Shown one piece after another: positions 1 through 64,000 of a stretch of DNA of 64,000 nucleotides. The DNA comes from Octopus vulgaris (taxonomy: Eukaryota): contig OX597832.1 of assembly GCA_951406725.2 (NCBI GenBank), forward strand, positions 14,136,001-14,200,000, given 5' to 3'. The notes beneath the pieces were generated by a model. That model made no database searches. It was not told the DNA's origin and was given only the letters and a program-made list of their open reading frames with translations. Made by a program: the position numbers and the translations under genes. How positions within the stretch are numbered: position 1 is the stretch's first letter; each line of letters opens with the position of its first letter.

Positions 1-44
1 TGCGTGGCTGTGGTAAGAATTATATAATTATATACGTATAATTA

Positions 45-78
<34 letters not shown>

Positions 79-439
79 TAGATAGATAGATAGAGGCAGA
101 GAGACGGAGAGAGATAGATGAGGAAAAGGAAGAGTGGGTACAGGCTTTCTTTGTGTTTTCACTAAACACATCCGCTATTGGTTTGTTTACACTACCTTAA
201 CTTAGATATGATACGTTAGAGATAAGTGACCCTTATCTTACAATGCAGTGTATATGACAGCGGTCTGTAACGTGGGACGTTTTGGCGGTCTTGGATATAG
301 AGTTCATAGCAGCAGAAGAAAGTAAATAAGAAGGAGTTTTACTGAGAATAACAGAATGAAGTACTTGAAATATCACTGATTTCAAAATTGTTTCTGCCAG
401 TATTAATTATATTTATATTATTACCTTGTTATAATGAAG

Positions 440-1240
440 TAATGGGAATGTCTGAGTTTCTTATCAGGTGGTGCATGAAGACATTCGGAATTCCTCATAC
501 AAGATGAGAAAGGGCCAATATTTAATTCAACGAATCAAGAACAAGAAGAGACATCGCGCTACAAAGATTTAGATCAATATCAAGGGTCTCCTCCTACTGA
601 ATATGCATCGTTTATTCTCTGATGTGAAAAACTTCTGCTAGAATGAGATGATGAAAGTTTGGCTTGCCGTGTCACCAAAACATGTACTGGGAGTGAATAT
701 AATCAAACATCCAGTCAACATCATATTGTTTGGAGTCATCACTAGTGATAGCAATATTGTGTCTCTATTGATCTTCCCACACGGCGTGAGATTCAACATT
801 AAGTAACTGGAGAATGTAGTGCTGCCCTGGGTGAAGGGGGTGGCTACCGGAAGGCCCTACGTCTGGCAAGAGGAAACTGCTCCAAGCCACATGCGACCCC
901 ATCACTCTATATATCCTTAGACTGTAATGCCCTTGATTATTATGTGTGACGCGCAATTAAGCGAGAGACCAACAAAACTTTCTAACATAAAAGTTGAAGT
1001 GAAGGCAAGAATTATGGCAGCATTCACCAACTTAATCAAGGACATCGTCCAGAAGTGTTTCAGAATATTCCGAAGTCATCTGGAGGCTGTATATGAAGCT
1101 GATGGTGATTTTATTGAATAAATGTATTTCTTATAAGTTCAAGATATTTTTTTACGTAATTTTGGTAAATATATGTGATGTCAGCGTTACTTTCATTTTT
1201 GCTACATTCATACAATTTATTCACTGTACTTTCTATATAC
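440..1240 (+). mobile_element. Decayed Tc1/mariner (maT/DD37D-like) transposase fragment
   Basis: Frameshifted motifs FSDVKNFC, KHPVNIILFGVITSD and C-terminal KCFRIFRSHLEAVYEADGDFIE; collinear with the reverse-strand copy at 41165-42310. Confidence 0.8.
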
Positions 1241-1624
1241 GACTCAGTGGACAAACGAAAACCGGCACGCAAAACATTTATTGGGAGTTACATGTATGGA
1301 TAAAACATAATTTCATTAAGGTTCGTTGGTACTCCGAGAGTTTCATGCGTGATGCTGGTTTATAGTCATTTTGAATTCGAATTTGAAATTGTGTGTGTGC
1401 AAAATTATTTCGAAAACAGATAATCACTACGTTTCTTTCCCTCGATCTATTTATCTCTCTCACTATCTCCATGTACTTCTGTTTGCTCATGTGTGTGTAT
1501 ATGTGAGCGTGCGTGTATGTATGTGTGTGTGTGTGGGGGGGTTATATATTGATACATACAATCATTACATCAGTAGCCAAAAATGTTGAAATATATGCGT
1601 ATACACGAATCAAAATTATATAAA

Positions 1625-1665
1625 TATATGCATATAAATAAATACATATATATAAACATATATAC

Positions 1666-1727
<62 letters not shown>

Positions 1728-2275
1728 ATATATATTAGTTCTTTTTTCTTTTTTGTATTATTTATGTATTAGCGATCTATACTTCAAGGTATTAAAACAA
1801 GAATATGAGATATAAGACAGACAAGTGAAATGATGGTAAATTTTATTGGAAACACAACAAGTGAAGCGTTCAGTATTGTAATTAGAATCATTGAATGCCA
1901 AGACAGTGATCTATTTGGTTCTTTCCAGTGGCTCGTTTTCACGAAAATTGCCAGAAGTCAAGAGAAATAATTGTATACATATATATTATTCTTTGTGTGA
2001 ATGATTTTTAGCGTGTTTCATATAATTCACCAAACCATTATATTGCTATATTTATACAGATATTAGTGCAACGAGATAGATTGATAGATATATATATAGA
2101 GAGAGAGAAAGAGAGAAAGAGATACATACATACATACATACATACATACGAACATACATATGTATGTATATATACTTACCTACATTCATAGATAATTATA
2201 TATATATATATACTTACCTACATTCATAAATAAATACATATATATATATACATAAATATTTATATATACACAAAC

Positions 2276-2315
<40 letters not shown>

Positions 2316-3043
2316 TTACCTACATTAATAGATAAATACATATATATATATATATATATACATATACATTTACATATACACACACATATAGATATATATA
2401 TTACATTATATTATATTATATTATATTATATTCATATATTTGCATATATACAGATGTGTAGACATATGCATATATATATATATATGTGTGTGTGTGCGTG
2501 TGCGTATCTTTGTCTGTGGCAGTAAATGAATACCTATGTAATAACGCAATTATAATGAGGATATGTGAATGCACGCGTGTATCTGCGCTTATATTGTTCA
2601 ATGAAAATGTATAGTACTGTTTTTACTATTCATTTGCATTTTAGTGTAATCAAACTCAACGACATTTCTATAATTGCGTTTTACGTCTCTCTATTAATTC
2701 CTGAATGTATGATGTGTCACCTGTATTATCGTGAGAGCGTCATCTATGACAACACTTAGACATACAAACATAATAGCATACGTATAACCATGCTTATAAA
2801 GAAAAAATATATGAACATCTACATATATATACATATATACACACACACACACATATATATATGTATACATATATATACATATACACACACACAGATATAT
2901 ATATGTATACATTTATATACATATAAATATATATGTGTATATACATGAATATTTATATATATATATATATATATATATGAGTATAAGTAAGCTTATATGT
3001 ATGCATGTATGTATGGTATCTATGAATCTATCGATCTATCTTT

Positions 3044-3086
<43 letters not shown>

Positions 3087-3165
3087 TACACACACGCACA
3101 TACACTGACACAGACGCACACTGAGACACTTACGCACACATACACACATATTTACATGCACGTAT
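1625..3165. repeat. Compound (TA)n/(TACA)n/(CA)n microsatellite field
   Basis: Directly visible runs; they explain the YIYIYI-type ORFs. Confidence 0.9.
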
Positions 3166-3237
3166 AATGAGCCTACAACATTCTAATATATATGCTGTCG
3201 GAAGAGACTCTTTGAAATAATGACGATGGTGATGATG

Positions 3238-3380
<143 letters not shown>

Positions 3381-5910
3381 GATATTGATATACAAAGCAC
3401 CTGAACAACTAACTGAATCATCTGGAAGGCACTAGGGGAAGACAAGATCCCTAATCTCTGTTCAAAATATCTAACAGGAACACGTCAAACGCCAACTGAG
3501 AAATTTTATGAAATAAATTAAATAGCGGAGACTGAGACAATGCCTGAAGTGCTTACGGGGGGGGGGGGGATGCTATCCTAATTCCCAAATCCACTGTAAC
3601 AGTAAACCCACACAATTACAGGACCGATAACTTGTCACCCTACCACTTACAAGTTATTGCAATAATATTGCAGAAAATGTGCAAACATGTGGAAGAAAAC
3701 AACCAGTTTTCTGAAGAGCAGAAGGGAAGCTCCAAGGGCTTAATCAGATATACATATAAGCTGTTGATGAATAAATACATAAATAAAGGCAACCATAAAA
3801 AAAAGAATGGATCCTAGAATCACTAGCCACGAACAAGGTAACACCCACTATCATAAAATATATAAAACTTACCCTTCATAAATGGCAAAGAGTGCTATAT
3901 TCTGGAAGATCTGAAGCAAACAGTAGTAGGAAACAAAGCAAAAGTGGAAAGAAATGAAAATAGAAAAAAGTCAGTTCAGCCAAAACAAATTTTTGAAGCA
4001 AATCATAAGCCATTTTACGAACTAGATGGGCAAATACCCATACTTTTCTTCAAGAAGTAAGAAAAAATGCTAGATATATACAATCCTCTTAAGTGCGAAA
4101 TAGCCCGGCTATGGAAATATAAATAAGTGAATATGACACCAGATGCAGAGGAAAGCAAACCATTCTGGAGACGGATCTGGGACCATCCTATAGAGCATAA
4201 TCAAGCAGGGTGCTTGCATGAAATCTATGATAGTTTAAGAAATATAGAAGACCAAAGAGAACTAAATAATAGATGAAAATACAGCTAAGAAAATTCTCAA
4301 TTTGGAAGAGACCAGAACCGAGGTTCCAAGGTTATTGGATGAAGAAGTTAAGATGGTTCCTTGCAAGAAGGTGCAGTACCCAGCTGTATGACAAAGAGAA
4401 AGATCGTGAAATGGGGAATCCTGCATCCAACTTTAGACCAATAACATGCCTTGTGCTAATGTGGAAACTAATGTCAGGTGATTTTGCCGGTGAACTATAC
4501 AGAAAGTAGGAAAAAAGTCGGCTGCTACATATTGAACGGAAAGGGTGCTGGAAAAGGAGCAGTGGAACGAAGGATAAGTTCTTAGTTGTTATTCTAATTA
4601 TCAAGAACTGCAAGCGAAGATATACACACCTACGCATGCCATAGGTAAATATTGCAAAGAAAACGATATGATACCACACTCCTGGATAATAAGAACAATG
4701 GAAATATATGAAGTAGCAGAGTATATGAGTAACCTAACATGGAATAGCATGACATGCTGGAAAACGGAATTGACATCCTGAAATAAGTACTAGGTGAGGT
4801 GAATATCAAGAGTGGAATCCTTCAGTGGGAGTGTGTGTCCCACTGATATTCGTGCTAGGATATATTCGTGATATTCATGATGAAAATACTACAGAAAAAA
4901 AAACTGGCGTATGATCTTGGAAGCAGTAAATAAAAACTAGACCACTTGCTGTTCATGGGAAACCTGAAGCTATTCACAAAAGACTAAGGCAAAACTGGAC
5001 AACCAAGTCCAATGATAATAAGAAGGAGTTTGGACAATCAAAATGTCCTCCGATATGGATGAGACAAAGAAAGCTTGCCAGGACAGAAAGCATATGTTTG
5101 CCAAGTGGGTAAATGATGACGGCAATTGAACCTCAATCCAGTTATAAATACCTGGGAATCCACGAACTTGATGGTCCATCCACGAATTTGATGGTCAACT
5201 TTATGAATGAATGTAACTGCTGTGTCGAATCTTCAATAGAGTGGATTAAATCATTGCCCATATTACGAACGAATGCCCTAGTCTTGCTCCAAACCACTAC
5301 ACGTTGTGACGACACGACCAGACAAGCAAAGTGCTCCATTGGAAACTGCGAACTGTTGAGTCTAGACAGAGGCAAGGCGGAGGACTAGCACCAATCGCAG
5401 AGAACGGCATTGTCGTACACTAGCAAAATCCTCTGGGATTTCCTCATCCAAACAGGTGTTAGAGCATAACAGAGCGGTCCTACTGTTGGAGCACCAGGTA
5501 CCCCTCATAAACTATATAGTTGATGCTGTATTTCACGTTCACCCACGAATAGTCAAGAAAGAAGACAAAAAGATACATAGATGCAATACTCTTAAGTACG
5601 AAATACCACGGCTATGGAACAAAAAAGAAAGTGAAGATAGCGCTAATTATTGTTGGGTCCTTCGGAACAGTATTAGAAGGCATCAAGTGGAATATAAAGA
5701 AAATTAGAAAAGAGTTCCCAGTAGAACTGTTACAAAAGTTTTGCCCCCTCGACACGGCCAGAATAATTAGCAAAGTACTAGATAACAGAAAAGAACGAGT
5801 ATCATGGTACCGTACGCTGTAGGGAGTACGCCCACTACGCAAACAAGACACCAGGAGATTCAACAAGACCTGTGATAAAGAGAAAAATAATAACAGTAAT
5901 AATAATAATG
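3381..5910 (+). mobile_element. Decayed, mosaic R4/Dong-clade non-LTR retrotransposon (RT + REL endonuclease)
   Basis: RT motifs NPASNFRPITCLVLMWKL, KGCWKRSSGTKDK, DHLLFMGNLKLF, YKYLGIHE; REL region KILWDFLIQT..EHNR, LKYEIPRLW, IIVGSFGTV, LLQKFCPLDTARIISKVL; short (AAT) tail at ~5886-5909. Many stops and frameshifts. Confidence 0.85.
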
Positions 5911-6809
5911 TATAAGCACATGCGTATGTATCTCACTGTCTCTGTTTTTCTGTCTCATCTCCTATCACTCAGAATTTGAGCCACATAATTTGAGCAAAAT
6001 CTATAGCGATGACATATACGATGCTTGAATGATATATGAATATATACATAAATACACACGTATATATACGTACGCACTCATACGTAGACACTCATTCTGT
6101 ATGCTCTAGCATTCGTGGATACACACATATACACAAAAACACAAAAGCACACACACAAATACACTATACTCATAAACTCGTACACATTTATTCACAAATA
6201 TATACATGCCTACATGCAATTGAAGATTGTTGTGGAAAAGTTTATTATTTTGTACAGCGTGAGACGAAAGAAAATTATGTCGACACATAGAGGATTCTTT
6301 ATAGTTGAGAGTAGTAATTTTCGGGAAAGAAAACTTAATATATGTCAATGTTGTATCACGTACATAATCACAAAATCCACTTGGTAACACTTTTTTGATA
6401 GCGAAAATGTTTTCCTAAACACATCCACACATTTAATCTTTTATTTTTCACTTGCAATAGATGGAAACTGACAAGTTCTTCATTCTTGGCACTGTATATA
6501 ATTATTACTCTATTAATTCAACTGAGATCTGATGGACAGTTGGCTATCTACACTGCTTCGATTTTCTTTGCCAAATTCGGTCCTCAACCTCTTATCAATA
6601 TATTGGTTGATGTCTTTCTCAACATCAGTTTCTCTATGAAAACACAAAGACATACGCATATACACATATACATAACATCTGTCTGTTCGTACATACTTGC
6701 ACATATAGAAACACTCGCACAGTCACATATTTACACACACACAGATACGCATATGCGTGCGCTCTCATATGTAGATTATAATTTACAGAATAATATTAGA
6801 CGTAGACAG

Positions 6810-7240
6810 TACCTAGATAGAATGGATATAATGAAATTGCAAAGACGGACACTGGATATATTTGGGAATGTTTTCCAACACTATGTCATTTTCATCAGGG
6901 CCAGATGATGTTGTTATTCTTGACACTTTACAAAACTCACCTGACAGTACAATTAACATTGTTCTTATAATTTGGTCGGAACCACTGAACATACCAATAT
7001 TCTTCAACTCATTCCCACCTCCCATCAAATTACCGATGTACTAGCATGAATTTGTCTCAATGGCACACCATACTCTTGCCTAAGAGCAAGCTGCATTATA
7101 TTAATGCATTTCCAACAGTTACTATTACCGCTTTCGATTTAAGGATTTGGCTATGCTCATGCCAATCATACTCTGATATTTCTACAAGACATAGCCATTC
7201 TCTTCATTTAGACTGTCCAATAACCCCCAGGTAATTGCAC
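6810..7240 (-). mobile_element. Possible CR1/L2-type LINE ORF2 relic
   Basis: Only the SSGPD motif in the ORF at 6813-7028 (GEFCKVSRITTSSGPDENDIVLE), resembling the pre-RT K.SGPD motif. Confidence 0.3.
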
Positions 7241-7649
7241 TAAATACTACTCAGTCTCACAACTACTAGAGTAGATGAGAGTTGTCAATATCGTATGTGT
7301 AGGATATTTTGCAAATGTCTACATCCATATTCAAGAAGTGCAATAAATAAAGTAACTGAAGGAAAATAAAATTAGCCCAGTTTTCATTGTCTTAAATGTT
7401 GATAGAAAGTTAGGCCGTCTTAAAGTAAATGCGATTCGGATAAAATATTTCTACCGAACACATTGGTTTTATCAACTTTCTGATTTCTGCTTGTTCAGGC
7501 TCGCATAGGTGGAATATACTGTGTAGATTAGATTGATGCCTAGATGAAAATGTTTTGGATATACATACCGTTACACTGAGACACGCACGATAATCTACAA
7601 GAGACTATTATGACTGATATAAGCTAAATACATTTATTAATTTATTAAT

Positions 7650-7945
7650 AGGCACAGGCGTGGATGCGTGTTATGTTTCTTACGTACATAATTCCGGGTT
7701 CAGTTCTACTGCGTTGTTCCATGGGCTAGTGCCTTCTCGACGGACCGAAGTTATGTGAGTGGATTTCGTAGACAGAAACTGAAAGAAACCCGTCTGTATT
7801 TCTCCCCTACCACTGCTTGAGAACTGGTGTTTGTGTGTTTTCGCCAGTGTAACTTTGTGGTTCCGCAAAAGAGCTCGATAGATTAAGAACAAGGCTTTAA
7901 AGAAATTAGAATTGTGGTGGATACATTCGAATAAATATTGCTTAG
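7650..7945 (+). mobile_element. tRNA-derived SINE, family B (CORE-like), degenerate
   Basis: ttccgggttcagttctactgcg...gtgagtggatttcgtagacagaaactgaaagaaacccgtc matches the reverse complement of 38693-39135. Confidence 0.75.
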
Positions 7946-8089
7946 AGTTAGATAAAAACAAACACTCTCCCTCTATCACTCCGTCTGTCTGTCAGTCTCT
8001 CTCTCACACACAGGCACATATATACAAATATATATGTGGGTATGCGTGTGTGTGCATGTGTGTGTGCGTGCGTGATCGTGTATGCGTAT

Positions 8090-8240
8090 GATGGATTTCC
8101 ACATATTGTCTACAAAATACATTCACGAAAGATCAGTCGGCTTGGAGCAGAGGTAGAGGTCACTTCACTAAGGTGTCACGCGGTGACCCTGAATCCGATA
8201 CCACACGGTTGAAAATCAATAATCATAACCCCGGAAGCAA
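8090..8240 (-). mobile_element. SINE family B fragment
   Basis: Weak similarity to 38975-39135 (gacacttgcccaaggtgccacgc-like segment). Confidence 0.5.
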
Positions 8241-8459
8241 ATCTGAATTAGCATACATCCTTGTCATTACATTTATATGATTATCGACGTTGGCTGTGAT
8301 ATTTCGTGTAAAGTACCAACTCAAAACGAATGCGTCCTCTATGTTTTACACTTTTTATGTTGGAACTTGGACCAGTGATTTCTAGAACTTTATAGTAAAC
8401 ATTTACTCGCAATGGTTACATTTCATTCCATATACCTCTATACTGCCTTCACATAAATA

Positions 8460-8745
8460 ATGCTTTCAACTTTTGGCACAAGAACGGTACTTTTGTGGAA
8501 GGGGATAAACTGGTTCTTATGTTATCGACGCCGAAAGATGAAAGGCAAAGTCAACTCCGGTGTCGTGTATACTCAGAATGTAAGTCAGACGAAATACTAC
8601 TATGCATTTTAACCGGTGTGCTAACAATTCTGCTAGGTAGCAGCTTTCTGTCGATTGAATTGTCATTTCTACTATAGACACAGGGCCTGAAATTTTGGTG
8701 GAGGGTTCTAGCTGATTACATCAAAATCAGTGTTTCACTGGTAAT
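8460..8745 (-). mobile_element. SINE family A (Meta-core-like) degenerate fragments
   Basis: ttatcgacgccgaaagatgaaaggcaaagtcaactccgg...gacgaaatac...gtgctaacaattctgc is the reverse complement of the 9015 copy. Confidence 0.7.
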
Positions 8746-9014
8746 TCTGACTATTAAATGATAACAGGTTCTTGCCATTGCGCCAAAGCAATAAATCAAA
8801 ATTGAATACGTTGCCAGATAACATATATTCATAGATGATGACGCTACGAGAGCTCGATTAAAAAAAAATATATTTAAAATCAAATGTAATTCATATAAAC
8901 ACGATTGGTTAGGTGAAAGTATATTATCCTAGGTGTTCTGATATGTCCAAGTATTTAGGACGCCATTTCAAAAACGGTATTTATTTCTGCATTTATTTAT
9001 TTAAGTATTTATTT

Positions 9015-9243
9015 AAGGCGGCGAGCTGGCATAAACGTTAGCACGCCGGGCGAAATGCATAGCCGTATTTCGTCTGCCGTTAGGTTTTGAGTTCAAATTC
9101 CGCCAAGGCCGACTTGGCCTTTCATCCTTTCGGGGTCGATAAATTACGTACCAGTTACGCACTGGGGTCGATGTAATCGACTTAAACCGTTTGTCCTTGT
9201 TTGTCCTCTCTGTGTTTGTCCCCTTGTGGGTAGTAAAGAAATA
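9015..9243 (+). mobile_element. Full-length SINE family A (tRNA head + Meta-core-like domain)
   Basis: A-box-like agctggcataaacgtt, B-box gagttcaaattcc, core gcctttcatcctttcggggtcgataaa..gtaccag; flanking direct repeat ggtatttatttctgcat (8976-8992 / 9244-9260). Confidence 0.9.
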
Positions 9244-10089
9244 GGTATTTATTTCTGCATATAGAAGATTCTCCTAGTCACTAGTCACTAGGCGCGAAGT
9301 CAACGAACCGTGAAGAAAATTTGCGGATACTGTCGTCTCCACAGCGTATTCATTCCTCTATGGTACACTGCAAGAAGATGGCAGAATTCACCCATCAAAC
9401 TATCCCAAATCGTGCAGTTGTGCAATATATGGTTCAAATTATTGCGAGAGAAGTATAGTATATACCAGCATTCTATGTAATGACTTATGAGTCTTTATTC
9501 TGTTCGTTTATTCCAACAGATGTTCTAATATAAATATGTGCAATGCGTCCTGCCAAATCGAACGTATTGATGCTATCACGCTATATTGCTCATGCAAACG
9601 CCCTGATTGAGTTTTCCTTTTGTTTTTCATGGATCGATAAATCGAAATGCCGTTAATATACTGAGGTCAAATCAATAGACCACGACCCGTACTTTTTTTC
9701 TTAATAAAACACGGTTTGCGAATGATAAAGAAAATAAGAACAAAATATATAAGCGAAAAATCAATATTTTTCTTAGTGTTTCATAGCGTTGAGACAGAAA
9801 ACAGAGCTAATCTTAACAGTCGTCTCTTAATTTATCATCTGTTCTTTAACTGAATGAACATGAAACTCTGCTTATTCATTTTCACAATTTCTTTTACTAT
9901 TTATTGTAGATATTTTTGTGTCATTTACCATCTAATTCACACACATGAAAGTATAAAGGGTCGCATGCATACGAAAATAAACACACACACTCGCACATAC
10001 GCATAGCCCATATATACGTGTGTGTATGTGTCTGTGTGGATGTGTGTGCGTTTGTATGTTGGTGTATGTGTGTATGTAAATAGATAAAT

Positions 10090-10198
10090 ATGGTATATAT
10101 ATATATATATATATATAAATATATATATATATACAATGTATATATATATATTTGCACATAGAATCACGCATACATAAGGCAACTATATGCATATATGA

Positions 10199-10241
<43 letters not shown>

Positions 10242-10301
10242 TATATATATATATTGACAACATATATATATATATTTTTTCATATATGTATACACACGCA
10301 C

Positions 10302-10381
<80 letters not shown>

Positions 10382-10425
10382 TAGATAGATAGATATATAT
10401 ATATACACATACATACATACATCAA
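10090..10425. repeat. (TA)n/(TAGA)n microsatellite
   Basis: Directly visible. Confidence 0.95.
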
Positions 10426-11074
10426 CACAGAGACACGCACACACCGATTCCTATCCTCATTCAGAAGTTTATATGAGGATTGCCTCCCTTTTTAAGTATC
10501 CATACTCCCTTCTTCCTGTATCACTAATCCCATTAAACATAAACGCAATCTCTATTATTTTCCAATTTTCCCCAGCAATAAATTTTAACTGTCAAGTTTC
10601 TGAACAACATATTAACTTATTGTTCTACTTTCATTGTTTTAAAATTGTCGTTTTTTTTCGCTTTTTTTTTTTCTGTTACTATCTTTTATTCCTATAGTTT
10701 TTTATCTTCGCTTTCTATCTTTTCATTATATATTTTTTAATATTCTTTTTCTATTTCTTAGTTTTGAAATTTCGAATTGATATTCTTTTCACTTTTTTTT
10801 TTGCCGTTGCCATTTTATTTACCGATATCATTTTCTTTCTTTTTTTTAATATGTTTCCTCTTTTTTTTTTCACTTCGTCTACTTCAACCAGTTTTACGCC
10901 ATTTTCTGTCCTTTTATTGTTGTTTCAGTTCATTTAATTTTTCTAAATATACTGTTAATTATTTATTTATTTTCTATGTATTTTCTTATATATCCTCTAC
11001 AACAATAAATACGAGTACTACTTCTGCATCAAACGCAACGTCTATGACTACAACTAACGCCGGCAACACCATCA

Positions 11075-11097
11075 TGACTACTACCACAACCACCACC

Positions 11098-11146
<49 letters not shown>

Positions 11147-11170
11147 TCACCACCACCAACACCACTACAT
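11075..11170 (+). repeat. (ACC)n/(ACT)n compound trinucleotide repeat
   Basis: Directly visible; source of the poly-T/poly-V ORFs. Confidence 0.95.
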
Positions 11171-11289
11171 CACGAACACCACTGCTACTATTTTCCTTAT
11201 TGGCCACAAAATCTAAGGGACATATGGAGCCTAGGCAAATATACGTTCACACAATTACAATGGAAACCAGTATTATAAGAAAGTGTACC

Positions 11290-12290
11290 AAAGAGCGGTG
11301 ATTTTGACCATGGGACAACCAAGGAAGCCTATATATTCTGGTCACTATCACCACCAATATCACTTCAGGTCGCAACTCTCTCCTCATCGTGCCATCCGGT
11401 CTATAGGTTTATGTTCAGACTAGGCCTATTCACATGGTTCATTCTCACTATATTCACCCACTTTTAGACATATATACTGGAGCGAGCACTTACCACTCTT
11501 ACCTCAGCTTCCTTTTCATGTTTAACTTGAAAAGTTTTTCTAGGGTATGGCCGAAGAAGGAAGTGTGTGTCTTAAGTCATTTCAAACTCATCCACCACAC
11601 AACCTCTTTCGTCATAGCTTCTAGACAGAGAAAAGTGTCTTTCCTTAACAGTCAGAAGAAGGCTGCGGGGCAACCAACATTAAACATTTTATTCTTAACC
11701 AGATCCGACCTGCACGCCCCAACACTTGTTCAAATCCTGCCGGTACAGTGATTTCGGAGGCATTTCTTCAACCTGCATATGTCTCACACATGTCCGTATG
11801 ACAGAAGTTTGGTACCTATAGAATTTGTTCCGAAAATGAATATCCCCGCCGCCACGCTAGCATTGCAAGTCCAAGAAATTTGGGAAAATATCCATGGGTC
11901 TGAGGTCAAAATTTATCGGGAAAGGACAAGACGATAAAACTCTTGGCCGTCACTTATTCCATAGGGAACTCCAGTGTGTAAATTCCAAAATCTTCAGTTC
12001 CAGACTGGAGAAGACAGTCTTCGTTTGCTCACACTAACAGACGGCAAGCACACTTTTTCTGTCTCCTCTTAAACCGGGAACCTGGTTCTCTTTATGAGGC
12101 ACGCTGCGGAAACTCCTGTCTGTAAAATGGCCAGAATTCCGATACTATTATAATGAAGTACGAAGGCCTACACCAACCTACTGCATCCAGTTTCATGCGA
12201 GATGTCTCTTGAAGCCTCCAGATTCCGTACCAATGTCTAGTACAAAAGAAGCAAACTTTGGGGATACTTCACGAACCGAACGTTCGTTAT
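11290..12290 (-). mobile_element. Possible LINE ORF1 (gag-like) relic
   Basis: Higher-GC tract; the reverse strand near 11700-11735 reads NKCWACRS, like the start of a CCHC zinc knuckle. Otherwise unreadable. Confidence 0.25.
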
Positions 12291-13038
12291 TATATGATTC
12301 TGATATGTGGGTATTCACCGCAGATCAGATGTCGCTGTATATCGTTTATTGATACTAATATTGCTGCTGCTGCAGTTGCTACATCTCCACCTCCTTTTTT
12401 TTTCCTGCTCTACTCTCTCCCCTTATTCCACTACTACTGTTGCTGAAGCTGCTTCTCCCAATCTTCCTGCAATTCCCTATATTATTTAATCTTTTCTTTT
12501 TTTATTTGTTTCTTTCCCATTCGCAGCTTTCATCTATCTTCAACTCCATACATGTTATAACAATATGCTGCAGCGACAAGATCTTCAGGTTTCCGAACCA
12601 TATGTCTTTTTATAACTTATATTATTCATTTCGAAATCCTATTTTCATTCCTGTATTTCACTTTGAAATATTAGCAAATGTGAATTGTGAAACATATCTC
12701 TCGTGTCGTCGATGGCGCCGATACGTTTCATACTTTTGATTTTAACTTTGATTTATGCCAGATCAACTCTGTTTGAGTATATTACTTTTTGATAAATTTT
12801 CAGACCTTAAACTTATTTTTATTTTTTAGGCAGGAGTTGTCTAACGTGTCATTTTAGGTCAATAGTGTGAAGATCTCATGGCTAATTTTAACTGATTGCT
12901 CGAGAGAGTAGGCTCTCATTCGCTGTTTGAAAAATGTTTCCGTAATTTAGATGACTTAATTGATTCAATACATTTAGTAAATTGGCAACATAAAAAATCA
13001 CCAAATCAACAAGAAATACTATGACAAATATATATATA

Positions 13039-13076
<38 letters not shown>

Positions 13077-13369
13077 CGCAGCATAAATCACTTCTTTCGT
13101 TTTTCTACGAAATTAATTTACATATCACATTTGGGCTTTCTTACTCACCTATCTTAGTAAATGATGTTTGCTGCGTTAGAGCAAAGCCATAATTAAATCA
13201 TTGGCTGCAAGTAATGCACACAAAGACAAAGTTATACAATGATGTTTATCTCTTCGGAGACACATTTTCAATACGAAAGATTTTCAAATAATAAATGTAG
13301 TATATAGACAAACCGAGGTAATTCGTATTTCGCCGAGAAGTTACTTGACCACATTTAGTTGTAGATAAT

Positions 13370-14000
13370 CTTCAACCAATCAATAAATGCTTCCTGTTGT
13401 TCAATGCTTGAACAAGTGCCTGAAAGGAAAAGAAAAAATCCCAAAACAGCCTGAGGTGTTGGATGATGTAATTCTTTGAACGAGCGAAGGACTTTAGTTC
13501 GTAGATAGAACAATTTGTTGATTACACATTCCAATCTGTAATCAGTAACAGGACAATCAGATTGTATGTGGAAAAATATTAAATTTTATAGGGCATCATA
13601 TAGTCCTCTCCACATCTTATATTATACCATCTACTTAATGTCTTCGAGAAAATAAAGACTGATATACTCTTGCCATCAAACTGATCAGTAACATTCTTTG
13701 AATGCATTTTATTTTGGGTTATCAAGAAAATATTTAAAGCTTAAAATTTGTGCAAACTAACTTGAACCACTTCTAACGTGTTCTGGCGTCTACCACGAGT
13801 ATGAGCTTTGAAGTAATGTATCAAGTGCTCTGTTAAGTCATTTCCGAGACTCAGTCAATATTCCTTCCAATATGTCCTTTGGTACTCTTTTTTCTGGTAC
13901 TGATTTGAGCACTGTTTAATTTTTATCAATACTTTTGTACAAGGATTTGAGATCTGTGACAACTTGTTTTCTTCATAGAATAGCTGGGATTTTCCAAACG
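13370..14000 (-). mobile_element. Highly decayed R4/Dong-like RT N-terminal fragment
   Basis: Reverse strand gives QLFYEEN..YWK..PVTDYR..EQQE in the order expected for the pre-RT/RT1-2 region. Confidence 0.4.
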
Positions 14001-14129
14001 TATGTATTATTTTTCAAATCTTTCATATTTTTTAAAAATATAATTGGCTTGTTATTTTATTTTTTCCTGTAGTTTTCCATTCTATTTATTGTCCTTCGGT
14101 AGCATTGTATTGTCATTGATTTAATATTA

Positions 14130-14445
14130 TTATTACACACACCTTAGCGAAGGCGGAGGTGTTTTCAGTCGTGTTTGTTCAGACTGTGGACAAGATATCT
14201 CCATAGCCACTGAATGGATTCAGATGAAACTTTCAGGGACGTTTTGCCTCATGACTGGCACGAACTGATTAGACTTTGGAATCGATCTGGTATCAGGGAA
14301 GAGTTATGGATTATTTGTTATATTTGCTTTACTTTACATGAAGTAATACGATCTAACGTTGACTTTCAATTTTTTCTCAGATCATCTCCCTTGAAATAAC
14401 GCTCGTGGTCTACGCGTACGTTATGGCGGCGTTGCTGTTTCCAAA
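14130..14445 (+). mobile_element. Non-autonomous Helentron/DINE-1-like (HINE) fragment
   Basis: ccttagcgaaggcggaggtgttttcagtcgtgtttg...gatatctc...tgaatggattcagatgaaactttcagg resembles the conserved 5' block of HINE/DINE-like elements. Confidence 0.5.
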
Positions 14446-14550
14446 GTTTTATTTTCGTTTCTCTATTATTATATTTTACTTGCATTTCTATCTTAGTAGA
14501 AACCGATCGATAAAAATTCAAAGAACATAGACAAACGGTAGCAAAACAGT

Positions 14551-14918
14551 TCAGAAATACTTCATCCTCAGTCTCTCTTCGATTCCGTTTTCCATTATCT
14601 TACTACACTCTAGAACACCCAGGTATATGTATCCTTTCGTTTCAATTTGAATAAGGAAGTCTATATTCGGTAATTCTATCCCCGTTAGAGAATGTACCCT
14701 CCCTATTTTTAGGCAGATTGCCCCGCATTTCTGGAATCCAAATTCCATTATAATTTCATAAATGATACAACGGACCGTGTTCACCAAGGAACTCATCTAT
14801 GTCTTCTCTTTGCCATACAGTTTTGAATAATGAAGAGAAGGTGGTTGATTGAGAATGTTCATTTAGTTGCTATACCGTGTACATTTTCCTGACTGCCAAG
14901 TTCAGGGGTACCATGCAG
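14551..14918 (-). mobile_element. 5'-truncated R4/Dong-clade RT fragment abutting (AAT)n
   Basis: CMVPL..INHLLF..KLYGK..SLVNTVR..MEFGFQKC..GIELPN..GYIYLGVLE (RT domains 4-7). Confidence 0.85.
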
Positions 14919-15410
<492 letters not shown>

Positions 15411-17154
15411 GTTGTTAAATTTACGCGCTGCTATAAGTTGCAGACGCTAAAAGCATTTCTCCGATAATTAGCAATGACTTTCAAGTTGAACGCAGGTATT
15501 AATTTTCATTTTGATTATTATTTGAACTAGGGTTATTGCTGGAAATTTTAGAATGTCTGCAGTCTACAGGGGTTAAACAGCGAGGTTGGTTTTTGTAAAA
15601 ACTTCCATTTTATTTTCCGTCTAACTCTAGCGCAAAAATGGCTTCTTTTTCCGAATAACTCTCAAGTGAGTTTATATTGAACGAACCAAAGCAACTACCG
15701 CAAAAAATGTTAATAATATATTAAGATTTAAAATAGTAAAGAAAGAAAAGCCAGCCAACAAACGTGATGATATTTCCATGAAAAAAAAACAGAATGCAGT
15801 ATAACAGACAAAATTTTCGCAGCTATGTCGACGTGAAAACTTGTAACAACAACTATAGATAGTCACATACAAATTTAAGCTTGATTGTTCTTCAATATTA
15901 CGAAGTGCAAGCGTTCAAATCTTTTTTCCTAAAACAAAAAGTACAACAAGGGGACATTTTGGTATAGGAAATAACAAGTAGCAGCGTCTTGTACAATTTC
16001 AAACTTCAGAGTACCTCCAAAAGTTGTGTGACAACGTTAAGTTACCAAATCTCAGGTAGGTTTTACGTGTTCCCTCTAGAGATGGTGCCATCGTATTGTT
16101 GAAATCTTAGTTTTCTTCTGTAAAATTAAATTTATATATCAATGCAACTAGTTGTCTATAATATATTAACAGCGTAGAGCGGGATTCGTTTCACGCCGAA
16201 ATATGCTATCCTGTGCTATGTTTATGACAAAGACAGTGAATTTGCAGGAACATCATTGTGTCATACAAAATTATTTGTAGAAATTATTCAGAGTATCTAA
16301 AACATAATTGAATTTGTCCCTCCGCGTTCCACACTTTATAGCATCATCCTAATGTTTGGCTGTCTCTCTATATCAGATACAATAAGAAAATCAGCCAATA
16401 TTCTTTACGATTAGATGTATTTACTTGACTGACGTCGTCTTTCATCGTTTCGGTATTTGCGCCATTAGTAAGTTTCAAGTGAGGAAATGTATTTAATGTG
16501 ATCTTAAGTACTTGTATAACAAATCTATTGTTTCTAGCGTTTGTACTGCTATAATTATCATATAACCAGGATGGTAGACCTGAAGAATCGACACAGCAAC
16601 GGAGAAGATGCCTTAGAAGTTTGGACAGCTCTTCAGTTCCAATCTCAAATCTCGACAAGGTCAGCAGTAGCATTCATTATTTGGGGTGTATACATTTATA
16701 TACTAGTCCATTTATGGATCATCGGAGTCGATTAAGAGAAGTCCATCAACGGAAGTGAGAAGTCTATCAATGGGCTTCACACTTCTTAATTTTGTGAGGT
16801 TTATGTCTATCTTTGAAACAAATATTACCTGATATCTTAGAGTCATATGTAAGCAGATTCCATAAGTATGTGAAGAAGTAGAGATGCCATATTTATTGCA
16901 AGATTTTTTCTTTCTGGGGTATACACACGCCGAGACTAACTTAGTAAGGAATCTTCCATAAAATGTAACAAAATGAAAGTATTGAGACCGTATTATTAGA
17001 ATTATCCAGTCGAAATTTCTTTACCGTGCGATTATATCTTAAACAATTAAGTTTCAACATCGTCATATTATCAGTGATGATATCGGATGGTGACATTTGT
17101 AGCTGACTTAAATCACTGTGAGTGTAATACAGTCACTTCTAATATATATATGTA

Positions 17155-17384
17155 CATTGTTGGCAAAAAGTCATCAGACTGTAAATCAAAATTCCTATAA
17201 ATACTATCTGTACATTTGTATCGACAAGAATGGAAAAACGTGTCGCCCAAGAAGAATTTCATTCCGAACAATTTTCATGTTGTTTCATATTTAGATACTT
17301 GTATTAAATTCATTCAGTTGTTAGACATAAATCTTGGAATTAAATGGTTTTGATCTACTGTTAGGTGACTCTTGGCCAACCCTG
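17155..17384. mobile_element. Tc1/mariner-type MITE, ~230 bp
   Basis: Imperfect TIRs cattgttggcaaaaagtcatcagactgta / reverse complement cagggttggccaagagtcacctaacagta, with TA on both flanks. Confidence 0.65.
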
Positions 17385-17613
17385 TATACATTTCCTTCGT
17401 CATTTCAGATCTTATGTAATGCATGTATTCACTACGCATCTACCTCTTATAAATAGTAAATATGACAAATAGTAGATACTGCATTCGTTTATTCTACTAA
17501 TCTAGCAAATCAATAATATTATTGTCGATCAAATGTATTGAAAAAACATTGCAAATAATGCTGAGGCAAAACAAGGAAAGGAAGGTATTGACAGTCAAAC
17601 AATTTGCGATATA

Positions 17614-17849
17614 TATATTTCTTTACTACCCACAAGGGACTAAACACAGAGGGGACAAACAAGGACAGACAAACTAATTAAGTTGATTACTTCGACCCCA
17701 GTGCGTAACTGGTACTTAATTTATCGACCCCGAATAGATGAAAGGCAAAGTCGACCTCGGCAGAACTTGGACTTAGAGCGCAGCAGCGGACGAAATACCG
17801 CAAAGCAATTCACCCGGCGTGCTAACCTTTCTGCCAGCTCACCGCCTTT
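17614..17849 (-). mobile_element. Full-length SINE family A with 15-bp TSD
   Basis: Reverse complement of the 9015 copy; TSD acaatttgcgatata at 17599-17613 and 17850-17864. Confidence 0.92.
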
Positions 17850-17994
17850 ACAATTTGCGATATAGAGAATGCCGACTTAATGCAACTATAAAGAAAGGAC
17901 GCATGAATGTTTCGGCCATCAACAGATTTCCCACCGCCATCGCAAAGTTTCATTGTGAGCTATGTAGACAATTAAAGATATAAAAATGTGTATG

Positions 17995-18053
17995 ACGGTG
18001 CCCCAGCATGGCCACAGCTCATGAGCTGAAACTAATTAAGATAAGATAAGATA
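17995..18053 (+). mobile_element. SINE family B-related 3' end
   Basis: ggtgccccagcatggccacagctcatgagctgaaac + (taaga)n tail; compare with the reverse complement of 38700-38745. Confidence 0.65.
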
Positions 18054-18849
18054 TATAATTTCGGCGTATTTCCAATCGTGTATAGAAGTGACTCTGAAAT
18101 TTATTAGAAGGAATAATATTTAACGGAAGGAAGTAAAGATTATCTTTTCAAATGGGTTCGAATTAGCAATGCGGATATGACTTAACACTCTGTGTTAGTT
18201 TCTGGTCAAGTAACTTTAAACATTTTTGTCACGCTTTTGTACCAACTACAAAAAATATAGCATATCGCAATGCATGAATAAACATTATTTAAAGAAATTT
18301 CTGATAGGAATAAGAGCTTAGAATTTGAAATTTTAGGTTCTATAAGGTCAGATTTTCAGTCATTAGTCAGTCCATTCACGTGTAACTTCCAGCTACTAAT
18401 GTATAAGATTTTTGAATACCATTGTAATAAAATTATGAAAAATCTAAGCAATGAAAATATCAATTTTAAATTAAAAACAACTTATTTTAAACAAGTTGAA
18501 TGATCCTTTACGGAAGTTATTTGAGAAACAGAAACAACGAAACGTGATTATGGTTGGCTAATGAAGAGACACAGAAAGGAAGTCTGATAACAAATAATAA
18601 AATAGAAGAAAATAAAACCTAAAATAGATAAAATTAAATTATATAAGAATGCAAAAATATTAATGTGAAAACAGTGGGTGGAAAACACAGACAAAGTTAA
18701 ACTCTAATTGAAAACAAAATGCAGATTATATCCTTGAAGAAAATTAGATACACAGAAGGGCGGTGTATATGGTTCTCACTGTTTGCCTATATGCCTGTAG
18801 GTATGTGTGTATGTGTGTGTGCGTGTGTGTGAGTGTGTGTTTGTGCATG

Positions 18850-18997
18850 CGTTGGGTTGGCTGTGAGATAAGTGATTTGTTTCTCAACAACATCATTCCT
18901 TTTTCAAACTAAATGCGTGGCCCCTTGGGCAAATATCTTTTCCTATAGCCACGGGCCGAACTAAGCCTTCTGAGTGTATTTGATTGAGACAACTGAA
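18850..18997 (+). mobile_element. SINE family B fragment
   Basis: gcgtggccccttgggcaaatatcttttcctatagccacgggccga core segment. Confidence 0.65.
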
Positions 18998-19492
18998 CAC
19001 AAACACACACACACACATACACATACACAAACACAAACACACACACACACATATACCCGAACACCCACACACTCGTACACGCAAACACAGACCCACACAT
19101 ATAATTCACAGAGGAGATCCAGAGATTTTCGGTAGGGAAGACACATTAGCGCTGAAATGATTCTAACTTAGACGCCTACGACTTTACAGGGGATGAATTC
19201 CGCGGGGTAAACGGATGTCTGAAAGAGGGATGAAGTTCAGCAAAAGTGGAGGCAATTATGTGGATAAACACATTAACTATAACGGATTGTGTTTGAAACA
19301 TGAACAGAATATATATGTATACTTGCAAGACAAGAAAAAGCAGAGTGGAGACTTTCAGCCGATAAACATTTTAGTATAAATAAATAAATAAATTATATAT
19401 ATACATATATATAAATATAAGGGCAGTAAAAATTTCAATAGAAATGTTTTTGCCACCAGCGGTCTAGTGAGAAAGAGAAGATAGTGACAGAC

Positions 19493-19886
19493 TATGTATA
19501 TAATTTCAACAACATTGAGGAACGGCCCCGATAGGCCATTCGACCCACTAGAAAGAGCAGCCAAGACTCAAACCGCTAAATAGCAGTAATTCAGAAATTA
19601 AAGGAAAATTTAAAAACATTTACCCTATTTATCTTTAGACAATGCATTGTTTCGACGTCCTTTATGGCAAACCAATTCTTTATGGCAAACTAATTTAATT
19701 AGGCTGGTTTGCCATAAAGAACGTCGAAACAATGCATTGTCTAAAGATAAATAGGGTAAATGTTTTTTAATTTTCCTTTAATTTCTGAATTACTACGATT
19801 TAGCGGTTTGAGTCTTGGCTGCTCTTTCTAGTGGGTCGAATGGCCTATCGGGGCCGTTCCTCAATGTTGTTGAAATTATATACATA
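19493..19886. repeat. Foldback inverted repeat: 182-bp arms, 30-bp loop
   Basis: 19493-19674 is the reverse complement of 19705-19886, with about 4 mismatches by eye. Confidence 0.97.
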
Positions 19887-20203
19887 TATATATAAACAGA
19901 TCCAGCTTAGACGAAGTATAAACGATAGAGAAATTTAAATAGGATGAAATAAGGCATTTTAAGTCACACAACAATCATCATTCCTGTCTTAACCAAACAT
20001 ACCCTTCCACTTGCTCCATCTAATACTCTCTGGTGTCATTACCCCAATGATCTTCTTTGCATTAGGATGTGAAATATAAGATCTTTTCTAAATTTGTAAC
20101 AGCGCCTTGATTTATCCAATGTTGCTTGCCCCCATTAAGGCCAGTATATTGTGACGAAACCCAAGGTGTTATATTTAATATATTTAATTTGTATATCCGC
20201 ACA

Positions 20204-20250
<47 letters not shown>

Positions 20251-20253
<3 letters not shown>

Positions 20254-20368
20254 ACCTGCTTGCTTAGCCAGCGGGGTGGCGTTATTTGAAGACTAAAACA
20301 ATGCGAAGCGCATTGTGACCAGCGATGTATAGCAACATCTGATAGCCTGGTCGATCACGGTGATCACG

Positions 20369-20372
<4 letters not shown>
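20251..20372 (+). mobile_element. Retroposon 3'-end fragment inserted in (TA)n
   Basis: GC-richer 120-bp island ending in a tandem (tcacggtga)2 tail, with pure TA runs on both sides. Confidence 0.55.
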
Positions 20373-20439
<67 letters not shown>

Positions 20440-20519
20440 ATTGCGACCGTGACATTATTGATACTAAAAGATAATATTTATCTCCACTTAAAGGTGTTTA
20501 TTCTATTAGAAAAACATAC

Positions 20520-21125
20520 TGCGGTGGATGCAACGAGAAAAGATGTCATAGAGTCTTTTCGGGCAAGATGCACGCATGTTTGTGTCACTAGCAAGGAGAT
20601 TAATATCTACGACGTGCAGCTACGATCAATCTTGAGTATGTAATGGGAACATTATGTAATCTATATCAAGGTCATGGAAAGAGCCAACTGTCAAAGTATT
20701 GAATCGTCGATCGTGTAACGTCTTCGATGTTCTGGGTAGGTAGCAAGCATTCGGCCGTTAAGGTTCCCACCCCAAATTGTATCCAGTGAGCTCACTTCAG
20801 GAAAAAAGCTACCGGGTTGCCCTCTTCGAAGATACAAAGTCCAATTGAAAGCAACGCTGAAAGGCTCTGGAACCGAGCATAAATCACTTGAAATTCAAGC
20901 CCGTGAACCTAACAAAGTGGTGGTGTTCCCTAACCGTTAGAACTAAAAGGTTTAAAGCCACCAGAGAAGAAATGGAAAAAGTCAAACGACAAGAGAGTAA
21001 GTCTTGACAAAATGAACCACGTTTTCCAACATTGTTACCATGCAGTCAATCTCATCGGTTCTTCATGCAAGAATTGGTCTGCAGAGTCATCACCGGCACC
21101 ATCCATAAAGGAAACGTATAGCAAA
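20520..21125 (+). mobile_element. RTE (BovB-like) LINE 3' fragment
   Basis: QLRSIL..WEHYV..ERANCQSIES, ELTSGKKLPGCPLRRYKVQLKATLK and terminal ARIGLQSHHR match the RTE C-terminus. Confidence 0.75.
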
Positions 21126-21672
21126 GAGGGAAATAAACCTCGGATACGATATATAGCAAACCACGATTTGCAGATACACGCAAACACACACGCACATACG
21201 CACACACACGCACATACGCACACACACGCAACCTCGCGCACGCAAGCACACACAAGCTCAAACATAGACACACGCACGCTGGTGCACACACACTATATCA
21301 CACACACTCAATCCACACACATATATATGAAGACATTCACATATGCACACACACACATACGTATATGCGTATGCCAACATATAAATAGAAAAAAAACATT
21401 TCATTTTCGCATATAATGATTAGTTTGAAAGAGAATTTAGAGATGAAATCAAGAACACTGAATAAATAGAATGGCGATGATGGAATTAATACTAAGTAGA
21501 ATTGTAATTTCTTAAGGTTATGTATTTGGTTCTTTTCTTTTGTAATTTGTAATTTTTCGATAACATCAACTTCCGTAGTTCTTTGAATTTTGTGTATTGC
21601 TCTCAATTGTGATATTTTATGAATGTTCTTGAATATAAATTTCTTTCCTATGATTTTTCCTGTATTCGTTCG

Positions 21673-21761
<89 letters not shown>

Positions 21762-21762
21762 T

Positions 21763-21951
21763 AGGGAGAGTTTACGAAAAAAACAAAAGACGAAGACAGA
21801 TGGTGTACAAAACATTCAGATGTATTAGTATAACACTCAGGAATACGAAAAAGTATTTTACGTTTCGATCCTACGCTCTTCTTCATAAAGGGACACAGAA
21901 AAAACAAGGAGAGAAAAAATGTGTATAGTGGCTAACGATCTATCATGGCGA
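21763..21951 (-). mobile_element. ~190-bp non-coding element with a degenerate minimal hammerhead (Penelope pLTR/retrozyme-like), inside (TA)n
   Basis: Homologous to 62283-62490; the reverse strand of 21853-21891 reads cttt-ATGAAGA-agagc-gtag-gatc-GAAACGTA-aaatac. Confidence 0.7.
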
Positions 21952-21956
21952 TATAA

Positions 21957-22003
<47 letters not shown>

Positions 22004-22219
22004 TGAAGAAAAAGAGTGAGATAGAGAGAGAGAAAAGCTTATACATTATAACCCACATATATATCGCTAAAACTTTGAATGATATTTTGAGAAATGGAGA
22101 GATATTTTGTATACCTAAATATAGTATAATGCTATGTAATAGCTTTCCTCTTCCTCCACTTCGACCTTGTCCTCTCCCTCATCATTGTTATTAATGCTGT
22201 CCTCATTGCCTCAACGATG

Positions 22220-22430
22220 AGATGGAAGACTTGTTAGCACACCCGACGTCAATACTCAGCTGTATTTAAACGCTTTTAACATTCTGAGCTCAAACGCCTC
22301 AGTGCTCAACTTGGCCTTTCAGGTTTTTGAAGGCAATGAAATAAGTACCAGCTAAATAATGGATTCCACGTAATCAGATATCTACTCACTAAAGACTGGT
22401 CCTGTGCCGAATTTCGAAACAATTATTATG
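22220..22430 (+). mobile_element. SINE family A, degenerate
   Basis: ttgttagcacacccgacg..cattctgagctcaaac..ttggcctttcagg..aaataagtaccag. Confidence 0.65.
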
Positions 22431-23790
22431 ATACAATTTTGACTTAGCTTTAAAGCCCTTACCGAAATATTCGAGTTAACCCTAATTGAAAACCTTAATG
22501 TGAACCCAAGACCTAACGGAAGACGTTAATTTTGATCGTGTAAAGATACAAATAAGCATGAAGCCGTTCAATCAAAATAAAATATGATCTTATGAATATT
22601 CACTGTACTGTCTTGTTCCTCCCCACATCTACGAAACTCTATAAAATGATTAAATTCGCCAAAAAGGAATTAATTTGATTTGAAAGCCCCACTAGAATGG
22701 GAGAAAGCGCTAATAATCTGAATGGTATGATCTGAATGATATGATATATATATGTAAAAAATGTAATATATAAATAAATATCTATAAATATGAACCATCC
22801 GATCTTCTGATTACCTCATTTCTTCTAATATATAATACCTGTACATCATCTCCAAACCTTCCAATATATATATACATATATGCATCCGACTATTTTAATG
22901 GTTAAGAACTTAAATAAAATATATGAGGTATATACATTTTATGTTTTACAATTTCGCTATTTTGGCACTCTATATATTAGTTTTCTCCTTTTCACATCAT
23001 TCTAATGTCCAAAGAACACAAGGCAATATCGTTGTTTTAAGATGCTACACTGCTTATTCTGGTCAGTTTCTCAACCATTTTCAGAGATGTGCTTTTGTAA
23101 GCTGGAGGCGCAAAGTCAAACAAAAAACGCTGTTTATGATTCTACTAAATGATATCTGGTCGGTTAGATTCAATATATCCTTTAGCATGTGTACTGAAAT
23201 TCCAGACGATGGTATGTGTAACATAATGGAAAGCATGTGTTCGTTTATGTTCCCTGAAATTCTCTTCTTGTAGATGGTTGTATGTGCTTTATTATTATAA
23301 ATAATATTATTATCATTGCTGTCTTTGTCGTTGCTTCTCTTGTTGTTTTCGGGTCTGATCTTGGTTTTGCTATGGAAATAGTAACTTAATATATCATTCA
23401 AGGAGAAATCGCCTCTAGAGATTTGTAACAGTAGAGATCTGTCGAATGCATAGCATCCGCTTGAAAAGAATTTAGAAGAACTGCCGCTTGAAATTTTCTC
23501 ACATGTCATGCTTCTTGAGAGTTGAAAATATCTCTGATTATTGCTTTATAGAATACATACAGACTGCATGTACACCTGCTTCTATTATATGCTTTATAAT
23601 TACATCAATTCACCAAAGATTCAATACAGGTAATATGGATGTTATATTCATCATTCTCAAAGGCTTGTGTTGTTGCTTATGGTCTCCCTAAGTTGCAATA
23701 TGTTAGAGGTCGTGAGTACATTTTCATCCTGTTAGATATATACAAAAAATCACCCACACACAAAACTCACATCTACAGGCATTATACATA

Positions 23791-23844
<54 letters not shown>

Positions 23845-24296
23845 AGTGGATTGATTAATTTGAATTTATTACATATTAAAATATATTCGAGTCATCATTA
23901 GCAGCTGCCCGTTCCTGAATATTACATATACTACAAAAGCATTGCACAAAAATCACTCGGTAATAGCCACATATACATCTCTACGTGATGATTGAATCAA
24001 AAACACAGTTTGATCAAACTTTTGCTTGTCCCCATCTACTACATAGACAGAAATACTATTTTTAGAATTACAAAGAGGTAGAAATGCAAATGACAAAATC
24101 AAAAATCACCTAAGAAAAGCAAATTAAGTGAAAGGAGAAAATGAAGAAGCATGAAACTCACTGGAGCTTTAAGCCTCAGCATTTAAGCCGGCCATATTTG
24201 GTCTAAATAATGTATCTAGTAGATGACTCCACCTCACAGTGATTTCGGCAAGGACAGTTTCTTCGAGGATGTAGGCCAGCTCGTTTGCTTGCAAAA

Positions 24297-24460
24297 AGGC
24301 GCCGGCGTGACTGCATCGTAAAAAATCTTACTTCTCAACCACGTTGCAGAATCTGTTCCTCTGCGTGGTAGCTTGAGCAAGTCTCTTCTAATATGGCATA
24401 GGGCCAACCAAAGACATGTGAGAAGATTGGGTGGTCGGAAACTAAAAGAAGCCTGCCATA
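24297..24460 (+). mobile_element. SINE family B, degenerate head and core
   Basis: aggcgccggcgtgactg..ctgcgtggtagcttgagcaagt..gggccaaccaaag..ggaaactaaaagaagcc. Confidence 0.65.
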
Positions 24461-24629
24461 TATCTATCTATCTATTTATCTATCAATATACACATATATA
24501 TATGTGTGTGTGTTTATATATATATGCTTGTGCGTGTGGGTGTGCGTGTATGCGTGAGCGTGCGCGTGTGTCTCTGTATAAATATAAACATATATATATA
24601 ATATATATATATGCATATTATATATGTAT

Positions 24630-24661
<32 letters not shown>

Positions 24662-24668
24662 CTATATG

Positions 24669-24724
<56 letters not shown>

Positions 24725-24959
24725 CATATGGGTATGTGTGTGTACTTGTACGTGTATTTATATTCCCCCTTTACCTAAATGGTTAGTTAACCAATGTCTT
24801 CGGGCGCAGTACAAGCATGATGGAGCCTAGTAGTCAAATCTAATTTCTAATGCAAATTAAGTGATGAGAAGCCAATATGTTTTTGTCTTGGTACTTTATA
24901 TGTGCGTGTACTTAAGGTTGTGTTGCTGTATGTTCGTAAGTGTATGTATACAGAAGTAT

Positions 24960-25003
<44 letters not shown>

Positions 25004-25157
25004 TCAGACACACACACATATATATTCGTATGTATATATGTGTTCATATACTTATGAGAAACAAAGAAAGATTTAACGAGTACACAACGGTGAATACAAC
25101 TTTAACTTATATACATCCATTTATACATGCATATATATATGCATACAGACATACATA

Positions 25158-25245
<88 letters not shown>

Positions 25246-25824
25246 CATACACATAGCCATATAGATAGAGAAACACATAAATGCATGTTAATAGACACAA
25301 ACACACGCATGCTCACACGAATATACATATTTCTATACATAAGCGCGACTCCATATATACTTGCCTATATCTATATGCGTTTGCCTACGCGTTTTTTTTT
25401 ATGTGAACCCCTGTGTCGGCCATTATTCATATAATTTATTTTAATTTGCTTTTCTCTTATTTCCTTTCAATTCGGTTGTATTACACCCTTTGCCGTCGGC
25501 AGTAAAGTTCTACGAATGATAGCTTAAGAATGTCTGGTTAACGAAACGGTGGCAATATTAATGAAGATAGGAAGAAATTCTCATTCAATACACATATATT
25601 TATTTGTTCTTCACTTTATTAGACAAAGCTGTTTCCTTAATTTAGAAATTTCATTACATTTGTACAACATCTTCTTCTATTGTCACTGTTTAACTCTTAT
25701 CCAATTGCATAATATACATTTACACTTGCATACACAGATGCATATGTACACATGCACACACATACAGAAAAAAAGGCACACATATTAAAATACGTGCATG
25801 ATACATATACATTCATACACATAC

Positions 25825-25856
<32 letters not shown>

Positions 25857-26150
25857 GATATATATGTATGCGCGTGCACACACACACAAACACACATATG
25901 TGTATATTATATGCGTGTCTGTTTGTGTGTGTATGTGTGTATATTCGAACATTCATTGAAGCTGTATAATATATGAATTCAATCGGATTGGCTTCAACCA
26001 ATTAATGTACATGTTATCTAGACGATAACCATCGAACACTTTGTGTATCAATCTTTCGAAATTAATGTCACACATGCATGTCTACTGAACACGGTGAAAT
26101 GTGTACAGTACTGACTAACTAATATGCATAACTTCACAAATATACGATGT

Positions 26151-26318
<168 letters not shown>

Positions 26319-27039
26319 ACACATACATGCATACATGCATACATATAAGCGTATATACTCGGTTCACTATAGATATATAACTTTGAATTAACGGTGTCCT
26401 ATCTCAAAAGAAGCGAGAGGGCTACACTTGTTAAACGTCGACCAATCACTCTCGGTCTTCTCTTTTAGATAATATCCTTTGTAGTTTCACGAACACTTTA
26501 TAATTATTATCTCATCTCATTTGATCCTCATTTAATTAGTGATCAAAATGCCCTTGCAATATAAGAGCAAGCACACTAGGGCACATCTTGGAAGAATGAT
26601 ATCTGATGACGTATTTGAATACTGAATTCCATATTATTGCAATACTCTGACCAATAAAATTGCGATGGATTTTGCAGAATAGCGACTGATCCAGGAAAAA
26701 CGCCATGCCCTAACCGTCATGTCATATTGTTCAAATTTTAAGTCACTCAAGCATTTAACTTCGCTTGAATGGTCGCCACTGCCACAAGCTACTTTACCCG
26801 GACTTCTGCATTGCGGGGAGACTTAGGTGCAAACCTATGATCATTAATATCTGAAGTGAGTCTTCACGCCGTTCTACATGTATGCATGTATGTATGTATG
26901 TATGTATGTGTGTATGTATGTATGAATGCATGTATGTATGTATGCATGTACGTATGTATGTATATATGTATACATGTAAGTACGTACGTATGTATGAATT
27001 TATGTATGCATGTATCTATCTATCTGGTTATAGCCGTTC

Positions 27040-27480
27040 AGGCACTACGATTGGTTTCGAACCTATAAGTTTAGAGCAGTGTTCGTGACTCTCCAGGTTT
27101 GTTACCCAGATGAACATAACTTTTGTACGAAAGGAGGCACGAATATAGCCTTGTCAATCACGGCCATGGAAAAAAAGAAAAAAGAGACCGTGAAACTAAA
27201 TTATACCGTGCAGCATTCCTTTTTGGGGAAATGAATTTACCTCCCCTTGAGCGGTTGTGGCTGCGTTCAATAGATGCATGCCTCTACTTTGGTAGTTGGA
27301 AAGGAGGTCATTATATAATCTCCAACTAGAATTTCCTCTGAAGAAAGCACTATATAAAGATTTCGAACTTGGAATTCAAGAAGGAACAACCGAGTTCTTC
27401 AAGCACTTGTCCGTCTTGACCAAGCAAAGTTTACCTCGTCCGCTCCCATAAAGTAATGGTACAGGTTGTGTCATGAGCTT
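27040..27480 (-). mobile_element. Possible Penelope-like 3' relic followed by a degenerate hammerhead
   Basis: Reverse strand gives KVEA..NRSRGGKFISPK (weakly like PLE C-termini), then CTGGAGA..gaac..gttc-GAAAC-caatc-GTA at 27041-27100. Confidence 0.3.
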
Positions 27481-28280
27481 CTAATTAAGTGTGTATGGCA
27501 TGCTCTCTTCTCGTTGTCATACGTAGAAGACTAAGAACGTACCGCTACGCTTCTCTTTGATCCTAAAGAACATCTCGCTTGCTCGTTCCCACTGTAGTTC
27601 TAACAAATTTCCCCTGTCAGTGCCGTTAAGCTGTTGGTGGTGCTGCTATCGTTGCCACTACAATCTCTGCTGCTGCAGATGTTACTGCCAGATGGGATGC
27701 CGTACTACACTTGCTGCTGTTTATACCGTAATCGTTACCGGTGCTGTTGTTACTATCGGGCGCGCCGTTGACGCTGTTATAGCTGCCACCATCACTGCTG
27801 CTGCTGCTGCTATTGCTGCTGTCAGTGCCTGGGAAACTGATGTTCTTATCGCTACCGTTGTTTCTGTTATTGCCAGACACTCTTTTGCTGTTACCGTTGT
27901 TGCTGCTGTGGTTACAGCGGGTACTACTGGTCGCCACCTCGGAGTCGTAGACCATGGCCTCGGAATTGCATCAACCTCCCAATGGGCAAGCACAGTAAAG
28001 CCTACATTGGGATGCTCACGAAAATATTTTTAACACTGGGCGTACAAATGAAAGCGACCCTTAATTTGTGCGTATCAAACACCCGTCTCTACCGATGGAT
28101 AGCGTGTGATACATGTCTATTTTCACACAATTCTAAACAGTTGCATCTGAAATGGAAAATTAATATAACAATAATTTGCCGAAGCTTGTCATCTGTAAAC
28201 ACACTCAGATGCCCTAACTTTCACGGCCATACCGAATGCATATACACTCCTGCACACTCAGACATGCACAAACACACACA

Positions 28281-28356
<76 letters not shown>

Positions 28357-30013
28357 ACAAACATAAATTAGCCATGTGTACTTAAAGGAAGGAGCACTGC
28401 TTATGACATCTACCGGCTTAAACTTGTTAACGATTGGATTAAAGATTTACACGTTTAACATTTAGCGAAACGACTTGAGAATTTAAATTATTAAAGTGAG
28501 TCGCTATTCAAAAAATACTGGACTGAAAAAGTCTGATTAGTACACGTTCAGATGCACTTGATGCCAAAAAAAATAATAATAAAACACTATGGGAAGTGGA
28601 GAGAATAGGGAATATCATGTGCTAAAGTGGAGGAGCTAGGACAATAACCAGTTCTGAATGAGAGTGACTATTATTTTAGATTATAAAAATGGAATAAATA
28701 TTGATTGTGATCCACGTGATCGATTTAAGTATTTGACAAATTTCATGGAAGATGACAGTAGTGCAGTTACAGTATGCATAAAATTATTATTCTTGGTTCA
28801 GTTATTTATTTTTGACTAGAATCTCTACAGACCACAAAGTATATGTCTTCTCATTTGAAACAATAGATTTGAGTATATATGTAGCAAATTTCGACAACAT
28901 CGACTTGCTGTTTATTATATTTCAAATCTATTTACGGTTTCTCGCTACCCCAGCCTGACTAAAATCTCATGAATGTAACTAAAATATTATGTTCTTACCA
29001 ATACTTCTTATATAACGTTATTTTAAGATCGGAATTCTTACTAAGTAGACTGTAAAATCATTGGAATATTTAATGCAAATTTTTGGCAATGTGCAACATG
29101 ATGTTCGTAATTTTGTATCTAAATGCATGGTAATGATATTTCTCTTTAAATTAATGGTATATATCATACTTCTTAAACAGATCTATCTCTCTGTAAAGTA
29201 AATAGAATAAGTGACGAAATATGCATTTATTTCTAATAATTTTTTGAACTATAAATAGAAGCTATGAAGGATTGGCAGAGGAAAACAATTGTTAATATCA
29301 AAAGCAATACTTTATTACTACTGAATTTTATCAATCATTAGGGGGGAACCCACTCTCCCTCTCTTATAGGATTAGAACATTGTATATAAAGGGCCAGAAA
29401 AAATATGAAGGAAACCTTTACATTTGATAATGACTAGTTTGCTCTAAATCCTTAGCATAAGGGAAAACTGAATCTTTCAGCTAGCAAATTCAAACATCTG
29501 GTATTTTAATGCATTAACTTCCTTCCAGCATTCTGTTAATTGCCATTAGTTGTCAAAGAGGTAACAGAGAAAATATTAGGTTTAATAGCAGAGTCAATAA
29601 ATAGATATTGAAGAGTGAATAAGAACAATTTTAAACGAGTGGAATATATAAGTTTATTTAAGAAGCAATTGAAAAACAAGCCTTGAATTAATTGAGATTA
29701 AGAAGAGCGTAAGAGTAGAAGGGAGTTGATGCAAATGTAGGAAAAATAATCATAGATAAAAAGAGATGTTTTCATTAATACAAATTAATGTAGCAAAAAT
29801 ATTGCCACACACGTTACTGCATCGTATTAAATGATTTTTGGAGTGTTTCAAATGTTCTTCATTCAGTGTTGAATTCCATTCAGTGACAGCCATATATATA
29901 TATATATATATATTGAGTTCTACACCATAGATTTGGTACGGCAATGCCGAATCTCTCTCTCTATATATATCTATGTGTATGCACGTATGTTTGTATATAT
30001 GTATGCATGTATT

Positions 30014-30055
<42 letters not shown>

Positions 30056-30685
30056 CACGCTCGCACGCACCAACAGACACACGAACAAACGGGACACAAA
30101 CACACACACGTGTATTTACTGTGACATAATGTGAGCAATGCCATCGATATTTAATGATGCATGCGTCAAAAACACGAGTATGTGTAATGAGCGAATATCA
30201 TTTGATTTAAATATATAATTAACAAAGTTATAACAATATTTGTGTTTCTCGTGACTTTTCATCTTTTTTACGCCAATAGAACTAAACATGAATTTATTTT
30301 ACATTTGTCGATATTTTGCCCGTACAATTTATGCGAGAAACCTAATTGCGTTTTGCGAAATATTTATTAACAAGCCGTTCATTTATCTTGGATGATATTG
30401 GATAATTTTACACGTTAGGTTCAGTTATAAGCGCTCGTTTAGGAATTGTTTCAAAATGAAATATAGAAAAAATATATACATTTAAAAAGATCTCTCCTTT
30501 ACATCCATAGCTGATATGGAAATTTCACATCCCATGTATAAAAGCTACATTTTTATATTGAAGACATCCCCCTCAATTATATATCTTTGCAACATTTGAT
30601 AATGAATGAATCAGAACTGCTTATATAGAAAAGAAATATTACACACAAACGCGCGCGCGTGTACACACACAGACAAATAGGCTTT

Positions 30686-31128
30686 TAGATATACATGTAT
30701 ACACAAACACACCCCTCTATATATATAGATATACATGTATGCACACACGCACCCCTCTATATATATAGATATACATGTATGCACAAACACACCCCTCTCT
30801 ATATATAGATATACTTGTATGCACAAACACACCCCTCTATATATATATAGATATACATGTATGCACAAACACACCCCTCTATATATAGATATACATGTAT
30901 GCACAAACACACTCCTCTATATATATAGATATACATGTATGCACAAACACACCCCTCTCTATGTATAGATATACATTTATGCACAAACACACCCCTCTAT
31001 ATATATAGATATACATGTATGCACAAACACACCCCTCTCTATATATAGATATACATGTGTGCACAAACACACCCCTCTATATATATATAGATATACATGT
31101 ATACACAAACACACCCTCTATATATACA
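30686..31128 (+). repeat. Minisatellite, ~40-bp unit x ~11
   Basis: Unit tagatatacatgtatgcacaaacacacccctctatatata, with variable CT/TA counts. Confidence 0.95.
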
Positions 31129-31821
31129 CTTAAATGCTTTTTCTAGTTGTGAATTAACGAGGCTACCTTGGTATAATTTTAAGAGAGATACGTCACTTAA
31201 CAACGTAACTACTTTGGAATGTATTGTATGGATATTTTATGGTCGTCTCCATCTTGGATGAGAACAGGACAGAAACAAAAGAACCACGTGTGGTTTTGAC
31301 TGTAATAAACATTCATATGTTGGGAAACAATATCTGGATTATTATCTCCATGGTATCAAATTTGCTTGCTCTTATATCTCTAATGACCTTATCTTTTATA
31401 TCTGAGATCTAATTTGATAACGGATATGTGTGTTGTCAATAGATTTGTGTGATAGGGAGCTCAGCATAAATTACGTGTGTATGTGACTTTAGCGTATAAA
31501 ATGCATGTAATGCAAACGGCTGATGTTCAGGGTGGAAATCCTATCCAAATATGATGGATCGCGAAGTAGGAAAGGGTAATGCCTGAGATTTCTGAAGGGG
31601 AAATTTTGCTTATATATTTAGGGGGAGGGAATGATTCATTCCGAATAGTTGAAATGTGCTCTTTTCATGGAGTGATTTTTCTCGTATTTCTTAATACGTT
31701 GCCTATATGTGTTGGCTTTAGGAATAATGCGCCATCTTATTTACGGGTTACATATTCCTCTCCTTGATGTATAGATATATACGTGTATAATTTATCCTTC
31801 AACCCTTCTCTCACTCTCTCT

Positions 31822-31894
<73 letters not shown>

Positions 31895-32452
31895 AAGAGG
31901 GCTAGTCATATATTATGCTGTGTATTCTGCACTCGACATAAACACACACACACACCTATATATATATATATGCAAGCGAGGACAGGACTCCCTACAAAAT
32001 TAGACCCGAAACAACTAGTCCGGACTTCTTATGTTCATCGTCGGTGATGGACAAACATCTGGAAGACATAGCAATATTTCACCTCAGCTCACATTATATA
32101 GGACACTAGTGTCTCACAGTGAAGCGTGCTAGTTAGGAAAGAATCTAAAAAAGACGGAAACATTTTGTACTGGGAAGTAGTGTGTAAATGCGATATAAGC
32201 AATTCAATACAATAGTGAATGAGATAAAACATTTCAGATCCACAATTACGCAACGCGGCTATTGATACGAAAGACATATGCTATACATAAATTACCTTTC
32301 TTCAGTTTTCCGGGCTGTTTGGTCTTGACGACCATCGGTATCTGACTTGGCCATTTGGCATAATACAATCCATTGATTTTACGGTTCTTTTCATGATGAA
32401 CACACTGCCGTTTGCATCTGAGACCACCAGGTTCACTGCAAATGAAACTACA

Positions 32453-32847
32453 ACGCGTTGAGCTAGCAGAAACGTTAGCACGCCGGGCGAAATGCTTAGC
32501 GGCATTTCGTCTGCCGCTACGTTCTCAGTTCAAATTTCGCCGAGGTCGACTTGGCCTTTCATCATATAAGGTCGATTAAATATGTACCAGTTACGCACTG
32601 GGGTCGATGTAAAATCCGTCTGTCTGTCCTTTGTCCCTTCTGTGTTTAGCCCCTTGTGGGTAGTAAAATGATAGGTATTTCGTTTAACGTTACGTTCTGA
32701 TTTCAAATTCAGCTGAGGTCGACTTTGCCTTTCATCATTTCGGGGTCGATGAATTAAGTACCAGTCACGCAATGGGGTAAATCAGTTTGTATGTCCTTGT
32801 TTCTCCCCTCTCTGTGTAGTCACTTTGTGGCCAATAAAAGAAATAAT
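32453..32847 (+). mobile_element. Dimeric SINE family A with 11-bp TSD
   Basis: Full monomer followed by a second, 5'-truncated monomer from ~32673; TSD atgaaactaca at 32442-32452 and 32848-32858. Confidence 0.88.
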
Positions 32848-33123
32848 ATGAAACTACATTGACCTATATAGGAACAGTAGAGGAGAAGTTTTACTACAGC
32901 ATGGAATATATCTGTATTTCTGGGTCAAAGTGATTAACCTTAAAGCCATCCTAGGTTAGGCAACTTTCAAGGAACCCAGCTGGATCTGCCTCAGACACTG
33001 CCAGAGTTACCCCGAACCGTTAAGTTACCGGGAAATAAACACGATAAATCCGGCTGTCCAGTGTTTATAGTGAGACAAACACAGACATCATGAGAGAAGT
33101 AGATACATACATGTATATGTGTA

Positions 33124-33201
<78 letters not shown>

Positions 33202-33499
33202 TATATGTGTGTGTGTGTGTGTATATATATATGCATATATGTGTGTATGTATGTAGGTTCGTACGTGTGTATGCGCAAACATAGCAACGGTATAAACTTC
33301 TAGTGTTTTTAAATTTTGTTTATTATTATACTTCAATGTTTTTTTTTTCGCGTAAGCACAATGAACTTATTTTCGCTCTGTTTGCGAAATATTCATTTCC
33401 AATAATACTAGACATACTCCAATATCTGTATGAATATATATCAGTGATTTTGTATATGTATATGTGTATGCCTGTTATGTCTGTGTCGGTTTAACTATG

Positions 33500-33572
<73 letters not shown>

Positions 33573-33588
33573 GTATGTTGGTATATAC

Positions 33589-33643
<55 letters not shown>

Positions 33644-34266
33644 TTTATGCTCATATAATTTTGTGTTTAGGTGAGTGAATTGTGTGTTTGCATTGTGCGT
33701 GTATGTACATATATGTATATGTGTCAGTCTGACACGTAAGTGTTTTTCTCCTAAATTTTAAATTTTTTTTCTTGTCTAGATAGTTAATGAATTCTTAAGA
33801 TATCCGTTGATTAAATCTATTACTCTATGTTCATATCTTGAGTCAGTATTTTTTCTTAATTTTTGTTTAGTTTTTGATGTATCGTATTCTGTTTTTTTTT
33901 TCTTTTGTCTTTTGGGTTTTTTTTTAAGCTTCTCAGTTTATTTTATGCTTTCATTTGTTATATTTAATTTTTTTTTTTTCAATTGGAAAACATCAGTCGA
34001 AACTAAAGTCAGTAGTTGTCTATGGTTTGTCAACTCCTACACATCTGACGAAAATATTTCCTGTTTTAAAGTTCACAAACGCCAACTTAACCACCCTTTC
34101 CTATGTGTCTACTACATTCAGCATCTCGACCACCAGCATTGCCTTTGCTGCCCTCATATTGTTCATCATCAATTATTTCATGAACGTTATATTATCATTT
34201 ATATCATTTTCATTACAGTAAAATGCTAATAACATTTATATGAAAGGGTGTTGTTGGCGTCGTCAT

Positions 34267-34312
34267 TTTAGTAGTAGTAGCAACAGAAAAAGCAGCAGCA
34301 GCAGTAATGGTT

Positions 34313-34370
<58 letters not shown>
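34267..34370 (+). repeat. (TAG)n/(CAG)n microsatellite
   Basis: Directly visible. Confidence 0.95.
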
Positions 34371-36026
34371 ATTTGATTGATGTTGTTTTTCACATCCTTA
34401 ACTTCCTTTATTTTTTTTTCTTCAAATGCCACCGACATATCTGATGACAGGAACATATCTATAAAGATAAAGTTGATAGATTAGTTGCGAAAAATAACAA
34501 AGATTAAACAAACTGTTGTACTATCTAGTAAAAAGTAAAGGAATAAATATAAAGGCAAATCACAGCTAAATACGGTATAACAGTGAGAGAGAAGGGAGGG
34601 AAAGAGAAATGAGAGAGAAAGAGAAAAGAAGAGTCACAGAGAGAGGGAAGAGATAGATCGATAGACAGACAGAGATAGAGAGAGAAACAACCGCCGAAGA
34701 AATGAATTTGCTGGAAACTTAATATTAGCTTTCGAAGGTTAGACAATAGTAGAACAAGAAAGAGCTTCCTGTTGTTTATTCCGGAATGAGACTGAAGAAA
34801 AATGGCAAATTCGTTGTATATCATGTTTTATATCGATCGAGAATAGTAATCATTCCCAAGTACCTTGTGCCAAAACGATAATAATCAATAATTTCTTCCG
34901 TGTAATTGCAGCAGGGAACTAGAAATGATGTAGTTTCGGGATCTTAGTTCTGGATCTTAGTGTATCATTGTTCCTCGTTTATATTCCGAGTCGTGGCTCC
35001 AATACGTATCCCATGATATTATTTGTAGATTTAGTAACTGTTCGTCCTGCAAAGTTTTTTTTATCATGAAATCGCGTGAACGTGGCTTTTTGTAAAAGAT
35101 TGCATTGCATGACACAGAAGCTGTTTTGCCGATAAACAAACCTTGAAACCACGTGTAGAAGTTCATCTCGTTCACTAAGGTTGATTTGTAAACCAAGAAC
35201 AGACAATCAGCAACAGAGAGAAAGATGAAGAATAACAACAACAAGCACAACAAAATCAGCAACAATGATAACAACAAGAACAATAACAACATCAACAATT
35301 AATGTCATTTCATGAAACGATTATTTTTATTTCAAAGAGTTGTCCTACTGCTATAATTAAAACATAAAACAGTATTTTGTTTTGTTGTAGAGGTGAAATG
35401 CTGAAATTGATCTATTCCCGAAGTAAATATGCAGTTGGGTATCATGTTACTGCGCCTTTGTTCTGAATTAAGACCCCGTGGGTGTTTCTGCTATAATCTG
35501 TACAAGGAGGGACATTAAAGCATGCGTATCATGTAGAATTATTGGGTCCACTGAATTTATCCCTGGCTATGGGGATGGCTGTGGTTCCTTTGGATCATGT
35601 AAGGGAATCTATCCTTTCGGGTGTATAGGCTTAGAAGAAAATTCAAAACCTGACTTTGCTGTTGACTTTGAGATTTTCTTTTGGTTAAATAAATAGATGG
35701 ACATATAGATAGCAAGTCTGAAGTGATGTACAGCATTTATATTTTAAGAACAACAATGTAGTCAACATTTTAGATAATTCCTTATTGGCAATTTCGCCCT
35801 CTTCATGGAGACTGTTCAGATCAGTTTGAAAGAAAATTACTTTGCCTTTTATATAAATGGAAATGAGGATGTCGTTTCTTCTTTTCTAAACAAAGCAAAA
35901 CATCCTCTTTTCGATTTGTATGAAAGGTGAAGGAAGCATCTGTAACCTTCATCTGAAGAGACTCCATGAAAGGAAAGACAGTGTCAATAAAGAATTATCC
36001 AAAACACTCACTAACTCTTTTCTTTC

Positions 36027-36113
<87 letters not shown>

Positions 36114-36599
36114 TGTGTGCGTGCGTGTGCGTGTATGTGTTTGTGTGTATGTGTGTGTATTGATATATATATATGTTTGTGTGTGTTTGTGTGAGTGAGT
36201 GCGTATATGAATGTTTGTATATGTGTGTGTGTTACCTGTATTAATAGCATTTCACATTACTTGATTTACTCAGCATTCTTAAGAAAAACAGATCAAAGAC
36301 TGATTTACAAAAATTAGACACAATGAGTGAAACGTATTTGTCTTATTTAGAAATTAAGGAATGTTCAGAAAGATATAACCATATTAGAAACAGAAAACAG
36401 CTAAACGCAAACAAAACAGACAAAGTGGTTAGGTGACATATTACTAATATCGAAATATCGATGAGTAAAACTTACGGAGGCTTATCAGAAAATAATGATC
36501 GACTAAATTTAGAAGACATATATTAGGTGATTATATGGTTATAATGATAGCAATTGACTTTTGGATAACAATTCTAATTAAAAATTGTTTTATTCTTTT

Positions 36600-36735
36600 A
36601 ATTGTTTCAGTCATTTAGCTGCGGCCATGGTGAAACACCACTTTTAATCGACCAGATCAACACCAGAGCTTATTCTTCGCATGCCTCGTATTATTCTATC
36701 GACGTCTTATGCCGAACTGCTAAGTTACTGGGACA
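36600..36735 (-). mobile_element. SINE family B 3' part
   Basis: ttgtttcagtcatttagctgcggccatgg..gccgaactgctaagttac matches 38700-38835. Confidence 0.7.
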
Positions 36736-37928
36736 TTTTAATGTGCATTACGGCTCATTTTCTCCAATGTATTAAAATTCCAAAGATCACGTACACAATC
36801 GTTAAATTTAAGATCGTTTCTCTGCCTGTTTTACGACCTTCACATATTGAAATTAATTTAGCTTTGTATCCTTTAGATGTAGCTGCAGGTATTAAAATGA
36901 AACAATTTCTCAGTGGCTCTTTTATCAGGATCTCACCATCTGATATTTTTATGCCTATATTTATCGTTGTTATTGTTACATTGGGACGGGAGGTGGTGCG
37001 GCTCTGATGATTTTCTTTCTAATGCTTAACCTCCAAATATGTATTCCCTTCCTACATAGTGCTTGTATGAAGGCGCATTATTCCTTCCAAGATGTCCTTA
37101 TCAGACACCGCTGAAATTTATAACCTAATTAATTTTCTCGTGCCTAATTTAAACAATCTCGGTATACATAATATATATGTGTAAACACCTACAATTATAT
37201 TTTTCTTATACTGTTAAATTCGTGTGATTTGCTTGTTAACGCGAACGTATCTCTTCGGACATTTGGCCTAATCTACTTTAATGTTAAGAAATATTTTCCT
37301 TAACATTAACGTTACACTAAGTTTCAGTCAGTTGAAATTGCAATGTTCTTTTTTATTTTACACATTTCTAAAATACGTACATCATCTTAATGGATTTAAA
37401 CTAGAAAATTTATTTCCGACTGATATTGTGAACAACATTGTTATTCTCCTTACAACCGACGTTTGTACAGTAACATAGGATTGCAAACGAACCGACTATC
37501 ACATTATTTGAAGGAATATGTTTTCTAAAGTATAGTTCCATTGAAATGAAAAAAATAAATACGCAGCAATAGCAAAACAAAATAGATATGTAATTTTGAT
37601 GGAAGTGTTATAACAGAATTTTGATGGAAGTGTTATATAATTTATTCATCTGTCTGTAAGTTTGTACTGGCTACGTGGATATTGTTTTTATGACACAATA
37701 AACGTACTACTTAGAGAAGTATATACATTTATTCATTACCATTTTTAAAGTTATTATCGACAAATAAACCTATCGAAACATATTATTTATTAGAACTATA
37801 ATTATAACGTCGATCATTAGGAGGGTTCAAATGTAACTCCCATTTTTTTTTTTTTTACAATGCACACATATACATGCACGTTACAGTGCATAGATACGGC
37901 TTCATATATTTGGAAATATATGCTGAGA

Positions 37929-38258
37929 CCCACTTCGGTCATGAATGACCATGGGATTGCACCTAGAAAGTTACCCTCCCAGGCATAAGTCCGGGCAAGG
38001 TTGTTTATGGAAGACCAGCAGTCGCCCATGCATATCGGCCTCCACTCTCCGCGCCGCCAGTGTTATCCAAGAGAAAGGCAAAGGCCCATACAGCTTGGCA
38101 CCTGTGACGTCGCAACTCATTTCTACAGCTGAGTGAACTGGAGTAACGTGAAATAAAGTATCTTGCTCAAGGACACAACACGCAGCCCGGTCCGGGATCC
38201 GAACTCACAACCTCACGATCGTAAGCTCGACGCTCTAACCACTGAGCCATGCACCTCC
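37929..38258 (-). mobile_element. SINE family C (tRNA head + V-domain-like), copy 1
   Basis: Reverse strand: tggctcagtggttagagc (A box), gagttcggatccc (B box), gtgtccttgagcaagatactt (V-domain-like). Confidence 0.88.
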
Positions 38259-38262
38259 ACTT

Positions 38263-38576
38263 CCCCTTCGGTCACGACACAGACCATGAGATTGCACCTA
38301 GAAAGTTACCATCCCAGGCACAAGTCCGCACAAGGTTGTTTATGGAAGACCAGCAGTCGCCCATGCATACCAGCCTCCCCTCTCCACGCCACCAGTGTTA
38401 TCCAAGGGAAGAGCAAGGACCGATACAGCTTGGCACCAGTGACGTCACAACTCATTTCTAAAGCTGAGTGAACTGGAGCAACATGGGATAAAGTGTCTTG
38501 CTCAAGAACACAATACGCAGCACGGTCCGGGATTCGAGCTCACAACCTCATGATCGTAAGCTCGACGCTCTAACCA
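38263..38576 (-). mobile_element. SINE family C, tandem copy 2 (slightly 5'-truncated)
   Basis: Direct repeat of 37929-38245 with scattered substitutions. Confidence 0.88.
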
Positions 38577-38589
38577 TTATATAAAGAAT

Positions 38590-38692
38590 AAAAGAGTAAT
38601 TGCAGATATCACTAAAATGACGGAACTTTTAAGCATACTGCCGGTATGCTTAAGAGTTCCGTCATTTTAGTGACGTCTGCAATTACTCTTTT
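38590..38692. repeat. Palindrome/hairpin: 49-bp arms, 5-nt loop
   Basis: aaaagagtaattgcagatatcactaaaatgacggaacttttaagcatac-tgccg-gtatgcttaagagttccgtcattttagtgacgtctgcaattactctttt; 3 differences between arms. Confidence 0.95.
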
Positions 38693-38911
38693 ACTCTTTT
38701 ACTTGTTTCAGTCATTTTGACTGCGGCCATGCTGGAGCATCGCCTTTGGTCGAGCAAATCTATCCCGGGACCTAGTCTTTGTAAGCCAAGTACTTATTCT
38801 ATCAGTCTCTTTTGCCGAACCGCTAAGTGACGGGTACGTAAACACACCAGCATCGGTTGTCAATCAATGCTAGGGGGACAAACACAGACACACAAAGACA
38901 CCCACACACAG

Positions 38912-38970
<59 letters not shown>

Positions 38971-39135
38971 TACGACAGGCTTCTTTTAGTTTCCGTCCAC
39001 CAAATCCACTCACAAGGCATTGGTCGGCCCGAGGCTACAGCAGAAGACACTTGCCCAAGATGCCACGCAGTGGATTGAACCCGGAACCATGTGGTTTGTT
39101 AGCAAGCTACTTACCGCACAGCCACTCCTGCGCCT
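38693..39135 (-). mobile_element. Full-length SINE family B (CORE-like) with internal (CA)/(TA) microsatellite
   Basis: Reverse strand: aggcgcaggagtggctgtgcggtaag, ggttccgggttcaatccactgcgtggcatcttgggcaagtgtc, ending in an (aaaagagt)n tail. Confidence 0.9.
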
Positions 39136-39152
39136 ATTTTTGCATATACATA

Positions 39153-39233
<81 letters not shown>

Positions 39234-39895
39234 ATATATATACACAGACATACATACGTGTGTTTTGTGTGTGTTTTAATGTATGCATCTATACATATAT
39301 AGAAATATTTTTTTCAATACATTAAGAGTATTATTCTTTTAAAATAATCTTTGCTCTTTTACCTACTTCTTATTGAGTATATAATTTTGGCTCTTATTCA
39401 AGTAAATCATTTATTCCCCCAGTCCTGTATTCGTGCTCAATTTTCACTAGCTGGCTATCAGCATTGAAACTGTCGCCAACTCCAGCGTAACTTGCCTCAC
39501 GTTATGCATCGAAAGAAGATGTTCGGCGCTAGGGTCTTACTCGTATAGATATATATCTAATACGTTCCAGCTTATCGAACAGAAATAGGATTATAACACT
39601 TTAACGTCGTAGATCGACATTCAAGTATTGCGTGGCGTCTTATGCATGAGAATGCATGATGTACATCGCCTATTGGCACCGGTTTTGTGATTATTTCTCT
39701 TACGTCAAGGCAATGTTGTTGAAATAAAATTTTCATTGGATGTCGGTGATATAGTTTTGTTTTCAGGTGTGTCCATTGTCCTGTTTGTTTACTGAAGCTA
39801 TTTGTGGAGAATATTCTCAGCCGATGTTATTGTTCATATTATTTCTACTCTTAGAGTTCCCTTTAGGCGTATCGTTCCAATCAACATTAATTCAA

Positions 39896-40140
39896 CTACC
39901 TGCGACGATTTCATCTCAATCGAAGGAGAGGAGCTTTCTCCGTCCGGGTTGCGGATCCGTGGAACAAGCTGCCAGACGAGATGGTGAAGATGCCGACGAC
40001 CGCTTTGTTCAAAGCCTCCCTTGACCTCAAGTGGCCTGAACTATTTACATGAACACCACCCTGTACTTAACTCCATGTCCCCCTATATGGCCTTGCTATT
40101 TGCTTTTGAGCCAAATTAACTAACTAACTACTAACTAACT
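39896..40140 (+). mobile_element. CR1-clade LINE 3' end
   Basis: LRRFHLNRRRGAFSVRVADPWNKLPDEMVKMPTTALFKASLDLKWPELFT*, short 3' UTR and an (AACT)n tail. Confidence 0.88.
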
Positions 40141-40347
40141 TGATATTGCACAAACAACCTACATAAGAGAAACTTGGAACTTGGCTTCATGTATTCTCTG
40201 AAAACGGTCACTTAACACTTTGGAATCTTTACATTGGTATAATGGAAAAATATGAAATTCGGTAGTTTAGTTCTCGCGCATTTATCAATATGTTCGATCT
40301 GAGCTATCTGCAAGGTTGTTTATGTGGCCACAACTTGAGCAGGTTAA

Positions 40348-40407
40348 GACATAAATTAGGTTCTGAGAGGCACAGAACATAATTTATCTCAGAAACTAAT
40401 TTATGTC
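40348..40407. other. 60-nt hairpin (21-bp stem, 18-nt loop)
   Basis: gacataaattaggttctgaga pairs with tctcagaaactaatttatgtc, 1 mismatch. Confidence 0.85.
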
Positions 40408-40887
40408 ATACATTATTAAATCAAGGGCTATTACTATAAGTAATGCCATTCGCTTAAGGTAACTCTAAAATCAAACTACTACAACAAAAAATAAACACCC
40501 AGCGAATTCGAGGGAATGAACATGTATGCGCGTGCTTAGGTATTTATATTCATATCTTGCTAGTTAAGTTTGTACTGATGAGGGGAGAACGAGTTATACA
40601 TGCTGACCATGAATTCATTTATGGTATGCTAAAAACCTTTTTAAATGGATTCCTCGTTTGTTCATTCAGTCGAATTCGGCGCCTGTGTGTATTTGTTCAA
40701 TTAATTTAACTTTAGATCCCCTAAGAGAGCGTGGCTTTACTGATAGTAATAGCTCTAGATAGAATAATGCTTTTTATATATAAATAGAAAAAAATGATAT
40801 ACTCTGTATTAATTTATTTCTTTAAATATTTTAGCAGCTGGCTACTAGTGAAAATCTCATATAGATTTTATCATTATATTTTATGAG

Positions 40888-41125
<238 letters not shown>

Positions 41126-41164
41126 CAAGTTTCGGGAAATAGATTGTCATCTACGTTACGCAAA

Positions 41165-42310
41165 AATGAAAACACAATTTATATATTTTATTAAGAAGAG
41201 ATATAATTACCAAAATTGCAGAAAATTATCTTCAAATACGAAAAAGTAAATTATATTCAATAAAATCGCCATTGGCTTCCACCACGGCTTCCATACGACT
41301 TCAGAATCTCCTAATCTTCTGGACAGTCTTCTTGATTAAATGGCTGGATGCTTCAATAGTCCTAGGCTTCACTTCATCTTTGGTGTTCCTAGGAGTTTCA
41401 TTGGCCTCTCGCGCAACTGCGCCCCACATATAATAAATGGCGTTGTAGTTTGGGGAGTTACTTAGCAGATGTTAGGTGATGTAGGAGCAGAAATTATCTG
41501 ACGGTCTTGACTGGGTTCTCCTGCTTTTATGGCATGGTATAGAGACATATTGCCAGATATAAGGTCTTCCACCAGCCACCTTCTTGACCCAGGACACAAC
41601 TTTCTCCTGTCACTTGATGTAGGACTCTGTATTGAGTGTGAGGTTGTTTTGCAAGACGAATGGAGGAATAACGTCGCCATCACTAGTGATCACACCAAAC
41701 ACCATGATGTTGACCGGATGTTTCCTTTTTATCACACTTGTTACATGCTTTGGCGACATGGTAAGCCATCGGTTGTTCTGTGTGTTCCCCATCCGATGCT
41801 AGAAGAAACTTTTCTCTTCCGAGAATGACCAAAAAATGTTCGGTTGGGTAGGAAGTTTGAGCTTCATCAACAGCTTCGTAGCGCGGTGTTTGCTTTTGTC
41901 TCCGATGGCTTGGGACAAAAATTGGCCTTTTCACACCTTCCCTGAGGAATATCGGGTATCTTCATGTACAACCTGCTTGTTAAGTAACTCAGAGACTCAT
42001 ATGTCCCTGGCGATTGACCTGATTGACATGCAAGTATCTTTGTCAATTATGACCTGGATCTTGCCAACAAATGTTGGTGTTCTTTTCTTATCCCATCGAT
42101 CAGATTGATTTTTCCGAGGTGCCGTACCTTCGTAATTCCGCATTCAACTCATTCAACTCTTTCCGTTTCGTCTGCACTCTCCTCAGATTGACACCCAATT
42201 ACACTGACATATGCGTAATGCAGTTTCCGGCAGGGATATCTAGCAATAATCCAAGTCGTTTCCAAATTTCTGGCAGAATGAATTACGACATGGTGCTCTT
42301 CTTCTCACAG
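41165..42310 (-). mobile_element. Decayed Tc1/mariner (maT/DD37D-like) transposon, near full-length
   Basis: NTQNNRWL..KHPVNIMVFGVITSDGDVIPPF..LNTESYIK and NSPNYNAIYYMWGAVARE; same family as 440-1240. Confidence 0.85.
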
Positions 42311-42341
42311 GCGTCGCGTTGAATAATAGTAAGACATAGTG

Positions 42342-43937
42342 AGTTGAATAAAGTTAAAACATGGTTTGGTTTTCACATTTCTATTATGGTATTTTAGCAT
42401 TAAAAAAAACTATATTGCTCATAAAGTTAAATTGGCTATTTCATACATAGTGTAGTCATCAGATTCCAAATGTTTTAAGTGACAGTTGAGTTCTTGACAA
42501 CTTTAGTACCATTTAGAACGCTCCAAGAAGCTCAATTTTCAGAATACCTTTTTGACCAATCCGCCTATATCTTAAGCATCACGGTTTTCTAGGCGTACCG
42601 ATAGTTATATTATTGCTGTTATTTCCGCTCCGAATAGGTTTGGATATTTTAATAAACCGTTTTTTTTTTTATATTTCATCCAACATTACTTGCATCATGT
42701 AGTTCGTGGAAAGGAGAAAAGTAGAAGTATTTTCTGACTACATGTCTCTATAAGTTCGTTTAAGTGAATCTGGTAAACATTGGCGTTCCGGACTTATTGT
42801 CTGTGGACTCGTGTACGTACCGATATTGAATTCTCCGTTTCGCCTATATAATACCTCGCAATTCGGGCATTTAATGCAGTATATTCAATTTCTGCTTTTA
42901 TAGTTTATCTCTACATTCGTAAAAATCTGTCCATTTTTTGCTCTAATAGATCTACCCGTATGTATGTTTTGGCACGTTCCACATATCCTATTATTACACT
43001 TGGATACAGTGAATGTTTTATCTTCATTGTTCAGGTAGAATTTTACCTTTGTTAATTGTTTCTCTACGTGAAGCAGTTGTCTTTTGCTTAAGATAAGTCT
43101 TTCATTAGTTATTGTGATTTATTTTACTCTGTTTATTGATTGACAAATTTGTTTTGATGTTGTTAAAAATGTTTTGATGATACTGTTTGTGTGTTACGAG
43201 AAATGGTATTTTGGTCCTTTGATGGTTTATTCTGTTTCACGTAGATATAGCTTGTTCCATAGTTACCTTTTTGCTCGTTGTATGTTATATTCTATAAGTA
43301 AGAGATGTAATGTTGTTTGAGCAGAAATAAATTTAGTTCTATAAGTCATGGGTTTCTGGTATTTGGATCATCAACTATAGTACGAATTTTGCTGGTTAGA
43401 AAGAACAGGATATTGCATTTTTTGTGATCTGGGAACCGTGATTTGAAATTTAGGTACTGGTGCTTATAGAGGCATAGGGGTCAGAAAATGGCTCTAATTT
43501 TTCGTTTGCACAAAGAACACGACACAAATGATGTCGGAAGAAAGACAAAAGAAAATCGGTTTATTAAAATGTTTAAATCTGTTCTGAACAGAAATAACAG
43601 CAATAATATGATAACCAGTTATTAATATAGATTAAAAAATATCTCTAACATAAAGGAATCAACAAGTTATAGAATATCGGTACGCCTGACAAACCGTGGT
43701 GTTTATAATGCATGCGGATCGGTTAAAAATATATTCTAAAAATGCAGCCTGTTGGAGCGTACTCAGAGGTAATAAAATTGTCAAAAACGCAACTGTCAAT
43801 TAAACACATTTTAATCTGATGATTACAATATGCATGAAAGCGCAAATTTGACATTATGAATATTAGAATATTTTTTTAATTTCCAAATACTCTAATAAAA
43901 ACGTGAAAACCAGACCATGTTTTAAGTTTATTCAACT
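42342..43937 (-). mobile_element. Penelope-like retroelement (Neptune-type GIY-YIG) with inverted terminal pseudo-LTRs
   Basis: Reverse strand SKRQ..KCNNRICGTCQ..N*IYCIKCPNCE..YIGETENSISVRTRVHRQ; 42342-42665 is an imperfect inverted copy of ~43552-43937, and each arm carries CTGATGA-stem-GAAA. Confidence 0.85.
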
Positions 43938-44398
43938 AATATATTATTCCATACACACATACACACTTGTATATATAAGTATATGTATATATATGTATAT
44001 ATATGTACACATGCACGCACGGACACAAACATATATATGTATATAGAAGCACGTGCATACATATATAGAGCTGTGCATATATATATATATATACTTATAT
44101 ATACGTGCGTGTGTATGTGCTGTGTGAATTTAGGTATGTAGATGTTATTCTATGTGTCTCTCTGTGAATGACTTTTAATATTAGTAATTAAGAATTTCGT
44201 AAATGAATGAAGATGAAATAATTACTTGGCTCAAAATATTAATGGTTACGATATGAGATACATTAGAAGTTTGGAGGTGTAACAACCTGGAAGCAGGCAA
44301 TAAATGAAAGTGTTAATGCAATAATATAATGACCAATTATATCTATATTTCAATCTATGTACATACATATATGTACACGCCTCTATGTATATATGTGA

Positions 44399-44449
<51 letters not shown>

Positions 44450-44503
44450 CAGAGAGAAATACATATATATATATATATACATACATATATGTATATATAT
44501 GTG

Positions 44504-44556
<53 letters not shown>

Positions 44557-45674
44557 TTGTATGTATGTATATACACACACTCCTATATTTATGTGTGCAA
44601 TTCTTGTATAATGTTGTCATAATGATTATTTCGGTAGCCTAGTAATAAAACATGTCTTTCTTTAGTATGAACAATATTAGAATATAGCGTAATTGTGAAA
44701 TTAACTCTTTGCGAGCACTGTGAGTTATATTAGAAGGCTGATATTGTTCGAAATTTTAATTATAGCCGTGGTTAATGACCTGGTTGCGAAAGGACTGATT
44801 AGTGAATGATCATTGAAAAAGTGCAAAATAAATTTCCGTTCTTAACGGTAACTGTAAATTATAAATTCTAAGGTTAAAATCACCGTGATGGCCTCGCCAT
44901 AAAATTACAATCATTGCCTTAGATACATGCACATGAATGCATTTGGATTGAAATAAAACTTTCATGTATTTATGTATTTATTTCTATATGTTTTTGTTTA
45001 ATTATTTAAGCACTTAGAATATCGATTATCACCAAAGTGGTGTTTACAAGCGGGAGACTGAATGTCACGTGATAGTTTATATCTGTTCTGGTAATCAAAA
45101 GTTGCTCAACAGTATGATGATATGCGAAGTTCCTGTATATTTATAGAATCATTTTAAGAGGAAATTGTCATGATAGTTATTGCTGAAGATTGTAATCTCG
45201 TGCCAGCAGAACTATCATCTGCCTTATTCTCTTTATATAAGTGGGCCTGTGTGGATATGTGTGTGTTTGTGCACATCTATGCGTGTGTCTGCAAATATGT
45301 ATATGTGCATGTGTCTGTCATTTTATACGCAATTGTGAGCAGTCATCTTTTTGCTTGCTTTTATAATATTTTCATATAATTCCGGGGCATAAATTTAGTA
45401 ATAATAATTGTTACTGCTCATTCGGTTGCAATATATAGTAAATGACAATACTCGGATGTTATCAGCTTGTGAAGAATTAAGTTTAAGAACGTCTCAAATG
45501 TTTTTGCATTGATGACGTAGACGTGCTTGCTAAGAATAAATGTATTTAATTATGGACAAATGTATTCTATATTCATCGACGTCTATATCTTTTCTTTATT
45601 TTTCTGTACATTCTAAATCCAACAGGTGTTATCGAAAATTGCGTCTTACATTGAAGTTTCAAACTTACATTGAA

Positions 45675-45775
45675 GTTTGGGCGGCCTGAGGCTATAGTAG
45701 AAGACATTTGCCCAAGGTGCCACGCAATGGGACTGAACCTGGAACCATGTGGTTTGTAAGCAAGCTGCTTACCAT
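45675..45775 (-). mobile_element. SINE family B fragment
   Basis: gaggctatagtagaagacatttgcccaaggtgccacgcaatgggactgaacc. Confidence 0.8.
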
Positions 45776-45949
45776 TGACAATATTATTAATTTTTAGTGC
45801 ATCAAACAACTTCGTTTTCTTTATCTGTTGCTTTCGCTGAAATACTTGTTAGCAACTTCCCCAAGAGATTAAAGTAGATGATTAGTAAATAATTTTAACT
45901 ACATTTTCATTTGTTGTTTTTTTCATTATCAAAGATACGCGTCCCTCAG

Positions 45950-47285
45950 CCATTCCCTCAGCCACGTTGTTTGCATTACCATTTATTCAGGGGTACGGAT
46001 ATCCAATGTACTGTTATGAAAAAAAAATATACGTGAAAATTCCCAACCAGTCCTTTGTCTTTCCGATTTTGTAGCAGATTTACACGTTGAAGGACATAGC
46101 GATTGGTTTTTCTTGCTCTTCACTGCTTTTTACCGTTTTGAATGTTTTATTATATATTTCCTTTTCACTATATGTTCTCGAGGGTTCCCAAATCCATGTT
46201 CAAAAGTTCTATTGATGTTCTAATATGGGAAAACTGAACACCATTTAATCCTAAATGATACAAAAAAACTGTGTACCATCTAACCCCAAATTTCCATTAT
46301 CCCCGAGGGGCTTTACTCAGTGTATAATGGTATATTTTGATTGATTCTTTTTTGAGTCTTCTAAGCTGCTAAAGTAAATCTTTTCCCATACAAATTGTAT
46401 TTTCCCATATCAATTGTATGTATTTTCAATATCAGACATGTTTTCTGCTTCGCAAATTTACATTTGCTCCAGGTGGTGTCTTCTACATATGTTTACGTCA
46501 TATTCCATCCATCTTTTCCAGCATTGATCGTTTGACTTTCTTCTCTGCATATATTTCCACATTCCTATGGCAGAAGCACTGATTAAATTACGGATGCCAA
46601 TATTGTTTGGAGTTATAATAATATCCAAAAAATATTTATGTCATTTTTATTCAGTTAGCTGTTCTAACTTTGTGAAAGTATCTCAAATTTAATAGTTTTA
46701 TGCTTTCTGAATTATTTACAACTTCTTTTAATCACATTAACATATTTCGCTTTTACTTTTTAAATCTTCAGGTATTAATTTATTTGTGTAACCATCAAAT
46801 GCTTAATACTGTAAACCTAATTACGTTAGCTTTCATTGTTTGCTTTTTTCCCATTACCATGCCGACTTTAGTTCTTTCAATACAGACTATGCTGTTTCAT
46901 TTCCCTATTCAACCTTTACGTTGTAGCCACTCACTCCTGATATTCATATTTTCCTCTTATGATTCTTTTAATTATTTTTATTCCCCATCAATGAAATATA
47001 CTAGCTTGGTTTATTAACTTCTTTTAGGCCGACACAAAGTTGTTTTTCTTTTCTCCATTCTCTGACATTTCTACCTTTTACACTTCTATCTACTTTATTG
47101 TTAACTCGCAAACATGTATAACTCGCAAAAATGTATAATACAATTTACTTCATCTCCAATGATCATAGCTCATTCTTGGAGTAGTATCTGATTGAAGATT
47201 TGGTGCTTCCCGTTCTATTGCAGTACAACTCAGCTGCTGGACATGGTAGTTCCACTTGATAATACTCTCCTGTCAAAATTCTTGA
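45950..47285 (-). mobile_element. Highly decayed APE-type LINE (I/Jockey-like) ORF2 relic
   Basis: Reverse strand has KAP/GDNG near 46300 and PIAMSF (YRPI-like) near 46100, in pre-RT order; purine-rich coding bias. Confidence 0.4.
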
Positions 47286-47299
47286 TATCTCAAAGGTGA

Positions 47300-47475
47300 G
47301 CATGCAGAAGCACTAACATGCCGGGAAATGTACTTTGCAGTATTTCGTCCGTCTTCACATTATGAACTAATTTCAAGTCTCGTTGAGGTCGACTCTGCTT
47401 TTGTTATCTCATGTAGCCGAAGTACCCAAATCTCAAAATTGCTGGCCATGTGCTCAAATTTGAAATCAATATTGT
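47300..47475 (+). mobile_element. SINE family A, degenerate
   Basis: gccgggaaatg..gtatttcgtccgtctt..gaggtcgactctgctttt. Confidence 0.6.
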
Positions 47476-47499
47476 TTATAACTTCTACTTAGAAAAAAA

Positions 47500-48480
47500 T
47501 GCCAGAATTAGGGCTGAGGAGGAAGGGTGAAGCCGTGCGATCTCCGATTCCATAAGATGAGTGCAGTGATTTCGTAGGGCTCCATCGAGAATTGGGATAC
47601 TTGAGACAGCGGGGTTTGAGAACTAAATCGATTGTTTGCGGTGCTTCTTGGACAACGTGATTCAGTATTGCGGAAGCCGATTTCAGCAGGCGTGCCAGAT
47701 GTCCTGAACCGCTGTGAAGGGCGAGAATCACCAAGTAACGATTGTTTGCCCTATTAGTTATATTTCCACATGACATACATACTTCATTCCTCTTGGAAGC
47801 GCTCTACTGCAAAGATGGCGGAGAGAAAGCATTCTCGATCGAACGATTTGGGAGTAGTAACACGCCTGAGGTATTATTGATACAACAGGTGGTTTGTTTG
47901 AAAGTTTCAATCACAATGTCTTTCTCCACACAAAGTTAAATATTTTAGTGAAAGTGCTCGCTTGTTGGCGATAGTGTTCTAGATGCCAAAAGCGAAATCT
48001 TGGTCTATGTTTGACTGACGACTGTATAGCAAACATTTAGACGAATTGTGAAAAGTTATTTAGTATTTTGTTTTTGTCGTTGTCGTTGACACAATCGCAG
48101 TAATCTAGATATATGTGCAGACGCAGTAAGTGTCAGTGCTTGCCGAAACATCAGCGAGTGCAGCATCTTACAACCAACATTGCATAGTTAATGAAAACAG
48201 ATTAATTTCCTCTCAGGTAAGTACCTGACGCTTCCATATTTGTCGAAATTATTCAGATTTAAATCTGGTTAGAGTCTATTTCTCTGACGGGGAAGTGGAA
48301 GTACACTACTGCCGAAATGTATACTTTGCGCAGTACCGCCAGATCTTTCAAAAACAGATTTACCTCAGCCTGTTTAGCACGTGTTCGAGGTCCCTTTGTA
48401 ACTCATATACATTCGTACTTCACTTCAATATTGTGTCTGTGTCTGTGTGTGAGGATTCCCGTGAGGAATTATATAAACAA
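47500..48480 (+). promoter_or_regulatory. CpG-rich island with no recognised repeat: candidate promoter/exon/splice-regulatory region
   Basis: No microsatellites and many CpGs; YY1-type AAGATGGCGG at 47812-47821; CAG|GTAAGT at 48214-48222. Function unproven. Confidence 0.3.
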
Positions 48481-48969
48481 CAAGGGAGCAGCTACGTAAT
48501 TTTCTTCCTGTGTCCTTTATTTAATTTCATTTTTTGTACTATATTCGATCAATATGAAAATGCCTATGGGAAATCTTAATACAAACATAACAATTAATAC
48601 ACAGACACACGCATATATATCTTACGAATATATGGCTCTAAATATGTAGATACATACATATATATGTATATGCATACATTTTCTTTGTTTATGTGTGTGT
48701 GAGAGACATAGTATTGTCTAAATGGCGCACACTCTCTATCTTTCACACACGCTCACATACACACGAAAAAGATGTATGACTATATATTTATGAATGTACG
48801 TAAACATGACAACAGACCTATTCATTCACTCACCCTCTCTCTCTCATACACAGAGGTTCATTTCAGTTGATGTTTGATGCTGTAATATATATCTATGTGT
48901 GTATTTGTGTGTTTGTGTGTACGTGCGTGCGGGTGGCGCTCCACAATCGTGAGAGAATAAACAGAGAAA

Positions 48970-49668
48970 TTTCGTTTCTTGATGCTCCTGGTAACACAGG
49001 TAAAACTCATGTAATATTACTTCTCTCCAAAGAAATACAGCAAACACAATTGGAGTTACTGTAACATTGTCAACGTTTGTTTCTAGCTTTCTGCCAGGAG
49101 GACGAACAACTCATTATGCTTTTAAATTACCATTAAATCTGGTCACAAGTAACAGCCTAATATGTAACATAAGCAAATAAGTCTTATGCCAAAACCACCT
49201 TATCATTTGGAATGAATGCACCATGTCACATAGAGGTACAAATGAAGTTCTTGGTAAGAACTTACAGAGGCAACAATATATTTATGGGAGGAGTTATATT
49301 AGTGTTACCAGGAGACGTCAGAGAGGCATTATCTGTCATTCTGAAAAGAACAAGATATGATGAAATAAAGGCATGCGTTAGGTTTTCACACCTATTGAAC
49401 TAAGTACTGAAATTCTCCTTCATTAATTCTAACGTGTGAGCTTCACTACATGGGGACCGATGTGCAAAACACATTTCAACCTGGCTCCTCCAATTATGAA
49501 ATGGTTAAGTAACATTTAATGTGAATGGAGATAACAGTTTGATTCCTATTGCTGCTGTCATGGTGAATTCCCTAGCTGAATTGAAGAACAGGGTATTTCC
49601 AGACATAAGTAATAATTGTAATTCATGTAAATGGTTGTGTGAAAGAGTAAGTCTTTCTCAAAACAATA
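48970..49668 (+). mobile_element. Helitron PIF1-like helicase relic
   Basis: FLDAPGNTGKT (Walker A), LPGGRTTHYAFKLPL, IIWNECTMSH (Walker B), GGVILVLPGDVRE, DEIKACV, VFPDI; stops and frameshifts; cut off by (TA)n. Confidence 0.9.
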
Positions 49669-49985
<317 letters not shown>

Positions 49986-50194
49986 ACATATAACATTATG
50001 TTCTTTACAATTTAAAATAATAAACAGGATGAAATGCAACTGTCAACTAAAGTGAGATGTGCTCAATTATGAATAATAAAAGCATTATAAAACCAAAAGT
50101 GATATCGCAGAACAAATATAGTTAAGAATATCACACAACATTGCAAATATTTGAGAATGTGAATGAAACTAAACTTAGATTTATAAATAATATT

Positions 50195-50415
<221 letters not shown>

Positions 50416-50749
50416 AGGTAGATATATATTGATATAGCTAGATAGATGTAAAGAGGGAAAGATAGATAGATATGTATACATCAACATATATGACGACCTT
50501 GCTTAAAGAACGAGATAGATAGAATTAAGTATGTTCACGTGTGTGTGTGTTTATGTGTATGTGTTTGTGTGCGTGTGTGTGCATGTGTGTTTGTATGTTT
50601 GTGCATGTGTGTTTGTGCTTGTGTGTGTGTCTTAAACATTGTGAAAGGGAAACAGTATGTTATCCCGGTATATATTTTGCACGAGGTTAGTGCAATAGGG
50701 AAGACATAGGAGATAAAGAATATTGTTTTCTGCGCAAAGCTCAAAATTT

Positions 50750-50992
50750 CTGAGGAAAGTGCCAGTCGATTAGATCGTTACAAGAATGGAATTGTTATTT
50801 AATTTATCGACCCCGAAAATATGAAAGGCAAAGTCGATCTCGGTGGAATCTGAACTCAAGTTAAAGAGATTTTTTTTTTAAATCTAGCCACAAAGTTCGA
50901 AATTTTAGTGGAGTGGAGTCAGTCAAATAGATCGACTCCAATACGCAACTGATTCTTATTTTATCGATCCCGGAAGGACAAAAGGCAAAGTA
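50750..50992 (-). mobile_element. Two SINE family A core fragments
   Basis: aatttatcgaccccgaaaatatgaaaggcaaagtcga and ttttatcgatcccggaaggacaaaaggcaaagt. Confidence 0.7.
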
Positions 50993-51859
50993 AGGAAGGA
51001 AGTTAAGGATTAACATGAAAAATAAAGTAAAGTATATAGAAATATAGTCTAAGAATATAGTGTACAAAGACAGCCAAGAAGATATGAGAGAGGAAGAGGT
51101 AAAGGAAAATAACGTAAATGAAAGGAATTTAAAGAGAATAGTAGGTGACAGTGGTATGCTTCTAATCTATAGGTGTGAAGTAGGAAATCTTAATGGATTT
51201 GAGCAGGACTGCCCTTAAGGACTTATGAACTTCTACACGATCAGAAAGTTGAACTGTGAACTGTTGTGCTTCTTTTTTCTTTCCTATCTTTCGATCGGGT
51301 AGTTTTTCTTTATTCCTATTTTAAGAACCTTTATTAGTTGTTATTAAAATAAATTATTTGTTGAGGTATATTAGCTGATAGTTTCATTTCCTACTTATAA
51401 TTGTTTAATAAATTAATGTTATAGAATTATAATGCATAAATATCATGCACACAGTGCTTGTTTTCCCAAAATTATTTAAATACAAAGGTAGTATATTTAA
51501 CTTAAGGAATATAGGTATTGTATTATTCATACAATGTTTATGTAAATTTAATTTATTTAAATTCAATAAATGCGTATTTGTTTAACTTAATAAGCAGACA
51601 AATAATCTCCTTCCCCTCTTTTTAATAGTATTATGTATTTAGTTAGATACATTAGTTGACAGTTTATGTTCTTACATTTTTCGTTAATTTAATTAATATT
51701 AGAAGCATTATTCTTTAATTTTGAACTAAAACTATTTGAAATTAACCAAAGTATTCTTAACTTTAAGAATTCTTCTTATGCACAAATTTATTATTCACAC
51801 GGCTTCTATTTAATTATATTAGTTTCAATTTATTGAGGTTACTAAAAGTATATTTAACC

Positions 51860-52340
51860 CTATACACGCAACAATTCCCCTTTCTCTCTTCTTGCTGACG
51901 TATTCGTGATTTGATATAAGAATTTGATAAATTTCCGCAACGCAGAATTCACATCAATCTTTACCAATTTTTGCCCGGCTAATTTTTTCCTAGATAAGTG
52001 TATATTCCCTATATTTTATCATTAATCACCTAAATTAATTTACCAAAATTAGTGCCTGTTTCTTTTTTCCTATTCGTAAAGCTATGTTCATGGTTCGCTA
52101 CCCTTCTTCTTATATAATTTTCTGTAGAGCCTATATTGTAGTAATCCATTCCCTCCCTCCGATGTTACATCACTCCTGTATATAACATAATTTTCTCTAC
52201 AAATACTTTAATGGACAACGAACCTCCTTGGAACAATCATAGATTATTATTTAGGAGCATTACTTGTTTCCTTACCAAATATACTTCGCTTGTATACTAT
52301 ATCTTCCGAGTTAGTCTCGTTATATCCTTAATTCATATGC
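51860..52340 (-). mobile_element. Penelope-like (Poseidon-type) GIY-YIG endonuclease relic
   Basis: Reverse strand CSKEVRCPLK..YVIYRSDVT..YNIGSTENYIRRRVANHEHSFTNRKKETGTNFGKLI..CEFCVAEI. Confidence 0.75.
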
Positions 52341-52424
52341 AGCTAAATTGGTGTAAGCCTGGATAAATATACTTAAGTAAAAACAACCTCTTTCCTCACA
52401 GACATATAAGTAGATGTATATATA

Positions 52425-52600
52425 CATACGACGGGCTTCTTACATTTTCCGTCTACGAAATCCACCCACAAGGCTATAGTAGAAGACACTTGCACGTAGT
52501 GGGACTGAACCCGGAACCATATGGTTTCTAAGTAAACGCTTCGCCACTCTTTACAAACCATGTGGTTTGTAAGTAACCTCTTTCGCCACTCTTTCGCCTA
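52425..52600 (-). mobile_element. SINE family B fragment with a duplicated head segment
   Basis: acgacgggcttc..gggactgaacccggaaccatatgg; the accat.tggttt..aagtaa..ttcgccactcttt segment occurs twice. Confidence 0.75.
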
Positions 52601-52847
52601 CGTGATTATATTCTTTTATTAAATCTTGCAGCTGGTTAGTAAGTAACTGTCGAATAAAGTGAAAAATTATGAATAATAAACGTGATATAACTGAAAAAGG
52701 ATTAGATGAAATGAACTTGCGTAATCAGAATAGTATGTTATTTGGTAATCATACGATGGAATAGTTGAAACAAATGAGATGGTTATTATTAATATGTATG
52801 AAGGCATATACAGAAAACGCCTGAGCTACACAAGAATATAGGAAGGT

Positions 52848-52890
<43 letters not shown>

Positions 52891-52909
52891 CGTATGTATG
52901 TATGTATGT

Positions 52910-53070
52910 AAGGTGGCTAGCTGATAGAAACGTTAGCACGCCAGGCGAAATGCTTAGAAGTATTTCGTCTGCCGCTACGTTCTGAGTTCAAATTCCGCCG
53001 TGGTCGGCTTTGCCTTTCATCCTTTCGTACTGGGGTCGATATAATCGACTTAATCCGTTTGTCCTCTGTG
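52910..53070 (+). mobile_element. SINE family A, internally deleted
   Basis: gaaacgttagcacgccaggcgaaatgc..gagttcaaattccgcc..gcctttcatcctttcg. Confidence 0.85.
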
Positions 53071-53128
53071 TGTATGTGTATTGCAGAGTATAGTGATTAG
53101 ATATGATAAGGGATTGAACAAGTGAGCG

Positions 53129-53189
<61 letters not shown>

Positions 53190-54232
53190 GCTTGATATCC
53201 CTATTTATATTTTTCTCTCGCCGCAACTAAACATTTTACAATGAGGGTTGCGTAAAAAGGGACGTCATAAAATGTAAAGAGAATATTGAGAAATCTACAC
53301 TAGAAAATGCAATGATTAATGAACGGATAGAGCGACCGAGAACATATATGTGGCATCTATTGACACTTAAATAGACAGCAATGAAAATCGGTGAGACGAA
53401 TCTTAATCCCATTATTAGGAGATAAAGGATTTCAATTTGCCGTAATCCTTTTTCGTCATACGGCTCCATTTCGTATGAAAGATTACATCTTTTAAATAGC
53501 GTCCATTTTCAGCTTCACACTTTATGTAATGTAAATTCTTTTTCGTGTAGAGCTCTAGGATTCTCAAAGTCAAAAACTGCTAATTGTGTCATTTGACGGA
53601 CACACACATATCAAATTGAGCTTCATCAGTCATGTTCAAATTTTGTGTAAAAATTGCGTAATTTAGTTCCAAATACAGGGTTCTGACAGCGTATTGAAGA
53701 CTGTGTTCATATTCTTGGGAACTCAACGGTTCTTCGTATAGAAACAAGTACACGCTGTTGGGAACTTATCGCAGGGAAATCTGTGCAATCCCAAATTGTC
53801 GGGACCGCGTTTCAGTCAACGTTTCTGGATTCTGTTCAGTACTCTCTCTTCCTCGTTCCCTTGCCTTCGTCGGCTGTGATAGTGCGAGGCCTCCCAGATC
53901 CTTGGAGATCCTTTACCTAACCTATTTTTTCAAAATGAATAAAGAAGCCCCCAATAGTATTTTTAGTTAGTCATATTTCACTTGAAAATGGGCCATGATA
54001 AGCTATCTAGTTTTGCATAATTTTCACATGGTTTTGATTGCAAAATTTCACTACGTAAGAAAGTTGTAAAGTACGACATTTTTTCATAATTAATTTTGAG
54101 GAACTAGTCTATAAAATCCTGGATAATGAAAGAAAACTATAGACAATAAAAAAAATATAAAAAAATTGTATCCCTTCGGTGCTTTTTGGTCTTCTTTGTA
54201 TTACGATAATAATAAGATTGCAACAAGACGGT

Positions 54233-54453
54233 GAAGGCGGTGAGCTGGTAGAATCGTTAGCATGCCGGGCGAAATGCTAAGCGGTATTTCGTCTGCCGTT
54301 ACGTTCTGAGCTGAAATTCCGCCGAGTTCGACTTTGCCTTTCATCTTTTCGGGGTCGATTAAATAAGTACCAATTACACACTGGCGTCAATGTAATCGTC
54401 TTGATGTCCTTGTTTGTCCCCTCTATGTTTTGCTCTTTGTGGGCAATAAATAT
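54233..54453 (+). mobile_element. Full-length SINE family A with 19-bp TSD
   Basis: TSD ataagattgcaacaagacg at 54212-54230 and 54454-54472. Confidence 0.92.
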
Positions 54454-55014
54454 ATAAGATTGCAACAAGACGTTAGAACAATGCAATTTTCAAATAAACC
54501 TGCAATTTCATATAAATATAATGTAAATATTCATGGTAGAGTAGTAACATTTCCGTCGAACACACACACATATAATTTAGTACTTCCAATCGTATATGAT
54601 GTCGTTGTCGTTATGTTTTTTTAATTAATTACTGTTGCATATAGACATGGATGATGTCTGCGTGTGATGTGAATATTTATCCTTAATCTAGCTTGTCGTT
54701 CCGAGGTTGTTGCTTTTTATTCTTGGTTGTCTCTAAACTCTTGGCTTACAGATATAATATGTATATACCTCCCCTCACGCAGATGTACAAGATTACAATT
54801 ATGTATATACTTTCTTTTGCATGATCCTGTCGAATTATTTTATGTGTAAAATAGTGCGTCGAAGTATATGCCAGCGAAAGTAAGTCATTGATAAAATCAA
54901 AGAATATAAAATGCTTGCATTCACACTAAATATGTATTTGTGTGTGTTTAATACACACACACTCTCACGCACACACACACGCTACACATACACACACTCT
55001 ACACATACACACGA

Positions 55015-55170
55015 ACTCTTGACTGCGGCCACGCTGGAGCATCGCCTTTAGGCAAATACATCGATCCCAGGACTTATTCTTTGTTAGCCTAATACTTATT
55101 AGCAGTGTCTTTCGCCAAACCGCTAGCTCTCGGAGTGGTAAGCACATCAACATCTGTTGTCAAGCCTTGA
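55015..55170 (-). mobile_element. SINE family B 3' part
   Basis: gactgcggccacgctggagcatcgccttt..tcgatcccaggactta..gccaaaccgctag. Confidence 0.75.
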
Positions 55171-55220
55171 TGTGGGGGAAGGTTGCGCAAATACATACAT
55201 AAACACACACTCGCGCGCAC

Positions 55221-55420
55221 ACACACGGACACACACACACCGCGTGTGTACCGTTGGCGATGTTTTTCCCTCTGTCTTCCCTTCTCTGGATCTTTCCTTC
55301 TCCTATGTTTCCGACGAAGAGCTCCGCTCTTTCTTTCCTTCTTTCTTGAGCATCCAATAATACTATATTCGTTCCACGTCCTCGCGTTGTTGTGTTTTTT
55401 TTGTGCTTTCTTGTTTGAAT

Positions 55421-55425
<5 letters not shown>
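55221..55425 (+). mobile_element. Short element related to the 21763/62283 family, hammerhead partly deleted
   Basis: Same layout: pyrimidine tract, then CCGACGA-agagc-tcc-gctc (GAAAC missing), then ttgagcatccaataatac; abuts (TA)n. Confidence 0.55.
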
Positions 55426-55483
<58 letters not shown>

Positions 55484-55494
55484 GACTCAAATAA

Positions 55495-55820
55495 TTGATC
55501 TCATGACCTTTTTCTGAAGATTAGTACTTATTCTATCGGCTCTTTTGCAGAACCGCTAAGTTACGGGTACGTAAACACTCCAACACTGCTTGTCAAGCGG
55601 TGATGGGTGGCAGAAGCACAATGAGACACACACACACGCACACATAATTAAATACTAGTATTATATACGGTGGATTTCTTTCAATTTCCTTCTACCACAT
55701 CGGCTCACAATGCTTTGGTCCGGCTGAAGCTATAGTAATAAACAGGTGTCCAAATTTCCACCCAGTAGAATTGAAACCGAAACCATGGGGTTGAGAAGCA
55801 ACCTTCTTATCACATTGCCG
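55495..55820 (-). mobile_element. SINE family B, degenerate
   Basis: tacttattctatcggctcttttgcagaaccgctaagttacgggtacgtaaacac..gaaaccatggggttg. Confidence 0.75.
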
Positions 55821-56091
55821 AACCAACACTGTCCCAGCATGTCGTTCATTCTAATTACCATATAAGTGTACATAGATTATGTGATGTACTTCTACTTCTT
55901 TTACGTGAAGTGGTTTCATATTTTGCTTCTAAGTTTTGTTTGTGACTCTCACGGCACGTAACGAGTCTTTAAATCATACATCATTTACCAAAAATGCCGG
56001 TATGAACTTGATATCACGTGATTGAAAGGGACAGAATTTACCAGTGTAAATAACTAATTTCGTAGTTAATTGAACAATGACATTAAAATAT

Positions 56092-56215
56092 TCATTTCTT
56101 TATTGCCATAAAGGGGACAACATAAAGGGGACAATAAGGACAAACACACGGATTAAGTCGAATACATCGACTCCTCTGCGTAACTGGTACATATTTAATT
56201 GACCCAGAAAGAATG
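56092..56215 (-). mobile_element. SINE family A 3' half
   Basis: tttctttattgcc..ggacaaac..taagtcgaatacatcgac..gcgtaactggtac. Confidence 0.7.
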
Positions 56216-56726
56216 CCTTATTAAAATATTGACAGCTTGTAGAAATAGTATGATTGTTGGTTTACCTAGTTGAGCTACGCTTTATCTTTTCTATGCTATG
56301 TATACATGTCTTTGTACACTAAATGTTATTATTTTTAGATACATTTAGTTGACTAATGTTGATACATACTCAACGGATGTTCAAGTTGGGTAGTTCTTCA
56401 ATGTTTTCAAGCGGATAAGTAATAGGACTTGATGACTAAGAATCCTCTAATGATTTCATTCTTATTGTTCACGTACATATTTTTAGATTTTTGTCCTTGT
56501 AATATCAGAAACTTCCCTGCTGGCCAAAGAGTATGTCCTCCTGGACTAACTCACTATTTCAATATCCGCAAACATACAAGGCAAATCAGCATCTATAAAG
56601 CTGTTAGGAATAAATATGCAAATATTCATCCCTTATCTCATTGCAGACGGTTTGTTATAATTTAGCAAATAGAATCACAGTTCAGCACAACAATTCTGCG
56701 GATTTCGCGAGACGCATGCTTCCGGC

Positions 56727-56777
56727 TATTTCTGGCTGAAGAGACACAGCCTGCCGAAACAGCACTGTCACAGAATA
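56727..56777 (+). ncRNA. Minimal type-I hammerhead ribozyme motif, slightly degenerate
   Basis: tatttctgg-CTGAAGA-gaca(cagcc)tgcc-GAA-acag(ca)ctGTC-acagaata: intact core, palindromic stem III, one mismatch in stem II, one mismatch and a bulge in stem I. Confidence 0.65.
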
Positions 56778-56975
56778 CTTATCAGCAATATATACCGTGT
56801 GTTGAAAAAAATGTTGACAAAACTGAACAGACTATTTTCCTTTGTCACACAAAGAACGCCCAGCATATTGTTTGTTTGAACCTGCCTACATGAATATGTA
56901 ATATTTAACTATTTATCTACATACACAAGTACAAACGGACACACACACAATACACACATATATATAAACATATGT

Positions 56976-57039
<64 letters not shown>

Positions 57040-57102
57040 GTATGCATACACATACAAACGTATTACTCTCTCTTTCTCTCTCTCTCTCTCATTATATATA
57101 TC

Positions 57103-57195
<93 letters not shown>

Positions 57196-57769
57196 ACATA
57201 CATACATACATATATATATGTATGTATATGTATATACATACATACATGTATATATACAAATTTGCATAGACAGTCATCGCAGTGTGTTCTAGGTTAAATC
57301 TATTGTTTTGTCTGGAAATATCTACATACGATTTACATTTGTGAGGTTCTTTTATCTGCGATATCTGAACATCAGAAATATCTTAGATGTTGTTGTTTTT
57401 TTTGTTTCTTTTTCTCATAAGTTGCAGGTTTGCGCTTACAATTTCTTCATGTCTACTTTGGTATTCGGAGGTTTGTGATTTCTTAAACTGATAATTAAAC
57501 ATTTATGCTATATATTTTTTTCGCAATTTCGCATTATAGTGTTTATTTATATATTTCTTTTACATCATCTTGAATATTTTTTTTTCATTCTATATTTAAA
57601 CCAACATTATTTCACAGTCATACTGAAATAACCAACAGTATTCATCTAATCCTCCTCCTTTCTTTTCCTTACTCTCCTCCCTCTCCCCCTTCCTCTTTAT
57701 AGCATCGTCTTCATCTCTATCATCCATCATGCTTTCGTTCTTCTTATACTTTTTCTTCTTTTTCATCTA

Positions 57770-57904
57770 TTGTTACTACTACAACTAGAACTACTTATCC
57801 TATTCCTCATCTTGCTACTACTACTACTAATACTACTACTAATACTACTACTACTACTACTTCAACTACCACTACTACTACTACTACTACTTCTACTACT
57901 ACTG

Positions 57905-57935
<31 letters not shown>

Positions 57936-57974
57936 AACAACAACTACTACTACTACTTCTACTACTACTACTAC

Positions 57975-58009
<35 letters not shown>

Positions 58010-58010
58010 T

Positions 58011-58074
<64 letters not shown>

Positions 58075-58307
58075 GTTTTCGTTTGACTTATTTTCATATT
58101 CCCTCTTTACTGCGGATGCTAGTATTTATTTTTTGTGTCCATATTTGTATAAATATCGTTATGATCGAGATCACTCTCATGATGATCACCATCCTCATCG
58201 ACGTCATTATCACAATCATCATCATCATCACTCTCATGATCATGATCCTCATCGCTGTCGTCGACGTCATCATCAACATCATCACCATCATCGTCATCAC
58301 CGCCACC

Positions 58308-58338
<31 letters not shown>

Positions 58339-58452
58339 TCATCATCATTATCATCATCATCATCATCATCATCAACATCATCACCACCACCACCACCATC
58401 ACCACCATCATAATCATCATCTTCAACATCATCATCATCAGCAGCAGCAGCA
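57770..58452. repeat. (CTA)n and (CAT)n/(CAC)n trinucleotide arrays
   Basis: Directly visible; source of the 242-aa poly-L/poly-H ORF. Confidence 0.95.
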
Positions 58453-58701
58453 GGTTGTTGTTTGCCATCATCTTTATTCCAATATCGTTACCATTTGATG
58501 GGAAATTGATTTTATACTATTATTTTTTCAACAAAACTTCTTATTCTCGTACGAAGCACTATTGCGCATATATACATGTATATATTTTGATATACAGCAA
58601 CATACACGTATCTATGCATACGTACACATACGTACATACACATATTTATCTACCTTTATATATATAAGTCTGTATATATGAATATAAATATGTATATAAT
58701 G

Positions 58702-58755
<54 letters not shown>

Positions 58756-58805
58756 TATACATACATATATATATATATATACATATATATATATTTACAC
58801 ATATA

Positions 58806-58872
<67 letters not shown>

Positions 58873-59883
58873 ATAAGTGTATATTCCATGTTCCGTCTTT
58901 CATTTGCCACACACAAACAGTTACAAATGCTCCCACGCAGGCACATACACACACACATATATATATATGTGTGTGTGCGTGTGTGTGTGATAATCTATCT
59001 GTCTACCGTTCTCTCCATCTGTCTCTCTATCTATCTCTATGTCGATGCATCTATCATTTTACCTCTCCCTCACTCTTTCAATGTGTCTATGTGTGTGTCA
59101 ATGTGTGTCTGTATGTGTGCGTGTGTGGTATATTATATATCACATGACGTTCTTTATCATTTAATTCTTTCACCTTCTGCTTCTTAAGCCATCGATGCTA
59201 TTTCTCTTCATAACGAACTTTATTTTTTATACTATTTTTTCATCTGTATATTATTTATTTTTACTTACATTCTTACATTTTTTCTTCATCCTTTTCGTTG
59301 TTCTTATATTTATGTTATTATCGTCTTTTCTATAAGTCTCATTTTTTCCTCTGCTACTATTTTGTTGTTATGATTGATGAATAAACACAAAAAACACAAA
59401 TGAGAGAAAAAATGGCGACGTGTTTATGAAAGAATGAATGGTATTTTTATGTCGTTGTTGTATGATTTATTTACGTTGCGTTTTTCTCTTAGTCTGTATG
59501 TGTTTCTAATTTGCTTTAGCACTATACATCCATATATCCGTCCGTCGGTTCATCTATCTTTCCATTCACACACATACGCACACACACACATGCACAAATA
59601 CACTCACAAACACACACACACATGCTCACGTGATGGACTAGAATACCAGAACGTTTTATTCATTGCTGGAGGAAATGTGCCGTGCGTTGTTTAAGCTTTA
59701 GAATTACCACACCCGACTGGCTAGATGAGCAAGCTGACATACCCTTAGATCGGAAAGCTAATCTGTCTCTGAGTAACCCATTTTCAACTGCATGGACTGC
59801 AGCAAAATGAGCCGAAATGCTGCATTAACAACGAACGAGGACAAATATCCGTCAAATGTAAATAATGTAAATAATCTGAAATT

Positions 59884-59931
59884 GTCTCTGATGAAGAGAT
59901 ATCCGTAGTATCCCAGAAGCAATTGTAAAAC
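59884..59931 (+). ncRNA. Degenerate minimal hammerhead ribozyme motif
   Basis: gtct-CTGATGA-a-gagata(tccgtag)tatccc-a-GAAG-caatt-GTA-aaac; three A/G transitions away from a canonical fold. Confidence 0.55.
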
Positions 59932-60008
59932 TAAGTTTGCTTTTATAAATGTCTTGAAAATTCTAACAGCCTTGGCTTTGCTTTCTAATTCTCATTCACT
60001 CAATCACT

Positions 60009-60063
<55 letters not shown>

Positions 60064-60083
60064 GTATATATACATATGTATAC

Positions 60084-60175
<92 letters not shown>

Positions 60176-60618
60176 GACTTGCAACAAGTAGAATAGTTAC
60201 CTTTAATTTTCAAAATCTTTTAAGTTAATACACAAAGAGAACAATTGAAATGTTGGCTCGGAGAATCAAGCATCTGTTTTAACATTTTGCAAACTGCCGT
60301 TTTAACATTTTGCAATCTTGATTGCAAAATAAATTAGGTTTGTTACACAAATTGTTCAATATTATCGTTCCCTAACGGATAAGCACAGTTGTGTAGCATT
60401 TCTTGCAGTAAACTCTAAAATAATTACTACTTCTATTAATTGCCAAATGTCTGCAAGACTCTTGGTGGAAATGAACGTCCGTTTGTTTTCTTATAATTTT
60501 AGTTTCGTAACTTCAGTGTCAGACTAACTGGATCTTCGGGCGTATGTTTCTGTGTTTGTGTAATGCGGGGAAGAGATAGATAGACATAGATTAGTTTGTA
60601 TCTGGTGAAGGGTGATTA

Positions 60619-60666
<48 letters not shown>

Positions 60667-60878
60667 GTCACAGGGAAAGTTAAAAGAGAGAAAAGGTATG
60701 GACGAATCTGCTTTTGGTGAGATGGCGATGTAGACGACGATTTCTCTTCGTTGCATGGCTGAGAAGTAACTTAAATAACCTACATGCATAGATTCTCGCA
60801 CACATAAACACCAAACCACACAGTTATGCACGTATACTATATTCTACATTCTCTACTTCCGCTTCGTCTCATTCGTCT

Positions 60879-60932
<54 letters not shown>

Positions 60933-61014
60933 CACTGCTGCTGCTGCTGCTGCTGCTGCTCCTACTGCTGCTACTACTACTACTACTACTACTACTACTA
61001 TTACTACTACAACG

Positions 61015-61098
<84 letters not shown>
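60879..61098. repeat. (ACT)n/(GCT)n/(ACA)n array
   Basis: Directly visible. Confidence 0.95.
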
Positions 61099-61099
61099 G

Positions 61100-61325
61100 C
61101 AGTGAGCGTGGAAAATCATTAGCACGCGTGTCCAAATGCTTAGCGGCATTTCGTCTGGCTTTACGTTCTCACTTCAACTTCTGCCGGGGTCGAATTTGCC
61201 TTTTATTGTATTTTTTTTTGTGGATGATAAAAAAAAGTACCAGTTGAATACTGGGATCGATGTAATCGACTCAGCCTCCTCCTCCAAAATTGTTTTCTTT
61301 GTGACAAAACTTGAAAGCATTATTA
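61100..61325 (+). mobile_element. SINE family A, degenerate
   Basis: ttagcacgc..aaatgcttagcggcatttcgtctg..aagtaccagttgaatactgggatcgatgtaatcgact. Confidence 0.75.
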
Positions 61326-61340
61326 TCAAATTTTTTTTTC

Positions 61341-61393
<53 letters not shown>

Positions 61394-61734
61394 GGTGGTA
61401 GTAGTAGTATGGTGGTCGTGGTGGTGGTAGTAGTCGTGGTGGTGGTGGTGGTAGTAGTAGTGGTGGTGGTGATAGTAGTATGGTGGTGTTGGTGGTGGTA
61501 GTAGTAGTGGTGGTGATGGTAGTAGTAGCGGTGGTGGTGGTGGTAGTAGTAGTAGTGGTGGGGGTGGTGGTAGTAGTATGGTGGTCGTGGTGGTGGTAGC
61601 AGTTGTAGTGGTGGTGGTAGTAGTAGTGGTGGTGGTGATTGTAGTATGGTGGTGTTGGTGGTGGTAGTAGTAGTGGTGGTGGTGGTGGTAGTAGTAATAG
61701 TGGTGGTGGTGGTAGTGTTAGTAGTAGTAGTAGC

Positions 61735-61785
<51 letters not shown>
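61341..61785. repeat. (GTA)n/(GGT)n array with a higher-order internal duplication
   Basis: The block gtagtatggtggtcgtggtggtggtag...gtagtatggtggtgttggtggtggtagtag occurs twice (~61405 and ~61573). Confidence 0.9.
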
Positions 61786-61995
61786 TATGTCTTCTGAGAC
61801 TTAATTGAAACTCTTTGACACAGATACTATGAAACGGTGCATCGATATATAAGCATATTCTCTTAAAGTGCATCGAGTAACGATTTGAAAATGTTATGCT
61901 AAACAGCTTCATTCTCAACAACACTCTTCGGATATCAGTCCCACTTCATAGTAACGTGTACAAGTATCTTCTACCACAAACTCGGGCCAACCAAA

Positions 61996-62073
61996 GAACC
62001 CGTCGTATATATAACGTATGAGAGGAACCCGTCGTATATATAACGTATGAGAGGAACCCGTCGTATATATAAC
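61996..62073 (+). repeat. 29-bp tandem repeat x2.7 derived from a SINE-B end
   Basis: gaacccgtcgtatatataacgtatgagag repeated, directly after a SINE-B core fragment (~61925-61995). Confidence 0.9.
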
Positions 62074-62282
62074 ACTGCAGCATTTGTTTCTACGCTGCTC
62101 ACCAATATTAAGTAGCAATTTTTTCATATTCAAACAATGTTACTTAAATTTGCTCTAAATAAATATGCATTTTAATATCTTCTTAATTGGATTTCTAGTG
62201 AGGATGCTTCCTCATGGAATACAGTATTAAAATGTTGGTAATTAGGTTTATTGACCTTAAAACCGTATGCATATTTATATAA

Positions 62283-62490
62283 CGGGAAGCTTTATGAAAA
62301 TAAACAAAAGACAAGGCAGTTGGAATACAAACAAACAATTGTATTAGTATGGCGCTCAGGAATATAGATAAAACAAGTCTTTTACGTTTCGAGCCTACGC
62401 TCTTCAACAGAAAGATACACAGAAAAGAAACACGGAGAGAAAAAAGGAGAGAAAAAAATGCGTGCAGAGGCTAGCGAATCAACATGGCGA
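62283..62490 (-). mobile_element. ~200-bp non-coding element with a minimal hammerhead (Penelope pLTR/retrozyme-like)
   Basis: The reverse strand of 62377-62415 reads tcttt-CTGTTGA-a-gagc(gtag)gctc-GAAACGTA-aaaga; homologous to 21763-21951. Confidence 0.75.
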
Positions 62491-62880
62491 AACACAATCA
62501 AGGCACTCCGAAATTCTTCGTCTTCTTCCCCCCCTTCTCCTCCTCATCCTCATTCTTCTTCTTCTTCTTCTTCTTCTTCTTCTTCTTCTTCTTCTTCTTC
62601 TTCTTCTTCTTCTTCTTCCCTACCAAGAATTCCCAACGACTTCGACGCCACAAGAGTAAACAAGAGAGACAGAGAAAGGCGGCAACAAGGAACGTGCCAC
62701 TTATATTTTAACACTATACAAATATTCTTTTTTAAAAACCTTCCTTTTAATTTTTCTAAATTTAATTATTTAATTGTTACAGTTGTAAAAGTCTCAGTAA
62801 CTGAAACTGCTACTGAAATGTTCTTTATGAAATTATTTTAGCATTTTCTATCCTGACTTGTTTTTCATATATATCAACTC

Positions 62881-62958
<78 letters not shown>

Positions 62959-62967
62959 ACATGTATG

Positions 62968-62998
<31 letters not shown>

Positions 62999-62999
62999 T

Positions 63000-63044
<45 letters not shown>

Positions 63045-63339
63045 TTTGACGTGCCAAAGGCACTTGTCAACCTAGAGTGATGATTCTCGAGCCGTATCGT
63101 TGCTACACAATGTAAAAGAAAACTGCATTCTTTGAGTTACTGTAACGTTCTGCACGGTTGTCTTTTCTACAGTTTCGATCTACACAATATTTTATATTTT
63201 GCAAGGTTTGCATGAGTCTAAGTCGATGGGAATAACACTTGTCTTCGATGCAAATCAATGGGTTCGAAATAGGTCTACCATTATGCCAATCAAACCACGT
63301 GATGTTTTAATCATGCTGAGGCAACAAACAAAACCCATA

Positions 63340-64000
63340 TTGGTTGGCAACTAAGTTCCCCCTGATTTTTTAATTTCATTTTGTTCAATTATTCAATAAC
63401 GTATTCACCCTTGTTTACAATTTCTCCCCAACGTTCAACAAGATTTTCAATACCTTGTTGGTAGAAATCACCCGATTTCGACTCGAAAAATTGATCCAAC
63501 CAGGCTCTGAATTCTGCATCAGTAGTGAACGAAACTACGCACATATTATTTGAAAGAGATCGAAAGAGGTGGAAATCCGTTGGTGCCAAATCAGGAGAGT
63601 ACGACGGGTGCGGAAGCACTTTCCCGCCATGCGTTTGAATTGCTTTCTTGGTCATATTGGCGATATGAGAGTAGGCGTTGTCGTGCATCAAAGGAACTCC
63701 ATGCTGCCGATCAGGCCTTTTATCTTAAATAGCCGTGTTGAATCGTTCCATCTGTTGAACACAGAGTTCCGTGTTGAACTTTTGGTTCCTTTGAAGCAAT
63801 TTGTTATGGATAATCTCTTCCTAGTCCCATCATGCGAACAACATCGTTTTACGTGGATGAAAATCTTGCATCACGCACGGTGTCGCTTGTGTACCTTGGC
63901 TAAGACATTCGTTACGCTGATTCATATTGATGTACAGGCACTATTTGTCATCGCCAGTAACGATTGTGCCCATGAGGTAGGCGGTGACGATCAAGCAAAC
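63340..64000 (-). mobile_element. Mariner (DD34D) transposon 3' half with terminal inverted repeat
   Basis: IVTGDDK, HDNAYSH, LPHPSYSPDLAPTDFHLFRSL, GIENLVERW; TIR ttggttggcaactaagt preceded by TA at 63338-63339; runs off the window. Confidence 0.93.

What the first reader, a model, noticed from the sequence alone, without database searches (positions are those of the whole stretch)
21763..21951. Short hammerhead-bearing element family: copy 1, inside (TA)n
Seen: a 190-bp non-coding element homologous end to end with 62283-62490. Its core reads ATGAAGA and the other reads CTGTTGA, so the consensus is canonical CTGANGA-a-gagc(gtag)gctc-GAAAC-GTA, with stem I cttt/aaag and an ACGT palindrome as stem III. 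Known: such minimal type-I hammerheads occur in Penelope pLTRs and retrozymes and are thought to cleave as dimers. Inference: a non-autonomous, ribozyme-processed retroposon family mobilised by PLEs, possibly uncharacterised in this lineage.
Basis: partly seen in the sequence, partly recalled or inferred. Interest (0 to 1): 0.75.

Follow-up and report, generated by a model that had tools for sequence, protein, structure and literature searches.

The report
Penelope strong-stop copies, self-locked hammerhead
This 190-base repeat is a damaged end piece of a Penelope-type jumping gene whose family carries more than 15,000 copies of a hammerhead self-cutting-RNA motif with one normally fixed core letter changed, a change predicted to weaken cutting, and many of the short copies are likely DNA copies of just the first ~200 letters of the element's uncut messenger RNA.

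Summary
(1) The family core is not canonical: CUG-U-NGA has 15,730 exact genomic matches, CUG-A-NGA 180. Copy 1's A is a private mutation, one of four lesions in its motif. (2) It is not a separate non-autonomous family: longer copies run into an RT + C-terminal GIY-YIG ORF, and one locus shows pLTR-ORF-pLTR, so it is the end of a Neptune/Nematis-type Penelope-like element. Of 93 copies chosen by 3' end alone, 36 begin within 21 nt of an initiator-like TCAG and 1 at the cleavage site. A non-templated G precedes the initiator A in 33 of 55 informative junctions (7% expected), the mark a copied cap would leave. Best reading: reverse transcription primes on (TA)n inside the RNA, copies through the uncut hammerhead and stops at the capped 5' end. 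U6 is predicted to pair the core shut. A sister family (11,856 matches) keeps A6, mostly has U4C and shows one compensatory stem I change. Cleavage is untested. The scan noted A6U and strong-stop copies before in other genomes.

The parts
21763..21951 (-). Copy 1: solo ~190-bp end (pLTR segment) of a Penelope-like element, subfamily 1 (family core CTGTAGA); 5' end about 2 nt short of the inferred transcription start, 3' end at the family's fixed ...CTCTCCC|TATA boundary
   Evidence: 92-95% identity to the listed best genomic copies; ORF-bearing copies of this subfamily (L272, L274, L277, L278, L279)
21932..21946 (-). Four-codon upstream ORF (ATG...TAG) just inside the 5' end; same position and length in subfamily 2
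   Evidence: sequence; function not tested
21887..21890 (-). Hammerhead stem I, 5' strand (CTTT)
21880..21886 (-). Core strand 3-9, ATGAAGA in this copy; subfamily consensus CTGTAGA (U6 variant), so C3A and U6A are private changes
21867..21879 (-). Extra A after A9 and stem II GAGC(GTAG)GATC; family GAGC(GTAG)GCTC; one mismatch in this copy
21855..21866 (-). GAAACGTA (ACGT palindrome; predicted cleavage between 21859 and 21858) and stem I 3' strand AAAT (family AAAG)
21677..21763 (.). (TA)n array at the element's 3' end (insertion target)
21951..22004 (.). (TA)n-rich array at the element's 5' end
62283..62490 (-). Copy 2: solo end of subfamily 2; complete family-type motif at 62379-62414 with core CTGTTGA (62404-62410)
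   Evidence: 95-96% identical to both pLTRs of the full-length locus L121

Best explanation
The segment is the 3' end (pLTR) of an RT + GIY-YIG Penelope-like element whose family carries a U6-variant minimal hammerhead motif, and the ~190-bp solo form is likely a strong-stop cDNA copied from an internal priming site back to the capped start of uncleaved RNA. Steps: (1) Inferred: transcription starts at the A of an initiator-like TCAG(T/AT) in the pLTR. (2) Inferred, by analogy with PMC11167929: the element's endonuclease nicks (TA)n and reverse transcription starts inside the RNA, 85-100 nt downstream of the hammerhead, where the element's own sequence continues TATATAT (shown in L006 and L121) and could pair with the target. 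(3) Shown in the insertion record: cDNA passes through the cleavage site; about 4 in 10 copies stop near the initiator, often with an extra G; about 2 in 10 continue into 3' UTR and ORF. Those longer copies need a read-through or tandem template or a template jump (inferred). (4) Predicted: A6U weakens the core and lets U4-G5-U6 pair with A-C-G of GAAACG, so the motif cuts slowly or not at all, which suits a template that must be copied uncut. Copy 1 itself is a dead copy.
For: PLE link: upstream extensions encode RT (Pfam RVT_1 E 2e-7, above cutoff), a DKG motif, a C-x4-C-x2-C linker and a C-terminal YIGQTGR. L121 is pLTR-5'UTR-ORF-3'UTR-pLTR-(TA)n with a 4.24-kb period. Subfamily-1 ends sit behind ORF pieces in L272, L274, L277, L278, L279. 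Inverted partial copies, typical of PLEs, occur in L006, L029 and L122. Core: 15,730 U6 vs 180 A6 vs 422 C6/G6; on a flank-only tree the A6 copies are scattered among U6 copies. Strong stop: 36 of 93 5' ends fall in -16..+4 around the uATG against 37 over +5..+182 (8-fold per base, p 1e-16); 1 of 93 at the cleavage site. Cap mark: base before the initiator A behind TATAT is C25/G10/A9/T1 (subfamily 2, 45 of 45) and C65/G23/A7/T5 (subfamily 1, first 100 of 200); G is 7% of non-C background; G occurs at 2 of 21 other TA-flanked junctions (Fisher p 7e-5). Lock: P(U6:A15.1 pair) is 0.5-1.0 in all 12 natural U6 motifs and 0.0 in all 9 natural A6 motifs.
Against: No intact full-length ORF among the 14 long loci examined (longest open frames 693 and 697 codons), so present-day autonomy is inferred. 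No RNA 5' ends were seen; only contigs of uncertain RNA status were available. C, the templated base, is still the commonest junction base (90 of 145), so the stop is a cluster and not one base; microhomology with (TA)n inflates the -6 and 0 positions. G over T alone is only weakly significant (p 0.035 and 0.015). The 93-copy sample is mostly subfamily 2 and relatives from the first 25 Mb of C1, because the pattern excludes most subfamily-1 ends. N7 takes all four bases and H17 is A or U between subfamilies while the rest of the core stays fixed, which argues that the motif is still under some selection. The open-core fold is also rarely the best fold for A6 copies (p 0.001-0.21), so the lock prediction is relative.
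Confidence: 0.72

Rival explanations
1. Non-autonomous ribozyme-processed retroposon or retrozyme: a ~190-nt RNA is cut out by the hammerhead, circularised and reinserted by PLE proteins.
For: Sharp ends and high copy number. A few close head-to-tail pairs exist (L024, L003). Retrozymes derive from pLTRs (10.64898/2026.07.22.740005).
Against: The hammerhead lies mid-element and the ends do not match the cleavage site (1 of 93). No tandem array of the unit was seen in the loci held. The same sequence, 95-96% identical, ends ORF-bearing copies. The core is non-canonical. A capped start is implied.
Confidence: 0.08
2. U6 is a working natural variant: the motif still cleaves as a dimer or with the element's protein, perhaps at a late or regulated step, and the genome records only uncut templates.
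For: Only tolerated positions (N7, H17) differ between subfamily majorities, and stems I and II and the ACGU palindrome are kept across subfamilies whose flanks differ by about 16%. Natural A6C hammerheads are slow but active (PMC3088659, PMC7151607). The Anolis PLE hammerhead cleaves only with protein (PMC11167929).
Against: Changes at position 6 give low activity (PMC3088659 section 8). U6 is predicted to pair the core shut. There is no cleavage footprint in the insertions. Conservation could reflect protein binding, and most copies compared were selected by core-containing queries.
Confidence: 0.35
3. The sharp 5' boundary marks a 3' splice site (TGAC, pyrimidine tract, CAG) or a reverse-transcription pause with microhomology-driven resolution, not the transcript start.
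For: The upstream sequence looks like an acceptor. 13 of 93 copies begin exactly after CAG in subfamily 2, and copy 1 does so too. Penelope pLTRs can hold introns (PMC2377424).
Against: Many copies keep AG or CAG, and no shared upstream exon follows; (TA)n abuts directly. The extra G sits before AG, not after it. The sister family stops at a different initiator-like TCAAT/ATGTGACC with no CAG acceptor (about 5 of 12 loci).
Confidence: 0.15

Closest known systems
Minimal type I hammerheads in pLTRs of metazoan PLEs (Cervera and de la Pena 2014, PMC4209133; read: main text parts 1-2 of 4, supplement parts 1-2 of 3)
   Same: Type I, 4-bp stems, extra nucleotide between 9 and 10.1, G10.1-C11.1, palindromic ACGU, mostly single dispersed 3' ends of truncated PLEs. 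The Acropora digitifera Neptune motif in their Fig. S3 has the same layout (CUGACGA-A, 4-bp stem II with 4-nt loop, CGUC).
   Different: All 56 motifs in Fig. S3 have A6 (their descriptor required it); this family has U6 fixed across every subfamily.
Neptune/Nematis EN+ Penelope-like elements (Craig et al. 2021, PMC8557442; passages read)
   Same: RT with DKG, CX2-5CxxC linker, C-terminal GIY-YIG, partial tandems, inverted 5' copies, microsatellite targeting, heavy 5' truncation.
   Different: Non-canonical core. 5' truncation is not random but piles up at the inferred start. Neptune versus Nematis was not resolved by a tree.
Poseidon of Anolis carolinensis in vitro (Frangieh et al. 2024, PMC11167929; parts 1-2 of 4 read)
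   Same: Internal initiation downstream of the hammerhead, AT-rich target, uncleaved RNA as the template, hammerhead activity not needed for insertion.
   Different: There the priming site is not homologous to the target and lies in the ORF. Here it lies in a long 5' UTR, about 580 nt before the ORF ATG, at a UA repeat that could pair with (TA)n (inferred).
Animal non-LTR retrozymes (PMC7229834, passages; 10.64898/2026.07.22.740005, parts 1-2 of 5)
   Same: Short, non-coding, type I hammerhead, pLTR-related.
   Different: Retrozymes are tandem units with a canonical motif and circular RNAs. These copies are solo ends contiguous with an ORF in longer copies.
Natural core variants A6C and U4C (PMC3088659 section 8 and passages; PMC7151607 passages)
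   Same: Single changes in the CUGA strand that lower but need not abolish cleavage.
   Different: A6U was not among the variants in the passages read. Here it is fixed in a high-copy retroelement.

Membership tests
EN+ Penelope-like element | RT ORF with C-terminal GIY-YIG contiguous with the repeat | tested here: met
   RVT_1 above cutoff; GIY-YIG only E 0.008, below cutoff; 67 homologs with RT, some with PF01541
EN+ Penelope-like element | Partial-tandem pLTR-ORF-pLTR and inverted 5' copies | tested here: met
   L121, L122; L006, L029
EN+ Penelope-like element | Intact autonomous ORF | tested here: inconclusive
   0 of 14 long loci intact; the genome was not searched exhaustively
Neptune (vs Nematis) clade | CX2-5CxxC linker before the EN; DKG motif | tested here: met
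   CSRPRCRTC and ADKGG; shared by Neptune and Nematis per PMC8557442
Neptune (vs Nematis) clade | RT phylogeny with named references | not tested
   no clade-labelled reference proteins were returned
Minimal PLE hammerhead | Core CUGANGA | tested here: not met
   U6 in 15,730 vs A6 in 180
Minimal PLE hammerhead | GAAA, NUH, extra nt after A9, G10.1-C11.1, palindromic 15.2-16.2 | tested here: met
   (H17: A148, T30, G3 of 181)
Minimal PLE hammerhead | Stem covariation | tested here: inconclusive
   One compensatory change, stem I C-G (155 of 181 main) to G-C (14 of 17 sister); a single event, 32 of 500 shuffles as high; stem II invariant
Minimal PLE hammerhead | Self-cleavage as a dimer | not testable with these tools
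   needs a bench assay
Non-LTR retrozyme | Tandem units each with a hammerhead, no ORF-bearing form | tested here: not met
   solo ends and ORF-linked copies; only occasional pairs
Non-LTR retrozyme | Circular monomer RNA | not testable with these tools
   only contigs were available

The most novel reading that the evidence does not exclude
Penelope-like elements make a capped strong-stop cDNA, as retroviruses do, and integrate it as solo pLTRs. Because the template must be copied through the hammerhead, selection detunes the ribozyme. In this genome two sister families with over 27,000 exact motif copies did so independently: one by A6U, which locks the core by pairing, the other by U4C. The insertion junctions would then give a genome-scale in vivo map of the transcript start, priming site and cleavage state of a PLE RNA.
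Probability: 0.35. Interest if true: 0.72.

Novelty: new variant of a known kind. Interest (0 to 1): 0.5.

Why it matters
What PLE hammerheads do in vivo, and how pLTRs are regenerated, are open questions (PMC8557442, PMC11167929, PMC2377424). This family has amplified through all its subfamilies with a non-canonical core, its cDNA reads through the cut site, and its junctions carry a cap-like G. That supports 'uncut, capped template; cleavage slow or dispensable' and makes it testable with a natural U6/A6 pair. It also shows that CUGANGA-based searches miss very large hammerhead-derived families. The locus itself is a dead copy.

Tried and rejected
Rfam: no hammerhead match for either copy. 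The window scan listed only microsatellite-driven miRNA-type hits in the 150 shown of 323. Whole-element folding is unremarkable (z 0.54 and 0.37). Sequencing runs: no RNA holder listed. Contigs of four runs guessed to be RNA cover the stretch and span the pLTR-to-5'UTR junction, but show no ends and no GT-AG joint; no evidence on expression either way. An ancestral A6 subfamily inside the main family was considered and rejected, since A6 copies are scattered on the tree (108 of 208 sequences used, young subfamilies thinned, no support values read). The subfamily clustering included loci selected for A6, so its cluster 27 majority (CTGAGGA) is a selection artefact and was not used. One search merged identical young copies and was replaced, from whose 99 rows 6 duplicate views of the same sites were removed by hand; 7 of the 100 listed sites were not fetched. 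One search had a one-letter pattern slip (0 hits; corrected). One search had stem I off by one column (corrected). Literature: 'hammerhead'+'A6U' gave no hammerhead A6U paper (the one hit read was a twister position). A strong-stop/cap search for PLEs listed nothing on this (listing only). Lunse et al. 2017 (PMC5785218), the paper most likely to list PLE core variants, and Hammann et al. 2012 were not held, so A6U may be in print. Repbase and Dfam could not be checked, and bioRxiv supplements are closed. A curated octopus repeat annotation lists 30 recently active Penelope families and has no occurrence of 'ribozyme' (PMC13282606, passages). That this genome is octopus-like is a guess from its size and from scan notes, not a test.

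Full report
Observation. The segment 21763-21951 lies between two (TA)n arrays and aligns end to end with 62283-62490. Read on the minus strand, both contain stem I - core - extra A - stem II (GAGC/GCTC, loop GTAG) - GAAACGTA - stem I, the layout of the minimal type I hammerheads of Penelope-like elements (PLEs; PMC4209133). Copy 1 is damaged: C3 is A, position 6 is A, stem II has a mismatch and the 3' strand of stem I is AAAT. Rfam does not detect either copy.

Family and core. DNA searches gave 3,187 and 1,300 first-look candidates for the two copies, with best hits at 92-95% and 97-98% identity. The copies belong to different subfamilies with cores CTGTAGA and CTGTTGA. With the rest of the motif held exact, position 6 is T in 15,730 places, A in 180 and C or G in 422 (87 C and 13 G in the first 100). 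On a tree of flanks only, the A6 copies fall singly among U6 copies of all subfamilies, so they are sporadic mutations. Among 181 held copies N7 takes all four bases (cores CTGTTGA 90, CTGTAGA 51, CTGTCGA 22, CTGTGGA 9) and H17 is A or T, the two positions a hammerhead tolerates (established knowledge).

It is the end of a PLE. Three of the 30 copy-1 loci and five of the 30 copy-2 loci extend upstream into shared sequence. Searching with that sequence gave loci that run into RT and GIY-YIG coding sequence. L121 (G000:C19:917000-926500) holds a truncated upstream copy ending at 3563, a 5' UTR, an ORF from 4142 to about 7115 broken by stops and frameshifts, a 3' UTR and a second end at 7801 followed by (TA)n. 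Window copy 2 is 95-96% identical to both ends. Subfamily-1 ends sit behind the same ORF in L272, L274, L277, L278 and L279. The protein has RVT_1 (E 2e-7), ADKGG, a C-x4-C-x2-C linker and a C-terminal YIGQTGR. The linker marks Neptune and Nematis elements (PMC8557442), and the Acropora Neptune hammerhead has the same layout (PMC4209133 Fig. S3). None of 14 long loci had an intact ORF.

Ends. The 3' end is fixed and followed by a TA run in 91 of 99 rows (duplicates included). A 3'-end pattern occurs 10,355 times. Two held copies continue into the element's own downstream sequence, which begins TATATAT (L006, L121), so the template carries a UA run at the point where copying starts. I fetched 93 of the first 100 sites (chosen by 3' end only, mostly subfamily 2 and relatives, all on C1) and mapped their 5' ends (six duplicate views removed). 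36 begin between -16 and +4 of the upstream ATG, 37 are spread over the next 178 nt, 2 end near -53 and 18 run beyond -170. That is an 8-fold excess per base (p 1e-16). One of 93 begins at the predicted cleavage site. The peak coincides with TCAGT or TCAGAT, which resembles an initiator (consensus recalled; a TCACT initiator-like motif is noted in a rotifer pLTR, PMC3846280).

Cap mark. Where TATAT lies one base before the initiator A, that base is C25, G10, A9, T1 in subfamily 2 (all 45) and C65, G23, A7, T5 in subfamily 1 (first 100 of 200). C is templated. G belongs to neither template nor TA phase and makes up 7% of non-C bases after TATAT in held DNA, yet it is 33 of 55 here (p 3e-7 and 1e-18), against 2 of 21 at other TA-flanked junctions. 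An extra G is what reverse transcription of a 5' cap leaves (established knowledge, recalled). The templated-C majority shows that the start or the resolution is spread over a few bases, and AT microhomology blurs it.

Mechanism. The simplest reading follows the in vitro Poseidon work (PMC11167929), in which copying starts inside the RNA downstream of the hammerhead and uses uncleaved RNA. Here the nicked (TA)n likely primes at the UA run; cDNA passes the hammerhead and either aborts, stops at the capped 5' end (the ~190-210-bp solos, copy 1 among them), or continues into 3' UTR and ORF from a read-through or jumped template. Cleavage would cut this template in half. Changes at position 6 lower activity (A6C: PMC3088659, PMC7151607). 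Folding natural 35-36-nt motifs predicts that U6 pairs with A15.1 as part of a U4-G5-U6/A-C-G helix with probability 0.5-1.0 in 12 of 12 U6 motifs (near 1.0 with U7, the youngest subfamily) and 0.0 in 9 of 9 A6 motifs. This is a prediction on isolated monomers. I put slow or absent cleavage above a fully working variant, but conservation of everything else in the motif keeps residual or protein-assisted activity open.

Sister family. A homologous family (11,856 exact matches) keeps A6 in 98 of the first 100 but has C4 in 73. It has stem I GTTT/AAAC in place of CTTT/AAAG (14 of 17 against 155 of 181; one event, not significant by itself), ends in (TA)n, and in about 5 of 12 loci starts at its own TCAAT/ATGTGACC boundary. 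I did not link it to an ORF. It makes A6 the likely ancestral state and suggests a second, independent weakening of the same strand.

Novelty. The kind is known: solo truncated pLTR ends with minimal hammerheads were described in 2014. A fixed A6U core and cap-marked strong-stop solos were not found in the papers I could search, but the most relevant paper (Lunse et al. 2017) and Repbase were not available. This scan has noted an A6U family (e1-9559914) and strong-stop copies (e1-9854223, e1-9849966) in other genomes. I read those notes after reaching this reading, and they are not independent support. Verdict: new variant of a known kind, interest 0.5.

Noticed in passing
L260-L271, L092, L186, L203 (G000 pattern count 11,856): Sister family with core CCGACGA/CTGACGA (U4C in about three quarters), stem II loop TCC, stem I GTTT/AAAC, same (TA)n ends and a sharp 5' boundary; not linked to an ORF here.
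   Followed up: partly
L166:1350-1660 (G000:C2:178469456): Apparent chimera: sister-family 5' half joined at the hammerhead core to the main family's stem II and 3' half, suggesting recombination or template switching at the motif.
   Followed up: no
L034, L040, L162: A third dispersed family with a canonical core (CTGA(A/T)GA), stem I GACAC/GTGTT and stem II GGCTG/CAGCC; a fourth canonical motif occurs in L246.
   Followed up: no
window 21932-21946 and 62471-62485 (minus strand): Four-codon upstream ORF about 7-8 nt after the inferred start, with ATG and TAG kept in both subfamilies.
   Followed up: no
L121:3655-3670 and L006 downstream tail: GATACTTACC in the 5' UTR of both subfamilies reads as a consensus splice donor on the antisense strand.
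   Followed up: no
window 62830-62880 and L006:1170-1270: A ~45-bp sequence (AAGTCAGGATAGAAAATGCTAAAATA...) lies upstream of copy 2 and forms a palindrome next to the inverted pair in L006; it may be another repeat end or part of this element's biology.
   Followed up: no
window 21835-21842 and family-wide: A second GAGCG about 20 nt after the cleavage site could pair with the 3' strand of stem II (GCTC) and is kept in main and sister families; a possible alternative fold.
   Followed up: no
window 19493-19886: 182-bp inverted repeat, 98% complementary, with a 30-nt spacer.
   Followed up: no
window 37933-38576 and 30686-31126: 335-bp tandem duplication and an 11-copy 40-bp minisatellite.
   Followed up: no
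L031:230-600 (window about 63390-63760, minus strand): Sequence resembling a decayed mariner transposase (recalled motif, not tested); an RT-like 307-codon frame of another LINE follows the element in L121:8296-9216.
   Followed up: no
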